A stretch of DNA of 64,000 nucleotides, from NCBI GenBank assembly GCA_965215505.1, contig OZ244065.1, forward strand, positions 5,024,001 through 5,088,000, given 5' to 3'. Under the pieces are notes generated by a model that ran no database searches, was not told the origin of the DNA, and saw nothing but the letters and a program-made list of their open reading frames with translations. Positions 1 to 64,000 of the stretch are shown here, piece after piece (the stretch's first letter is position 1; each line of letters begins with the position of its first letter). This stretch comes from Capsulimonadaceae bacterium (GTDB taxonomy: Bacteria; Armatimonadota; Armatimonadia; Armatimonadales; Capsulimonadaceae). A program made the translations under genes and the position numbers.

Positions 1-373
1 GCAGGGTCAGGCCCAGATAGACCAGCACGGCGCTCGTCCGCGTCCACAGCCCCAGGGTCAGGCACAGCGCGGCCAGAAGGTAGACCACGAACAGCAGTGT
101 CAGGAAATGGTCGGCACCCGGCAGGGCAAGCAGGTTGATCTGATACCCCGCCCCAAGCCCCTGGCCGGTCGCCGGGCCGTTGGTCGCGTTGTATTCCAGG
201 GCCTGCGCGACCGGCAGGACCCCCCCCTGCGAGAACCACAGGAAACGCTCGGGGAAGAACAGAAGGCCGTAGGCCAGGGTCCAGAAGCCGAAGACCAGCC
301 GGAACAGGCCCAGCGGGACCGAAGACACCGGGCCGAACCAGAACCCATTCCAGCCGCGCCTGATGTCCTTCAC
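1..373 (-). CDS. HTTM-domain membrane protein (3' end runs off the window)
   Basis: Manual translation from GTG at 373, which overlaps the stop of the upstream [34 protein letters not shown]...LAALCLTLGLWTRTSAVLVYLGL. The LGLFR and LGxxTR patterns are typical of HTTM proteins. Confidence 0.65.
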   Translation of the reverse strand, partial: MKDIRRGWNGFWFGPVSSVPLGLFRLVFGFWTLAYGLLFFPERFLWFSQGGVLPVAQALEYNATNGPATGQGLGAGYQINLLALPGADHFLTLLFVVYLLAALCLTLGLWTRTSAVLVYLGLTL

Positions 374-1035
374 TTCAAGTCCTCCGGGTGGATGGCGAGG
401 ACGAACGGCCCGCTGCCGGCCTGGAGCGGCGCGGCCTGGACAGGGGGCATCGGGACGCCGGGCGGCGGGATCACGCGGGAGTGCCGGATCAGCATGACGC
501 TGACGGGCCGGTTGTGTGGGTCGTGGTCGTTGGCGCGGGCTGCGTAGCGCGCAAGCCCCACCCAGACCGCCACGCTGTTGGCGTGGGTAGCGACCTCGAC
601 GAGCTTGCGCCAGCGCTCCTCCTCGTAGCGCCGGACGTAGCCCATGTGGGACATGCGCGGGAAGAACCAGCCGCGCTTCTCGCCGTCGGCGTAGGTGATC
701 TGGGCCTCGAGAGTGACGTCCAGCTTGTCCGGGTAGGGCGAGAACATGCTCCAAGACTGCGCGAACGAGGTCAGGGTCATGTAGGTCCGCACCAGGCCGA
801 CGCCGACGGGCGACTGTTCGATGGCGCTGTTGCTGGGTGAAAGCCAGACCGCCAGGGCGAACAGGTGCCAGACGATGAACACGTTGACCAAACGGCGCGT
901 CCACCAGCGCCGTTCCAGCCGGCTCACCCGCCGCAGACGGACGGCGGCCCGCTGGCCCTCGGTCCGGCCCTGGCCGGAGGACTTCGCCTCCTCGCGCGCT
1001 TCTTCTACCGCCTCATCGGATGTGACTACGAACAT
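370..1035 (-). CDS. Hypothetical membrane protein, probable HTTM partner (QxWxMFxP motif)
   Basis: 221-aa ORF with a TM segment, QSWSMFSP and RWRK motifs; overlaps both glyQS and the HTTM gene. Confidence 0.6.
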
Positions 1036-2416
1036 ACGCCTCCAGGTCCGCGACGGCGACCCGCTCCTGCTTCATCGTGTCCCGGTCCCGCACCGTGACG
1101 GTGTCTTTGAGGCTCGCGTCGTCCTCGCGGCCCAGGGTGTCAAAGTCTACGGTCACGCACAGCGGCGTCCCCACCTCGTCCTGGCGGCGGTACAGCTTGC
1201 CGATGCCCGCCGAGTCGTCATAGACGGCGCGGATGTCGCCGGTCGCCTGAAGCCCCCGCTTGATCGCCTTGGCCGTGGCGACAATGGAAGGCTCGTTCTT
1301 CTTCAGGGGCAGCACGGCCACCTTGATCGGGGCCAGCGCGGGCTTCAGGCGCAGGACGACGCGCGTCTCGCCGTTCTCTAACACTTCCTCATCATAGGCG
1401 GCGCACAAGGCGGCCAAAACCCCACGGTCTACGCCCGCCGACGGCTCGATCACATACGGGACGATGTGCCGGGTGTTTGCCTGGTCGAAATAGGTCAGCC
1501 GCTCGGTCGAGTGTTCGTTCGTCATCACCGAGGCCGACAGGCCGAGCTTCTCCTGCTCCTTGGAGTGCGAGCCGAGGTCGTAGTCGGTGCGGTTGGCGAT
1601 GCCTTCCAGCTCCTCCCAGCCGATGGGGAAGTGGTACATCAGATCCACGGTGCGCTTGGAGTAGTGCGCCAGCTCCCCGGCGGGCACCTCATATAGCCGC
1701 AAGTCCTCGGCCCGGAGTCCGACCTCGTTGACCCACCAGTCCATGTGGTCCTGTATCCAGTTCTCGTGGATCGCCTCGTCCTCGCCGGGCATCACAAAAT
1801 ACTCGATCTCCATCTGCTCGAACTCGCGCACCCGGAACAGGAAGTTGCGCGGCGTGATCTCATTGCGGAACGACTTACCGATCTGTGCCAGCCCGAACGG
1901 CAGCTTCCGGTTGGTGGACGACAGCACGTTCTTGAAGTTGACGAACATCCCCTGGGCCGTCTCAGGGCGCAAATAGGCGAACGAGTCCGCCTCGGCGACC
2001 GGCCCGACGGCGGTCTTGAACATCATGTTGAAGGCGCGCGGCTCGGTCAGCTCGCCCTCGCACTCGCCGGGGTGGAGGCTCGCGTGTTTCAGGCAGGCCG
2101 CCTCGCCCAGTTTGTCCGCCCGGAACCGGCCCTTGCAGGTCTTGCAGTCTACAAGGGGGTCCACGAACGTCTCTTCGTGGCCCGAATAGCGCCAGACGTT
2201 CTTGTTCATCAGAATCGCCGTGTCCACGCCCTCGATGTCATCGCGCTCGTAGACGTGGTGGCGCCACCAGAGCCGCTTCAGGTTGTTCTTGAGTTCCACG
2301 CCCAGCGGGCCGTAGTCGAAGGTCCCCTGCAAACCGCCGTAGATCTCGCTGCCGGGGAAGATGAAGCCGCGCCGCTTGCAGAGCGAGACGACCTGGTCCA
2401 GTGTTTCCGCTGCCAT
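1013..2416 (-). CDS. glyQS: Glycine--tRNA ligase, homodimeric alpha2 type
   Basis: [58 protein letters not shown] and a C-terminal anticodon-binding domain. Confidence 0.97.
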
Positions 2417-2494
2417 AGTTGCTTGTCCAATCCTTGCGCGTCATGCGCTGCTTTATTGTATCACAAACCGGCCCCATTGCCAATTCTTCTCTAA

Positions 2495-2527
2495 TACTTT
2501 GCAATACAAAGTAGTTTGTGGTATAAC
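2495..2527 (+). promoter_or_regulatory. Sigma70 promoter with an overlapping palindromic operator
   Basis: TTGCAA(2499-2504)-17 nt-TATAAC(2522-2527). The perfect inverted repeat TACTTTG-N5-CAAAGTA (2495-2513) covers the -35. AGGAGG RBS follows. Confidence 0.6.
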
Positions 2528-2545
2528 ATCATCAGGAGGAACGAC

Positions 2546-4063
2546 GTGATGACTGTGACGACAAGGATTGGCTTGGGGCTGCTGCCGACCGCGCTAGCGA
2601 TCGGGCTGCTGGGGGACGGGCTGCTGCGGGCGACGCCCTGGGGGGTGAACGTGTTCCTGTGGGTGCTGGCGGGGATGATCGGCCTGTTCCTGCTCGCCCG
2701 CCGCTCCGGTGTCGCCGCGCTGGGGGAGGGGATGTGGCTTGCGCCCCCCGCCCTGCTGCTGGCGGCGTGTCTGGCTTGGCGGGACTCGGCCACATTGCGA
2801 GCGCTGGACATCGGCGGCCTGCTGGCCTGCCTCGCCCTGGGCGCGGCCCGGACGCGGGCGGGGCGGGTGCGCCTGGCCGGCGTCCTAAATTACCTACTGG
2901 ACATCTTCCACATGAGCATCCAGGCCGCCTTCGGGGTCTTCCCACTGGTCTTCCGGGATGTGGAGTGGGCGACCATCCCTCGGACGGGCTGGCTGCCCCG
3001 CATCCTGGCCGTCGTGCGCGGGCTGGTCCTTGTTCTGCCCCTCTTGCTGCTCTTCGGCGGGCTGCTGATGGCCGCTGACGCCGTGTACTCGCGCCTGGTG
3101 AACACGGCCCTGCACTTTGACCTGAGTGCGCTGCTCGGCCACCTCTTCTTTACTTTGTTCCTGGCCTGGCTTGCGGCAGGCTTTGGGCGCGCACTGCTGC
3201 TGGCGACCGCGCCGGTCATCCCGCACGAGAAGCGGTTCGGTTTGCCCTCGCTGGGTCTGGTCGAGACGACGACTATCTTCACCCTGCTGAACCTGCTGTT
3301 CCTGTCCTTCGTCCTGGTCCAAGTCCGCTACTTCTTCGGCGGGGCGGCGACCGTCCAGGCGACGGCGGGCCTGACCTACGCCGAGTACGCCCGGTCGGGA
3401 TTCTTCGAGTTGGTCTGGGTCGCCGCCCTGGTCCTGCCGCTCCTGCTCGGATTGCACTGGCTCCAGCGGCCCGGTGATGCCCGCGCGCAGCGCCTGTTCT
3501 CCTGGCAGGCCGGCATCCAGGTCGCCCTGCTGTTCGTCATCATGGCCTCAGCACTGGCCCGGATGCGTCTGTATGAGGGCGAGTACGGCCTGACCGAGCT
3601 GCGCCTGTACACGACCGCCTCTATGGGCTGGCTCGCCCTCGTCTTCCTCTGGTTTTCCGCAACCGTCCTGCGCGGGCACCGTGAGCGGTTCGCCTTCGGG
3701 GCTGCCTCCTGCGCCTTCGGCCTCATCATCATCCTGCACGCCGCCAATCCCGATGACGTGATCGTCCGCGCGAACCTCGCCCACGCCGTCAAGGGCCGAG
3801 CCTTTGATGCCGAGTATGCCGCCTCCCTGAGCGCCGATGCCGTACCCGCCCTCACCGCTTCCCTGCCGACGCTCCCCCTCACCGTCCAGGGAACATTGGC
3901 CGCCCGCCTCCTGCCGCAATGGTCACACAACACCGGCGATTGGCGCTCCTGGAGCCTGGGCCGCACGCTGGCCTTCCGCGCGGTACAATCACACCGGGCG
4001 GACCTGCTGGCCGACCAGAAGTTCGCACCGAATGTGCCTGTAGAAAGGGCCGCCAATGACTGA
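2546..4063 (+). CDS. DUF4173/DUF4153-type polytopic membrane protein
   Basis: Many TM helices; LTYAEYARSGFFEL, RMRLYEGEYGLTELRL and C-terminal DWRSW motifs. Start placed after AGGAGG. Confidence 0.8.
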   Translation: MMTVTTRIGLGLLPTALAIGLLGDGLLRATPWGVNVFLWVLAGMIGLFLLARRSGVAALGEGMWLAPPALLLAACLAWRDSATLRALDIGGLLACLALGAARTRAGRVRLAGVLNYLLDIFHMSIQAAFGVFPLVFRDVEWATIPRTGWLPRILAVVRGLVLVLPLLLLFGGLLMAADAVYSRLVNTALHFDLSALLGHLFFTLFLAWLAAGFGRALLLATAPVIPHEKRFGLPSLGLVETTTIFTLLNLLFLSFVLVQVRYFFGGAATVQATAGLTYAEYARSGFFELVWVAALVLPLLLGLHWLQRPGDARAQRLFSWQAGIQVALLFVIMASALARMRLYEGEYGLTELRLYTTASMGWLALVFLWFSATVLRGHRERFAFGAASCAFGLIIILHAANPDDVIVRANLAHAVKGRAFDAEYAASLSADAVPALTASLPTLPLTVQGTLAARLLPQWSHNTGDWRSWSLGRTLAFRAVQSHRADLLADQKFAPNVPVERAAND

Positions 4064-4649
4064 CAAAACTCTCCCCGTCCGCCTCTTCTGGTGGACACTC
4101 TACGCCGCCGCCTTCGGCTACGTCGAGGCCCTGGTCGTCGTCTACATCCGCCGCTTGACCGGCATGACGCCCGGCTTGGACTACCATCAGCTCTGGACGG
4201 CCAAGCACCTGGCCTGGAATGGCCCGGCCATCATCGCCGAGATGGGGCGGCTGGGCGTCTACCAGACCGAGTACGGGCGGGAGATCGCCACCCTGCTTTT
4301 GCTGCTCGGCCCCGCCATGGCGGCGGGGCGGACCGGGCGTGAACGGCTGGCCCTGTTCCTATACACGTTCGCCGTTTGGGACGAGACGTACTACCTCTGG
4401 CTGAAACTGTGGACCGGCTTCCCGCAATCTTTGGGCAGCGCGGACATCTACTTCCTGGTCCCCATCGCCTGGTACGGCCCGGTCTGGTTCCCCGTCCTGG
4501 TCGTCATGCCCGTGCTGATCGCGCTCGCCCTGTGGCTGCTCACCCATCCTGCCCCTTCTCCTTCTGGCGCAGCTTCAGCAATGCCTGAATACCCGGCGTC
4601 AGCAGGAACAGCGCTCCCAGGGAGGCGAACGAGTCCGCCACCGGGTTAG
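4056..4649 (+). CDS. Hypothetical membrane protein
   Basis: 197-aa ORF overlapping the upstream stop; AFGYVEALVVVY, REIATL, FAVWDETYYLWL, DIYFLVPIAW. Confidence 0.75.
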   Translation: MTDKTLPVRLFWWTLYAAAFGYVEALVVVYIRRLTGMTPGLDYHQLWTAKHLAWNGPAIIAEMGRLGVYQTEYGREIATLLLLLGPAMAAGRTGRERLALFLYTFAVWDETYYLWLKLWTGFPQSLGSADIYFLVPIAWYGPVWFPVLVVMPVLIALALWLLTHPAPSPSGAASAMPEYPASAGTALPGRRTSPPPG

Positions 4650-4832
4650 GCGGCGACTTGGGGCGCAGCAGGATGGAGACCACGATCAGGCCCAATGCCC
4701 CCATCAGGATGGAGCCTTGGACCGCCGCCTTCTTGTCTTTGTCCTTGAGGGACGACACCACGACGATGATCTGGGCGATCATGCCGACGGCTAATGGGTA
4801 ACTGCCTAGCAGATGCAAAAAATGGAGCAAAG
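4540..4832 (-). CDS. Small hypothetical membrane protein (start uncertain)
   Basis: C-terminal part of ORF 4540..4995 has three hydrophobic segments; its convergent overlap with the previous gene lowers confidence. Confidence 0.35.
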
Positions 4833-5091
4833 TGTGTTCTCGCCTTCCACGTCCCGGCCCACTACTATACCCGCAGCGCGCCCACTGCCGAACTGGACAG
4901 CAGCAAGTTTCGCCGTGCGCGGCGTCCCCTATGCCCTGCCGATGCCCGTCGCCTTCGGCCTGATTGGCTTCTTCCTGTAGATTGCGGGAAAACATCGCGA
5001 CCTTCTTCGGGGCCAGGCAGTACCCGGACCGGCACGGACTCTGACCCCGTTGCCTTCGCGAAGATGAGTTCCTGGTCCCTGCTGGTCATCT

Positions 5092-5958
5092 TCAGCTTCC
5101 TGACCGTCGCCCAGCTAAAGCGGGTGAAGACCCTGGCGGAGACGCGGGCGCATCCTCCTGACGCTCGATCGTCATCGTCTGGATCACCCGCACGGTCGGG
5201 ATAACGTGCCCGAAGTCCGCTGCCCCGCGCGCGCCCCGCTCCGTCATCACCAGGGACAGCGTGACCGTCATCGTGCTGGTCTGTCGGCGCAGATTGCCCG
5301 CGCCCGCGTCAAAAATGATTTTATCCGCCCGCGCGCTCCGCGTCGTCTGGAGCAGAGTCCCGTCATGGTCCGGCGACCGGCTCTCCGCCACGACGGGCGG
5401 GAAGTCCTGCGTGATGACCGCCCATCCCCGATCCCCGTACCGCACTGCCGTCAGCGCGAGGTCCGTCTTGACCCCCTCCGCCCCCTGAAGCGCCGTACCC
5501 CGCCACGTCCCTCCCGGCCCCGCCGGTGCAAAAGGCAGCCGGAAGAACGCCCGCAGCAGTTCCCCCGTGGCAGGGTCCTCCGCTGGCGTCAGCACCTGCC
5601 CGAGCGGCGTCACCCGCACCGTCCGCGTCACCGGCGGCTGCGGAGCCGACTCGTCCTCAAACCCCGGCTCCGGCGCGACCGTGACGCGAACCGTCGCCGT
5701 CCCGTCCGACCCCACCGACAGGACCTCCTCGGTCAGCCGCTCCACGACCGGTGGCTTGTAGGCTGCGTCCGGGTCCGTCGTCTCCACCGCCCCGGCGGGG
5801 TCATCAAAGTACGGGTCCCGCTGGACCAGATACCGCAGCGTCCGCCCCGGCGTGAAGTGGTAGCGCAACTTGACCGGCGCGTCCGGGGGCTGCGCGCGGG
5901 CGATGGGGAAAGACACGAGGCAAAGCACGGCAAGGGCGAACACGGGGCGGAAGTTCAT
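5092..5958 (-). CDS. Secreted hypothetical protein
   Basis: Signal peptide MNFRPVFALAVLCLVSFPIARA followed by VKLRYHFTPG. CATAAT lies 6 nt before ATG 5958. Confidence 0.7.
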   Translation of the reverse strand: MNFRPVFALAVLCLVSFPIARAQPPDAPVKLRYHFTPGRTLRYLVQRDPYFDDPAGAVETTDPDAAYKPPVVERLTEEVLSVGSDGTATVRVTVAPEPGFEDESAPQPPVTRTVRVTPLGQVLTPAEDPATGELLRAFFRLPFAPAGPGGTWRGTALQGAEGVKTDLALTAVRYGDRGWAVITQDFPPVVAESRSPDHDGTLLQTTRSARADKIIFDAGAGNLRRQTSTMTVTLSLVMTERGARGAADFGHVIPTVRVIQTMTIERQEDAPASPPGSSPALAGRRSGS

Positions 5959-6067
5959 AAGGAGATTATGGCACAATATGGGGGGCGGCTAGAGCGCGGC
6001 CAGAAGTGCGGGGATGTCGGCGGGGGAACACTCTTGGGGTTCAGCGTCCCCAGCCGCATTCACCAGG

Positions 6068-6970
6068 TTATGGCTGATTTGGCAGCTTCATATAGCAACC
6101 CGGCCAATCTTTGCCTGCGTATTTCTTGAACGGGATGCTCTGGCCAGGAAGGTTCAAATCCTGCCTAGCCCGCATGAGCCACAACAAGACAGCCGAAGCG
6201 GCTTCCACCAACAGAATACCTTGTTGGAGGTACGAAAATGCCGGTTTCTGGTCGCTGCCTCGGGTCTTATTTTCTACATAACTCGTCTCATTCCAGAAGG
6301 AGATGAGTAGCGATTCTGCGGCTGCAAGTGCGTCCAAGGTGAATGTTTGACCACTCTGCTCGGGGGAGACGAAAACCCACCACAGAACAGGATTATTGCT
6401 CTTCAGACGATTATTCATGTGCTGGAAAAGGCGAACGTCAAACTCGTCCGTTTTCCCAAGGTAAAGCTGCTCGGCGGTTCGGAGAAAATAAAGCCCGCGA
6501 TGTGTCCCGAATGGTTTACTTGATGGGAATTGTGTACCAACAAAGACATGAAGAATGGGCAATGCGGGATCTCGAAGTGTGACAGTGAACTCGTGGTGGG
6601 TTGTTGGTGCGTTTGCCTGTGGTGGGGGAGCCAATATCGGTTTGTCTGAGAGTTGTCGCACTGATTTATGTGGCGGCAGATACAAAAGCCGCCATTCCTT
6701 AGACCATTGCGGTTGTAAAGGGCTTGGCGGCGTACCGCCCGGTGACAGCACAGGCGGCGACCGTCTGCGGAGAACTTTGATGAAATCATCTGCCGCACCG
6801 CCTTTGTTGTTCAGCGGCGCTAGGCCCAGTTCGTTGCGTGCCGCCTGCACCTGCTCCTTGGTAACATTATTAACCGTCAGTCTCTCTTTGGCGACGTGAA
6901 TCTCCCATGCCATCGTCCGAAGGAAAACGGCTTCTAAAGGGCTTTTGTAGGAGAGGGGCAACGCTGGCAT
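6068..6970 (-). CDS. GIY-YIG nuclease-domain protein
   Basis: GLYFL...LYLGKT...RLFQH matches the GIY-YIG core. Visibly lower GC than the flanks. Alternative start at 7018. Confidence 0.6.
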   Translation of the reverse strand: MPALPLSYKSPLEAVFLRTMAWEIHVAKERLTVNNVTKEQVQAARNELGLAPLNNKGGAADDFIKVLRRRSPPVLSPGGTPPSPLQPQWSKEWRLLYLPPHKSVRQLSDKPILAPPPQANAPTTHHEFTVTLRDPALPILHVFVGTQFPSSKPFGTHRGLYFLRTAEQLYLGKTDEFDVRLFQHMNNRLKSNNPVLWWVFVSPEQSGQTFTLDALAAAESLLISFWNETSYVENKTRGSDQKPAFSYLQQGILLVEAASAVLLWLMRARQDLNLPGQSIPFKKYAGKDWPGCYMKLPNQP

Positions 6971-7043
6971 TATGCTGCTTTCTTGAAATATACTGTGCCC
7001 ACTCAGTACCTTCGCCAACTATGGCATATTCGGGGCGGAAGCT

Positions 7044-7282
7044 TTATGCGCTCGGAACCAGCAGGACGTCAAGGTGGTCGTTCTGCTTTAGCTCGCCCTC
7101 GATATCCGTCAACACGCCGAAGTAGCTGTAAGTGATGGGTTGTGCGTCGTGGGGCGGACGGGCACATACCACCAGTCGCCGTCGGCACGGACGAGACGTT
7201 CTACGACCTCGATGGTCATTTCGGCGGACTGATGCGGTCCCAGATACTGGTTCACACGCTGAATGATGTCTTGCTTACTCAT
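7044..7282 (-). pseudogene. Small HEPN-partner gene with a 1-nt frameshift
   Basis: MSKQDIIQRVNQYL...DGDWWYVPVRP continues in another frame as DAQPITYSYFGVLTDIEGELKQNDHLDVLLVPSA*; the shift is near 7150. Confidence 0.55.
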
Positions 7283-7655
7283 CGTCAACCTCCAGTGTCA
7301 GTAGGACGGTGTTTACATCGCGCAGTGCGTTAATCGCAATGGTGCGGTCGAGATAGGTCGCGGGCACATAATCCGCGATGACACGCGCCTTCCGAAGTCG
7401 GCTGACGGCTTTCATCAGGATGAAGCGTGTCTCGCGCGACAACCCATCGAGATTACGAAGGATATAGGCCGGTAGATCGGCATGAGCCGGGTTGTCCCGA
7501 CCCTCCTTGTAAATAACCTTGCCTTCAAGCGCGTTGGAGAGAGCCGCATAAGCGGCATAGCAGGAACGGTTGATGCTGCTCCGCAGGCCCCCATCCGTGA
7601 GCAGGTTCTTTGCCGACCTGCGACACTCCAGACTTAGCTCCCGCCATGTTGCCAT
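7275..7655 (-). CDS. HEPN domain protein
   Basis: RSSINRSCYAAYAA, NPAH and LRKARVIADY pattern of small HEPN proteins; preceded by AGGAGG and its own TACAAT. Confidence 0.7.
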   Translation of the reverse strand: MATWRELSLECRRSAKNLLTDGGLRSSINRSCYAAYAALSNALEGKVIYKEGRDNPAHADLPAYILRNLDGLSRETRFILMKAVSRLRKARVIADYVPATYLDRTIAINALRDVNTVLLTLEVDDE

Positions 7656-7694
7656 TGTACGCTCCTCCTGATTGTACCTGCGCCCGCCCCCGAG

Positions 7695-10577
<2,883 letters not shown>

Positions 10578-10630
10578 TCACCCTGCCCCCTACGCAAACA
10601 AAAAACGGGCCGCAATGCGCCCCGTTCGGA

Positions 10631-10677
10631 AAACATCTGTTCCCCCTAGTGTACCCCAGGCAGGATTACTTGGTCAA
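10631..10677 (-). promoter_or_regulatory. uvrA promoter with candidate LexA (SOS) box
   Basis: Minus strand TTGACC-18 nt-TACACT, then GAAC-AGAT-GTTT (10631-10642), similar to the GAAC-N4-GTTC LexA box. Confidence 0.55.
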
Positions 10678-10684
10678 GGCCACG

Positions 10685-11263
10685 CTAGTCCGCAAACACC
10701 TCCGCAACGGGGACAATCAGCCCCGGAAAGACGGCCGACGCCACGGCCTGCCCCACCTCATAGTTCGCCACCGTCCGCGTCCCATCCGGCGTCAAGGCCA
10801 GCACCTCCACCGTCCTGTCGTCGGGCCGCACCACCCAGCACTCGTCCACACCGATGGCGATATAGTCCGCCAGCTTGCCTTCCAGAACGTGCTGGGTTTC
10901 CCTTCCCCAAACGATTTCGACCACTAGCTCTGGGCCAATCTCTAAAGGCCCGATTTCGGGCGGGCCACCGCCCTCCGCCAAGCGAGCGCCGCTGATGAAC
11001 AGCAGATCGGGCTGACGGATTTGCAAGGGGCTCCGCCGAATGAGCAGATCAAATGCCGAGGGGACGACGTAACCACCGGTAGCCCGCTCATAATCAATCA
11101 GGCCCGAACTGAGGCTGATGATGATGCGCTGCCGGTCCCAACTTAGTTCCGGCTGAAAGACCCGAACACCCTTGACAATGTCGTAGCGCCCCTCCACTTC
11201 CGGCTCCACCATGTACGCCTCATAGGTGAGCGTCGCGGCGGGCGCTTCGGTCATCGTCGTCAT
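10685..11263 (-). CDS. Uma2-family (DUF820) endonuclease-like protein
   Basis: RQPDLLFI, PELVVEIV, KLADYIAIGVDECWVV. Confidence 0.85.
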   Translation of the reverse strand: MTTMTEAPAATLTYEAYMVEPEVEGRYDIVKGVRVFQPELSWDRQRIIISLSSGLIDYERATGGYVVPSAFDLLIRRSPLQIRQPDLLFISGARLAEGGGPPEIGPLEIGPELVVEIVWGRETQHVLEGKLADYIAIGVDECWVVRPDDRTVEVLALTPDGTRTVANYEVGQAVASAVFPGLIVPVAEVFAD

Positions 11264-11295
11264 CGGGTTTCCTCCTCAACGATCCAAGCGTGACA

Positions 11296-11733
11296 CTATC
11301 CCTTTTGGTCTGCAAAAGACCTATTCGACCACATCTTCAGCTTATAACCTTCACAAACAATCTCGAAAGTATCGTCATAAGTTCCAAAATGGTAGTGTTT
11401 GTGGTCCCGTGTGACTTTGCCGCCTAGTTCTGCAACCCACTGTGAGTTGATGATCTCGTCAAAGCTGCTACAGTCTCCCGTGACCTCCTTCATGGGATCA
11501 AGATGATGGAGGGAGTCAATCTCAATCATCTTCAAGGCGAGAACGCCCGAGAAGGTCAGTTTGTAAAAGATGTGATCATTTGTTGGTACGGATGCCAGAT
11601 GGCCATTAAAACTGCCTTCTAGAATGAGATCGCCTCCGTCGTAAAACAGGCAGTTCAGAGAGATCGCATCGCGCCCCACTAAAACTCCAATTTTCGTCTC
11701 AATGGCTCTGAAGTGTTGTTCTCCCATGGGCAT
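11296..11733 (-). CDS. Hypothetical protein
   Basis: 145-aa lower-GC ORF with a GGGGG RBS-like run; C-terminal HYHFGTYDDTFEIVC. Confidence 0.6.
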   Translation of the reverse strand: MPMGEQHFRAIETKIGVLVGRDAISLNCLFYDGGDLILEGSFNGHLASVPTNDHIFYKLTFSGVLALKMIEIDSLHHLDPMKEVTGDCSSFDEIINSQWVAELGGKVTRDHKHYHFGTYDDTFEIVCEGYKLKMWSNRSFADQKG

Positions 11734-11799
11734 AGCCCCCTAGTTCCGCATGGGCGGGCGCTTCTCCTGCCGCTTTGCTTACTGAGGTACAATGACTCC

Positions 11800-12398
11800 A
11801 TGGACAGCACGGAAGCGCAGGCGCAGCAGGAAGTCGCACAAGTCGTTGGTATCGTGGAAGAGTTGACCGGCCTCCCTTCGCGGTGGAGCGGGCGGGTAGA
11901 GCTAATGCCAGAGCCAGAATACAGAGGGGCGAAGTCATTTTCCTGTTCTATTTCCCTGGCTACGGCGATAGTGGACCAAGACAGGCGCTGGATGACCTTG
12001 ATCCATGAGGCGCTGCACTGCGCTCGGTGGGATTCGTGCGGAACGATTTCGAGCAAGCGCCGGGATGGGAAGAAGGGGTCGTCGAGCAGATGCAGCGCCT
12101 CTTCCGACCGCAAATACTGGCGCGGCTCTCTGTCTCCGTCCCGCCGCAGGTGATCGCTGATGCGGATGCGTCGCACTCTTACAACCGCTACATCGTCGCT
12201 CTGGAAGAGATTCGGGAAGTGCTACAGGCCGAGAAGATGCAATTTTACCTGCACTTGTTGCAGACGCCAATCAAGGGCAGAATTAGTGCCGTGCTTGCGG
12301 AGATGCGCGCCCTGAGCGGAGACGAGAGGAGCGAGTTCGTGCGCGTATTCGCCAAGTCAAATGCCACGCTAAAGGAGAAGCTGCAATGGATCGAGTAG
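11800..12398 (+). pseudogene. Zincin-like (HExxH) protein split by a 1-nt frameshift
   Basis: TLIHEALH ends the sensible part of one frame. GWEEGVVEQ, carrying the candidate third Zn ligand, follows in the next frame from about 12024. Confidence 0.6.
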
Positions 12399-12850
12399 AA
12401 GACCCCGCTCGCGAACGACTCAACAGGCGGGTGTTGTCCGCGCGTGGACTGCCCGATGTCCTCGCTGCGAAAGAAGCCCTGAGACAATGGATGCGGGACC
12501 ATCCGGACGATCAAGGGATGCGAGAGGGGTTTGAACAGCTCTTTCTCATGCAGGAGATCGCGGAATGGAAGCTGGCAAACCCCGAGGAGTGGCAAGCCCA
12601 GCAGGAGGCCGAGCGGCGCGCGGTCGCCGCCCTTGAGCCGGAGCGGGGCCAGTTGCTTCGGGACGCGCGCCAGGCGCGGACATTGGCCCAACTCGACCGG
12701 GCGGAGCGGGAGTTGTTTCAGTGGGTCGCTGAACACCCCGAGGACTTAAACCGGGACCTGGGCATCATCGAGGCGATGGAGTCAGTCTTGACACGGCCGG
12801 AGGCAGTGGCAGCGCAGCCGGAGCCGGTACTTGCAGGGCGGGCCGCCTAG
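12386..12850 (+). CDS. Hypothetical alpha-helical protein
   Basis: 154-aa ORF with AAGGAG RBS, overlapping the preceding gene; two similar WxxxHPxD units. Confidence 0.65.
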   Translation: MDRVEDPARERLNRRVLSARGLPDVLAAKEALRQWMRDHPDDQGMREGFEQLFLMQEIAEWKLANPEEWQAQQEAERRAVAALEPERGQLLRDARQARTLAQLDRAERELFQWVAEHPEDLNRDLGIIEAMESVLTRPEAVAAQPEPVLAGRAA

Positions 12851-12877
12851 CATAAACGCAGGCGGCCCGGCGGGGCG

Positions 12878-13879
12878 TCAGGCCAGGCCGAAGTTGTGGG
12901 CGTATAACTCCCGCACTTTTTCCACCTCGTCCGCCGTCAGCGGAGGAGTGTCAGACGCGGCGCAGAGTTCTTCCAATTGTTTCTCATCGTAGATGTTCGG
13001 CAGGGCGGTCGCCAGCAGCGGCTCGGACCAGAGCCACTGCAAGGCGGCCTGGCCCAAGGTCCGGCCCGTGCCTTTGATCAGGAAGTCGAGCTTTTCGATC
13101 TTCACCAGACCATCTTCTAGCCACGCCTTGCGCTTCTCGTTGGTGGACACGCGGAAGTTGCGGTGGTCGCCGGGCGCGAACTCGGTCTGGGCGGTGTAGG
13201 AGCCTTCCAGCAGGCCCGAGGCGTGCGGGACGCGGCACATGACGCCGCCGCCGGTCTCGCGGGCGGCCTCGAAGACGTCCGGCCCGAGCATCTGTTCCAG
13301 CAGGTTGTAGATGATCTGTACCGAAGTCATCTTGCGGGTGCGGAAGGCGACCGCGCCCTCCTCGGCCTGCCGGATGTCTATGGCTGGGCCGAGGGCCGCC
13401 CCGTAGTGCCGGATCTTTCCCTCCGCCTTTAGCTCTTCCAGCGTCGCAAACAGTTCATCCTGTTGCAGCGCCTCGACGCGCGGGTTGTGGAGCTGGTAGA
13501 GGTCAATGCGGTCCGTCCCCAGACGCTTCAGGCTCTCCTCGCAGGCGCGCTTGATGTAGGCGGGCGACCAGTCGTGGGGGCGTTCTTTCTGCCCGGCCTG
13601 CTCGCCTGGGGCGGTGTACCAGTCATAGCCGAACTTGGTGGCGAGGGTCATCTCGTCCCGGTGCGCGCCCAAGGCTTCGGCCAAGATGGTCTCGCCCAGG
13701 CCGTCGCCGTACACGTCGGCGGTGTCGTAGAAGGTCACGCCCAGCTCGAACGCCCGCCGGAGCAGGCGCAGGCGGATGTCTCCGTCGGTGACGCCCCACA
13801 TGCGTGTGCTGACGGTCCAGACGCCGAAGCCGACGACGGAGGCGCGTAAGTCTGTCGTCCCGAAATTGCGGTACTGCAT
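12878..13879 (-). CDS. Aldo/keto reductase
   Basis: GVTFYDTADVYG, LATKFG, SLKRLGTDRIDLYQLHNP. Confidence 0.93.
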   Translation of the reverse strand: MQYRNFGTTDLRASVVGFGVWTVSTRMWGVTDGDIRLRLLRRAFELGVTFYDTADVYGDGLGETILAEALGAHRDEMTLATKFGYDWYTAPGEQAGQKERPHDWSPAYIKRACEESLKRLGTDRIDLYQLHNPRVEALQQDELFATLEELKAEGKIRHYGAALGPAIDIRQAEEGAVAFRTRKMTSVQIIYNLLEQMLGPDVFEAARETGGGVMCRVPHASGLLEGSYTAQTEFAPGDHRNFRVSTNEKRKAWLEDGLVKIEKLDFLIKGTGRTLGQAALQWLWSEPLLATALPNIYDEKQLEELCAASDTPPLTADEVEKVRELYAHNFGLA

Positions 13880-13891
13880 TGTCTCTGCTCT

Positions 13892-14470
13892 CTACTCTAA
13901 GTTAAACAGGTCCTCGACGCGGCAGGAGAAGCCGGGCAGGATGTCTCCAGCCGTCAGCGTGTCGTCCGCGTCCAGCGTCCGCGTCTCAGTCGGGGACATG
14001 AAGACGACCACCCGCTGCTGGTCTGGGAAGAGATGCCACACCTGCTCCGCCCCGCCGTCAAAATACTCGCGCACCTTGCGGGCCACCTCCGCCCGTTCCT
14101 CCGAGGGCGAGATGATCTCGACGCACAGGTCCGGGGCTAGATCACCGAAAGTATTAGGCACTTTGCCGCCGGGCAGCCGCGACTTGCGCGTGAACGAGAA
14201 GTCGGGAATGCGGATGTTGCCGCCCGTCATGCGGAACCCCGACTGGCCCGTCGTGCCCGTGCCGTGCCCCTTCATATAGGGGCCGAGCAACCAAATTAGG
14301 TTCAGGCAGATCGCGTCGTGCGTGAATATCGTCGGCACTTCCTTGAGCCTCCCGTCCACAAGTTCGTATCTGGCAAGCGTCGGGTTGCCTGGCCCGTCTT
14401 TCGGCAGGCGCAGCAATTCTTCTTCCGTCACCCGCGCTCCGGGCTTGATCTCCGCTTCGGCAATCGCCAT
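13892..14470 (-). CDS. Uma2-family endonuclease-like protein
   Basis: YELVDG, RIPDFSF, APDLCVEIISPS, KVREYF. Confidence 0.88.
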   Translation of the reverse strand: MAIAEAEIKPGARVTEEELLRLPKDGPGNPTLARYELVDGRLKEVPTIFTHDAICLNLIWLLGPYMKGHGTGTTGQSGFRMTGGNIRIPDFSFTRKSRLPGGKVPNTFGDLAPDLCVEIISPSEERAEVARKVREYFDGGAEQVWHLFPDQQRVVVFMSPTETRTLDADDTLTAGDILPGFSCRVEDLFNLE

Positions 14471-14541
14471 CGGGGGTCCCTCCTGACTCTGTATGCTTAG
14501 TATACCCGGTCAGAACGGGGCGGCGGGGTATACTAGGGGAA

Positions 14542-15033
14542 ATGATCCTCCTCCTCAGCGGCTCCATCAATGCGGGCAAGACGACCGTCTCCAAGCGGCT
14601 TGTCCGATTGCTGCCGCGCACGGCGCACGTCGAGGTGGACTACCTGCGCGAGTTCATTCGGTGGATGCCGCTGGATGAGGCGATCCCGCTGAACCTGCGA
14701 AATGCCGTCGCCGTCACGCTCAATTTTGTCGCCTATGGGCTGAACGGCGTCCTCAGCTACCCACTGTCACCGGCTAATCACGAGTACCTGATGCGCGAGC
14801 TGACGTCGCTCGGCGTACCTATCCACTGTTTCACGCTGAACCCGGATCTCGCCGCTGCCTTGACCGACCGGGGGACGCGCGCCCTGACCGAGTGGGAGAT
14901 GGAGCGCATCCCGTACCACTATGAGACGGGCATCAACAGCCCGCCGTTCGGCATCGTCATTGACAACACGCGCCAGATGCCCGAGGAGACAGCGCGGGAG
15001 ATAGTCATGTCTGTGCTGCCGGGACAGGAGTAA
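14542..15033 (+). CDS. P-loop (AAA_33-like) kinase
   Basis: N-terminal LLSGSINAGKTT Walker A. Confidence 0.75.
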   Translation: MILLLSGSINAGKTTVSKRLVRLLPRTAHVEVDYLREFIRWMPLDEAIPLNLRNAVAVTLNFVAYGLNGVLSYPLSPANHEYLMRELTSLGVPIHCFTLNPDLAAALTDRGTRALTEWEMERIPYHYETGINSPPFGIVIDNTRQMPEETAREIVMSVLPGQE

Positions 15034-15038
15034 GCCGG

Positions 15039-16025
15039 ATGAAAGAGATTGGCCGCACTCTGATACCGGCGAGGCATGTACAGTCGCTTTGCTGGCAAGG
15101 TGATGAACTGGTGGATTGGGTAACAGGCGGTATCTGCTACCGGATGGACGGCACTGTTTCCTCCCGTCTTGTCAGCTATGCCTATCGGTTTGACCGGGCT
15201 ACCACGTCGAACAATGGACAGTTCTCCGTCATCTATGAGGCGCTGGGCACGAAAGGCTTGGTCCTCGAAGGCGTCAAGATGATTCGCGAGATCAACCGGA
15301 GCTTCTACTGTGCCAATGCCTACGAGTACCCTGTCGCTTTGCTGCGCCTGCCTGATGGGCGCGATGTCCTGGCGCACTGCCCCGAAGAGTACAACAAGCT
15401 GGAAATCGAGGACGTGAAAACCGGCGAGCGGCTCACCCCGCGTACCGGTGAAGCGGCGGATTTCTTCCATTCCCGCCTTCAGGTGAGCTTGGACGGTAGG
15501 CATCTGCTCAGTGCCGGGTGGATGTGGCATCCGATTGACGACCTCAGAGTGTATGATGTCGCCGAAGCAATCAGCCACCCGGCCCACCTCGATGCCGAAA
15601 CGAATTGGGAGTTTACTGTCAGCTCGGAGATCACCAATGCGGCCTTCACAGCCGGCTCCATCCTGATGACGACGGGCCGACTCTTCTCTAGGGCAGACAG
15701 CCAAACGGATACTTTGATAGGTGACAATCAGTTAGGGAACTACGGCATCAATGAAAGGCGCTTCCGAACGATAGCTCCTTTGGAAGAACCCCTGGGGACT
15801 CTGATGCCTGTCGGCGATTTCGTTGTCGGCTTCTATGAGAATCCCAAGCTGGTGGAAGTCGCCACCGGAAAAATCATCATGCGCTGGCCGGAGCTAGAGA
15901 CAGGAAACCAGAACGGCAGCATCCTCTCCGACTTCGATAAGATACCGCCTCTTGCCCTTGACCCGTCGAACAGACGGTTTGCCGTGGCCGATGCGGAGAA
16001 GATCACCGTCATCCAGTTGGGATAA
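15039..16025 (+). CDS. Hypothetical beta-propeller-like protein
   Basis: 328 aa, beta-strand-rich repeats such as SLDGRHLLSAGW; lower GC. Confidence 0.65.
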   Translation: MKEIGRTLIPARHVQSLCWQGDELVDWVTGGICYRMDGTVSSRLVSYAYRFDRATTSNNGQFSVIYEALGTKGLVLEGVKMIREINRSFYCANAYEYPVALLRLPDGRDVLAHCPEEYNKLEIEDVKTGERLTPRTGEAADFFHSRLQVSLDGRHLLSAGWMWHPIDDLRVYDVAEAISHPAHLDAETNWEFTVSSEITNAAFTAGSILMTTGRLFSRADSQTDTLIGDNQLGNYGINERRFRTIAPLEEPLGTLMPVGDFVVGFYENPKLVEVATGKIIMRWPELETGNQNGSILSDFDKIPPLALDPSNRRFAVADAEKITVIQLG

Positions 16026-16029
16026 AGCA

Positions 16030-16614
16030 ATGCTAACAGATCATCTCACCACCGCCCTGAAAGAGTGGGCGGTCGTCCAAAGGTCGCTGCTGGAAGGGCA
16101 CCAGATCATTCTGCTCCGCAAGGGCGGGCTGATCGAGGAGAGCGGGGACTTTGACCTGCGGGCCGGGCAGTTCCTGCTGTACCCCACTTACGCGCACGAG
16201 ACCGAGCGGGCGGGGGACTTGCAGCCGTGCTTCGGGCAGTGGCTCGGGGAGGAGGAGGCGCGCAAGACGTCCCCCGCCGAGATTCGGATCGAGGCCGCCG
16301 CCGAGGTCAGCGACGTGGTGCGCGTGGACGACCGCGCGAAGTTGCTGAACCTCGCGCCGCAGCACATCTGGAGTCCTCAGTTCATTCATGGGCGCTACGA
16401 CTGGGAGCCGTACAAGCCCGTCTTCGTGCTGCTGTTGCGGGCCTACCGGCTGGCCGCGCCGACCGTCCGCCCCGTCCTGCGCCAGTACGGCGGCTGCCGG
16501 TCGTGGGTGGAGATGGCTGAGCCGGTCCCGACGGTGGAGGCCGTTCCCGCCGTCTCGGACGAGCGTTACGAGCGCCGCCGGGAACTGACCCTGCGGCTTT
16601 TAGCATCAGAATAG
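16030..16614 (+). CDS. DUF1802 family protein
   Basis: ALKEW, LLRKGG, FLLYPTYAHE and YGGCRSWV motifs. Confidence 0.85.
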   Translation: MLTDHLTTALKEWAVVQRSLLEGHQIILLRKGGLIEESGDFDLRAGQFLLYPTYAHETERAGDLQPCFGQWLGEEEARKTSPAEIRIEAAAEVSDVVRVDDRAKLLNLAPQHIWSPQFIHGRYDWEPYKPVFVLLLRAYRLAAPTVRPVLRQYGGCRSWVEMAEPVPTVEAVPAVSDERYERRRELTLRLLASE

Positions 16615-16638
16615 GACATCAGAATAGGAGAATAGACG

Positions 16639-17424
16639 ATGGCAGTCTGCGAATTCCACCTGGATCAGAGCAACGTGCTGGAAAAGATGATCTCGTTCAC
16701 GGCGATCGTGCCTGAAGGCAAGTCCGGGCCGTTCCCCGTCTTCTATTTGCTGCACGGCCTGTCCGACGACCACACCGCCTGGACCCGGCGGTCGAGCATC
16801 GAGCGGTACGTCGCGGGCCTGCCGCTGATCGTCGTCATGCCCAACGGCGAGCGCGGCTTTTACACCGACGCCAAAGACCGGCCCAAGGCTGCCTTCGAGA
16901 CCAACATCGTCAAAGACATCGTCGGCTTCGTGGACCGGACCTTCCAGACCATCCCCACCCGCGAGGGCCGCGTGGTCGCCGGGCTGTCCATGGGCGGCTA
17001 CGGGGCGGTCAAGCTGGCCCTGAAGTACCCGGACATGTTCTGCGCCGCCGTCAGCCATTCGGGCGCGGTCGGCTTCGCCCGGCGGGACTTCGACGCGGGC
17101 GGCGACTGGGGCCGCGAGTGGACGCCCGTCTTCGGCCACTCCCCGGCGGGCGGCCAGGATGACCCGTTCGCCCTGGCCGAGACGATGGACCGCGCCCGCC
17201 TCCCCGCCCTGCGGATAGACTGCGGCGTGGACGATTTTCTCATTGAAGAGAATCGCGCTTTTGACGCTCACCTGACTGGCCTGGGCATCCCGCACGAGTA
17301 CGAGGAACATCCCGGCGAACACAACTGGCAATACTGGGACTCGCACGTCCAGGATACCGTCGCCTTCTTCAAGCGCGTCCTGAAGCTGGGGGAAGAAGAC
17401 CCGGCGGCAGGGGAGCAGGAGTGA
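16639..17424 (+). CDS. Esterase (alpha/beta hydrolase, tributyrin esterase-like)
   Basis: YLLHG, GLSMGG nucleophile elbow, DCGVDD, GEHNW. Confidence 0.9.
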   Translation: MAVCEFHLDQSNVLEKMISFTAIVPEGKSGPFPVFYLLHGLSDDHTAWTRRSSIERYVAGLPLIVVMPNGERGFYTDAKDRPKAAFETNIVKDIVGFVDRTFQTIPTREGRVVAGLSMGGYGAVKLALKYPDMFCAAVSHSGAVGFARRDFDAGGDWGREWTPVFGHSPAGGQDDPFALAETMDRARLPALRIDCGVDDFLIEENRAFDAHLTGLGIPHEYEEHPGEHNWQYWDSHVQDTVAFFKRVLKLGEEDPAAGEQE

Positions 17425-17428
17425 TGGA

Positions 17429-18358
17429 ATGAGCAGGACACTGTCCGGTGTCGCAACGGCCTTCCTATGGCTGGCCCCTCTGAGCGGGTGGGCCGGACCG
17501 CCTTACCTAACTGACGACCCGGACCCGGTGCCGCTGCACCACTGGGAGGTCTATGCGTTCGCCACACGCGACCGAACTCACAGCGCCGACAGCGTGATCG
17601 GCCCCGCGCTGGAGGTCAACAACGGCGTTGCGCCGAACACGCAAATTCACTTCGTCATCCCCCAGGCTTATGCGTCGGAGGGCGGCACGAGCGCGCGGGG
17701 CCTGGGGGACACCGAGGCGGGCGTCAAGTACCGCTTGCTCACGGAGACGAAAACCCGCCCGGAGATCGGCGTCTTTCCCCTGGTGGAGCTGCCGACGGGC
17801 GACCAGTCGCGCGGCCTGGGCAACGGGCGCACCTGGGTCAAGGTGCCGGTCTGGCTCCAGAAATCCTTTGGGCCGTGGACGACGTATGGCGGCGGGGGGT
17901 ATGCCTACAATTCCGCCCCAGGGCAGCAAAATTATGGGTACGGCGGTCTGCTGGTCCAGCGCACCCTCAGCCCGCGCCTGACATTGGGCGGCGAGGTGTT
18001 CCTCCAGGGGGCGTCGGCGGACGGCCCGCAGTCGGTCAACGTGGGGTCGGCGGGTGCCTCGTCCTCGGACATCCAAGTGGCGGGGGCGCGCTCGTCCGCC
18101 CTCTACAACGTCGGCGGCTCCTACAACTTCACCCCGGACTTCAGCTTGCTGTTTACGGTAGGCCACTCTTTTCAGGGAGATGGCAACTCCGTCCTCTACC
18201 TGGGCCTGTACCGCACCCTAGCCGGGCGCACCCTAGCCGGGCTTGACAGCGCGGATGAACGCGCCCATGATTCGCCCGTCCAGGGCGGCCCTCTCATCTG
18301 CGGGCAGGGTGAGGATGGCGTCGGCGGCGCAGGCGGAGCTTTCCAGGTCGGAGAATAG
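17429..18358 (+). CDS. Secreted, probable outer-membrane beta-barrel protein; C-terminus reads through into arsM
   Basis: Signal peptide, GPPYLTDDP, GLGDTEAGVKYR and amphipathic strands. After YLGLYRT the ORF continues through a 15-bp tandem duplication. Confidence 0.7.
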   Translation: MSRTLSGVATAFLWLAPLSGWAGPPYLTDDPDPVPLHHWEVYAFATRDRTHSADSVIGPALEVNNGVAPNTQIHFVIPQAYASEGGTSARGLGDTEAGVKYRLLTETKTRPEIGVFPLVELPTGDQSRGLGNGRTWVKVPVWLQKSFGPWTTYGGGGYAYNSAPGQQNYGYGGLLVQRTLSPRLTLGGEVFLQGASADGPQSVNVGSAGASSSDIQVAGARSSALYNVGGSYNFTPDFSLLFTVGHSFQGDGNSVLYLGLYRTLAGRTLAGLDSADERAHDSPVQGGPLICGQGEDGVGGAGGAFQVGE

Positions 18359-19099
18359 GTAGCGGCGGGTCGGCTCGATGACCGCCTCGACGAAGCCCGC
18401 CTCGGACAGCCGCCGCAGGTAGTCGCCTGTTTCCAAAGCCCCGGCGACGCAGCCGACGTAGGATTCCATGTCGGCGCGGACGGCGTCGGGCAGGTCGCCC
18501 TCCACCACCACGTCGGAGACGGCGAACCGGCCGCCGGGCCGCAGCACGCGGAACGCCTCGCGCAGCACGGCGTCCTTGTCGGCGGACAGGTTGATGACGC
18601 AGTTGGAGATCACCACGTCTACGGAGGCGTTGGGCAGGGGAATGGCCTCGATGTGGCCCTTGAGGAACGTGACATTAGTCGCGGCTGCCTCGGCCTTGTT
18701 TTTCTCGGCCAGGGCCAGCATCTCGTCGGTCATGTCCAGGCCGAAGGCCCAGCCGCCGGGCGAGACGCGCCTCGCCGACAGCAGGACGTCTATCCCGCCG
18801 CCGCTGCCCAGGTCCAGCACGACCTCGCCGGGAGCCAGTGTCGCCAGGGCGGTGGGATTGCCGCACCCCAAAGAGGCCAGCAGGGCGGCCTCGGGGATCT
18901 GGTCGGCCTCGGCCCGGTCATACAGGCCGCCGGTGATCGCGTCGCCCCCGCAGCAGGAGTCCGCTGCGCCCCCTCCTCCCGCGTTGCCGCCGCAGCAGGC
19001 CGCGCCCGCCCCGCTCAGGACCGTCAAGGCAGCCTCCCCATACTTCCGACGCACGACCTCGCGCACGTCGTCACGCTCCATCAGGTTCATCTCGGTCAT
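18233..19099 (-). CDS. arsM: Arsenite S-adenosylmethyltransferase
   Basis: CC pairs, SLGCGNP, VLDLGSGGG, ISNCVINL, GCVAGA. Confidence 0.92.
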   Translation of the reverse strand: MTEMNLMERDDVREVVRRKYGEAALTVLSGAGAACCGGNAGGGGAADSCCGGDAITGGLYDRAEADQIPEAALLASLGCGNPTALATLAPGEVVLDLGSGGGIDVLLSARRVSPGGWAFGLDMTDEMLALAEKNKAEAAATNVTFLKGHIEAIPLPNASVDVVISNCVINLSADKDAVLREAFRVLRPGGRFAVSDVVVEGDLPDAVRADMESYVGCVAGALETGDYLRRLSEAGFVEAVIEPTRRYLFSDLESSACAADAILTLPADERAALDGRIMGAFIRAVKPG

Positions 19100-19119
19100 C
19101 GTTTCGTCTCCCTCTAATC

Positions 19120-19482
19120 CTAACAGCAGCCGTCTTGATCCGCATTGCCGAAGAAGGCGGCGAGCGCATTCACGGCGTCCCGGTTGACGCGGCACACCAT
19201 GTTCTTGCCGCGCCGCTCGACTTCCACCAGGCCGGCCAGTCTCAGCTCCTTGATGTGGAAGGAGACGGCCGAGGTGATCCGGTCCGCCCCCGTCACCTGG
19301 CAGCACACCTCCCCCACCGTCGGCCCGTCCACGGGCCGCACGTCCCCCGCCTCGTCCACGGCCACGGGGCCGCAGCAGGCGCGGAGGAAGGTGAAGATGG
19401 CGAGCCGCGTGGGGTCGCCCAGAGCTTTGAACATGGCGGCCAGGGCGGCATCGGTGATGGGTTTCTGTTGAATAGCAAGCAT
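19120..19482 (-). CDS. arsR: ArsR/SmtB family regulator
   Basis: FKALGDPTRL, HTH with CC pairs and C-terminal CC; directly upstream of arsM. Confidence 0.85.
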   Translation of the reverse strand: MLAIQQKPITDAALAAMFKALGDPTRLAIFTFLRACCGPVAVDEAGDVRPVDGPTVGEVCCQVTGADRITSAVSFHIKELRLAGLVEVERRGKNMVCRVNRDAVNALAAFFGNADQDGCC

Positions 19483-19497
19483 GGTTCGGTTCAACAC

Positions 19498-19544
19498 TTC
19501 AATTATCGTTGAATGATTATGACACACGGAACGGGGTCTGTCAA
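19498..19544 (-). promoter_or_regulatory. arsR promoter and operator
   Basis: TTGACA-17 nt-CATAAT on the minus strand; palindrome TTCAA-N6-TTGAA at 19498-19513. Confidence 0.7.
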
Positions 19545-19555
19545 GCCTCGGCGTG

Positions 19556-19592
19556 GAAAAAAGAGGGGAGGGCCGCGCGCTAAGGCGCGGCC
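19556..19592 (-). terminator. Putative terminator of the retron operon
   Basis: GGCCGCGC/GCGCGGCC stem with the RT stop codon in the loop, followed by a pyrimidine tract ending in TTTTTT. Confidence 0.4.
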
Positions 19593-20989
19593 TGACTCCA
19601 CTGGACGACCCAGGGGTGCTTCAGGGCCAGGCGCTGGGCCTGTTCGGGGGCGACCATGTGCAGGAAGGCGAGGTATCCGCCGGCGTAGGCGCGGGCGTCT
19701 TTGCCCATCTGCCGGGAGACTTCGGCGACGCCTAATGTCTCGCAGCGGTGCAGGACGGCGCGGAAGCGGCGCAGGTCGGGGCGCGAGACGTGGGGCGTCT
19801 CGTTGACGACGATGCCGGTCACGACCTGGCGGTGCTGGGGGCGCAATACGGAGGTTTTCTCCTCGTTCACCGTCAACCCCACATCCGCGATGATCCGGCG
19901 GGCCAGGGCGAGCAGGATGCCGACCGGGGCCGACGATTCGGCGTGCGAGAAGACCAGGTCGTCGGCGTAGCGGGAGTACCGGAAGCCAAGCGCCTCGGCG
20001 GCCCCGGCAAGGCGTGAGTCCATGCGGTGGCACAGGAGGTTCGTCAGGGCGGGCGACGTGCAGGCCCCTTGCGGCAGACTGCGCTCGCCAATCGCGACGA
20101 AATGCGGCTTGCCGTCGAGCAGGACGGCGGCGCGCGGGGCCTCGGTGGCGAGCAATGAGAAGAGAGTCGCGACGCCGCCGCTGTAGCCCATCTCGCGGAA
20201 CAGGCGGCGGACGCGCGGCAGGGTGATGGAGGGGAAGAAGTCTTTGAGGTCAATGCGGGCGACGACGGCCCGGCCCGTGTGCCGGGCGGCGTTGTCCACG
20301 ACGGACAGGCCGGGGCGGAAGGCGGCGGCGGCCTCATGCACCGGCAGCGGGGCGAGGATGTTTTCCAGCAGCCAGCTTTGGGCGGCGCGCAGGCGGCGCT
20401 TGGGGGAGGAGATGACGCGCGTCCCGCCCCGCTTCTTCGGGATGGCGAACCGGGAATAGTGGTCCAGGCTCGCCGCCCCCCGGTGGTAAGTCAGCCAGGC
20501 CAGCTCGCGCTCCTCGATGCCGATGGCCTGAGCGACATCGGTCGCGGAGGTGAGGAGCGGCAGGCCCAGGGCGGCAAGCTCCTCCGGCTCGCCCGCGTCG
20601 TAGACCAGGCTCTTGGAGACGCCTCCGCCCAGGAAGGGCAGGGTCTTATGCCGCCACTCGGCGTCGTCGGCCTTTCTCTGCGCCTCTTCCTTGAGGCGGG
20701 CCTCGCGGCGGGCGGTGCGTTCGGCCCGGACGCGCTCGATGCGCTTGCGGCGGACCTCCAGGAGCAGTCGGGGGATGTCGCCCGCTTCGGCGATCTGCGC
20801 CTCGACGGCGGCGAGGTCGGTCTGCGCCGACGCCATCTCGTCATAGAGCGCGCGGAGCTGCTTCTCGGCAGTCGCGGCCTGGGCGGCGACTTCGGGGTTC
20901 GGGGGCCAGAAGCCGAGCCGCGTCATCTCCTCGCGGATGAAAGCCTGCTTGCCGACCTGCTGGTAGCGTTTCTTCTGCTCCGCGTTCAC
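19580..20989 (-). CDS. Retron-type reverse transcriptase with N-terminal helical extension
   Basis: IPKKRGGTRVI, region X NAARH, IDLKDFFPSI, LPQGACTSP, YADD and region Y VTGIVVN. Confidence 0.93.
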   Translation of the reverse strand: MNAEQKKRYQQVGKQAFIREEMTRLGFWPPNPEVAAQAATAEKQLRALYDEMASAQTDLAAVEAQIAEAGDIPRLLLEVRRKRIERVRAERTARREARLKEEAQRKADDAEWRHKTLPFLGGGVSKSLVYDAGEPEELAALGLPLLTSATDVAQAIGIEERELAWLTYHRGAASLDHYSRFAIPKKRGGTRVISSPKRRLRAAQSWLLENILAPLPVHEAAAAFRPGLSVVDNAARHTGRAVVARIDLKDFFPSITLPRVRRLFREMGYSGGVATLFSLLATEAPRAAVLLDGKPHFVAIGERSLPQGACTSPALTNLLCHRMDSRLAGAAEALGFRYSRYADDLVFSHAESSAPVGILLALARRIIADVGLTVNEEKTSVLRPQHRQVVTGIVVNETPHVSRPDLRRFRAVLHRCETLGVAEVSRQMGKDARAYAGGYLAFLHMVAPEQAQRLALKHPWVVQWSQAAP

Positions 20990-22980
20990 TTGGCTTTGTC
21001 CTCCAGCATGGCCTGGAACTGGGTTTCGGTCAGGACCGAGACGCCCAGCTCGCGCGCCTTAGTCAGCTTGGAGCCGGCCTTGTCGCCCGCTACCAGGTGC
21101 GTGGTCGTCCGGGTGACGCTGCCCGAGGCTTTGCCGCCGCCCTGCATGACCAGGCTCTCGGCCTGCTCCCGCGTGAACAATGTCAAAGCGCCGGTGAAGA
21201 CGAAGGTCTGGCCCTTGAAGCGGTCCGGGCGGAGGGCCGCCCCACCGCCCCCGGCGGCGGCCTGGGTCGCGCCCGCCCCGACCTGCTGCTGCGAGGCCAG
21301 CACGGTGGCGGCCAGGATGTGGGCGCACGGCCCTTTGCGGAGCTTCTCGCGCCGGTGCCAGGCGCAGTCGCAGGTGACGAACAGGGCGCGGCCGTCGGCG
21401 TCCAGGTCCAGCACGACGTGGAACTTGCGTTCCCGCTTCTCCTCGCCGCCGCGCACCTGGGCGCGGTAGCGGGTGGCCGCCTCGCTCGCCGGGGGCAGGC
21501 CGAAGATCTCTTCCTCCTCCTCGCCCGGCTTCAGCCACTTGACCCCGCCGGTGGCAACGAGCCGCCGGGCCAGGAACAGGCGCGGGTCGGATTCTTCTTC
21601 GCTCTCCGCCGGGAACGGCAAAAGCTGCCGCCAGCGGTAGACTCCGTCGGCCAGGTCGTACATCGCCCGTCCCTCGCGGCACAGGCGCTGCAAGGCGGAT
21701 GTCGCCGCCTCGCGCGACAGGTCGGTGTACGACGCCAGCTCCTGCGGCGACAGCCGCAGGCGCGTCTCCAACGCCTGGGCGGCCTGGGCGATGTCCCCCT
21801 CGGAAACCTGACCCGTCGAGGCCAGCAGGTCGAAGCGGGCCGCCCGCGACCAGTCGTTCTTGGTCCAGCCGGACAGCCCTAGATCAAACCGATGCCCCTT
21901 CTGGAAGACCGTCCAGTAGGAGGGCATCCCCGTCCCCAGCAGCCGCGCCTGGACCTTGTCGGCAGTCGGCATCAGAGATTCGAGCGTGAGCAGCCGCCGC
22001 CGCCCCCAGATCCGCACGTCGCCCGTAAAGTCGCCTTCATAGACGTGGTTCGTTTCGGCGATTTCGATGTTCCACGGCTCGACGATGACTTTGGGCTTTT
22101 GGCCCGGCGCGAGAACGAAGCGCAATGAGCGCGGCCCCTGATCCTCGTGGCGGCGGCGCAGGACGGCCAGCATCTCGGCGACCGTGGCGGTGCTCAGGGT
22201 CAGGTCAATGCCGGCAAATGCCGCCGCCGACTGCACCTGCAAGAAGCCGCGCACCCAGGTCGGCGGCAGGTCTATCTTCTTTTCCATGTGCTCGCCCGCG
22301 CCGGTCGCCACCGTCACGCCCCCGCCGCCCACCTGCAAGTAGGCGGGGCGGTAGTCGCGGACGCGGGCGATCTCGTTGGCGAGCGCCTTGCTGTAGTCCA
22401 CGTTCGTCGTGCCGTAGACCGTCTCGCCCATCGTGTCCAGCTTAGACATCGGCACGGTGACGCGCCCGTAGCTGGACTCGTCAATGGAGAAGACTTCAAA
22501 GACGACGCAGTCGGGGTGGACGCTGACGACCGGGTCTAGCACCATCCAGGCATCCTTGTCGTTGTCCCAGAGCCACTTGAAGTAGACGGCGCGGGACTGA
22601 AAAAAGTCCGCGCTCGCAAGCTCTTTCTCCAGGGGCAGCGCTTCGGTGCGGAGCGCCTTGATGCGGGCCTTCAGGCCGTCGCGGCGGTCGTTCAATCCAG
22701 GCATCTGGCGCAGCCGCAGGCCCACCTCGGCCCCCAACTCTTCCAGATACCGCTGCTGCACCCACTCCTGGTAGGCGGTGTGGTCTTTCGGTTTGGCCCG
22801 GTGGTCGCCGGACACGACGGCGTACAAAGCCAGCATGACGCGGGCATAGGCGAGGCTGTCTTTGACCAGGGCGCTGAGGGCAACCGGTGGGCGGGACAGC
22901 TCTGCGGCCACGTCAAGCCGCATCCCGTCGGGGCTGAGGACGCCGCCGCTGGGGCGGGCATAGGACTGTGTGACTTCCAT
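20986..22980 (-). CDS. SWIM zinc-finger protein with C-terminal BRCT domain (retron-associated)
   Basis: CDC...GPCAH SWIM motif; FKGQTFVFTG...GGKASGSVTRTTTHLVAGDKAGSKLTKARELGV is a ligase-type BRCT. Overlaps the RT start by 4 nt. Confidence 0.85.
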   Translation of the reverse strand: MEVTQSYARPSGGVLSPDGMRLDVAAELSRPPVALSALVKDSLAYARVMLALYAVVSGDHRAKPKDHTAYQEWVQQRYLEELGAEVGLRLRQMPGLNDRRDGLKARIKALRTEALPLEKELASADFFQSRAVYFKWLWDNDKDAWMVLDPVVSVHPDCVVFEVFSIDESSYGRVTVPMSKLDTMGETVYGTTNVDYSKALANEIARVRDYRPAYLQVGGGGVTVATGAGEHMEKKIDLPPTWVRGFLQVQSAAAFAGIDLTLSTATVAEMLAVLRRRHEDQGPRSLRFVLAPGQKPKVIVEPWNIEIAETNHVYEGDFTGDVRIWGRRRLLTLESLMPTADKVQARLLGTGMPSYWTVFQKGHRFDLGLSGWTKNDWSRAARFDLLASTGQVSEGDIAQAAQALETRLRLSPQELASYTDLSREAATSALQRLCREGRAMYDLADGVYRWRQLLPFPAESEEESDPRLFLARRLVATGGVKWLKPGEEEEEIFGLPPASEAATRYRAQVRGGEEKRERKFHVVLDLDADGRALFVTCDCAWHRREKLRKGPCAHILAATVLASQQQVGAGATQAAAGGGGAALRPDRFKGQTFVFTGALTLFTREQAESLVMQGGGKASGSVTRTTTHLVAGDKAGSKLTKARELGVSVLTETQFQAMLEDKAK

Positions 22981-23074
22981 AGGTGATGCTCCCGAAAAAG
23001 AACCATGCCATGAATGGCACGGCTATTCGGCCTTCGGCCAAGAAGTACCGCTTCGCGGCACTGGAAAGGGGTTT

Positions 23075-26000
23075 TCACCCGCCGGCCACGCCGGTGACGG
23101 TGAATCCTTCGATCTCCTGCCCGGACAGCGCGAGCCGGGCGAGCTGGCCCAAGGCCCATTCCGCGTCGCGGGGTGTCCGGCTGCGGGCCAGGGCCAGCAG
23201 GGTGGGGACGTCCACGGTCGGCTCGGCCGTCAGGCGGGCCTTCACCTGCTCCTTGGCGCGGCGGGCGGTGTGCCGCGCCCGCAGCACCTCGCCGTCGAAC
23301 TGGGCGGTGCCGACGGGGCGGCTGGACGAGTGGGACAAAAGCTCGGCGGCGAATGCCTGCATGTCTGGGTGGAAGTTTTCGAATAGCGCCCGCAGCAGCT
23401 CCTCCTGGGGCAGCGTCTCCCACCGGGCCGTCACAAACGTGCGGCCTTGGGCGCGGACGGGGGCCAGCGGGCTGTCGCACAGGGCGAGGGCGTAGCCGCG
23501 CTCGCCCGTGTCGCCAGATGGCAGGGACGTGAAGAACGCGCCGCCGACCTCCACCGAGGCGGGCAGGCTGGACTCCAGGAGCCGGAGGGCGAAAGGCAGG
23601 TCCAGGCCCAGGGCGCGTACCCGGCCCAAGGCCCAGGTGCGGACGGCGGGCAGGACGTGGGTGGCGGCCTGAAGCAGCAGGGGCGAGTTCGCCGTGAAGA
23701 GCGCCTCGCGCGCCCGCGCCCACCGGCCCAGGATGGCGTCAAAGGCCGGTTCACGGACGGACAGCAGGCCCAAATCATCTACGCCTATCAGCGTGTCCGC
23801 GATCTCTAAGTCTTGGAGCAGGCGTCGTTCCAGGCGGCCCTCGGCGTCCACAGCCAGGGCGGACGGGGCGGCGTTCCAGAAAGCGGCGAGGCCGATGCCC
23901 GCGCGCAAATGGTCCCGGAGGAACGGGCGGAAGTCCGGCCAGCGGTCGTCGGGGACGGCGGCGATGAGGCTCAGGGCGACCGAGACGGGCAGACTGGGCA
24001 GGATCGCCGCGAAGGTCTCGGGCGACAGCAGGGCGGCGAGGAACGGCCGGTCGCGCAGGAGGTCGGCGATGTCCTGCGGGGACAGGCCCGCCCGCGCCAG
24101 CCCGGCCAGGGCGGCGGCTGAGGACATGGCCGTCCGCAAGGGCGGCGTCTCCTGCGGGCTGTCCAGCAGGCCCGTCCAGAGCGTGCGGAAGACAGCTCCG
24201 CCCGTGGCGCTCGCTGCCAGCAGTTGCCAGCCCGATGCCCGGACGAACTCGTCCCCGAAGTTCAGGACCAGAGCCTGGGCCTCGGCATGCGTGAACGCCT
24301 GCGACCCCAGGCCCTCCGCCAGTGCCGTCACGACACGCTCCTGCTGGGCTGCGGACACGGACTGGAGGGTCTGGAGCCAGCCCAGTGCCTCGGACGGCGT
24401 CACGCGCCTGGCTTGGGCCAGAACGAGGGCGGTCAGTCCGGGCCGGTCGGCGTTCAGCAGCGGGGCCGCCATCGCGCGGACAAGCGCGTCCGGGAAGAGG
24501 GCGGGGAAGCGCCGGGCGATCATCTCGCAGGCCGCCGCGTGACGTCGGGGAAGCCGCCCGCCGACGAGGCTCAGGCTCGCCAGGTCGAGCGCCTGGCTTG
24601 CGAAGGCCCGGTTCCAGTCCTCGCGCCGGTCATGCCGGTCCAGGGTGGCCTCGATGACGCGCCGCAGCCGCCCGCCGGATTTGACGTAGGCGGTCGCGGC
24701 GGTCCGGGGGTCTATGTCCCAGCCGTTCTCCAGATGGGCGGCGAGGGGACGGAGGGCAAAGTGGACCAGCAGGGGTGACGGGCTGGCGATGAACCCCGCC
24801 AGCGCCTCCTCCGAAGGGGCCGGCAGGGGACCGCCCAAGGCGAACAAGATTTTCAGCATCGCCTCGTGGACGGGCCACGGCAGGGCTGGGTCGAGCAGCA
24901 GGGCGGCGGCGGCCTCGGGGTGGCGGCCCCACGCCTCGGGTGCCCGCTCCTCGCGCGTCCGCAGGCGGAGGCGAGCGGGTCGGGTGGGGGTGAGCGGGCC
25001 GCGCCCGTGCCGCCCCTGGGCGTAGCGGTCCGAGCCGCCGTACAGGATGTCGGCCAGCACCCACTGCCGGGCCGCGTCAAAGGCGGCATCATTGTCCGGG
25101 CGGGCGGCGGCTAGGGTGGCGGCGGCAAGCGGGACATAAGCGTCGGGGTTCGTTTTCGCAAAAACGCGCAGTGCGCGGCGGATGCGTCGCTTCATGTAGC
25201 CCAAAGTCGCCCCGCTCGGCGGCATCCCGATGCGGGCGGGCTTGGCCGGGTTGACCAGGCTATACAAGTCCATCCCGTCGTAGGAAGTACCCACATACGC
25301 CCTGTCCTCCGACACAACGATCCCGGTGGCAAACTGAGTGCTGAACTGCCCCGCCAGGATGGGTGTATCCGGGCGGCTGATGTCCACGACCTGCGGGGGG
25401 CCGTACTGGACCGTCAGGTAGGCGAAATCGCCGTGGAGGGTGATGGATTGCGGCGCGTAATAGCGCATCGCTAGGAACCCGCGCTTCCAGGGCCGGGCGG
25501 GGTCGGACACGTCCACGACGTGCAGGCCGGGGGCACCGCTCGGGCCGTCCCGGTCTACGCCCACGAAGGCGAGTGATCCGCGCAAGGCGACGGCGGTCGG
25601 GTTAGTGAAGGGCAGGGTGCCAAGCAGACGGGGCCTCCGCGGGTCAGAGACGTGGACGAGGGACAGGCCGCCCGCGTTGGGGATCTGGCCCCACCGGAAC
25701 CGGGTCTCGCCCGACGTGACGACGGCCAAGGTGCCGTCGCAGGCGACATGCTGGGCGTCTTTGATCTCCAGTTCGCCCGCGATCCGGGGCTGGTCGGGGT
25801 CCGTCAGGTCCAGAACGCGCAGGCCGCTTAGTGTGCTTTTCTGGCCCTGAGCCGTCGTGTAACTCTGGCCTTGAACGGCGGCGTAAACATACGGGAAAGC
25901 GCCGACGGCCCGCGCCTGCCCGCCGATGGCGAGTGTTCCTCGCCAGCGGGGGCCGCCGGGACTGGTGGGATCAAAGATGCTGAGGAGGCGATCATCCCGC

Positions 26001-26449
26001 CCGCCGCCCAGGGGGCAGACGAAGGGGCCGCAGGCAGTCAGCGAGGCCGCGCCGGGCATCTCCACGCTGCCCAGAACAGTCGGGTGGAGAGGGTCGGCGG
26101 GGTCAAACTCGTAGCCGGCTAGCTTCTGCGTGCGGCTGGAGTCGTTGAGCAGGCAGTAGACCCGCCGCCCCGCCACGGCGAGGCTCCCGACGCCGCGCAC
26201 GCCCGGCTCCAGGGCGACGGGCAGAGCGGGAGCGGAAGAAGACAGCGGCACGGCGTCCATCCGGGCGGCCAGCGCGCCGAACAGGGCGGGGTCAGCAAGG
26301 GGGTTCGTTTCGACACTTTTATACAGCCGCTTGAGCCGCCCCCAGGTCCCATAGGCCAGCGGCGTGTCGCGGGCGAACGCGGCGAGCGCCTGACGGTCGG
26401 CCTCGGAGGCGGGCGGGTAGGGGAAAGCATCGGGATCAGGCGGGGGCAT
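23075..26449 (-). CDS. Large ARM/HEAT-like helical protein with inserted LVIVD-repeat beta-propeller (retron-associated)
   Basis: Repeats GLRVLDLTDPDQP, GLSLVHVSDPRRP, GLHVVDVSDPARP, VVDISRPDTP at about aa 75-410; the rest is Leu/Ala-rich and helical with LCDSP and DAEWAL near the C-terminus. Confidence 0.8.
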   Translation of the reverse strand: MPPPDPDAFPYPPASEADRQALAAFARDTPLAYGTWGRLKRLYKSVETNPLADPALFGALAARMDAVPLSSSAPALPVALEPGVRGVGSLAVAGRRVYCLLNDSSRTQKLAGYEFDPADPLHPTVLGSVEMPGAASLTACGPFVCPLGGGRDDRLLSIFDPTSPGGPRWRGTLAIGGQARAVGAFPYVYAAVQGQSYTTAQGQKSTLSGLRVLDLTDPDQPRIAGELEIKDAQHVACDGTLAVVTSGETRFRWGQIPNAGGLSLVHVSDPRRPRLLGTLPFTNPTAVALRGSLAFVGVDRDGPSGAPGLHVVDVSDPARPWKRGFLAMRYYAPQSITLHGDFAYLTVQYGPPQVVDISRPDTPILAGQFSTQFATGIVVSEDRAYVGTSYDGMDLYSLVNPAKPARIGMPPSGATLGYMKRRIRRALRVFAKTNPDAYVPLAAATLAAARPDNDAAFDAARQWVLADILYGGSDRYAQGRHGRGPLTPTRPARLRLRTREERAPEAWGRHPEAAAALLLDPALPWPVHEAMLKILFALGGPLPAPSEEALAGFIASPSPLLVHFALRPLAAHLENGWDIDPRTAATAYVKSGGRLRRVIEATLDRHDRREDWNRAFASQALDLASLSLVGGRLPRRHAAACEMIARRFPALFPDALVRAMAAPLLNADRPGLTALVLAQARRVTPSEALGWLQTLQSVSAAQQERVVTALAEGLGSQAFTHAEAQALVLNFGDEFVRASGWQLLAASATGGAVFRTLWTGLLDSPQETPPLRTAMSSAAALAGLARAGLSPQDIADLLRDRPFLAALLSPETFAAILPSLPVSVALSLIAAVPDDRWPDFRPFLRDHLRAGIGLAAFWNAAPSALAVDAEGRLERRLLQDLEIADTLIGVDDLGLLSVREPAFDAILGRWARAREALFTANSPLLLQAATHVLPAVRTWALGRVRALGLDLPFALRLLESSLPASVEVGGAFFTSLPSGDTGERGYALALCDSPLAPVRAQGRTFVTARWETLPQEELLRALFENFHPDMQAFAAELLSHSSSRPVGTAQFDGEVLRARHTARRAKEQVKARLTAEPTVDVPTLLALARSRTPRDAEWALGQLARLALSGQEIEGFTVTGVAGG

Positions 26450-26504
26450 GGGTCTCGCTCCAAGCCCTGCGGCGGGCCGTTAGGAAAGCGTCTTCGGAAA
26501 AGGC

Positions 26505-26752
26505 GTTGTCAGCCGGGGGTCGAATATCGCTACTAAACAAGAAGGGACCGGGCGCGGCCACTGTAGGCGCGACACCGGGGGTAGCCCCCATCTCGTTGGT
26601 GGGCCACGCCGACTCAGCGGCGGCGAGATGGGGGCTACCCCCGGTGTCGCGCTGAGTAGAGACGTGCGCCGGTGATGTGAAGGCCGCTTCACGGCAGCCA
26701 CGGCGAAACGCCGCAGACGGATTGCTAACGCCATCACCCCCAGACTGACAAC
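26505..26752 (-). ncRNA. Retron msr-msd RNA
   Basis: Terminal inverted arms 26505-26532 and 26726-26752 pair up to a TTAGC G (26725). Two short msr hairpins and a perfect 29-bp msd stem (26567-26595 with 26624-26652). Confidence 0.8.
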
Positions 26753-26759
26753 TGAGGAT

Positions 26760-26788
26760 AGTATATCACGTCAGGGCGGTGTTGGCAA
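26760..26788 (-). promoter_or_regulatory. Sigma70 promoter of the retron operon
   Basis: TTGCCA-17 nt-TATACT with extended -10 TG; the predicted start about 7 nt downstream coincides with the 5' arm of the ncRNA. Confidence 0.75.
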
Positions 26789-26840
26789 CTGGTGGGTGTG
26801 GTTGTGAAAGGGCGGTTTTTGGGAATTCTCATGTGGTGAG

Positions 26841-26874
26841 AAAAAGCGGGCCGGGGAACCCCGGCCCGCTTTTT
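26841..26874. terminator. Bidirectional intrinsic terminator
   Basis: AAAAAGCGGGCCGGGG-AA-CCCCGGCCCGCTTTTT downstream of ORF 26891..27190; separates it from the retron promoter. Confidence 0.8.
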
Positions 26875-26890
26875 GGCTGCGCTCTCTAAG

Positions 26891-27190
26891 TCAGCGCTCT
26901 TCCGCTGGGGTCGGCGCGTTGACCGGGGTTCCCAGGTCGTCGTGGGAGCGGTCCGTCTTGGTGCCGCTCATCTGGACCGAGGTTCCATCCTGCCGCTGGT
27001 CATTGCGGAGGGCATCCCCGGTCGTGTCCTGGGACTGGGCGCGCGGCGTGTTGGTGGGTTTTGCGGCCGCCTCGTTCCGGTCGCCGCTGCCGTGCGTCAG
27101 CCGCTGCTCCCCCTCGCCGTCCGCCTGTGCCTGCCGGATCTTGTCGTCATCGGGCGTGTTCCGGTCCTGATCGCCTATCGCTTCTGCCAT
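26891..27190 (-). CDS. Small hydrophilic, probably disordered protein
   Basis: 99 aa, D/T/Q/R-rich; AGGAGAGG RBS and downstream terminator. Confidence 0.65.
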   Translation of the reverse strand: MAEAIGDQDRNTPDDDKIRQAQADGEGEQRLTHGSGDRNEAAAKPTNTPRAQSQDTTGDALRNDQRQDGTSVQMSGTKTDRSHDDLGTPVNAPTPAEER

Positions 27191-27292
27191 GGTGTGTTCC
27201 TCTCCTGAGTTCTCTGCCTCCGTCTTACCGCTGGGCGGCGGGCGCTAAACCGGGCAGGCTGCTTTGGTTGGTCTGGAAGAGGGGCGGGTAAG

Positions 27293-27386
27293 CCCCCCGC
27301 CCCCAATTCTGGGGGAGCCAGAAGGGGGCGGGAAAGGGAGGGCGAAGGGGAAGGGAGGGAAGGGCGAACACAAGGTTCGCCCCTAC
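27293..27386. repeat. REP-like palindromes (CCCCCAATTCTGGGGG family and a GTAG-type REP)
   Basis: CCCCCAATTCTGGGGG also occurs twice at 43791-43836; GGGCGAAC-ACAAG-GTTCGCCC followed by CTAC at 27362-27386. Confidence 0.65.
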
Positions 27387-27413
27387 ATGATACACTCCCG
27401 GAGGCGGGGGCAC

Positions 27414-29987
27414 CTAGAGCCGTGGGTCTATCGGCTCGCTCTCCAGGGCCAGCACGGCGAAGACGCACTCGTGGACGCGGCGCAGCGGCTCGCGGCGGAC
27501 GAACCGCTCCAAAGCCTCGATGCCCAGGGCGAATTCGCGGCCTGCGAGGGACCGCTTGCCGGACAGGCCGCGCGAGCGCAGGCGGGTCAGGTTATCGGGG
27601 GCGTCGTAGTCCGGGCCGTAGATGATGCGGAGGTACTCGCGGCCCCGGCACTTGACGGCGGGCTGGGACAGGCCGCGCGGCCCGCGCGTGATGAAGTCCC
27701 AGGGCTTGACCACCATGCCCTCGCCGCCTTTGCCAGTCAGCTCCTCCCACCACCGGATGCCCGCCGCGACGCTTTCCGGGTCGGTGACGTGGATCGTCTG
27801 GTGCGGCGTCGCCAGCAGCAGGCCGGTGGGGTCTGAGGCACAGAGCCGGGCCAAAGTCGCCATGTGCCAGCCGTGGTCCTTGTCGGCATGCACCGCGCCT
27901 TCCGAGGCCAGGAGGTGGAAGGGGGCCAGTTTCAAGTCGGCCAGGCTGTTCACGGGCCAGCAGTAGCGCCGGTAGGCGTCCACGAACAGGCCCGCCGTCG
28001 TTTCTCGCTTGGCGAACTTTTCCAGCAGTGGCTCCAAGCCGGGCGTGTGGGCCGACGCTCGGCGCAGGGCCGTGACCGCGTGGGGCAGGGCGGCCGTGGC
28101 CGCGTGGGGCAGGGCGGCCGTGGCCGCCGCGCCGACGGCGGCGTACTGGTCCCGGATGAGCGCCTGCGCCTTGGCCGACCAGGGCATCAGCTCGCAGTCC
28201 AGGCAGACCCAATCCGTGCCGAGTTCGTCCCACAGGCTGCTTTCAGTCAGGGCGTCCCGGATGAGGGCTAAGAACTGCGCTTCCAAATCTGCGTCGTCGA
28301 AGAACCGGCGGCCGGTGCGGGTCACGCAGACGCCGATACCTTCACCTTCAACGCCGAACCTTGCCCGCGCAACGCCCTCGTCCCGGCAGACAACGACCAC
28401 GGCGCGCGACCCCATGTGCTTCTCCTCGCAGATCACCGTCGGCAGGCCCTGGTTACGGTAGTAGGAAAACGCCTCGGCGGGGTGTTCCAGCAGGCCCGGC
28501 TCCGCCGTCGTCTCGGACGGGGACATGGTAGGCGGCAAATAGATCAGCCACTTGGGGTTTGCGGCGAACCGGCTCATCACTTCCAAAGCCGCGATCGCGT
28601 TCTCTTCCCGGACCGTGATGTTGCCGTGCAGGCGTGTCCCGATCAGCCGCTTGCCGGTGACGTCCTCTATGTCCAGGATGTCGTCGTGCTGCTGCTGTGC
28701 CGACAGGGCAGGGGCCGACTCCTCCGGCGGCAGGAAGGGGCGGGCCGGCTCCGTATAAGTCTGGCGGGCGGGGACCGAGATTAGCTCCCGCTCCGGCCAG
28801 CGCAGGGCGGTCAGTTTGCCGCCGAAGACGCAGCCGGTGTCAATGTTAATCGTGTGGTTCAGCCACTCCGGGGCGGGAATGGGCGTGTGTCCGTAGACGA
28901 CATCCGCCAAGCCCCGATACTCCGCCGCCCAGTTGTAGCGGATGGGCAGGCCGAACTCGTCTGTCTCTCCGGTCGTCTCGCCATACAGGGCGAACTCGCG
29001 GACCTTGCCCGACCCGCGCCCCATCATCTCCGCCTTCATGCCCGCGTGGGCAACCACGAGCCTGCCGTCGTCCAGCACATAATGGCTGACCAGGCTGTCC
29101 AAGAACGTCCTGACCTCATGGACAAACTCCGTCGGCTCGCCCTCTAGCTGCGCCAGTGTCTCGGCCAGGCCGTGCGTGATCTGGACATCCCGGCCGCGCA
29201 GCTTCCGCAGCAGCTTGACATCGTGGTTGCCCGGCACGCACAGGGCCGTGCCCGCCGACACCATGCCCATCACCAGCCGCAGCACGTCCGGCGTCTTCGG
29301 CCCCCGGTCGCCCAGGTCGCCCAAAAAGACCGCCTTGCGCCCATCCGGCGGCGTGACGGTGTGGCCGTCAACGGCGTAGCCGAGAGCGGTCAGCAGTGCG
29401 GTCAGCTCGTCAAAGCACCCATGCACGTCGCCGATGATGTCGAACGGGCCGTGTTCGCCCTTCTTGTTGTTGTACAGCGGCTCGCGCGTCACGGTCGCCT
29501 CGGCCACCTGTTCCGGGCTGGTCAGCGTGAAGACGTGCCGGAAGCCTTCGCGCTCCAATCCCCGCAAGGACTGGCGCAGGCTCTTGATGTGGTTGCGGAC
29601 GACGTGCGGCCCGAAGTCCCGGTCCGGGCGGTTGACGTTGCGGTCCTGACACACCCGCTCCGGCATGTCCAGCACGACCGCGACCGGCAGGCAGTGGTAC
29701 TCACGCGCCAGCGCGAGGAGCGGCTTGCGCGCCTCGGGCTGGACGTTCGTCGCATCCACGACGACCAGCCTCCCGGCGGCTAACCGCTTGGAGGCGATGA
29801 AGTGCAGCACGTCGAAGGCGTCTTTCGTCGCCGCCTGCTCGTTCTCATCGTCGGAGACAAGTCCCCGGCAGAAGTCCGAAGATAGCACTTCAGTCGGCAG
29901 GAAGTGCTGCCGGGCGAACGAGGACTTGCCGGAGCCGGACGCGCCGATAAGTACGACGAGGGAGAGTTCTGGGATGGTGATATTCAT
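27414..29987 (-). CDS. pnkp: Polynucleotide kinase-phosphatase-ligase (bacterial Pnkp)
   Basis: Kinase GASGSGKS, metallophosphoesterase GDVHG/GNHD/VYGH, ligase EEKHMGSR, EGMVVKP, KCRGREYLRIIYG; start at MNITIPELSL. Confidence 0.95.
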   Translation of the reverse strand: MNITIPELSLVVLIGASGSGKSSFARQHFLPTEVLSSDFCRGLVSDDENEQAATKDAFDVLHFIASKRLAAGRLVVVDATNVQPEARKPLLALAREYHCLPVAVVLDMPERVCQDRNVNRPDRDFGPHVVRNHIKSLRQSLRGLEREGFRHVFTLTSPEQVAEATVTREPLYNNKKGEHGPFDIIGDVHGCFDELTALLTALGYAVDGHTVTPPDGRKAVFLGDLGDRGPKTPDVLRLVMGMVSAGTALCVPGNHDVKLLRKLRGRDVQITHGLAETLAQLEGEPTEFVHEVRTFLDSLVSHYVLDDGRLVVAHAGMKAEMMGRGSGKVREFALYGETTGETDEFGLPIRYNWAAEYRGLADVVYGHTPIPAPEWLNHTINIDTGCVFGGKLTALRWPERELISVPARQTYTEPARPFLPPEESAPALSAQQQHDDILDIEDVTGKRLIGTRLHGNITVREENAIAALEVMSRFAANPKWLIYLPPTMSPSETTAEPGLLEHPAEAFSYYRNQGLPTVICEEKHMGSRAVVVVCRDEGVARARFGVEGEGIGVCVTRTGRRFFDDADLEAQFLALIRDALTESSLWDELGTDWVCLDCELMPWSAKAQALIRDQYAAVGAAATAALPHAATAALPHAVTALRRASAHTPGLEPLLEKFAKRETTAGLFVDAYRRYCWPVNSLADLKLAPFHLLASEGAVHADKDHGWHMATLARLCASDPTGLLLATPHQTIHVTDPESVAAGIRWWEELTGKGGEGMVVKPWDFITRGPRGLSQPAVKCRGREYLRIIYGPDYDAPDNLTRLRSRGLSGKRSLAGREFALGIEALERFVRREPLRRVHECVFAVLALESEPIDPRL

Positions 29988-30010
29988 GGATTGTAATGCT
30001 GTAATCGCCA

Positions 30011-30263
30011 CGGGTTGAAACCCGAGGCACCGAAGTCCCCTACGTCCGGGGGATGTGATGGCGGCTTGATTCCCCGGATTGAAATCCGGGTCTTCGGTAA
30101 AGCGATTGTCCGCCTGCGCGGACACAAGAGGCGGCCATGTAGGGGCGCGATTCATCGCGCCCTCTTTCCCGCTCGCGCCCTCGTTTCCTGTCGTATCTCC
30201 CGGTTTCTCTGTCCACGCAGGTGGACAACTGCACTTACGAAGACCCGGATTTCAATCCGGGGA
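30011..30263. repeat. Composite REP/REPIN-like inverted-repeat element
   Basis: Perfect 26-bp inverted repeat (30071-30096 with 30238-30263) extending imperfectly to about 54 bp; encloses the GTAG REP GTAGGGGCGCGATTCATCGCGCCC (30139-30162). Confidence 0.75.
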
Positions 30264-30277
30264 CAGGCCACATCGGT

Positions 30278-31027
30278 TCATAAGAGTTCCCGCACACCCT
30301 CCGCCGTCAGCGTCCGCTCGGAGATTAAATCATCCTGCTGGTGCCAGCGCGTGATTATCTCGCCATAGGTCCAGTTGGGATGCGGCCCGCACATCCGATG
30401 ACCGACGACGCGGCTGTGTGACAGCCCGGCAAAGAGGCGAGCATCTTCCTCTGTGAATGGCAGTCCCGTATACCACTGTGGGTCAAGTGATGCCGCCGAC
30501 ATCAGACCGATTGGCGAAAGATCACTCAACAGGAAGGGTTTGCCGGTAGGTACGCCCTCCTGGTAAGCCTCACACCACAGGCCGCCGTTTGTGCGTAGTC
30601 CCCAGACGCCGTAGCGAGCTAGGATGAAGAACTGACAGAGCCAGTCCAGGTGCGGCCCTGTCGGACCACTAAAGCAGTAGCGCCAGTCGCGTTTATGTAT
30701 GCCCGTCTCCTGTTGCTCACGATAGGCGCTCATTTCATCCCGCCAATGTTCGCCTAAAGTGCTGCCCGTCCCAAAACTGAATATCTGCTGGACTGGTCTA
30801 ATGAGCGGCCCGCATTCAGCGCGAACGACGTACTGCGTCGGCGATAGATCAATGGCAACTACTTGCGGGCGGCGAAATACTTTCGCCTGCCAAACAAGCC
30901 GGGGTACTTCTCTAACGGCAAGCTTGTGGCCCATCTCTTGGCTGCCGATGTACATGGCCGGGCGTGTTTCTGCGTGCTGCCGTTCCTCATGCCAATTCAT
31001 CACCGGGCGCGCATCGTCTCCGCTCAT
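30278..31027 (-). CDS. Hypothetical protein with GyrB/ParE-like N-terminal RPxMYIGS motif
   Basis: HAETRPAMYIGS; ATGA overlap with the hen1 stop; lower GC. Confidence 0.6.
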   Translation of the reverse strand: MSGDDARPVMNWHEERQHAETRPAMYIGSQEMGHKLAVREVPRLVWQAKVFRRPQVVAIDLSPTQYVVRAECGPLIRPVQQIFSFGTGSTLGEHWRDEMSAYREQQETGIHKRDWRYCFSGPTGPHLDWLCQFFILARYGVWGLRTNGGLWCEAYQEGVPTGKPFLLSDLSPIGLMSAASLDPQWYTGLPFTEEDARLFAGLSHSRVVGHRMCGPHPNWTYGEIITRWHQQDDLISERTLTAEGVRELL

Positions 31028-32424
31028 GCCCCCCGCCTCTCAAACACCGCCATCTGGCTCGGCGCTCCGACCTCAGCGTCTTCCGGGCCGATGGGCAATA
31101 TCCGAACCGCGTAGCCGAACCGTTCACAGACATTATCCGCCCACGACTGGAACTCGGCGCGGGTCCATTCGAAGCGGTGGTCCTTGTGGCGGAACTTGCC
31201 CGCCGGCAGCGTCTCGAACTTGGGGTTGTACTCGACGTTCGGGGTCGTGATGATGAGCGTCCGGGGCCGGGCGAACTCGAACAGGGCGCGGGCGAAGGCG
31301 GCCAGGCGGTTCGCGTCCAGGTGTTCGATGACCTCCACCACGGCGGCGGCATCGTAGCCGTTCAGGCGGGCATCGCGGTAGATGAGCGAGCCTTGAACCA
31401 GCGTGATGCGCTCGCGCTGCATTGGGGGCAGGTGGTCCAGGTGCATCTTGTCCTGGGCCATTTCCAAGGTCCGGTAGGACACGTCCATGCCCAAAATCTC
31501 GGTGAACTGCCGGTCGGCCAGCAGCAGGGCCAGCAGGCGGCCCTCGCCGCAGCCGAGGTCCAGGACCCGCTTCGCGCCGCTGCCTTTCAGGGCGGCAAGC
31601 ACCGCGCCGAGCCGCTGCTCGTGGAGGCTGATCTTCTTCTCGACCGCCTCCTCCTCGCGGTCGTGCAGCACCTGGGCGGCCCCGTCCTCCGGCTCCTCCT
31701 CCTGCGTGAGCTGGGCCAGGGCGTCCCGCACCAGTGAGCGGCGGCCCTTGAGGTAGCGGTGGACGATGGTTTCCTTCTCCGGGTGTGCGGCCAGCCACCC
31801 CTCCCCCTTGCGGATGAGCTTTTCCACTTCCTCGTCACCGATGGCGTAGTGCTTGCCCGAGTCGAGCGTGGGGATGAGGACGTAGAGGTGTGTCAGCAGG
31901 TCCGCCAGGCGAACGGTGCCGGTCAATGTGACCGAGAAGTATTGGCTCTCGCCCCACTCGGGGAAGTGGGAGTCCAGCGGATGGGCCTCCAGCGCGACGG
32001 CGTAGCCCAAAGGCTCGAAGAGGCGGCTCAGGAACTCGGCCCCGCCTCGGCTCGGCACCACTTCCAGCCGCGCCTCCAGCGGCATCGGCGCTTCGGCCAG
32101 ACCGGGACGGTCTTTGCAGCGCCCGCCCAGGGCGCTGCCGTAGACCTGAGCCAGTGCGACCGAGAGGAACGAGGAGGCGACATAAGGCCGGTCGTTGACA
32201 TACTGAGCCAGTGTCCGGCCCTCCCCCCGCGCGCCGCGGACAAGGGCCACGGCGTCCACGTCCAGCAGCAGGGCCGCCGTGCAGGCGTCCTCGGAGACTT
32301 CCGGGTAGAAGACGTGCGCCTGCCCGAAGGACAGGTCGAACGACTGCGGACGGGCCGGGTTCTTGTGCAGCAGGTAGCCCAGGTCGGTGGCGGGGGCCTG
32401 CGTCGTGCGGATGGTCAGCAGCAT
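31024..32424 (-). CDS. hen1: 3'-terminal RNA 2'-O-methyltransferase Hen1
   Basis: ATDLGYLLHKNP, YVNDRPYVASS, VLDLGCGEG, EVIEH, TTPNVEYN, RHKDHRFEW. Confidence 0.95.
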   Translation of the reverse strand: MLLTIRTTQAPATDLGYLLHKNPARPQSFDLSFGQAHVFYPEVSEDACTAALLLDVDAVALVRGARGEGRTLAQYVNDRPYVASSFLSVALAQVYGSALGGRCKDRPGLAEAPMPLEARLEVVPSRGGAEFLSRLFEPLGYAVALEAHPLDSHFPEWGESQYFSVTLTGTVRLADLLTHLYVLIPTLDSGKHYAIGDEEVEKLIRKGEGWLAAHPEKETIVHRYLKGRRSLVRDALAQLTQEEEPEDGAAQVLHDREEEAVEKKISLHEQRLGAVLAALKGSGAKRVLDLGCGEGRLLALLLADRQFTEILGMDVSYRTLEMAQDKMHLDHLPPMQRERITLVQGSLIYRDARLNGYDAAAVVEVIEHLDANRLAAFARALFEFARPRTLIITTPNVEYNPKFETLPAGKFRHKDHRFEWTRAEFQSWADNVCERFGYAVRILPIGPEDAEVGAPSQMAVFERRGA

Positions 32425-32466
32425 GAGGCATTATACCTGATGCTGCCCGCCTCCGACCGGGAGCGG

Positions 32467-34068
32467 TTAATAAAGCAGCCTTTGTGCTGCCCTGCTCCTG
32501 AGTAGGCGCAGGTAACGCGCCGGGGCGGACGTCGTTTTGACGTCCGAAGTCGCCCGCCGGGTTTCAAGCACCCAGCCGCCGGTTGCCCGGTGCCAGTCAT
32601 CCTCCACCGACTGCTCCAATTCCTCGCAGCCGGTGTCGGGCGACCCCGGCAGACTGGTCCAGCGATACCAAGTCACCGTGGTGGAGACGATCACGAGGTT
32701 GCCGGAGCGGCGGCTGCCGGTGACATAGTGGTTTAGCTCGATCACCGCCGCCGGGCCGAGCGGGCCGTCAACCTGAGCAAGATACCGGTCCAGCGTTGCC
32801 CGATGTCCTGCCTGGTCAACCGCGCGGAAATTGGTGGTGAACATGGCCCTGAACCTGTCCGGTTGATGGGCGTTGAAGGCGTCTTCCCCGGCGTCATAAG
32901 CCGCCGCAATCTCGGCCTGCTCCTGGAACTCTTCGGGCCTGGTCCCGGCCAGGCCGGGGTTCTCCTGGACCGGGAGCGTCAGGACAAACCCGCCGTCCGG
33001 CTTTGACTCCCATGAGAACGGCCCGACTTGGTGAAACCAAGCGAGGTTGTAAACGCGCGTCAGTGATCGCGGTTCCTGCGTGTCGCTCACCTTGTCACCG
33101 GCCTTGAAGCCCAGGGCGGCTATGACGGCGGCACTCGGGACGACCCGGTTCCCGGTGACTCTGATCTCGCTGATCGGGCGCTGCTGGGGTGGGGCGAGTA
33201 CAGGTGTCGCCGCTCCCGGAGAATCCGCCACCCGGACGCGCGGGTTCGGAGAAGGCCGGCCTGCTTGGGGACCGAGGGACGACGCCCTGTGTACCGTCGG
33301 CGCTTTGGGCGCGAGCGCCCGCGCCAACCCCGCACCGACGCCGAGCGCGCCGACGCCGAGGACTACGGCGGCCGTGAGGCCGCCGATCTGTTTCATCCGC
33401 ATGGCTTTCAATACTCCTTGGGTGATTTGGGAGAGGTGGGGGCTGGCGACCGGGCCGGCGAGGATAGGATCGGGTGCCGGGTCCAGGGCATGGGCGGTGA
33501 GCAGCGCGCCTAATGCGGTCACGGGAACGGTGACGCCCTGGGCGGTGAGGAAGCGGCGCATCTTTTCCAGGGCGCGATTGACCCGGTGCCTGGCAGCGTC
33601 CTCCTTCTGCCCCAGCGCCAGGGCGACTTCGGCGAAGTCTTTGTCTTCAAAGAAGCGCAGCAGGATCGAGTCCCGATCCTTGGGTCCGAGCCGGTCGAGG
33701 CTGTCATGCAGCCACGGGGCAATCTCCCGCCAGGCCGCCTCCTGCGCCCGCGCCGCCGCTTCGTGCATCTCGGCCCCCGCTCGTTCCTCACGCGCTTGTC
33801 GCCGCTGTTCGCCCTTCCGCATGTCCCGCGCTGCGAACCTGGCCGTCTGGAACAGCCACCCGCTCAGAATGACCCCGTGCCGCAGCGATTTGGCCTTCTG
33901 CGCCAGGACGAGAAAGACCACCTGGGTGGCGTCTTCCGCCTGGGCGCTGTCGGCAAGCTCACGCCGGCAGGTGCTAAAGACCAGCCTGCGATGCCGTTCC
34001 ACCAGCCGGGCAAATGCCTCCTCCGAGCCTGTATCAACGAATTGTCTGAGCAGTCGCCAGTCTTCCAC
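32467..34068 (-). CDS. ECF sigma factor fused to a TM helix, POTRA and NTF2-like domains
   Basis: Sigma2 AEDATQVVF, sigma4 LLRFFEDK...RVNRALEKMR, TM helix, ISEIRVTGN POTRA signature, C-terminal NTF2-like segment. Confidence 0.8.
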   Translation of the reverse strand: MEDWRLLRQFVDTGSEEAFARLVERHRRLVFSTCRRELADSAQAEDATQVVFLVLAQKAKSLRHGVILSGWLFQTARFAARDMRKGEQRRQAREERAGAEMHEAAARAQEAAWREIAPWLHDSLDRLGPKDRDSILLRFFEDKDFAEVALALGQKEDAARHRVNRALEKMRRFLTAQGVTVPVTALGALLTAHALDPAPDPILAGPVASPHLSQITQGVLKAMRMKQIGGLTAAVVLGVGALGVGAGLARALAPKAPTVHRASSLGPQAGRPSPNPRVRVADSPGAATPVLAPPQQRPISEIRVTGNRVVPSAAVIAALGFKAGDKVSDTQEPRSLTRVYNLAWFHQVGPFSWESKPDGGFVLTLPVQENPGLAGTRPEEFQEQAEIAAAYDAGEDAFNAHQPDRFRAMFTTNFRAVDQAGHRATLDRYLAQVDGPLGPAAVIELNHYVTGSRRSGNLVIVSTTVTWYRWTSLPGSPDTGCEELEQSVEDDWHRATGGWVLETRRATSDVKTTSAPARYLRLLRSRAAQRLLY

Positions 34069-34140
34069 CTCGTTCTCCCACTCAGTTATGGACGGCGGAG
34101 GGCGGAAACCGATCAAAGAGAAAAGGAAAATAGAATGTTT

Positions 34141-34428
34141 TTACAGCCCACGGCTGCGGAGCCTGCGCGTGAGTGTGTCAAGCAGAGACTCGACCAGGGG
34201 CTTCGGGGCCGGGAGGCGGGGCGGGTAGCGGGGGGGGCCGTGCGACAGAACGATGGTGGCGCGGGCGGCGGGGGACTTGCCGCGCCGGGCGGCGGGGACA
34301 TACCCGACCTGACCGACCGGTGGCGTGGCATCTTCGGGAACCGGAACGTCGAACTTTTCGCCGCAGCGGTGGCAGAACAGTCCGCCGGGATGGACCTGTT
34401 CCTCGCACTGTTCGCACTCGTAAACCAT
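34141..34428 (-). CDS. Zinc-ribbon protein
   Basis: CEQC...FCHRCG. Confidence 0.55.
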   Translation of the reverse strand: MVYECEQCEEQVHPGGLFCHRCGEKFDVPVPEDATPPVGQVGYVPAARRGKSPAARATIVLSHGPPRYPPRLPAPKPLVESLLDTLTRRLRSRGL

Positions 34429-34527
34429 GATGACATGCCTTCTAATCCAGTCTTGTGGGCTGGATAACAAAGGTGTTCGGCGGCTGGGGCGGGAATTCCT
34501 GCTCTCATTCCCGCCCCGTGCGTAATC

Positions 34528-35502
34528 TCAGCGCTCAACCATGCCCATCCCCCGCTCGCCGTAGCGCGGGCCGGCCGTTTGGGTCGCCAGCGCGTCCAGC
34601 CGGGCGAGGTCGTCCGAGGTCAGCGTGACGGCGGCGGCTCCGGCGTTTTCTTCCAGGTATTTGAGCCGCTTGGTGCCGGGAATCGGGGCGATGTCCTCGC
34701 CCTGGGCCAGCAGCCAGGCCAGAGCGATCTGGCCGGGAACGGCGTCCTTGGAGCGGGCGATGTCCTTGACGACGTCCACCAGTTCCATGTTCTTGGCGAA
34801 GTTCTCGCCCTGATAGCGCGGGTCGTTGCGGCGGTAGTCGTCCTCGGGGATGTCCTCGTAGGACTTGATCTGGCCGGTCAGGAAGCCGCGCCCCAGCGGG
34901 CTGTAGGGGACCAGGCCGATGCCCAGCTCGCGAATAGTGGGCAGGATCTCCGCCTCGATGCCGCGCTCCCAGAGCGAATATTCGCTTTGCAGTGCGGCAA
35001 TCGGGTGGACCGCCTGCGCGCGGCGCAGCGTCTCCGGCCCGACTTCGGACAGGCCGAGATGTTTGACTTTGCCGGCTTTGACGAGTTCTGCCATCGCCCC
35101 GACCGTCTCCTCGATAGGGACGGACCGGTCGCGCCGGTGCTGGTAGTAGAGGTCAATCGTGTCAATGCCCAGCCGCTGGAGCGAGGCGTCGCAGGCGCGG
35201 CGGACGTTCCGGGGCGTGCCGTCCACGCCCGCCGTCGCGCCGTCCTCGATCTTGAAGCCGAACTTGGTGGCGACCACGGCCTGCTCGCGCCGGCCTTTGA
35301 GGGCCTTGCCGACCAGCTCCTCGTTGACGTAGGGGCCGTAGACCTCGGCGGTGTCCAGGAAGGTCATGCCCAGGTCCAGGGAGCGGTGGATGACCGCGAC
35401 GGCGTCCTCGTCCGTGGCCTTGCCGTAGAGGAAGCTCATGCCCATGCAGCCCAGGCCGAGTTCGGAGACGGTCAGGCCGTCTCCTAAATTGCGTGTGTCC
35501 AT
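34528..35502 (-). CDS. Aldo/keto reductase
   Basis: [30 protein letters not shown]. Confidence 0.95.
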
Positions 35503-35521
35503 GTGTGTTCTCCCATTCGGC

Positions 35522-36601
35522 TCATGGCCGGAGGACGGTCATCTTGAAGGGGCCGCCGTTGGCGGCGGCGTGCGTGACGGCCTCGTTCGCGTCGTCCAAG
35601 CCGAACTCGGTCACGTCATAGTTGTCCAGGCGCAGGAGGCCGGACCGGACAAGCCCGACCATCCGGACGGCGGCCTCCGTCGGGTACATCCACTGACCCC
35701 GGACGGTGATGCAGCTCCGCATGATCCAGGGGTACGGCAAATCCAGCCCGGCACCGCCTAGCATCCCGACGCCCCCCATCAGCACGGCCCGGCCGTAAGG
35801 CCGCACCGTCATGATCGCGGCCCGCGCCACCGTCGCCTCGGCGGAGGGCGGCAGGATGTCCAGCACGCAGTCTATCGGGCCGGGGGCCGCCCGCCGCATC
35901 CGCTCCCGGTCGTCCTCCTCATTGCCGGTGAGCTTCACGGGCCGGAGGCGCGGGCCGAACCGACGCGCCAGACCCTCAAGCGCCTTCTCGTTCCGGCCCG
36001 GCGCGATGACGCAGCCCGCACCCATCGCGAGGGCCACGGCGGCGGCGGCGCTGCCGAAGTTGCCGGTCGCGCCGCTGATCAGGACCGTCTCCCCCGCCTG
36101 CAAGTTCGCCGCCAGCAGGCCGCCATACGGCACCAGGAGCGTGCCGATCGCACACCAGGAGGCGGCCTCCGCCGTGTCAATCGCGCCGATCGGGATGGCG
36201 TTCTCCGTCGGGACCATCATTCGCTCGGCGAAGGAGCCGTGGTGGAAGTATTCTTGCAGGCGCAGGCCGCCCGCGCCGCGGGCGCTCGCGCCTTGCAGCG
36301 TGATGTCCGGGTTCAGCACGTCGTCGCGCGACCGCACGGTCGGGTCACAGTAGACCCAGTCGCCGGCGGCCAGGTGCGTCGCGTCCGGCCCGGTCTCGCG
36401 CACACGACCGACCGCCCCGGCACCCGGTGCCACGGGCAAGGTCAGCAGATACTTCCGCGCGCCGCTGAAGACTTCGCCCGCGTAGGACAGGACGGGGGCC
36501 GCCACGACATCAACGATAACCTCCCCCGTGCCCATGACCGGGTCGGGCAGGGTTTCGATGGCGAGCGGCGAACCGAACGAGTTCAAAACCGCAGCTTTCA
36601 T
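35522..36601 (-). CDS. MDR-family (zinc-binding-type) dehydrogenase
   Basis: MKAAVL start, GATGNFG Rossmann motif. Confidence 0.88.
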
Positions 36602-36621
36602 GGTTGTTCTCCTCTCAGGTT

Positions 36622-37638
36622 TCAGGCCGCGACACGGATGACGACCTTGCCGAAGTGCGCGCCGCTTTGCAGGTGGGCGTAGGCGGCGCGGGCTTCGTCG
36701 AAGGCGAATGCGCGGTCAATGACCGGGCGGACCTGCCCTACGGTCAGTGCGGACAGCAGCCGCTCGAACATGGCACGCGAGCCGACATAAATGCCGGTGA
36801 CGTTCAGGCTCTTCCCCAGGATGGGCATGGGGGAGACAGTCGCGCCAACGTCGGATAGTACGCCGATCTGGGCGATGTGGCCGCCGTGCCGGGTGGCCTG
36901 GAGCGACTTCGCGAATGTCCCCGGCCCGCCGACTTCAATGATGTGGTCCACGCCGCGCTTGCCGGTCAGGCCCCAGACGGTCTTGTCCCAGTCGGGGGTC
37001 GTTTTGTAGTTGACGACCTCGTCCGCGCCCAATGCCCTGGCCCGTTCCAGTTTCTCGTCGGATGAGGATGTCAGGATGACTCGCGCGCCGTGCATCTTGG
37101 CGATCTGGAGCGCGAACATGGAGACGCCGCCCGTCCCCTGTACCAGCACGGTTTCGCCCGCCGTCAGGCGGCCCTGCTCGACAAGCCCGTTCCAGGCGGT
37201 GACGGCGGCGCAGGGCAGACTCGCGCCTTCCTCATAGGTGAGATAGTCGGGCAGCTTGACGACGCCCTCTGCGGACAGGACGACGTATTCGGCCAGCATC
37301 CCGTCCACCGCCCCGCCCAGGGCCGAGGCATGGTAGGCGGCCTGGATGCCGCCGTCCAGCCAAGTCTGGAAGAAGATGCCCGCCACACGGTCGCCGGCCT
37401 TGACGCGCGAGACGCCTGCGCCGACGGCGGCGACTTCACCCGCGCCGTCGGACAGCGGGACGCGGTCGGGGGGCGTCGTCCCGCCGTAGTTTCCCGTGGC
37501 GATCATCAGGTCGCGGTAGTTGAGCGAGGCCGCGTGGACGCGGACGAGTATCTGCCCCGGTGCGGGCGTCGGGTCGGGCAGGTCAACCAGGGCAAGCCCG
37601 TCCAGGCTGCCGGTGTCTTTGAGTTGATAGGCTTTCAT
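36622..37638 (-). CDS. NAD(P)-dependent alcohol dehydrogenase (MDR family)
   Basis: SLNYRD, PLSDGAG, GTGGVS, HFGKVV; start at MKAYQLK. Confidence 0.92.
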   Translation of the reverse strand: MKAYQLKDTGSLDGLALVDLPDPTPAPGQILVRVHAASLNYRDLMIATGNYGGTTPPDRVPLSDGAGEVAAVGAGVSRVKAGDRVAGIFFQTWLDGGIQAAYHASALGGAVDGMLAEYVVLSAEGVVKLPDYLTYEEGASLPCAAVTAWNGLVEQGRLTAGETVLVQGTGGVSMFALQIAKMHGARVILTSSSDEKLERARALGADEVVNYKTTPDWDKTVWGLTGKRGVDHIIEVGGPGTFAKSLQATRHGGHIAQIGVLSDVGATVSPMPILGKSLNVTGIYVGSRAMFERLLSALTVGQVRPVIDRAFAFDEARAAYAHLQSGAHFGKVVIRVAA

Positions 37639-37665
37639 GTGGGGGGGCCCGTGTGGTGTGTTGAA

Positions 37666-37800
37666 CACGGGGCTGAACCCCCGTGCTGTAAAAGTGCAAG
37701 CCCCCGCCTTCGCGGGCGAAGAAAAACCGTCCGGGCGCGCTTCTCTTGCCCGCGAAGGCGGGGAGTTGCTTTTACTGAAGCACGGGGGTTCAGCCCCGTG
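37666..37800. repeat. REPIN/MITE-like inverted-repeat element
   Basis: Perfect 22-bp IR CACGGGGCTGAACCCCCGTGCT at both ends plus inner IR CCCCGCCTTCGCGGGC. Confidence 0.75.
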
Positions 37801-37808
37801 TATTATCC

Positions 37809-38894
37809 TCACGCCAGCGCCGGGTAGTCGGTGTAGCCTCCGGCCTCGCCGCCGTACATCGTGGACTCGTCAACCGTGTTCAGCGCGGCGTCCTCGGCAT
37901 AGCGCCGGACGAGGTCCGGGTTCGCGATGAACGGGACGCCGAAGGAGATCAGGTCCGCCTCGCCCGAGGCGATGGCCCCGTTGCCCGTCTCTTTGTTGTA
38001 GCCGCCGTTGAGCATGAAGACGCCGCCGAAGGCCTCGCGCAGCAGCGGCGCGAGCCGCTCCGTGTCCGGGTTCGCCATAGGGTGCGAGTCCTGCACCGGC
38101 TCCACGACGTGCAGGTAGGCCAGGCCCAGAGCGCCCAGCTTGCGGGCGGCGTAGCCGAAAGTGGCGGCGGGGTCGCTGTCGCGCATGTCGTTGAACCCAC
38201 TGGTGGGAGACAGGCGGACGCCGACCCGGTCCGCGCCCCAGACCTGGGCCACGGCTTCGGTCACCTCTAACAGCAGGCGGGCGCGGTTCTCGACCGGGCC
38301 ACCGTACTCGTCGGTGCGATGGTTCGAGCCGTCGCGCAGGAACTGGTCCAGCAAATAGCCGTTCGCGCCGTGGACCTCCACGCCGTCAAGTCCGGCGTCT
38401 TTGGCGTGGCGGGCGGCGTCCACATACTGCCGGACAATGCCGGGGATCTCGGAGAGTTCCAGGGCGCGGGGCGTGACGAACTCCTGCGGACCGGTTTCGG
38501 TGAAGATCTCGCCAGCGGGCTTGACGGCGGACGGGCCGACGGGCAGCACGCCGTCAACCTGGGTGGAAGGGTGCGAGATGCGCCCGACGTGCCACAACTG
38601 GAGGTAGATGTGGCCGCCCTGGGCATGGACCGAGTCGGTGATTTTTCGCCAGCCGGCGATCTGGGCCTCGGTGAAGATGCCCGGCGTCTTGGGATAGCCT
38701 TTCGCCTGGGCGGAAATCTGGCTGGCCTCGCTGATGATCAGGCCCGCCGATGCGCGCTGCGTGTAGTAGAGGACCGCCATGTCGGTGGGCGCGTCGCCCT
38801 CCCCGGCCCGGCTGCGTGTCAGCGGGGCCATGACCATGCGGTTCGGCAGCGTCAGCGGGCCGAGGGCAAGGGGCGTAAAGAGATCATTACTCAT
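37809..38894 (-). CDS. Old Yellow Enzyme alkene reductase (NemA-like)
   Basis: MAPLTRSRA, QLWHVGR, EVHGANGYLLDQF, RTDEYGG. Confidence 0.93.
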   Translation of the reverse strand: MSNDLFTPLALGPLTLPNRMVMAPLTRSRAGEGDAPTDMAVLYYTQRASAGLIISEASQISAQAKGYPKTPGIFTEAQIAGWRKITDSVHAQGGHIYLQLWHVGRISHPSTQVDGVLPVGPSAVKPAGEIFTETGPQEFVTPRALELSEIPGIVRQYVDAARHAKDAGLDGVEVHGANGYLLDQFLRDGSNHRTDEYGGPVENRARLLLEVTEAVAQVWGADRVGVRLSPTSGFNDMRDSDPAATFGYAARKLGALGLAYLHVVEPVQDSHPMANPDTERLAPLLREAFGGVFMLNGGYNKETGNGAIASGEADLISFGVPFIANPDLVRRYAEDAALNTVDESTMYGGEAGGYTDYPALA

Positions 38895-38940
38895 GCGATT
38901 TTGTCTTTCTGGAATGCTGTAGAAGGGGCCGAGATCGGGT

Positions 38941-39057
38941 CGAGTGGTTGGAAACCACTCGCTAGGAGAAGCGTCCTGCGGACGGGCAGAGGTAGCGCGT
39001 GTGCCCTATCCCTTGTCCGAAGGACACCTACGCTAGCGAGTGGTTTCCAACCACTCG
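38941..39057. repeat. REPIN/MITE-like inverted-repeat element
   Basis: Perfect 25-bp IR CGAGTGGTTGGAAACCACTCGCTAG (38941-38965 with 39033-39057); each arm is itself palindromic. Confidence 0.75.
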
Positions 39058-39081
39058 GTTTCTCGGCCCCGTTGTTCGAGG

Positions 39082-39918
39082 TCACTTGGGGAATTCCGTC
39101 CCCAGAGACACGGCCTCCCACTCGGTCAGTTCCCGCTCGATGGAGGTCATCTTGCGGCGCGCGGCGTCCAGGGCGTACTTGCCCAGGAAGAGGCGCGTGG
39201 GGGCCTTGCCGCCGGCCACCATCTGGACGATGGCGCGGGCGGCGGCGTCGGGGTCGCCCGGTTGCGACCCATCAATCTTGTGCAGGTAGGCGGCGAACTT
39301 GCCCGAAGTCGGGTCATAGTCGGCAATGTGCTGCGTCGCATCCTCCATCGAGCGCCCGATGAAGTCGGTGCGGAAGGGGCCGGGGATGACGCTGGTGATC
39401 TTGATGCCGAGTGGCTTCACCTCGTCGCGCAGGGCGTCCGAGGCGGCGTCGAGGGCGGCCTTCGCGCCGCCATAGACTGAGAATCCGGGGTGGTTGCTGA
39501 AGGCGGCGACGGCGGACATGTTCACGATGTGGCCGGACTTTTGCGCCCGCAGTGTCGGCAGGACGGCCCGCAGGACCGCAAGCGGGCCGAGGAAGTTCGT
39601 CGCCAGATTGCGCTGGATCTGCGCCTCATCGCACTCCTCCAGAGCGCCCATCAGGCCGTAACCCGCGTTGTTGATGACGACATCTAGCCGCTCGCCGAAG
39701 GCCGCCAACGCGGACGCGACGGCGGCCTTCACCTGCGCCCCGTCGGTCACGTCCAGCGGGAAGACGCGCAGGGTGTCCGGGTACTCGGAGGCCAGATCGT
39801 CCAGCGCCTCGGGCTTGCGGGCCGTCGCGACCACCTGCGCCCCCGCCTCCAGCGCCTGCACGGTCAGCGACCGCCCGAAGCCGGTGGAGGCGCCGGTGAT
39901 AAACCACACGTTGCTCAT
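39082..39918 (-). CDS. Short-chain dehydrogenase/reductase
   Basis: TGASTGFG, NNAG, YGGAK. Confidence 0.93.
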   Translation of the reverse strand: MSNVWFITGASTGFGRSLTVQALEAGAQVVATARKPEALDDLASEYPDTLRVFPLDVTDGAQVKAAVASALAAFGERLDVVINNAGYGLMGALEECDEAQIQRNLATNFLGPLAVLRAVLPTLRAQKSGHIVNMSAVAAFSNHPGFSVYGGAKAALDAASDALRDEVKPLGIKITSVIPGPFRTDFIGRSMEDATQHIADYDPTSGKFAAYLHKIDGSQPGDPDAAARAIVQMVAGGKAPTRLFLGKYALDAARRKMTSIERELTEWEAVSLGTEFPK

Positions 39919-39998
39919 TACGATGTCTCTTTTCTAAGCGTATCTACTTCTCCCCAACACGGGGTCAGGCGATAAGGTGCCGGTCACCCGAGACAAAG

Positions 39999-40943
39999 TC
40001 AGTCGAGATGGAGGACAGCCTTGCCGGGGTACTTGCGGTCCAACAAGTCCTGCGCGGCGGCGGCGATCTCGACCCACGGCCGCTCGGCGGAAATGAAGGG
40101 GTTCAGCCGGCCCGAGGCCACCAGGGCGGCCAGGCGGCCCAGGCCGGTGGAAGCCGGCTCGACCGTCCGCAACTCGTCGAACAGGACCGACCCGATCAGC
40201 GTCGTCAGCCCGGCCCCGTAGAACGCTTGGGCGTCGAAGGTGACGGAGTTGCCCGCCGAGGTGCCGATCGAGACGATCTTAGCCCCTTCGCTCACCAGGC
40301 CGAGGGCGTCACCCAGCACGGCCCCGCCGACCGATTCGATGATCAGGTCGAACGGGCCGAGATCCTTGGCGGCGGAGGCAAGTGAATCGCCGATGGCGGC
40401 CTTGTCTGCGCCCGCTTCCATGACCTGCGCGGCCTGCTCCGCCCGGCGGACGTGGGCGACGACGCGCGCCCCCGAAAGCTTGCCGAGACGGATGGCGAAG
40501 TCGCCGACGCCGCCGGTCGCACCGGTCACGAGGACCGTCTTGCCGAGCAGCAGCCCGCCTTTGTGCAGGGCGTGGTAGGCGGTCAGTCCGGCCACGGGCA
40601 GCGTCGCCGCCGAGGCGAACGAGACTGCGTCCGGCAGTGCGGCCAGGGCGTCCGACGACACGGCCACCGCCTCGGCCCAGGCACCCGACCGGACGATGCC
40701 GACCACGCGCACCCCGGCCTGCGGCCCCGTGCCGTCCGCCGCCGGGGCTGCGACGACGCCGGCCAGGTCCCAGCCGGGCCTTGCCCCGGCGGGCGCGGAC
40801 GTCAGGGCGCGTTTGACCTCGCCCCGGTTCAGCGAGACCGCGCGGACGCGGACGACCGCCTCATTCGGCGCGGGGGCGGGTGCGTCCATCTCCCGGATGA
40901 CCAGCCGGCCCGGTGCGGCCGGGTCCACGATGACTGCTCTCAT
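39999..40943 (-). CDS. MDR-family quinone oxidoreductase-like protein
   Basis: SLNRGE, GATGGVG, GKAVL. Confidence 0.9.
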   Translation of the reverse strand: MRAVIVDPAAPGRLVIREMDAPAPAPNEAVVRVRAVSLNRGEVKRALTSAPAGARPGWDLAGVVAAPAADGTGPQAGVRVVGIVRSGAWAEAVAVSSDALAALPDAVSFASAATLPVAGLTAYHALHKGGLLLGKTVLVTGATGGVGDFAIRLGKLSGARVVAHVRRAEQAAQVMEAGADKAAIGDSLASAAKDLGPFDLIIESVGGAVLGDALGLVSEGAKIVSIGTSAGNSVTFDAQAFYGAGLTTLIGSVLFDELRTVEPASTGLGRLAALVASGRLNPFISAERPWVEIAAAAQDLLDRKYPGKAVLHLD

Positions 40944-40947
40944 GTTC

Positions 40948-42015
40948 CTAATCCTCCTGCCCGATGAACGGGTAGTCTGTGTAGCCGGTCGCGCCGGGCG
41001 CGTAGAAGGTGGCCGGGTTAGGAGCGTTCAAGGGCAGCCCGTGGGCCAGGCGCTTAGGCAGGTCGGGGTTCGCGATGAACTGCTGACCCCAGGCCACGGC
41101 ATCGGCCTCCCCGGCGGCTAGGACGTGTTCAGCCTGCTCCCGAGTGAACTGCTCGTTCGCGATGACCGGGCCGCCGAACAGATGCTTGATCTCGGGCGTG
41201 AAGCGCGGCCCGCCGCCCAGCGACTCGCGGATGAACAGGTAGGCGAGGCCGCGCTTGCCGAGTTCGGCGGCCACATGGCCAAAGGTGGCGGCGGGGTCCG
41301 AGTCCGTGATGCCGTGGTGCGCCATGTCGCGCGGCGACAGGTGGACGCCGACCCGGTCCGCGCCCCAGACGCCGACGGCCGCGTCAACCGCTTCCAGCAG
41401 GAACCGGGCGCGGTTCTCGATAGGCCCGCCGTACTCGTCGGTGCGATGGTTGGTGCCGTCGCGCAGGAACTGGTCGGGCAGGTAGCCGTTCGCGCCGTGG
41501 ATCTCCACGCCGTCGAAGCCCGCCCCCTGGGCGTTCCGGGCGGCCTGGGCGTAGTCGGCGATGATGGCCCGGATCCCGTCTACCGTCAGCGCGTGCGGCG
41601 TGGGGTAGGGGGCGTGGCCCGTCGGGATGCGGATCTCGCCGGGGCAGGCGATGGCGGAGGGCGCGACCGGGGGCAGCCCGTCCAGGAAGTCCGGGTGGGA
41701 GAGCCGCCCGACGTGCCAGAGCTGGCAGACGATCCGGCCGCCGGCTTCGTGGACGCCGTCGGTGATCGTTTTCCAGCCCGCGATCTGGGCGGGCGACCAG
41801 ATTCCCGGCGTGTCCATATAGCCCACCGAGCGCGGGTTGATGCAGGTCGCCTCGGTGAAGATCAGCCCCGCCGAAGCGCGCTGCACATAATACTCGCGCA
41901 TCAGATCGTTCGGGACACGGCTTTCGGAAGCCCGGCTGCGGGTAAGCGGGGCCATAATGATGCGGCTGGGCAGGGCAAGCGCCCCAAGGGTGATCGGTTC
42001 AAAGAGTGTCGGCAT
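40948..42015 (-). CDS. Old Yellow Enzyme alkene reductase, second copy
   Basis: MAPLTRSRA, EIHGANGYLPDQF; start at MPTLFEP. Confidence 0.93.
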   Translation of the reverse strand: MPTLFEPITLGALALPSRIIMAPLTRSRASESRVPNDLMREYYVQRASAGLIFTEATCINPRSVGYMDTPGIWSPAQIAGWKTITDGVHEAGGRIVCQLWHVGRLSHPDFLDGLPPVAPSAIACPGEIRIPTGHAPYPTPHALTVDGIRAIIADYAQAARNAQGAGFDGVEIHGANGYLPDQFLRDGTNHRTDEYGGPIENRARFLLEAVDAAVGVWGADRVGVHLSPRDMAHHGITDSDPAATFGHVAAELGKRGLAYLFIRESLGGGPRFTPEIKHLFGGPVIANEQFTREQAEHVLAAGEADAVAWGQQFIANPDLPKRLAHGLPLNAPNPATFYAPGATGYTDYPFIGQED

Positions 42016-42043
42016 GGGTCTTTCTTTCGGTCCAGTGGAATGG

Positions 42044-43024
42044 CTACGGTTCCAGCACGACCTTTCCGGTCGTCTTGCGGCCTGCAATCGCCTGGTGTGC
42101 CGAGGCGGCGTCGGCGAGAGCGAATCTGTCCTCGGCGATGATCGTCAGTTCGCCGCTCACGGCCCATCCGATAAGCCGCTTCAGCGTTTCGGGAATGACC
42201 TCGCGGGGCGTCCGTGTGAGGTTCCATCCCCGCACCGTCTGCCCGCCGAAGATCGTGCCTGACAAGTCCGCCCCGGTCAGCGCCGTCTCCGACGTGGCTT
42301 GTGCGCCGTATACGACCCAGTACCCCCCATCGGCCAGCGGCTTGAGGCCCCCTGCGCTGTCGCCCGTGGCGTCCAGAAAGATGTCCACGCCCTTGCCGCC
42401 TGTGGTGGTCTTCACCTGCTCCGGCCAGCCCTCCCGCGTGTAGTCTACGACGGCATCCGCGCCGAGCGCCGTGACTTTGGCTCGCTTGTCGTCGGTAGAG
42501 GCCAGACCGATGACGGTCCCCGCCCCCAGCAGCTTGGCGAGCTGCACCAGCAGCGAGCCGACGCCGCCTGCCGCGCCGCTGATGAGTACGCTTTTGCCTT
42601 TGATTTCAGGGACCGCCAGCGTCAGCAGACCGTGTGCCGTCAGTCCTTGGATGAGCAGGGCGGTCGCTTCGGCGAAGCCAAGCGCTTCCGGGATGGGGGC
42701 GGCCCCAGCGGCTTCGACAACGGCGTACTCGGCGTACCCCCGCGTGCAGTTTTCCGAGGTCAGCGACAGAGCGCGGTCGCCGACGCTCCAGCCCGTCACG
42801 CCGTCGCCGACTTCGGAGACTATCCCGGCGGCTTCATAGCCGGGCACGAACGGCGGCGGCGGGGCGGGCGGGTAGTGGCCCTCGCGCGCAACGAGGTCTG
42901 CGAAGTTAATTCCCGCCGCCTTGACTTCGATCACGATCTGCCCCGGCCCGGCGGTCGGGGTCGGCTGATCAATGAGTTGGAGCACTTCCGGGCCGCCGGA
43001 GCGCGTGACTTGGATTGCTTTCAT
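42044..43024 (-). CDS. NADPH:quinone oxidoreductase (Qor-like)
   Basis: GGPEVL, GINFAD, GAAGGVG, TTGKVVL. Confidence 0.9.
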   Translation of the reverse strand: MKAIQVTRSGGPEVLQLIDQPTPTAGPGQIVIEVKAAGINFADLVAREGHYPPAPPPPFVPGYEAAGIVSEVGDGVTGWSVGDRALSLTSENCTRGYAEYAVVEAAGAAPIPEALGFAEATALLIQGLTAHGLLTLAVPEIKGKSVLISGAAGGVGSLLVQLAKLLGAGTVIGLASTDDKRAKVTALGADAVVDYTREGWPEQVKTTTGGKGVDIFLDATGDSAGGLKPLADGGYWVVYGAQATSETALTGADLSGTIFGGQTVRGWNLTRTPREVIPETLKRLIGWAVSGELTIIAEDRFALADAASAHQAIAGRKTTGKVVLEP

Positions 43025-43042
43025 GGGGTGTTCTCCTGTGAA

Positions 43043-43756
43043 CTACCAGGGCAGGGTTTCGCCCAGGTGAAAGAAGCCGCCGGTCGGGCCGTCATCCGGC
43101 AGGGTGGCGAGGGTGACGGCGGTCTTGGCCCCCTCTTCCACGCTCAGGTCGCCGCCGGGGTTCATGTCGGTCTTGACCGAGCCGGGGTGGGCGATGTTGA
43201 CCTTGACGTGGGTGTCCTTGAGTGTGGCGGCCTGGATCACGCCCAGCATGTTGAGGGCGGCCTTGGACGAGTTATAGGCGGGCAGCATCCAGGTCGGCGG
43301 CAGATCGCCCGAGGCGTTGAGGGCGAGCGAGCCGAGGCCGCTGGAATGGTGGACGACGCGGCCCGCCGGGGCGGCCTTCAGCAGCGGCAGCAGGGTCTCG
43401 GTCAGGAAGAAGGGGGCGATGACGTTGGCGTCATAGGTCCGGGCCAGGACTTCGGGCGTTACGCCCTCGGCTTCGAGCATGACGCCCGCGTTGTTGACCA
43501 AAACATCCAGCCGCCCGAAGTGTTCCTGCAAGAACGCCAGGGCCGCCGCGCGGTCGGCGGCGTCCGTCACTTCCAGCTTGAGGGTGTGGGCGTCAATGCC
43601 TTCGCCCTTCAGCGTGTCGGCGGCGGCCTGCCCGCGCTGCGGGTCGCGTGACCCCAGGATGACGACGATGCCCTGCTTGCCGAGCTGCCGGGCGATCTCC
43701 AGCCCGATGCCCTTGTTCGCGCCCGTGATCAGGGCGACTTTCTTGTCGGTTGTCAT
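43043..43756 (-). CDS. SDR carbonyl reductase-like protein
   Basis: TGANKGIG, NNAG, YNSSK, HPGSVKTDM; start at MTTDKK. Confidence 0.92.
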   Translation of the reverse strand: MTTDKKVALITGANKGIGLEIARQLGKQGIVVILGSRDPQRGQAAADTLKGEGIDAHTLKLEVTDAADRAAALAFLQEHFGRLDVLVNNAGVMLEAEGVTPEVLARTYDANVIAPFFLTETLLPLLKAAPAGRVVHHSSGLGSLALNASGDLPPTWMLPAYNSSKAALNMLGVIQAATLKDTHVKVNIAHPGSVKTDMNPGGDLSVEEGAKTAVTLATLPDDGPTGGFFHLGETLPW

Positions 43757-43775
43757 CTGTGTGATCTCCTGTAAA

Positions 43776-43853
43776 TGGGTTCGCCCCCGGCCCCCAATTC
43801 TGGGGGGTAGGAGTGTCTGACTCCCCCAGAATTGGGGGCCGGGGGCGAACCCA
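43776..43853. repeat. REP doublet with perfect 31-bp inverted repeat
   Basis: TGGGTTCGCCCCCGGCCCCCAATTCTGGGGG (43776-43806) and its reverse complement (43823-43853). Confidence 0.8.
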
Positions 43854-43856
43854 GCC

Positions 43857-44468
43857 TTATGCCCCGGCGAGCGACTTGATCTGCTCACGGGCGGCGGCAA
43901 GCGCCGTCGGCGTCTCGTCGCCGCGCGACGTGTTGTTGACGTGGATATAGGTCTGGTCGGTGACGCCGGCCAGGCCGAAGGCGGCACGGATGGCGGGGTC
44001 CTGGACGTTGTAGGCCTCGCGCGCCTCGCCCGGCCCGTAGCCGCCGCCGCCGCGTGCGGTTACGACGAACAGCTTCTTGCCGGTCAGCAGGCCCGAGTAG
44101 TTGGCGGGGTTGAAGGTTTCGCCTGCCCGGATGACCTGGTCGATGTAAGCCTTGAAGACGGACGGGACGCCAAAGTTGTACATGGGGACGCCGAAGACGT
44201 AGATGTCGGCGCTCTTCAGCTCGGCGATCAGCTCGTCGGACAGCTTCAAAGCCTCGACCTGGGCGGGCGTCCGGGACTCGGCGGGCGTGTACATCGCGCC
44301 GATGAACTCCTCGTTGACGTGCGGGATGGCCTGGTGGCCCAGATCGCGGACGGTGACGGTGTCGCCGGGGTGGGTCTGGAGCCAGGCCTGGACGAACTCG
44401 CCGGAGATCGTGCGCGAGTGCGAGGCATCGCCGCGCGGGCTGGCGTCGAGGTGCAGGATGTGTGCCAT
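43857..44468 (-). CDS. azoR: FMN-dependent NADH-azoreductase
   Basis: SPRGDASHS, PMYNFGVPSVFKAYID, ARGG. Confidence 0.88.
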   Translation of the reverse strand: MAHILHLDASPRGDASHSRTISGEFVQAWLQTHPGDTVTVRDLGHQAIPHVNEEFIGAMYTPAESRTPAQVEALKLSDELIAELKSADIYVFGVPMYNFGVPSVFKAYIDQVIRAGETFNPANYSGLLTGKKLFVVTARGGGGYGPGEAREAYNVQDPAIRAAFGLAGVTDQTYIHVNNTSRGDETPTALAAAREQIKSLAGA

Positions 44469-44590
44469 GGGTTTTCTGTGTTCCTTCTAAACGGGCGGGC
44501 GTGAAACGAGACGCGGCGTTTCGTTTCTCTGACCGGGAAACACGCCGCCCCCGCCGTTCGTTCCCGGAAGGCTCTGACGTTATTCTGAAG

Positions 44591-45220
44591 CTATTTGGGG
44601 AGGGGACAGGAGGGGCGCAGGCCCTGGAAGACGAGGGAAAGCAGGGCGTCCACGAAGGCCGCGTCGAGCGGGGCATGGCCCGCCGTCAGCCGGTAGTAGA
44701 GCGGCCCATAGAGGGCGTCGGCGGCGGTTTCTAGGTCGGCATGGGGGCAGAGCTGGCCGCGCTCGCGGGCGCGTTCCAGGACGCGGCGCGTTTCGGCCCG
44801 GCGCGGGGCGAGGTAGCGGGTGCGGAAAGCCTCGGCGGCCTCGGGGTCCGACTGGGCTTCGGCCAGGACGCCGCGCAGGACCGTCCCCATGCGCCCGCTC
44901 AGGGCGCAGGCGAGGGCGCGCATCTGGCCGCGCAGGTCTTCCTCCAGGCAGCCCGTGTCCGGGAACGGGGCGCAGGGTCCGGTGGCGGCAAGAAAAGCGT
45001 CCATGACGACGGCGGCCTTGCCGGGCCACCAGCGGTAGATGGTCGCCTTGCCGACCCCCGCCTCGGCGGCGATGGCCTCCACGGTGACGGCGGCGAACCC
45101 GTCGCGCGCCAGCAGGTCGCCCGCCGCCCGCAGGACCGCCTGCCGGGCCGACTCGCTGCGCGGCCGGCCCATCTTGCAGGCCGTCGGGGCGTCACAGTGC
45201 TGGCCGTCTGCTTCTTCCAT
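44591..45220 (-). CDS. TetR/AcrR family regulator
   Basis: GRPR...TVEAIAAEAGVGKATIYRWW HTH. Confidence 0.92.
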   Translation of the reverse strand: MEEADGQHCDAPTACKMGRPRSESARQAVLRAAGDLLARDGFAAVTVEAIAAEAGVGKATIYRWWPGKAAVVMDAFLAATGPCAPFPDTGCLEEDLRGQMRALACALSGRMGTVLRGVLAEAQSDPEAAEAFRTRYLAPRRAETRRVLERARERGQLCPHADLETAADALYGPLYYRLTAGHAPLDAAFVDALLSLVFQGLRPSCPLPK

Positions 45221-45258
45221 GGGGGGAGTATACCCGCAATGGGGCAAACGGCGGGGCA

Positions 45259-45624
45259 TCAGCCTCCGGCGGCGGCGAGCAGGGGGGCGAGCAGAGAGTT
45301 CAGGCGCACGTTCTGGTCGGCCAGGGGGAGCATGAACGGAGTGCCGTCCGTCGGGAGTTGGGCACCCGGCAGGTCGCGCAGGCGGGAGAAGAAGTCGGTC
45401 AGGGCCGCATCCAGTTCGGGCGCGCTGCCGAACTCCCGGTGCCGCCACTCGACCGCCTCCTCCGTCTCCGTGTTCAAGATCTCGGTGTCGCAGTAGCCCC
45501 GGCCCGTGTCTATCTGTCCGACGGTGACGCGCGCCATGTGGCCCGGCAGAGTCAGGTCCATGTACATGCTGCCGCCGTCCGGCGCTTGAACTGTCTCAAA
45601 GTGGATTAATTGGAGGTTATTCAT
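45259..45624 (-). CDS. Hypothetical protein
   Basis: ORF with plausible composition starting MNNLQLIHF. Confidence 0.5.
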   Translation of the reverse strand: MNNLQLIHFETVQAPDGGSMYMDLTLPGHMARVTVGQIDTGRGYCDTEILNTETEEAVEWRHREFGSAPELDAALTDFFSRLRDLPGAQLPTDGTPFMLPLADQNVRLNSLLAPLLAAAGG

Positions 45625-45831
45625 CTGTGTGGTGGCCTCGGCTACTCTGAGGTAGGGAATGGGCACCCTGGCTATGTGTCCCGCATGCAGCCTTAACGAC
45701 CGGGACAGCCGGGCGAGTGCCTAGAACGAGTGATTGAAATCACTCGTTTTGGCTCCTCCGGCCCGCCACCCCGAGTGCCGCCGCATGACGTCAGTTGTGG
45801 TAAGATGAGGGCCAAAGACAGGAGACGCACC

Positions 45832-45987
45832 ATGCCGACCGAACCAGCCCAATCTCCCGAAAAATCCGCCGAAAGCGCCAACGCTGAAATGTATGAGGCG
45901 GCCACCCTGCTTGGCACCGACAGCGAGATGAGCGACGTGGGCTTCGCATTTGGCGCCCAGGCGGAAGTCGCGACGGCCAACGACTAG
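45832..45987 (+). CDS. Small acidic protein
   Basis: AGGAG RBS followed by 51 aa MPTEPAQSPEK... Confidence 0.45.
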   Translation: MPTEPAQSPEKSAESANAEMYEAATLLGTDSEMSDVGFAFGAQAEVATAND

Positions 45988-45990
45988 TGC

Positions 45991-48900
45991 CTAATGCGCG
46001 CCCTTGTGCCGCGTCAGCCCTTCCAGGCTCACAAACAGCACGGGGGCGATGAGCAGCGTGAACAGGGTGGAGACGGACAGGCCGCCGATGACGGCGATGG
46101 CGAGCGGTTTCTGCAAGGCCGCCCCCGCGCCAAGCCCTAATGCCAGCGGCATCAGGGCGAGGATCGCGCCGATGGTGGTCATCAGGATGGGGCGCAGGCG
46201 CTGCTCGCCCGCCTCGGCCATGACGGCGGCCAGGGGCCTGTCGGGGTGCTGGCGGCGCAGGTGGTTGAAGAAGTCGAACAGGACGATGCCGTTCTCGGTG
46301 ATGATGCCGATGATCATGATCGCGCCGGTGAAACTGGAGATGTTGAGCGGCGTCTTGGTCAGGAAGAGGGCGAGCAGGACGCCGAACAGGGACAGGATGG
46401 CGGCCAGCAGCAGGGCGGCGGCCTGGCGGATCGAGCGGAACTGGAACACCAGGAGGGTGAAGACCAGCAGCATGGTCACCAGAAGCGTCGTGCCCAGCTC
46501 GCTGAAGGACTGCTGCTGGCTGGCATAGAGGCCGCCGTACTCGATGCTGTAGCCGGGCGGCAGCGGCACCTGCTTTTTGACCTGGGCCTGGATGTCCGAG
46601 GTGGCGCTGCCTAGGTCGCGGTTTTTGAGGCTGGCCGTGACCGAGATCATCTGCCGCTGGTCCTCGCGCGTCACCTGCGAGGCACCCGGAAGGCGCTCGA
46701 CGGTGGCGACCTCGCTGATGGGGATGTCCCCGCCGGTCACGGGGGAGGCGACGAGGATGTCGGGCAGGAAGTTCTGGTCCAGCGCCTGGCCGGGGTGGGC
46801 CAGCACGACCCGGACGCCGACCGCCTCCTCCCCTTGCTGGACGCGGGTCGGCTCGACCCCCTGCAAGGCGGCCGTCGCGGCCTGCGTGATGTCGTCCGCC
46901 GTCAGGCCGTAGCGCTGCGCCCGGTCGGTGTTGACGGTCAGGACCGCCTCGGGGTTGCTGTGGACGACGCCGCTGACGTCGCCGACGATGTAGGGCAGCT
47001 TCGCCAACACGCCGTCCACCTGCTGCGCCAGGGTTTCCAGGGTGGCCTGGTCCGACCCGAAGATCTTGACCTCCACGGGGTTCGGGCTGCCGGCGATGTC
47101 GCCGATGTTGTCCTGCAAGGTCTGGTGGAAGTCCACGTCGGCGGCCGGGAATTTGGCCGTCACCTGGGTCCGCACGTCGTCCATGATCTCATCAATGTCG
47201 CGCGTCCGGTCCGACTTCAGCCGGACGGACATGTCGCCCCGGTTCTCGGTCGTGATGTCGAAACCGAGCTGCGCGCCGGTCCGCCGCGACCAGGCGGCCA
47301 CTTCGGGCGTGTGCGCCAGCACGGCCTCGATCTGGCCCGAAACCTTGTCGGCCTCGGCCAGCGAGGTTCCGGCGGGGAGCTGGTAATCCAGCACGAAGCC
47401 GCCCTCGTCGAATTCGGGGAAAAAGCCGGTTTCGATGCGGTTGTAGAGGAGATAGGTGCCGAAGATCAGTGGCAGCAGCAGCAGGAGAACGACCGCCTTG
47501 CGCCGCAGGCACCAGCCCAGGACGCGCGCGTAGACGCGCACGATCCGGTCGAACTGCCGGGGGAAGAAGCCGAGAACGCGCGCCCCGAAGGACGGCTTCT
47601 TTGCCGGCGCTTCGGCCCTGGCCGGCAGCAGCCAGCCCGCGAGGATGGGCGTCAGCAGCAGGGACAGTGCGAGCGAGACGGCCAGGGTCGCGATCATCAC
47701 GAGCGACAGCGGCCCGAAGAACTGTCCGGTCAGGTCATTCAGAAAGGTCAGCGGCAGGAACGCGGCCATGGTGGTCAGCGACGACCCGATCATGGCAGGC
47801 GTAATCGCCTTCAGCCCCGCCGCGATGGCCTCCGGGCGTTCCTTGCCACTTTCAAGCTCGTGGTACATGTTCTCCACGACCACGATGCCGTCATCAATCA
47901 CCAGGCCCAGGGCAACGGCCAACGCGCCCAGGGTCATGATGTTCATCGTCTGCCCCAGCAGCTTCATCAGGGCGAACGTGATGACGACGGTGAGCGGCAG
48001 GATGATCAGAACGATGGCGGCAGTCCGCAGGTTGCCGAGAAAGAACATCAGCACGACCAGGGCCAGCGCGCCGCCTAAGATCAGAGCCTCGATGACGCTG
48101 TGCTGGGACCCGATGACGATGTCCGCCTGGTCGTAGAAGTTCGTGACGGTGACGTCCGGCAGCAGCGGCGCGGCCTCGGCCAAGGTCTTGCGGATGCCGT
48201 CCGAAACCTGCACCGTGTTTCCCGTGGGCTGCTTGATGATATTGAGCAGGACGGCGGGGCGGCCGTCGCCGCTCGCCTCGACGGTGTGCGCCTCGACGCT
48301 CTGCCGGACGGTCCCCACCTGGCCGACGGTGACGGGGACGCGGTCCTTGACGGCGACGGTGACGTTCGCGATGTCCCTGGTCGTGCTGAACAGGCCCGAG
48401 ACGAGAATCTGGTAGCGGAGGAACGACTGCTCGTAGTGCCCGACGGCGTTGATCTCGTTGTTCTTCGCCAGCGCGTTTTCCACGTCCGAGGCGCTGACAC
48501 CGCGCGCCAGCAGGGCGGTGGGGTTCAACTCCACCAGGAAGTCCGGCGTGTCGCCCCCCTGCACGGCGATCTCGCGGACGCCCGGCACGCGCAGCAGGCG
48601 CGGGCGCAGGGTGTAAAGGGCGAGCCGCCGAAGCTCCTGCTGGCTGACCGTCTTGGAATACAGGCTGTAGCCCATGACCGGGAAGACGGACGGGTTCAGC
48701 CGCTCCGCCGTGACGTTCGTCCCCGGCGGCAGTGTGGTCTGGACCGTGGCGATGCGGGCCTGGACCTGCTGCAAGGTCGAGGCCATGTCCGTACCCCAGT
48801 TGAAGTTCACGTCCAATTCATCGCCGCCCCGCTGTGTCAGGGAGTGGACGCGGGCGACTCCGGGGACGCCCGCCACTGCGTTCTCCAGGGGCCGAGTGAT

Positions 48901-49086
48901 GTTGGCAAGGACGGTCGGGATGGGCGTATCCCCGGCATCCGCCGAAACGATGATGCGCGGGGCGGTCAGGTCGGGGAAGATGGCGACCGGCAGAGCCTGC
49001 GAGGCGTAGAACCCGCCCAGGCAGAGCAGGACGGTCAGCAGCAGGATGGCCTTGCGGTAGTGCTGGACGAACGCGCTAAGGCCCAT
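45991..49086 (-). CDS. RND efflux permease (CusA/CzcA/AcrB family)
   Basis: GLVIDDGIVVVEN, RLRPILMTT, PLAIAVIGGL; start at MGLSAFV. Confidence 0.93.
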   Translation of the reverse strand: MGLSAFVQHYRKAILLLTVLLCLGGFYASQALPVAIFPDLTAPRIIVSADAGDTPIPTVLANITRPLENAVAGVPGVARVHSLTQRGGDELDVNFNWGTDMASTLQQVQARIATVQTTLPPGTNVTAERLNPSVFPVMGYSLYSKTVSQQELRRLALYTLRPRLLRVPGVREIAVQGGDTPDFLVELNPTALLARGVSASDVENALAKNNEINAVGHYEQSFLRYQILVSGLFSTTRDIANVTVAVKDRVPVTVGQVGTVRQSVEAHTVEASGDGRPAVLLNIIKQPTGNTVQVSDGIRKTLAEAAPLLPDVTVTNFYDQADIVIGSQHSVIEALILGGALALVVLMFFLGNLRTAAIVLIILPLTVVITFALMKLLGQTMNIMTLGALAVALGLVIDDGIVVVENMYHELESGKERPEAIAAGLKAITPAMIGSSLTTMAAFLPLTFLNDLTGQFFGPLSLVMIATLAVSLALSLLLTPILAGWLLPARAEAPAKKPSFGARVLGFFPRQFDRIVRVYARVLGWCLRRKAVVLLLLLPLIFGTYLLYNRIETGFFPEFDEGGFVLDYQLPAGTSLAEADKVSGQIEAVLAHTPEVAAWSRRTGAQLGFDITTENRGDMSVRLKSDRTRDIDEIMDDVRTQVTAKFPAADVDFHQTLQDNIGDIAGSPNPVEVKIFGSDQATLETLAQQVDGVLAKLPYIVGDVSGVVHSNPEAVLTVNTDRAQRYGLTADDITQAATAALQGVEPTRVQQGEEAVGVRVVLAHPGQALDQNFLPDILVASPVTGGDIPISEVATVERLPGASQVTREDQRQMISVTASLKNRDLGSATSDIQAQVKKQVPLPPGYSIEYGGLYASQQQSFSELGTTLLVTMLLVFTLLVFQFRSIRQAAALLLAAILSLFGVLLALFLTKTPLNISSFTGAIMIIGIITENGIVLFDFFNHLRRQHPDRPLAAVMAEAGEQRLRPILMTTIGAILALMPLALGLGAGAALQKPLAIAVIGGLSVSTLFTLLIAPVLFVSLEGLTRHKGAH

Positions 49087-50761
49087 GCGAGGCCCCCCCC
49101 GCGCCACCGGACGTGGCCGGCGCAGACGTGGCCGGCGCGGATGCTGTGGGTGCGGATGGTGCGCTCGCGGGCACAGACGGCGCATTGGCGGGCGCAGATG
49201 GGGCCGGTGCGCTCGGCGCGGGCGGGGGCGTCCCGGCGGCCGGGCTGGGGGCGGGCGTCGGAGCGCTCGTCCCGCCTGATGTCGCCGATGGCGCGGCCTG
49301 CGTGTTCAGGCCCGGCGCGTCCTGTGCCGACGGCGCGGGATGCACATCGGCGGCGGGGGCCGGGGCCTCGGCGGGCGCGTCCTTGTCCGACGCCTTTTCC
49401 ACCTCCACCTCCGCGCCGTCCGGCAGGCCGTACTGACCGGAGATCGCTACCTTCTGCCCCTCCGTGACCCCGCTCGTGATCTCCACCTGACCGCCCACCG
49501 ACAGCCCGGTCTGGACCGGGACGACGTGGGCCTTGTTGTCGTCCCCGACCGTCACCACGCTGCTCTTGCCCGTGTCCGGGTCGGAGAGCAGGGCGGCGCG
49601 CGGGACAATCAAGACGCCCTCGCGGCGCTCGGTCACGATCTGGACGCGGGCCAAAGTGTCGTCCCGGAGCAGGCGGCTGGAGTTCGCGACCAGGGCCAGG
49701 GCGGGCACCGTGCCGGTCGTCGCATCCACGCTGGGGGCGACGGATTGGATGCTGGTGCGGAAGACGCGGCCGGGCAGGCTGCCGACGGTGAACGAGAGCG
49801 GCTGGCCCCGATGCACCTGGGAGACCACGTCGCCGGGCAGGCTGATCTTGAGCTGCAAGAGGCTCAGATCGGCGATGACGGCGACCTTCGTGGTCGTGTC
49901 CAAAGTCTCTCCGACGGTCGTACCCACCGAACTCACATAGCCCGAGAGCGGCGCGCGCAGGGTGTAAAGTGCGGCTTGGGAGCGCGCCGTGGTCAGCGCG
50001 CCCAAGGCGTTCCGCACCTGCTGCCGGGCGACCAGCACGTCCTGACGCTTGACCACGTCCTGCGCCGCTGCCGCCCGCGCCGCCGCGACGGCGGCCTGCT
50101 GGCCCGCGACCGTCTGCCGCTGGCCCGCGACCGTCTGCTCCTGGGCGTCCCGCTGGGCCTGGGCGGTGCGGAGGGCGAGCTGGGCCGCCTCGACGTCTTT
50201 CTCCGCCACCAGTCCGTCGGCGTAGAGCTTCTGGGCGCGGTCGAGACTCTGCCGGGCGTTCAGCAGGCTTGCCTCCGCCCCGGTCAGTGTCGCCTGCGCC
50301 CCCAGCAGGGAAGCCCCGGCGTTCTTGAGGCCGATCTGGGCTTGCAGGATGGCTGCGCGCGTCTGGGCCTGCTGCTGCAAAGCGTTCACCTGGGCCTGCT
50401 GCACCTGGAGCTGGTTCTGCCCGAGGGTGGCCTGCGCCTGCTGGATCTGGCCGGCGAGCTGCCGCGTGGAAAGCCGCGCGACCACCTGCCCCTTTTGCAC
50501 TGTCTGCCCATAGCGGACCAGTAGGGCGTCCAGGACGCCCGCGACGGGCGGGCTGAGTGTCGCTTCGCGGCCTGGAAGCGTCTGCAAAGTCCCCGTGGCC
50601 GGCGTCAGCCGCTCCAATGTCCCGCGCGTCACGGCGGCGACCTGGACGGTCGGGGCGGGCGGGTCCTTCGCTTCTTCCTTCTTTTCGCCGCCGCCATGCC
50701 CGCACCCGGCGGCGAGGAGGGCGAGCAGCGGGAGAAATAGCATCCTGTGTTTCCGTATCAT
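49076..50761 (-). CDS. RND periplasmic adaptor (lipoprotein)
   Basis: LAAGC lipobox, long coiled coil, LRAPLSG, Pro/Ala-rich tail. Confidence 0.9.
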   Translation of the reverse strand: MIRKHRMLFLPLLALLAAGCGHGGGEKKEEAKDPPAPTVQVAAVTRGTLERLTPATGTLQTLPGREATLSPPVAGVLDALLVRYGQTVQKGQVVARLSTRQLAGQIQQAQATLGQNQLQVQQAQVNALQQQAQTRAAILQAQIGLKNAGASLLGAQATLTGAEASLLNARQSLDRAQKLYADGLVAEKDVEAAQLALRTAQAQRDAQEQTVAGQRQTVAGQQAAVAAARAAAAQDVVKRQDVLVARQQVRNALGALTTARSQAALYTLRAPLSGYVSSVGTTVGETLDTTTKVAVIADLSLLQLKISLPGDVVSQVHRGQPLSFTVGSLPGRVFRTSIQSVAPSVDATTGTVPALALVANSSRLLRDDTLARVQIVTERREGVLIVPRAALLSDPDTGKSSVVTVGDDNKAHVVPVQTGLSVGGQVEITSGVTEGQKVAISGQYGLPDGAEVEVEKASDKDAPAEAPAPAADVHPAPSAQDAPGLNTQAAPSATSGGTSAPTPAPSPAAGTPPPAPSAPAPSAPANAPSVPASAPSAPTASAPATSAPATSGGAGGASHGP

Positions 50762-52227
50762 GGTGTTCCCCGGCCCCCCGAACCCGCCCCGCCCGCGCCG
50801 GTTCCCGTCGTGCTGGTGCCCGTCGGCGTCGTCCCCGGCGCGTTCGCCCCGGCGGGGCTGGTCCCGTTCGCGCCGGTCCCGGCCGCGCCCGGTGTTGTGG
50901 CCGGAGGCGCGGGCGCAGCCGTCGGGCCACTCGGAGCGGCGGGCGTACCGCCCTCGAACGCGGCGGACAGGCCGGCCGCGGCGGCGGCAGCGTCATAGAC
51001 CGCCTGCGTGTAGGCGATGCGCGCCTGCGTCAGAGCGGCCTGCGCGTTCAGCACGTTGATTAAGGGAAACAGCCCGTTCTGGTAGCCCAGGCGCGTCTTG
51101 TCATAGGTCTCCTGGGCGATCTGCTGCGTCGCCAGGGCTGCGGCCAACTGCCGCCGCTTGCTGCCCGCCGTCAGGTAGGCGGCGCTGACACTCGCCAGCA
51201 CCGTCCGGCGCGTCGCCTCCCCCTGCGCCCGCGCGCCTGCCAACGCCGCCTGGGCCTCGCGCACCTGCTCCCGGCCCAGCCCACCGTCGGACAGCGGCAG
51301 GGTGACGGCGGCCTGCAAGGTGTCCTCACGGGAGAACGAGGTCACGTCCTTGGAACGGATGTCGATGGCCTGGAGCGAAAGCGTCGGCTCGCGGAACAGC
51401 CGGGCGGCGGACAGCGCGGCCTCGTCGGCGCGCACCGTGGCGTCGGCGGCGCGGACGTCCGGGCTGCGCTGCACAGCCAGACTGCGCGCCTGTTCCAGCG
51501 TGTAAGAAGTCACGGGGGCGACGGCGTCCACGTCGGCGACGGCGATGTCGGCATCGAGGCTCCGACCCAGAACGCTGTTGAGCGCCTGCCGTGCGACGGC
51601 CAGGTCGTTCTCCGCCCCGTCCAGCGCGGCCTGGGCGGAGGCCGCCGGGACCTGCGCTTGCAGCACGTCGAGCTGTGCCACGTCGCCCGCCGCCTGCCGC
51701 TTCTGGGCGTCGCCGAGTGCGCGCAGGTCGGAGGCCAATGTTTCCTGGGCGACGGCCAGAAGTGCCTGCTTCCGCAGCAGGTCGAAGTAGGCCGAAGCCA
51801 CCTGTGCGGACAAGGCCAGCCGCGCCGAGTCGTACTGCGCCTGCGCGGCCCCGAACTGCTGCTGTGCCTGCGTGATGGCGAGGCCCGGCCGCGCGCCCAG
51901 CGGAAGCGGCAGGGTCAGGGTGTTTTGCAGGGTGCCGAACGTCTCCTGGGCGGGGGGCGGCTGGTAGACATTGGCGTTCGACAGGGAGGCGGTGCTGTTG
52001 AAAGTGATCTGGAGCCGACGCTGCGCCTGCGCCTGGCCGACACGGGCGCGGGCCTGTGCCAGAGCCTGGGCGGCGCTGGTGAGTGTGGGGCTGGACTGAG
52101 CGGCCAGGGCACTTGCCTGCGCCAGAGTCAGCGGCCCGGTGGCGGCGGCGACCTGTGCCAAAGCCGGCCCAGCCCAGAGGGCGGGCCAGGTCGTCAGGAG
52201 TAGAAGCTGCGACGGGGTCTTTCTCAT
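50758..52227 (-). CDS. TolC family outer-membrane factor
   Basis: Signal peptide, VASAYFDLL, VSAAYL, two-repeat helical architecture. Confidence 0.88.
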   Translation of the reverse strand: MRKTPSQLLLLTTWPALWAGPALAQVAAATGPLTLAQASALAAQSSPTLTSAAQALAQARARVGQAQAQRRLQITFNSTASLSNANVYQPPPAQETFGTLQNTLTLPLPLGARPGLAITQAQQQFGAAQAQYDSARLALSAQVASAYFDLLRKQALLAVAQETLASDLRALGDAQKRQAAGDVAQLDVLQAQVPAASAQAALDGAENDLAVARQALNSVLGRSLDADIAVADVDAVAPVTSYTLEQARSLAVQRSPDVRAADATVRADEAALSAARLFREPTLSLQAIDIRSKDVTSFSREDTLQAAVTLPLSDGGLGREQVREAQAALAGARAQGEATRRTVLASVSAAYLTAGSKRRQLAAALATQQIAQETYDKTRLGYQNGLFPLINVLNAQAALTQARIAYTQAVYDAAAAAAGLSAAFEGGTPAAPSGPTAAPAPPATTPGAAGTGANGTSPAGANAPGTTPTGTSTTGTGAGGAGSGGRGTP

Positions 52228-52363
52228 GCGGTCGTCAGGTCACGGCGGCGGACGCCGGAAGGGGGTTGTTCTGGGACTAGGGACCGTCGTCGCTCCCGTT
52301 CGCCCTGCCCCGCTAGTATACTCGGCTCACATGAGAGCAACATGAAAGCGCGCTGAGGGGCTG

Positions 52364-53800
52364 TTAATCTTCCGGAAGGGTCACGATGAACCGGCTGCCG
52401 CGCCCTGGCTCGCTCTCCGCTTCCACCTGCCCTCCGTGCGCCCGGACGATGCTCTGGACGATGGACAGGCCGAGGCCGCTGCCGCCCGTGTTGGCGCGGG
52501 ACTTGTCGCCTCGGAAGAAGCGGTCGAAAACGTGCGGCAGATCTTCGGGGGAGATGCCGACGCCGGTGTCGGCGACGCACAGACGGCATTTACCCCCGGC
52601 ATCGGTTATGGAAACACGGACCTCGCCGCCCGGCGGCGTATAGGCCAGCGCGTTCTCTATCAGGTTCCGCACCATCCGGCGCAGCGCGTCCCCGTCGCCG
52701 CGCAGGGCCGCCTCGCCGTCCGCCTCGAAAACCAGGCGCAGGCCCGCCTCCTGCGCCCGCCTCTGCATCGCCGCAGTCACCTCGGAGGCCAGTGCGGCGA
52801 GGGAGATGGAAACGCGCGGACACGCCGGCCCCGCATCGCCGCGCGCCAGGAAGCCCAGGCTCTCGACGATGCGGGCCATCCGCAGCACTTCCTCCAGGCC
52901 GCTCTCCAGCGTCCTCCGGTACTCCGGGGCGGCCCGCTCGCGCGACAGGGCCAGCTCGAACTCGCCGCGCAGGATGGTGAGCGGCGTCCGCAGCTCGTGG
53001 GAGGCGTCGGCGGTGAACTGCCGCTGGCCGGTGAAGGCCGCCGACAGCCGGGCCAGCATGCCGTTGAGGGCCGTGACGAGGTGGCCGATCTCGTCGTCCG
53101 AGTGCGCGTGCCGGCTGAGGAGGACGGGTCCCAGCCGCTCCGCCGTCAGCGTTTCGGCCTCGGTGACGATGTGGTCGATCGGGCGCAGGGCGCGACCCAC
53201 CAGCAGCCAGCCCCCGACGCCGGACAGCACCAGGAACAGCAGGCCGGCCAGGACAAGCCCGGTGAGCAGGCGCGCGAGCAGGTCCTCGGCGGGGTCCCAC
53301 GGCGCGGCGACTTGCAGGAGGGCGGAGGAGCGCGGGAGGGCGATCGTGAGGCAGCGCATCCGGTCGTCGTCCCCCTTCCCGGCGAAGACCGGGCCGTGCG
53401 CGGCGGGCGGCAGCGCCCGGAGGGAGGCGAGGAAGACGGGCTGGGCTGCCAGATCGGGCGAGAGGGCGTCCGTCCGCCCGGTGTCGGTACGCACCAGGCG
53501 CAAATAGAGGGGGTCGGCCCCGATGCCCGGCAGCATGGCGGGCGCGAGGCGCGACGCCGCCACGACGACGGCCGGGCGGGGCGGGGGCCTGTCATCCGCA
53601 TCATCGAGCCGTCGCAGGACCTGTGCTGCGCCGTCCCCCAGCGCCTGGTCAGTCTCGCGCACCAGAGCTTCGCGGACCAACCCGTAGCACAGCGCCGCGC
53701 TGGGCAGGAGGATCAGTGTCACGGTCAGCAGGGACCAGGCGGTGAGCTGGAACCGGAGTGATCTCGCCCAGGGGGGCATCAGCCGGTGGGAAAGCGTCAT
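52364..53800 (-). CDS. Sensor histidine kinase (CusS/CzcS-like)
   Basis: Two TM helices, HAMP, ASHELRTP, NLIENA, DTGVG, GSGLGL. Confidence 0.95.
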   Translation of the reverse strand: MTLSHRLMPPWARSLRFQLTAWSLLTVTLILLPSAALCYGLVREALVRETDQALGDGAAQVLRRLDDADDRPPPRPAVVVAASRLAPAMLPGIGADPLYLRLVRTDTGRTDALSPDLAAQPVFLASLRALPPAAHGPVFAGKGDDDRMRCLTIALPRSSALLQVAAPWDPAEDLLARLLTGLVLAGLLFLVLSGVGGWLLVGRALRPIDHIVTEAETLTAERLGPVLLSRHAHSDDEIGHLVTALNGMLARLSAAFTGQRQFTADASHELRTPLTILRGEFELALSRERAAPEYRRTLESGLEEVLRMARIVESLGFLARGDAGPACPRVSISLAALASEVTAAMQRRAQEAGLRLVFEADGEAALRGDGDALRRMVRNLIENALAYTPPGGEVRVSITDAGGKCRLCVADTGVGISPEDLPHVFDRFFRGDKSRANTGGSGLGLSIVQSIVRAHGGQVEAESEPGRGSRFIVTLPED

Positions 53801-54462
53801 CCGAGCTGATACCCCACATGGCGCAGGGTGCGGATCAGCTTGCGGTCCGCCTCACGGTCTATCTTCGCGCGCAGGTAGCTGATGTAGACGTCAATGACGT
53901 TCGAGCCGCTGTCGAAGTCGAACCCCCAGACGTGGTCGGCGATCATGGCGCGCGTGACCGGGCGGCGGGCGTTCCGCATCAGATAGTCCAGCAGGGCGTA
54001 CTCGCGGGCACTCAGGTCGAAGGCGCGTCCGCCCCGGTGGGCGAGCCGCGTCCGGGTATCCAGCGTCAGGTCCTCGACGGACAGCAGGGCCGCCCCCCGC
54101 CCCTCGCGGCGGCGCAGCAGGGCGCGGACGCGGGCCAGCAGCTCCTCGATGGAGAACGGCTTGGTCAAGTAGTCGTCCGCGCCCGCGTCCAGCCCGGCCA
54201 CCTTGTCCCCCAGGCCGTCGCGGGCCGTCACCATCAGGATCGCCGTCGTGTCCCCTTCGGCCCGCAGCAGGCGGCAGAACTCCTGCCCGGTCAGGCCGGG
54301 CAGCAGGTGGTCCAGTACGACGACGTCGTACCCCGCCGCCCGCGTCCGTTCCAGGCCGGTCAGACCGTCACGGGCGATGTCGGCGGCGTAGCCCGACTCT
54401 TCCAGGGCCTGCTTCAAAAAAGAAGCGACTTTTTCTTCGTCTTCGACGACCAGGACGCGCAT
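53797..54462 (-). CDS. OmpR-family response regulator
   Basis: VVEDE, GADDYLTKPF, winged helix NVIDVYISYLR. Confidence 0.95.
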   Translation of the reverse strand: MRVLVVEDEEKVASFLKQALEESGYAADIARDGLTGLERTRAAGYDVVVLDHLLPGLTGQEFCRLLRAEGDTTAILMVTARDGLGDKVAGLDAGADDYLTKPFSIEELLARVRALLRRREGRGAALLSVEDLTLDTRTRLAHRGGRAFDLSAREYALLDYLMRNARRPVTRAMIADHVWGFDFDSGSNVIDVYISYLRAKIDREADRKLIRTLRHVGYQLG

Positions 54463-54477
54463 AATTTAGAACTTGAT

Positions 54478-55521
54478 TCAGAAGTCGTACTTGCCGATGT
54501 TGTCCTTGTTGAAGATCAAAATATCGCCCAGCAGGATGTTGTCGCCGACGATCTTCTTCTCGCCCAGCCGGCCCGCTTTGAAGCTGGTCGCGCCGGGCTT
54601 CAGCGTGCCTTTCGCGACGGCCTCGGCGGCGTAAATGGTGAGATACCCCAGGTCCTGGGTGTTCCACAGGATGACCGACTTGACGGTGCCGTCCTGCACA
54701 TAAGCCTTCATGGCGTTAGGCGTGGACAGCCCGGTCACCAGCACCTGCCCGCCCTTGCCGGCCTGCCTGACGGCCTCGGCCGCGCCGGGGAAGGCGACCG
54801 AGCTGATGCCGAAGACGCCCTTCAAGTCAGGATACGTCTTGATGAGGTCCTGCGTTACCTGGAAGGCCACGTTCTGGTCCTCGTTGCAGGGCTTGACGGC
54901 GGCCAGTTCCAGCTTGGGGTACTTCAGCAGCCGAATTTTGATGTATCTGATCCACTCGTTCTGGTTCGCCGCCGTTGATGCCGCCGTGACGACGGCTACC
55001 TTGCCGACGGCTTTGTCGGCACCGCCCATGTCCTTGACCATCGTGTCTACCAGGGCGTTCGCGATCTGCTCGGACGTGGCCTGGTTGACGAAGAAGTCGC
55101 GCGCCCCCGGCTGCCCGTCGGCGTCCCAGGTCAGCACATGGACTCCTTTGGCCCTGGCCGCCGTCATGGCTGGGGCGAGGACGCTGGGGTCGTTGGGTGA
55201 GACGGCGATCACGTCCGCGCCTTTGAGGGTCCAGGTTTCGATGAGCGAAGCCGCCTTTTCGGGTGCCCCGTCGGTTGGCCCGTCGTAGGTCAGGTCCACG
55301 TCGCCGAGTTCCTTGGCCGCCGCCTGCGCGCCGTCGTTGCAGGAGGAGAAGTAGGCGATGCCCTTCTTCTTCGGCAGCAAATAGACGCTGACCCTCTTGC
55401 CGCCCGACACGGCGGGGGCGGAGGGGCCGCCGGGAGGCGAAGCGTCGTTGTGCGGGCCGCAGCCGGCGGTCAGAGCGAGGCCGCTAAGAAGGAGGGGCAG
55501 AGCGCGGATGATGGTTGGCAT
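54478..55521 (-). CDS. Sugar ABC substrate-binding lipoprotein (RhaS/LsrB-like)
   Basis: LTAGC lipobox, AVSPND, LWNTQDLGY. Confidence 0.85.
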   Translation of the reverse strand: MPTIIRALPLLLSGLALTAGCGPHNDASPPGGPSAPAVSGGKRVSVYLLPKKKGIAYFSSCNDGAQAAAKELGDVDLTYDGPTDGAPEKAASLIETWTLKGADVIAVSPNDPSVLAPAMTAARAKGVHVLTWDADGQPGARDFFVNQATSEQIANALVDTMVKDMGGADKAVGKVAVVTAASTAANQNEWIRYIKIRLLKYPKLELAAVKPCNEDQNVAFQVTQDLIKTYPDLKGVFGISSVAFPGAAEAVRQAGKGGQVLVTGLSTPNAMKAYVQDGTVKSVILWNTQDLGYLTIYAAEAVAKGTLKPGATSFKAGRLGEKKIVGDNILLGDILIFNKDNIGKYDF

Positions 55522-55563
55522 GATGGGTTCCTCGTTGATAGGGGGGCGCATACGTCTGGCAAG

Positions 55564-55652
55564 AGGGCGCACACGGATTGGGAGGGCGCACACGCAGGTG
55601 CGCCCCTACGGGCGAGGGCCTACGCCCGTAGGGGCCGACCTGCGTGTCGGCC
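55564..55652. repeat. Cluster of GTAG-type REP palindromes
   Basis: GGGCGCAC-ACGCAG-GTGCGCCC followed by CTAC, and GTAG-GGGCCGAC-CTGCGT-GTCGGCCC, in opposite orientations inside the ABC operon. Confidence 0.7.
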
Positions 55653-55668
55653 CTTCTTTCGGGGGCGG

Positions 55669-56640
55669 TCATCTCCTTCTCGGCGCGAGCAGGCTGTCGG
55701 CCAGCACGGACAGGAGCAGCAGCGCGCCGATGACGATCAGGTTCAGCTCGTCCCGCGCGTACTGCCAGGTGACGAACTCGCGCGTCTCGTGGATGAGCAG
55801 GACGCCCAATACCGTCCCCAGCAGGCGGCCCCGCCCGCCGAAGATGCTGGTGCCGCCCAGGACGACGGCGGTGATGACGTCAAGCTCCATGCCCGTCCCG
55901 ATGTCCGCCTTGGCCGTGTTGCGGCGGGCGACGAACAGCAGGGCCGCGACGGCTGCCGTCAGGCCCGAGGCCGTGTAGAGCCACAATTTGATCCGCGTCA
56001 CGGCCAGCCCCGAGTAGCGCGAGGCTGTCTCATTGTAGCCGATGGCGGACAGCCGCAGGCCGAGCGGCGTCCGCGCCAGCAGGATCGCCGTGACCAGCAG
56101 GGCGGTCAGGAACAGCACGCCGGGGATGGGCAGGCCCAGCAGAGTGCCCTGGCCCAGCCGCGCGAAGCCCGCCGGGAAGCCGGAGAACGGCCTGCCCAGG
56201 CTGATGCCCTCGGCGATGCCCCGGTAGGCGGCCAGAGTCGCCAGCGTGACGATTAAAGGGTGGACCCGGACATGGGCGATGAACACGCCGTTCAGCATCC
56301 CGGCCGCCGCGCCGGTCAGCAGGGCAGCCAGCGCGCCCAGCCACACGGGGAGGCCGTGCGCGAAGCACAGCCCGAAGACGACGGCGGACAGGGCCATGGT
56401 CGAGCCGACCGAGAGGTCAATGCCCGCCGTCAGGATGATCAAAGTCATCGGCAGGGCCAGCAGGGCCAGCTCCCAGACGTGCGTGGACAGCTCGATCTGC
56501 GCGGGCGCGGCCAGGAAGGCGGGACTGAGGCGGTCCGCCGTCAGCAGCAGGCCGACCAGTAGCAGCAGCAGGACGGCCTCCTGCCGCACGGAGGCCAGGA
56601 GCCGCAGCCAGGGGTGGGGCAGGGCGCGCGGGGCGATCAT
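55669..56640 (-). CDS. Sugar ABC permease
   Basis: GIDLSVG, ELDVITAVVLGGTS; start at MIAPRAL. Confidence 0.92.
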   Translation of the reverse strand: MIAPRALPHPWLRLLASVRQEAVLLLLLVGLLLTADRLSPAFLAAPAQIELSTHVWELALLALPMTLIILTAGIDLSVGSTMALSAVVFGLCFAHGLPVWLGALAALLTGAAAGMLNGVFIAHVRVHPLIVTLATLAAYRGIAEGISLGRPFSGFPAGFARLGQGTLLGLPIPGVLFLTALLVTAILLARTPLGLRLSAIGYNETASRYSGLAVTRIKLWLYTASGLTAAVAALLFVARRNTAKADIGTGMELDVITAVVLGGTSIFGGRGRLLGTVLGVLLIHETREFVTWQYARDELNLIVIGALLLLSVLADSLLAPRRR

Positions 56641-57635
56641 GGCCGGTTCCCCCGCGCCGAGCGTCGGCCCAGATGGTCTGCCAGCACGGCGGCCAGGATG
56701 AAAGCGCCCTGGATGGCCTTTTCCCAGAACGCCGCCGACTCGTTCAGCCGCAGGAAGACCAGCATGGGGCGGACCAGGCCGAGCAGCAGGGCGGCAAGGA
56801 CCGAGCCGAGAATCGTCCCGCGCCCGCCGCTGATGGAGGTGCCGCCGACCACGACGCAGGTGACGACCAGCAGCTCGAAGCCCGACCCGATGCCCGACTC
56901 GATGACCGAGAGGCGGGGGACGCTGACGACGGCGGCAACGGCGGTCAGGAAGCCCGTCAGGGTGAAGACGAACAGCTTCAAGCGCGGCAAAGACAGCCCG
57001 GTCAGCCGCGCCGCTTCGGGGTTGCTGCCCGCCGCATAAAGGCGCCGCCCGAGCGGCGTCTCCCGCGCCAGCCCGACCGCCAGCAGTGTCACGGCCAGGG
57101 CGGTCCACACGCTGTAGGGGACGGCCAGGAGCGTCCCCAGGCCGAGGGCGCGCAGGCCCGGCGGCATGTCGGTGATCTCCGAGCCGTTCAGGAGGGTCAA
57201 CTGAACCCCGTGCAGGACCGTCAGCATCCCCAGGGTCACGATGATGGAGGGCATCCGGCCCGCCGTCACCAGCAGGCCGTTCGTCAGCCCCAGGACGGTG
57301 CCGAGCAGCAGCGTCAGGCCGACGCCCAGGACGACCGGCAGGTGCGCGTGGGTGGGGGACGTGAGCTGTCCCAGCACGGCCGCCAGCAGGCCGAGCTGCG
57401 CGCCGACCGAGATGTCTATCTCGCCCAGGACGATCACGAAGGTCAGCCCGCAGGCGACGATGACCGTCGGGGCCGCCGAAACCAGCATGTCCCGCAGGTT
57501 GCCGGGCGCGACGAAGGCCGGGTTGATCAGCCCGACGGCCAGCAAGGTTACCAGCAGCAAGGCCAGCACGCCCCATTCGCGCCGCCAGGCCACCCGGAAA
57601 GATGGGAGCCTTCGTGCCGCCGACTGTGTCGTCAT
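56637..57635 (-). CDS. Sugar ABC permease
   Basis: GEIDISVG, GSNPEAA, VVGGTSISGG. Confidence 0.92.
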   Translation of the reverse strand: MTTQSAARRLPSFRVAWRREWGVLALLLVTLLAVGLINPAFVAPGNLRDMLVSAAPTVIVACGLTFVIVLGEIDISVGAQLGLLAAVLGQLTSPTHAHLPVVLGVGLTLLLGTVLGLTNGLLVTAGRMPSIIVTLGMLTVLHGVQLTLLNGSEITDMPPGLRALGLGTLLAVPYSVWTALAVTLLAVGLARETPLGRRLYAAGSNPEAARLTGLSLPRLKLFVFTLTGFLTAVAAVVSVPRLSVIESGIGSGFELLVVTCVVVGGTSISGGRGTILGSVLAALLLGLVRPMLVFLRLNESAAFWEKAIQGAFILAAVLADHLGRRSARGNRP

Positions 57636-59140
57636 GCCGCCACCGATGGTCCGCCCGGAAGCGCCAGGGCCAAGATCTTCTCCTCCGTCGCCCCGGCGCG
57701 CGGCACCTCGCCCGCGATGCGCCCCTCGCGCATGACCAGGATGCGGTCGCTGAGGGCCAGTATCTCCGGCAGGTCCGAGGAGATCACCAGGGTCGCCATG
57801 CCGTCCCGCGCGAGCCGTCGAATCAGGCGGTAGACCTCCGCCTTCGCGCCCACGTCCACGCCGCGCGTCGGCTCATCCAGCAGCAGGACGCGCGGCCTGG
57901 TCGCCAGCCATTTGCCTAAAGAGAGCTTCTGCTGGTTGCCGCCCGAAAGCGTGTTTGCCGCCGCGTCCGGCCCGGCGGCCTTGACCGCGAGGCTCTGCAT
58001 CAGGTCCGCGACGACGGCTCTTTCCCGGCGTGGCGAGCGGAATCCCGCCGCCGTCAGCGAGCCTTGCACGGCGAGCAGAAGGTTCTGGCCGACCGAGAGG
58101 GGCAGGACCAGCCCCTCCCGCTGCCGGTCCTCGGGGACCAGGGCGACGCCGTGCGCCAGGGAGGCGGCGACCGAGCCGGGCGGGAGCCGTTCGCCGCCGA
58201 CCGTCACCGTGCCGGATGTCGGAGCCTCGACCCCGAAGATGGCCGTGGCGACCTCGGACCGGCCCGCGCCGATCAGGCCGGCCAGCCCGACGATCTCGCC
58301 GGCCCGGAGCGTAAACGACACATCGGCGAACCGCCCCGTCCGCCCCAGCCCGCGCACGTCCAGTCGGACCGCGCCCGCCTCCCCTATTGCCTCCGGTCGC
58401 TCCTCCGCTTGCAGCTCGCGCCCCACCATCCGCCGGACTAATTCGTCCCGGCTCATGTCGGCAATGGGATAAGTGCCCACCAAACGCCCGTCGCGCAGGA
58501 CCGTCACTCGGCTCGCCAGGGCGTACACTTCCTCCAAGCGGTGGCTGATGTAGAGGACAGCGACTCTCTCGCTTTGGATCTGCCGGAGGATGCGGAATAG
58601 GGTCTGCGTCTCGCGGGCGGACAGGGAGGCCGTCGGCTCGTCCAATATCAGCAGGCGGCTCCGGTGAGACAGGGCGCGGGCCAGACCGACCATCTGCCGC
58701 TGCGCCAGTGGCAATTCTTCCAGAGGCCGGTGCAGGTCCAGCGTCTCGCCCAGCCTGTCCAGAAGCGCCTTCGCCTCGCGCTCCATGCGCGGCCTGTCCA
58801 ATACTCCGAACGCCCGGCGCGGCTCGCGGCCCACGAAGATGTTGTCCAGGGCGCTCAGGTGGGGGAAGGCCGTTGACTCCTGGTGCAGCGCGGCGATGCC
58901 CGCCGCCTCCGCCGCGCGCAGGTCGCCCGGCGGCAGGGCCTCGCCATTGATGCGAACCGTCCCGCCGTCGGGCCGAACCGCGCCGGAGAGGCACTTGATG
59001 AAGGTGGACTTGCCCGCGCCGTTCTCGCCGAGCAGCGCGTGGACCTCGCCCGGCGCGATGCTCAGGCCGACGCCTTCGAGCGCGCGGACGCCGCCGTAAG
59101 CTTTGCTCAGGCCGGTGACTTCGAGAAACGGCGGGTTCAT
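57632..59140 (-). CDS. Sugar ABC ATP-binding protein
   Basis: GENGAGKS, LDEPT, LSGGNQQK, DEPTRGVDVGAK. Confidence 0.95.
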   Translation of the reverse strand: MNPPFLEVTGLSKAYGGVRALEGVGLSIAPGEVHALLGENGAGKSTFIKCLSGAVRPDGGTVRINGEALPPGDLRAAEAAGIAALHQESTAFPHLSALDNIFVGREPRRAFGVLDRPRMEREAKALLDRLGETLDLHRPLEELPLAQRQMVGLARALSHRSRLLILDEPTASLSARETQTLFRILRQIQSERVAVLYISHRLEEVYALASRVTVLRDGRLVGTYPIADMSRDELVRRMVGRELQAEERPEAIGEAGAVRLDVRGLGRTGRFADVSFTLRAGEIVGLAGLIGAGRSEVATAIFGVEAPTSGTVTVGGERLPPGSVAASLAHGVALVPEDRQREGLVLPLSVGQNLLLAVQGSLTAAGFRSPRRERAVVADLMQSLAVKAAGPDAAANTLSGGNQQKLSLGKWLATRPRVLLLDEPTRGVDVGAKAEVYRLIRRLARDGMATLVISSDLPEILALSDRILVMREGRIAGEVPRAGATEEKILALALPGGPSVAA

Positions 59141-59244
59141 AAGTGCGTCATGGTAACACGACTGCCGCCGTCTGTCAAGCCGCTTGCCTGTGATTTATCG
59201 CACGGGGTACAATCACCTCAGTAGGTGCAGAAGGGGAAGAGCGG

Positions 59245-59724
59245 ATGGCTTCGATGGACGACATGGGGGACAACCCGGACTGGACGGCGGGGATCGCCGA
59301 GCGCAAGATACAGGACGCCATTGACGAGGGCCTGTTCGACAACCTGCCGGGGCGGGGCAAGCCGCTCGACCTGTCCGTGAACCCGTTCGAGCCGCCCGGC
59401 ATGGGGGCGGTCAACCGGCTGCTCAAGCACAACAAGGTGCTTCCGCTCTGGCTGCTGCTGGAACAGGAGATCGAGGCTTCGCGCGCCCTGGCCCTCGCGA
59501 CCCTCGCCCGCTGGGAGGCGTCCGAGCCGGGCCTGCGCGAGACAGCGGACTATCCGCGCCTGCGGGGGGCGGCGCGCGAAGCCTACGCGCGGCACCTGAA
59601 GCAGACCAACGACCTGATTCTGAAGTACAACTATTCCAGCCCATTCGCCCACCGCGCCCCCATCCCGTTCATGCTGCGGCGTCGGCTGGAGGAGTTCGAC
59701 GCGCAGTACGGGGTGGGGCGCTAG
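59245..59724 (+). CDS. DUF1992 (DnaJC28-like) protein
   Basis: IAERKIQDAIDEGLFDNLPGRGKPL. Confidence 0.85.
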   Translation: MASMDDMGDNPDWTAGIAERKIQDAIDEGLFDNLPGRGKPLDLSVNPFEPPGMGAVNRLLKHNKVLPLWLLLEQEIEASRALALATLARWEASEPGLRETADYPRLRGAAREAYARHLKQTNDLILKYNYSSPFAHRAPIPFMLRRRLEEFDAQYGVGR

Positions 59725-59735
59725 AGCAAGGCCGT

Positions 59736-60374
59736 TTACTCAGCCCCGAACAGGCGGGGGTAGCAGAGCTTCATGGTGTTCAGGTCACGCGGCGTGACGG
59801 GCCGGGCGGGGGCGGGCAGGTGTTCCCCCTGCGCCGAGTAGTAGCGCGGTGCGGAGGGGTACATCAGGTCGGCGGTGTCGTCGCTGTGGCCCTGGATGCC
59901 GAGGGCGTGGCCGAACTCGTGCGCGGCCACCGAGCGCAGCTCGCTCGGCAGGGCGTCCCCGGTCGCCAGCCGCATGTCGGCGTGCCGCAGGGTCGCGCCG
60001 TAGTAGCGGATGTCGGTCAGGCCGACCGCGCCGTTGCCGCCCGGCACGGCCTCGGCGGTCGTGAACCGGACCACGATGTCGGCCTTGTCGGGCGCGTTGA
60101 CGACGAGGTAATGGATGACGCCGCCCGTGGAATGCACCCACGAGTCGAATCCGGCCAGCGCGTCCTTCCCGTTCTGCTCCTCTTCGGGGCTGTGCGTGGC
60201 GACGAAGACGCGGACGGGCATGCGCGGCCAGTGCAGCAGGCGAACGATGGTAGGCGCGTGGGCGTAGTCGGGTGCGGCGGGCGGGGCCTGGGCGGAACAG
60301 GGGACTACGGCGAGGCCGACGGACAGGGCCAGCAGGAGGCGGAAAGGGCGCGGAAGACGCGGAATGAGGTTCAT
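59736..60374 (-). CDS. Matrixin-family zinc metalloprotease, secreted
   Basis: HEFGHALGIQGHS and Met-turn LMYP; signal peptide. Confidence 0.9.
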   Translation of the reverse strand: MNLIPRLPRPFRLLLALSVGLAVVPCSAQAPPAAPDYAHAPTIVRLLHWPRMPVRVFVATHSPEEEQNGKDALAGFDSWVHSTGGVIHYLVVNAPDKADIVVRFTTAEAVPGGNGAVGLTDIRYYGATLRHADMRLATGDALPSELRSVAAHEFGHALGIQGHSDDTADLMYPSAPRYYSAQGEHLPAPARPVTPRDLNTMKLCYPRLFGAE

Positions 60375-60479
60375 GGGTAGTCATACGCGGGTTTCGCGCG
60401 GAATGTCGCGCGGCTTTGCCGATTAAAAAGTATGCCGGAGTAGAGTATAATCATTTACGACAGTAAGAAAGTCTGTAAT

Positions 60480-62372
60480 ATGAAGACCGAAAACCTTAGC
60501 GTCCTTGACCTCTTCCAGATGGAACGGCGGTATGTCGTGCCTCTTTTTCAGAGGCCTTACGTTTGGAGCCAGGAGTCACAATGGGCACCACTCTGGGACG
60601 ATGTCAAGGCCAAAGGCCGGGAGGTTTTCAGCCAGCGAGAAGATGACCCTCATCCCATCCGAAAGCACTTCCTCGGTGCGACCGTCATAAACCAAATGAG
60701 AACTTTTGGTCGTCACACTCCGGCAATGGAGGTCATTGATGGGCAGCAAAGGCTTACCACTCTGCAAGTTATCCTCTGCGCGCTGAAGGACTGTGCCGCC
60801 GACAATGGCTCCCGGAACTTCGTGAGGACGCTGGAGAGGCTTACCGAGAATAGTCTGAGCGTGGAGGAGGATTCAGAGCGGTACAAAGTCTGGCCGACTA
60901 ATAGCGACCGCGACACCTATGAGGCTGTTTTCGCCTCTGCGTCACCTGAAAATCTGCGCTCAAAGTTTCCTCTACAGTTCGCGCGGTACGCTCGCAAGCC
61001 TTCGCCGCGCCCACGTCTAGTCGAAGCATACCTTTACTTCCACGACATGATAGGCAAATATCTTGATGACGTGGATTTGCCTGACGAAGAGGTTGAGGAA
61101 GACCCGCAAGCCATACGGGGCCGACGTCTTGAGGCTCTTATCAATGCTGTAACCAAATATTTGGAAGTGGTTGTCATCGAGCTAGAAGAGAATGACGATC
61201 CGCAGGTAATCTTTGAGACATTGAACGCACGGGGGGAGCCGCTGTTGCCCTCCGACTTAATACGCAACTTCGTCTTCCTGGAAGCGACACGGCAGAGGGA
61301 AGATGTGGACGCCCTTTACCACAACTACTGGCGCGAATATGACGATAACGCGGGCCAAGAGGCATTCTGGAAGCAGCAACAAACACAGGGGCGGCTGAAA
61401 CGCTCACGCTTTGACCTCTTCATCTTTCACTACCTCACGGAGCAGACAGAGCGACAACTGCCCATCAAGCATCTTTATCAGGAGTTCCGCGAGTGGTGGT
61501 TGAGGCACCGGCCGCGTGTGGAACCCGGCCTGGAAGACCTGAAATCTGCCGGTGAGGCGTACCGCCTGTTCTTTCAGACAGAAGACGAGTCGCGGCTGAG
61601 TGTGTTCTGCCACCGTCTGGCCCAATTAGATACCGGGACCATTTACCCTCTCCTGCTGTTTTTGACCTCCGATCGATCCTCTAGACCTGTGATGCAGGAA
61701 CGGGATGGCATACTGACAGATTTGGAGTCGTTCTTAATCCGGCGGCTCGTCTGCGGGCTGACACCGAAAGACTACAACAACGTCTTCCTTTTCCTGTTAA
61801 AAGAAGCAAAAAAGGAGCCATCTCTGGATCGGGCCGCCTTTCGTCGCATCCTCACTGGCCTTCAAGGCGCTAGCAGGCGATGGCCGACTGACGCCGAGTT
61901 CCGCCGCGCCTGGTACGAAAACCGGGTCTATGAGACGGTAGGGGCGCGAAGATCTGGCCTGATTTTAGAGGCTCTTGACCTGCAAATGGAGACATCTAAG
62001 CAGGAAAAAGTTCATATCGAGAGTACCCTGACCATAGAACATGTGATGCCGCAGGGGTGGGATCAAGACGAATGGCCCTTTGAGGAAGTGAAGTTCACGG
62101 ATGAAGAACATCAAGAACAGGCATCTCAAAGGAACGCCATTCTACAGACATTTGGAAATCTTACGCTCTTGACTCAGCCTTTAAACTCCTCTGTTGGCAA
62201 CCACTCTTTTGCCCAGAAAAGGCCGGAGATTGCCAGACAGAGCAGGCTACGCCTGAACTCATATTTTCAGGACTTCAGCAACAACGATGCATGGAATGAA
62301 ACTACCATCGCTGAACGGGGTCGTGTTCTGTTTGAAGTGGCTCAGCAAGTCTGGCCGGCTCCTGACGCTTAG
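60480..62372 (+). CDS. GmrSD-type (DUF262 + DUF1524 HNH) modification-dependent nuclease
   Basis: VPLFQRPYVW, IDGQQRLTT, FETLNARG, TIEHVMPQ, GNLTLL...N; lower GC than the flanks. Confidence 0.88.
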   Translation: MKTENLSVLDLFQMERRYVVPLFQRPYVWSQESQWAPLWDDVKAKGREVFSQREDDPHPIRKHFLGATVINQMRTFGRHTPAMEVIDGQQRLTTLQVILCALKDCAADNGSRNFVRTLERLTENSLSVEEDSERYKVWPTNSDRDTYEAVFASASPENLRSKFPLQFARYARKPSPRPRLVEAYLYFHDMIGKYLDDVDLPDEEVEEDPQAIRGRRLEALINAVTKYLEVVVIELEENDDPQVIFETLNARGEPLLPSDLIRNFVFLEATRQREDVDALYHNYWREYDDNAGQEAFWKQQQTQGRLKRSRFDLFIFHYLTEQTERQLPIKHLYQEFREWWLRHRPRVEPGLEDLKSAGEAYRLFFQTEDESRLSVFCHRLAQLDTGTIYPLLLFLTSDRSSRPVMQERDGILTDLESFLIRRLVCGLTPKDYNNVFLFLLKEAKKEPSLDRAAFRRILTGLQGASRRWPTDAEFRRAWYENRVYETVGARRSGLILEALDLQMETSKQEKVHIESTLTIEHVMPQGWDQDEWPFEEVKFTDEEHQEQASQRNAILQTFGNLTLLTQPLNSSVGNHSFAQKRPEIARQSRLRLNSYFQDFSNNDAWNETTIAERGRVLFEVAQQVWPAPDA

Positions 62373-62467
62373 TTGCTATTCTTCTACAGGCAGGGTATAT
62401 AATACCGGGGCCGGGCGGCAGGCAGCGAAACAGGCGGCCCCACTGTTGCTGAGGAGGCACACCGACC

Positions 62468-63187
62468 ATGAAGTTTTTTATTGACACGGCGAACGTGGAC
62501 GAGATCAAGCAGGCGAAGGCGTGGGGCATCCTGGACGGGGTGACGACCAACCCCTCCCTCATCGCCAAAGAGGGAATCCCGCACAAGAAGCGGGTCATGG
62601 AGATCCTGGACATCGTCGGCGACGTCCCCGTCTCCGCCGAGTGCGTCGAGACCGACGTGGACAAGCTGATGAAGGAGGCCCAGGACATCGCGAGCTGGGC
62701 GCCCAACATCTACGTCAAGGTGCCGATGAACGCGAACTCGATGGAGGTGGTCAAGGAGCTGTCGCCCAAGGGCATCAACTTCAACGTCACGCTCATCTTC
62801 TCGCTCCCGCAGGCCCTCATCGCCTGCAAGGCAGGCGGCTCGTTCATTTCGTTCTTCGTCGGGCGCATTGACGACATGGGCAGCCTCGAAGCGCCCCTCA
62901 GCATCGTCGAGGCGGTCAACATGGTCGAGACCTATGAGTTCCCCAAGGACCCCGAGATCCTGGTGGCCTCCATCCGCAGCCCGCTCCAGGTGACCGAGAG
63001 CATCAAGGCCGGCGCGCACATCGCCACCATCCCGTTCAAGACGATGGAGATGCTGTTCAAGCACCCCCTGACCGACATCGGCATTAAACGCTTCAACGAC
63101 GACTACCTCAAGGCGACCGGCGGTAACAAGAACGGCACTGCCGCCGCCGACGCCGGGGTGTCCATGGAGGAGAAGGCGAAGGTTTAA
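62468..63187 (+). CDS. Transaldolase / fructose-6-phosphate aldolase family
   Basis: FFIDTAN, GVTTNPSL, YVKVP, NVTLIFS, HPLTDIG. Confidence 0.92.
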   Translation: MKFFIDTANVDEIKQAKAWGILDGVTTNPSLIAKEGIPHKKRVMEILDIVGDVPVSAECVETDVDKLMKEAQDIASWAPNIYVKVPMNANSMEVVKELSPKGINFNVTLIFSLPQALIACKAGGSFISFFVGRIDDMGSLEAPLSIVEAVNMVETYEFPKDPEILVASIRSPLQVTESIKAGAHIATIPFKTMEMLFKHPLTDIGIKRFNDDYLKATGGNKNGTAAADAGVSMEEKAKV

Positions 63188-63223
63188 CGCTCCACGAGTC
63201 ACAAGTTCAGAGCCGGTACGACC

Positions 63224-63256
63224 GCCCGCCGTGCGATGCACGGCGGGCCATTTTTT
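63224..63256 (+). terminator. Intrinsic terminator
   Basis: GCCCGCCGTGC-GAT-GCACGGCGGGC followed by a T run. Confidence 0.75.
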
Positions 63257-63321
63257 GCCCTCCAGTTTCCTCTTCCCCCTGCCGATACTCCCGGTAATAA
63301 TCCCATAATAAGGAGGCCAGG

Positions 63322-64000
63322 ATGCCACCGGACATCAACGCGGGGCCACCGACTTTGGCCGCAGGGACGCCAGGACGCGCCGGCGGGCCGACCACCGCCG
63401 GTCCGCCGGGCGGCGACCCGCTCGCTGCCTTGTTCGCGTCCCTGCTGGCGAGCAGCGGCGGGCCGGCGCTCGCAAAGCCCCCGACGGGCGCGGCGTTCGC
63501 CCTACTGAAAGTGGCTCCCAAGCCGGGCACGGCGTCTCAGCCGACTGCACTTTTGAAGCCAAACGCAGCGCCCACAGAGGACAAGACGCAGGCCAAAGCA
63601 TCAAGCGCGGCACTGCCGACATCATCACCGATACTGCTGGCACCGATCCAGATGAGGCCGTTCCTCCCGCCGACTGCGGGCGTGACGGCAGGACCGAAGG
63701 CGACCGAACAGAAGACGACAGAAAAGACAATGGACACCAGCCCCGCGCCGGCCCTCCCTTCAAAGGACAAGGCCGACGGCACGGGCGGTGAGTTGCCTCT
63801 TCCGGGACAAGGAGTAAATACCTCCGCCGCGCCCGCCCCGTCTCCCGCTCTTCTGATTACAATGCAAGCGCCGCCCGCCGCGCCGTTCGCGGCGGACCGT
63901 GCTGTCGCAGACCGCATCGCGGCTTCATCCGACCCGCAAGGGCAGATGGCAGCCGCGCCGTCTCTGCCGGCCGTCAGTCAGCCTCCGCCGCAGGTGGTGC
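63322..64000 (+). CDS. Pro/Ala/Thr-rich protein, partial; possibly FliK-like
   Basis: AAGGAGG RBS, then MPPDINAGPPTLAAG...LFASLLA, apparently open to the window end. The FliK guess rests on composition only. Confidence 0.5.
   Translation, partial: MPPDINAGPPTLAAGTPGRAGGPTTAGPPGGDPLAALFASLLASSGGPALAKPPTGAAFALLKVAPKPGTASQPTALLKPNAAPTEDKTQAKASSAALPTSSPILLAPIQMRPFLPPTAGVTAGPKATEQKTTEKTMDTSPAPALPSKDKADGTGGELPLPGQGVNTSAAPAPSPALLITMQAPPAAPFAADRAVADRIAASSDPQGQMAAAPSLPAVSQPPPQVV

Follow-up and report, generated by a model that had tools for sequence, protein, structure and literature searches.

A probable msr-msd RNA gene heading a type XIII retron operon in a Capsulimonadaceae bacterium

The minus-strand element at positions 26505 to 26752 of the 64,000-nt stretch of DNA analyzed (the window) very probably encodes the msr-msd RNA of a type XIII retron, the small RNA from which such a bacterial element makes single-stranded DNA. 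The element was followed by three co-oriented minus-strand genes, encoding a HEAT/ARM-WGR protein (ARM), a SWIM-BRCT protein, and a reverse transcriptase (RT). The terminal inverted repeats a1 and a2, the msr hairpins, the long msd stem-loop, and the context of a priming G that characterize retron RNAs were all found. With a retron RT and two type XIII accessory genes in the operon, the hallmarks of the RNA itself, and compensatory changes among its homologs, the msr-msd reading put forward in the original prediction was supported. Type XIII retrons and their RNA have already been catalogued (Mestre 2020); the element described here is a further, cleanly delimited case and leaves the general picture of retrons unchanged.

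Fold of the element and layout of the operon

The a1 arm (26752-26726), G26725 within GTTAGC, the a2 arm (26532-26505), and two small hairpins were all located where the original prediction had placed them, and an automatic, blind search for a1/a2 duplexes returned exactly 26505-26752. The closing duplex, claimed to be imperfect, consisted of 23 predicted pairs, two of them G-U, with one bulge and one internal loop, and the distance from the G to a2 was 193 nt. The perfect 29-bp stem that had been claimed was borne out by an inverted-repeat search of the window, in which the pair 26567-26595/26624-26652 was the fifth longest. Folding, which had been proposed as a check, gave the 261-nt RNA an energy of -151.1 kcal/mol, far below that of 200 shuffled sequences (-104.1 ± 5.4 kcal/mol; z -8.7), none of which folded as well. 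A conserved AGTAGC was present between the long hairpin and a2. In Rfam 15, no family matched the RNA at its gathering score, the best being mir-609 with 43 bits against the 98 required.

The priming G of retrons is described as lying usually in TAGC, at the inner end of a stem of 8 to 30 nt (Simon 2019). The claim of an unpaired branching G held in part: a1/a2 pairing stops right at G26725, yet this G was predicted to form a G-C pair in 22/22 aligned sequences, within a 3-bp helix at the base of the first msr hairpin domain; the third pair of this helix covaries between AU and CG. The G thus lies at the junction of two helices, outside any loop. The opposing G at 26533 is the probable first or near-first template base; for the published consensus, the legend of Fig. 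2B in Mestre 2020 speaks of "two opposing G residues."

The apical part of the long hairpin (26596-26623 in the window, and the same part in homologs) was conserved (CGCUGAG..GCCCACC), unlike the stem. At the foot of the stem on its 5' side (26653-26660), an ACUCAGC is complementary to the apical GCUGAGU. Both were invariant in the genus and the complementarity was broken in locus L064; the two could pair with each other in an alternative fold or be recognized by a protein.

Type XIII is defined by a SWIM zinc-finger protein (cluster 114, CxCx12CxH), a WGR-like/HEAT-ARM protein, and an RT clade (Mestre 2020). In the operon examined here, the SWIM_XIII match spanned residues 1-563 of the SWIM protein, whose motif reads C-D-C-x12-C-A-H, and a WGR-like/HEAT-ARM protein was encoded upstream of the SWIM gene. 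The best PADLOC model for the RT was RT_XIII (1.6e-145; next model, 4.8e-94), and its translation contained the motifs RYADD, NAARH, and VVTG, with an N-terminal extension of ~180 aa ahead of the RT domain, which starts at residue 183. This was the single RT_XIII gene in the whole genome. Retrons are "usually defined" by an RNA contiguous with the RT gene (Mestre 2020), whereas the RNA here, although on the same strand and in the same operon, lies 5.5 kb upstream with two genes between. The SWIM gene overlaps the RT gene, and the intergenic DNA ahead of the SWIM gene is a repeat, which leaves the 248-nt element as the sole candidate for a template RNA within the cassette.

The BRCT domain occupied residues 585-658 of the SWIM protein and was kept in Armatimonadota homologs, whose matches reach ~residue 660, while the matches in Verrucomicrobia, Pleionea, and Pedobacter loci stopped at 560-572. 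The RNA at the head of the operon, the BRCT domain on the SWIM protein, and the T-run past a2 found in 11/15 homologs are traits specific to this branch.

The promoter (Table 1) predicts that transcription starts at ~26752-26754, where a1 begins. A -10-like hexamer ending 6 to 7 nt ahead of a1 was seen in ~13/15 homologs when 45-nt upstream strings were inspected by eye. On sequence grounds, the T-run at 26498-26501 together with the a1/a2 stem may act as a partial terminator. The upstream neighbor (27414-30155) encodes a 913-aa polynucleotide kinase-phosphatase/ligase of the RNA-repair type (PNKP_ligase, 9.3e-180).

Matches in public reads were listed for 24 runs in the form of assembled contigs, from which no transcript ends can be read, and RNA libraries can contain DNA. 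Contigs of 151 to 206 nt from four soil RNA libraries in four studies fell within 26528-26736, and none extended beyond that span. Three soil contigs ran from the msr side into the 3' side of the hairpin, with a diverged stem of equal length between them, and one 134-nt insert (26555-26688, three differences) was bounded by adapters.

Table 1. Positions in the window of the putative retron RNA gene, its parts, and neighboring features
Feature	Position	Strand	Evidence or remarks
Terminator-like hairpin and T-run closing the upstream gene	26841..26869	minus	Sequence; terminator scan, stem 26861-26848 with tail
Sigma-70-type promoter	26760..26788	minus	TTGCCA-17-TATACT, TG ahead of the -10; 1 site versus 0.1 expected
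msr-msd non-coding RNA gene (very probable)	26505..26752	minus	248 nt from a1 start to a2 end; fold, homologs, covariation
a1, 5' arm of closing stem	26726..26752	minus	27 nt; helix 1, both-side changes in 8/14 pairs
Predicted priming (branching) G in GTTAGC	26725	minus	End of a1/a2 and TAGC conservation; analogy with validated retrons (Simon 2019)
msr domain 1	26694..26725	minus	Hairpin CGGCG-UUU-CGCCG, stem extended; closing 3-bp helix contains the G; helices 2 and 3
msr hairpin 2, GUGAAG-CGGC-CUUCAC	26677..26692	minus	Helix 4, GC<->AU in 5/22
Predicted msd (DNA-copied part)	26533..26676	minus	DNA would be the plus strand from ~26533; 3' end uncertain, ~26668-26677
Long msd hairpin	26567..26652	minus	Perfect 29-bp stem, 26624-26652 with 26567-26595; conserved apical part 26596-26623
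Conserved G opposing the priming G, directly 5' of a2	26533	minus	G before TAGC/TAAC in 22/22
a2, 3' arm of closing stem	26505..26532	minus	28 nt, opens with TAGC
T-run 3 nt past a2	26498..26501	minus	At least 4 T within 22 nt in 11/15 homologs
Accessory gene, 1124 aa	23075..26449	minus	LVIVD repeat (Pfam, 2.4e-08); HEAT-ARM_XIII 6.1e-25 and WGR_XIII 5.8e-23 (PADLOC)
REP/MITE-like three-hairpin insert, not part of the retron	22981..23074	minus	z -4.1; 59 genome matches; between accessory and SWIM genes
Type XIII SWIM zinc-finger protein, 664 aa, with C-terminal BRCT	20986..22980	minus	CxCx12CxH; SWIM_XIII 5.7e-169; Pfam SWIM, BRCT 9.6e-13
Retron reverse transcriptase, 469 aa	19580..20989	minus	RT_XIII 1.6e-145; RVT_1 at 183-392, 1e-23

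Relatives carrying the RNA

A full-length SWIM_XIII homolog was found in 23/40 related genomes, comprising 10/23 in the genus, 0/1 in the sister genus, and 13/16 in the order's second family. Matching public contigs were assigned to Armatimonadota (Capsulimonadaceae, Armatimonadaceae, and Armatimonas) and to one Verrucomicrobia MAG, with Pleionea and Pedobacter farther away; no myxobacterial locus was among the public contigs matched by the scan. By blastn, the RNA was detected upstream of the ARM gene in 15/20 fetched regions, including one cut by the contig start. Four of the five regions without it end short of the expected place, and the fifth is that of genome G035. By nhmmer, the RNA was detected in 21/35 public loci, including one cut by the contig end and a Verrucomicrobia MAG. 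The 14 public loci without an nhmmer match were made up of nine with too little upstream DNA, three distant systems, L087, which is a BRCT-only match, and L085. It had been stated beforehand that a lack of the fold at homologous loci would count against the prediction. Instead, the RNA was at the same place in 14/20 and 20/35 loci, with one additional cut locus in each set.

In one fold each, judged by eye, the distant systems L083 and L086 showed a structured element of their own adjoining the RT, and no retron-like element was seen in the SWIM-RT stretch of L084. In L085 (9150-10174, a Capsulimonadales contig that ends inside the SWIM gene), the SWIM gene directly follows an unrelated gene and a terminator, and neither an ARM gene nor the ncRNA was found upstream of it. 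Genome G036 yielded no homolog of the RNA. The PNKP-type gene upstream of the element did not neighbor any of the 55 homologous loci searched; the RNA therefore belongs to the cassette and travels with it.

Two arrangements departed from the usual one. In the MAG G035, the ncRNA and a full ARM gene (L099, ~5683-9513) were located on a 53.7-kb contig, C90, with no SWIM or RT gene within 7.5 kb downstream. The only SWIM-RT pair of this MAG was on a 35.5-kb contig, C167 (L044/L097), behind an unrelated 1268-aa frame and a MITE-like element. This split may be a binning artifact or the result of a strain mix. The MITE-like element (L097, 1124-1443; z -11.7), which lies between the unrelated gene and the SWIM gene, has terminal inverted repeats of ~60 nt around ~200 nt; it was considered as a retron RNA and rejected, as it looks like a MITE. 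In an Armatimonas MAG (L080), two complete ncRNA genes were found in tandem (6139-6379 and 6485-6716) upstream of a single ARM-SWIM-RT operon; the two differ in their 28-bp Watson-Crick stems, and each has a separate a1/a2 pair. The SWIM gene of this operon was recovered as two overlapping tblastn pieces and may contain a frameshift.

Compensatory changes and the composition of the long stem

Homologs were aligned with MAFFT and analyzed with RNAalifold. The more distant sequences were misaligned by MAFFT in their 5' arm; for this reason, pairing of a1 with a2 was assessed from duplex energies, and a separate alignment was made of the inner region. Among eight members of the genus, RNAalifold gave 86 pairs with 95.9% of cells paired, compared with 79.8% after shuffling and 36 to 49% in slid controls, and 35 pairs were changed on both sides. 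Helix 1 (a1/a2) in this set had 92.9% of cells paired and both-side changes in 8/14 pairs. In the larger set of 22 sequences, covering the stretch that begins with the G and runs up to a2, 96.3% of cells were paired versus 73.8% after shuffling, with 312 double-change cells versus 87. None of 500 shuffles reached any of five measures in the first set; in the second, none reached four of the five and one reached the fifth (further pair types), although these counts are not probabilities, because the sequences are kin. The slid controls, which preserve relatedness, were equally clear. Covariation in the 22 sequences extended to both msr hairpins and the lower stem, and msr domain 1 (helices 2 and 3) showed compensatory changes of GC to UA or AU along with numerous G-U variants. 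Covariation, which had been named as a check, was in favor of the prediction, all helices being kept through compensatory changes in homologs.

The a1 and a2 arms varied in sequence and length among relatives. Nevertheless, true partners formed duplexes with a mean of -38.0 kcal/mol, compared with -20.5 ± 7.0 kcal/mol for swapped ones, and only close kin equaled the true partner. In 14/15 sequences, the duplex ended 0 nt before the G of TAGC and started exactly at the TAGC or TAAC that opens a2. The TAGC itself was kept in 22/22 aligned sequences.

The long hairpin presented a different picture, in that its stem differed almost wholly among species of one genus while its flanks were nearly invariant. 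In helix 7 of the eight genus members, both partners had changed in 26/28 pairs, and no pair had a change in a single partner. When the first 25 positions of the msd stem were compared across 22 distinct hairpins (550 pairs), 546 were Watson-Crick, one was G-U, three were A-C, and none was of any other kind. In contrast, 83 of 644 predicted a1/a2 pairs were G-U, in predictions that over-extend at the outer end and among sequences whose kinship makes the Fisher p-value too strong, and the msr hairpins (helices 3 and 4) were likewise rich in G-U variants. The tolerance of G-U ended between 26677 and 26652. A helix that pairs both as RNA and as its DNA complement is expected to lack G-U pairs, because the complement of such a pair would be C-A; the near-absence of G-U from the msd stem therefore fits reverse transcription of that part. 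A stem made up only of Watson-Crick pairs could also stem from upkeep of the palindrome at the DNA level by template-switch correction, so that the evidence is supportive rather than exclusive. The contrast in G-U content within one RNA may offer a cheap computational marker of the DNA-copied part of retron RNAs.

Short words containing GTA were strongly over-represented in the otherwise variable stems. Of 22 arms, 12 contained GTAC (1.7 expected), 15 GGTA/TACC (2.9 expected), 14 GTAG/CTAC (2.9 expected), and 11 TAGT/ACTA (1.5 expected). Inner palindromes gave a mean z of -1.03 per stem arm (19/22 negative and 9/22 below -1), which is suggestive of a tendency for each arm to hold an inner palindrome. 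The long and freely variable stem could interest engineers who use retrons as DNA donors.

These data bear on whether the element is reverse transcribed at all. It could instead be a cis-acting leader of the ARM-SWIM-RT operon, such as an attenuator or a protein-binding 5' UTR, that is never copied into DNA. The location of the RNA between the promoter and the first gene, the T-run past the closing stem in 11/15 homologs, and the retention of the RNA with the ARM gene rather than the RT in the split G035 operon would all suit such a leader. A leader would not be expected to have the full layout of a retron RNA, with its G in TAGC where a1/a2 ends, or a long stem that avoids G-U, unlike the other helices in the same RNA. 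Furthermore, the elements in the distant type XIII loci L083 and L086, which are comparably structured in the single folds judged by eye, lie directly upstream of the RT, and with a mere leader at the head of the operon, the RT would be left without a template RNA anywhere in the genome. A leader function without reverse transcription is therefore considered very unlikely.

The strict Watson-Crick pairing of the perfect stem also raises the question of a DNA-level palindrome, which could be a REP/MITE or be recognized by the transposase-derived SWIM protein, and in which the RNA fold would be incidental; REP-like families are indeed present in the genome, and one of them has a member in this operon. 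The possibility that the hairpin is a multicopy genomic repeat had been named from the outset as a potential objection to the prediction, and it was not borne out. The 256-nt stretch matched itself alone in the 6.18-Mb genome, the second match being the hairpin against its own complement. As a positive control, the 94-nt spacer at 22981-23074, 3.4 kb away, returned 59 genome matches in the identical search, showing that the method does detect real repeats, and the ncRNA was accordingly rejected as a REP/MITE repeat. This spacer element, a member of a dispersed family, represents an insertion inside the retron operon, since the two genes flanking it abut in relatives. Such palindromes resemble the RNA gene in being GC-rich intergenic hairpins, but they lack its promoter, its covarying multi-helix architecture, and its link to an RT. 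In addition, the non-palindromic msr hairpins alongside and the a1/a2 stem covary through G-U intermediates, which is indicative of selection at the RNA level, and the position and orientation of the element relative to the promoter were fixed in homologs. A DNA-level origin of the fold is thus highly improbable. Finally, although an 85-aa frame (26480-26737, minus) is present in the ORF list, coding has a negligible probability given that length differences among homologs are not divisible by three (190 to 214 nt for the inner region), that the stem arms change in a complementary fashion unlike coding sequence, and that GC-rich DNA yields many such frames (76 ORFs in 12 kb).

Proposed mechanism and relation to known retrons

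Taking the element as a retron RNA, its processing can be proposed by analogy with validated retrons. The transcript would start at ~26753 and a1 would pair with a2, after which the RT, encoded 5.5 kb downstream, would bind the msr hairpins. The 2'-OH of G26725 would prime synthesis, and the RNA would be copied from ~G26533 back through the long hairpin. Synthesis would stop at ~26668-26677, and RNase H would remove the template, leaving a branched RNA-DNA molecule whose DNA, ~135 to 145 nt long, would carry the long hairpin on a lower stem. In retrons, the RT is described as stopping at a fixed place with 5 to 10 RNA bases remaining hybridized to the DNA, and the 241-nt transcript of Mx162 gives a 162-nt DNA with an 8-base overlap with the RNA (Simon 2019). 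An msr of Mx162-like length after the G would leave a DNA of ~135 to 145 nt, corresponding to the plus strand from 26533 to ~26668-26677. The DNA start near 26533 and end near 26670-26680 put forward in the original prediction fit both the wobble boundary and the proportions of Mx162, and the wobble boundary likewise fits a 3' end near 26668-26677. As DNA, the segment 26533-26676 folded at -61.2 kcal/mol (z -10.3).

More speculatively, the msDNA and RT may restrain the WGR-HEAT/ARM and SWIM-BRCT proteins, with release once the msDNA has been altered by a phage factor, as in other retron types. One further reading, which is regarded as rather unlikely, is that the retron RNA is an autonomous, exchangeable gene in this Armatimonadota branch rather than an appendage of the RT; it has its own promoter, a T-run past the closing stem, a separate contig in G035, and tandem copies in L080. 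The msd stem would then be a fast-diversifying bait selected on both strands, and the recurrent GTAC/GTAG-type core could be a contact site for a phage methylase or nuclease that triggers the WGR and BRCT effectors, which would sense DNA ends.

The msr-msd layout is shared with Retron-Eco1 (Ec86), of type II-A3, including a1/a2, a TAGC priming G, msr hairpins, an msd stem-loop, and a YADD RT. Retron-Eco1 differs in its RT clade and effector, in having the RNA directly upstream of the RT, and in its much shorter DNA, which measures 86 nt in Ec86. The RNA of Mx162 likewise lies directly upstream of its RT, whereas the RNA described here stands at the head of the operon and is separated from the RT by 5.5 kb and two genes. 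In general, the msr contains one to three hairpins and the msd a long stem-loop. The myxobacterial type XIII retrons include Retron-Mxa1 (Mx162), Mxa2 (Mx65), Sau1 (Sa163), and Nex2 (Ne144), and consensus structures have been published for the type XIII RNA, with four RNA sub-families (Mestre 2020). The operon studied here shares with them the RT clade with an N-terminal extension, as described for the myxococcal type XIII RTs, the SWIM CxCx12CxH protein, and the WGR/HEAT-ARM protein. Its RNA likewise has two small msr hairpins, a long msd hairpin, and a G in an AGC context at the inner end of a1/a2, and it is similar in size to that of Mx162 (248 versus 241 nt; Simon 2019). It differs in its SWIM protein with a BRCT domain and in its Armatimonadota host, and it is known from sequence alone.

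The SPIRE survey is described as searching 10 kb on either side of the RT for the RNA, and a 2026 survey as using 21 covariance models derived from the structures in Mestre 2020. Armatimonadota were mentioned in neither of the main texts searched, those of Mestre 2020 and the 2026 survey (0 occurrences in the latter), and a retron census preprint contained 0 mentions of XIII or Mx162. A literature search whose scope left out subscription journals and supplements returned no experimental study of type XIII function. The present analysis supplies a precise predicted map, comprising promoter, priming G, DNA start, and likely stop zone, for a type whose mechanism is uncharacterized in the papers searched, and does so in a host phylum in which few defense systems have been studied.

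The priming G is in a TAGC context here, compared with CAGC or GAGC in myxococcal retrons (Simon 2019). In the Verrucomicrobia homolog L081, inspection of the sequence by eye found TTCAGC at the aligned place of the priming G.
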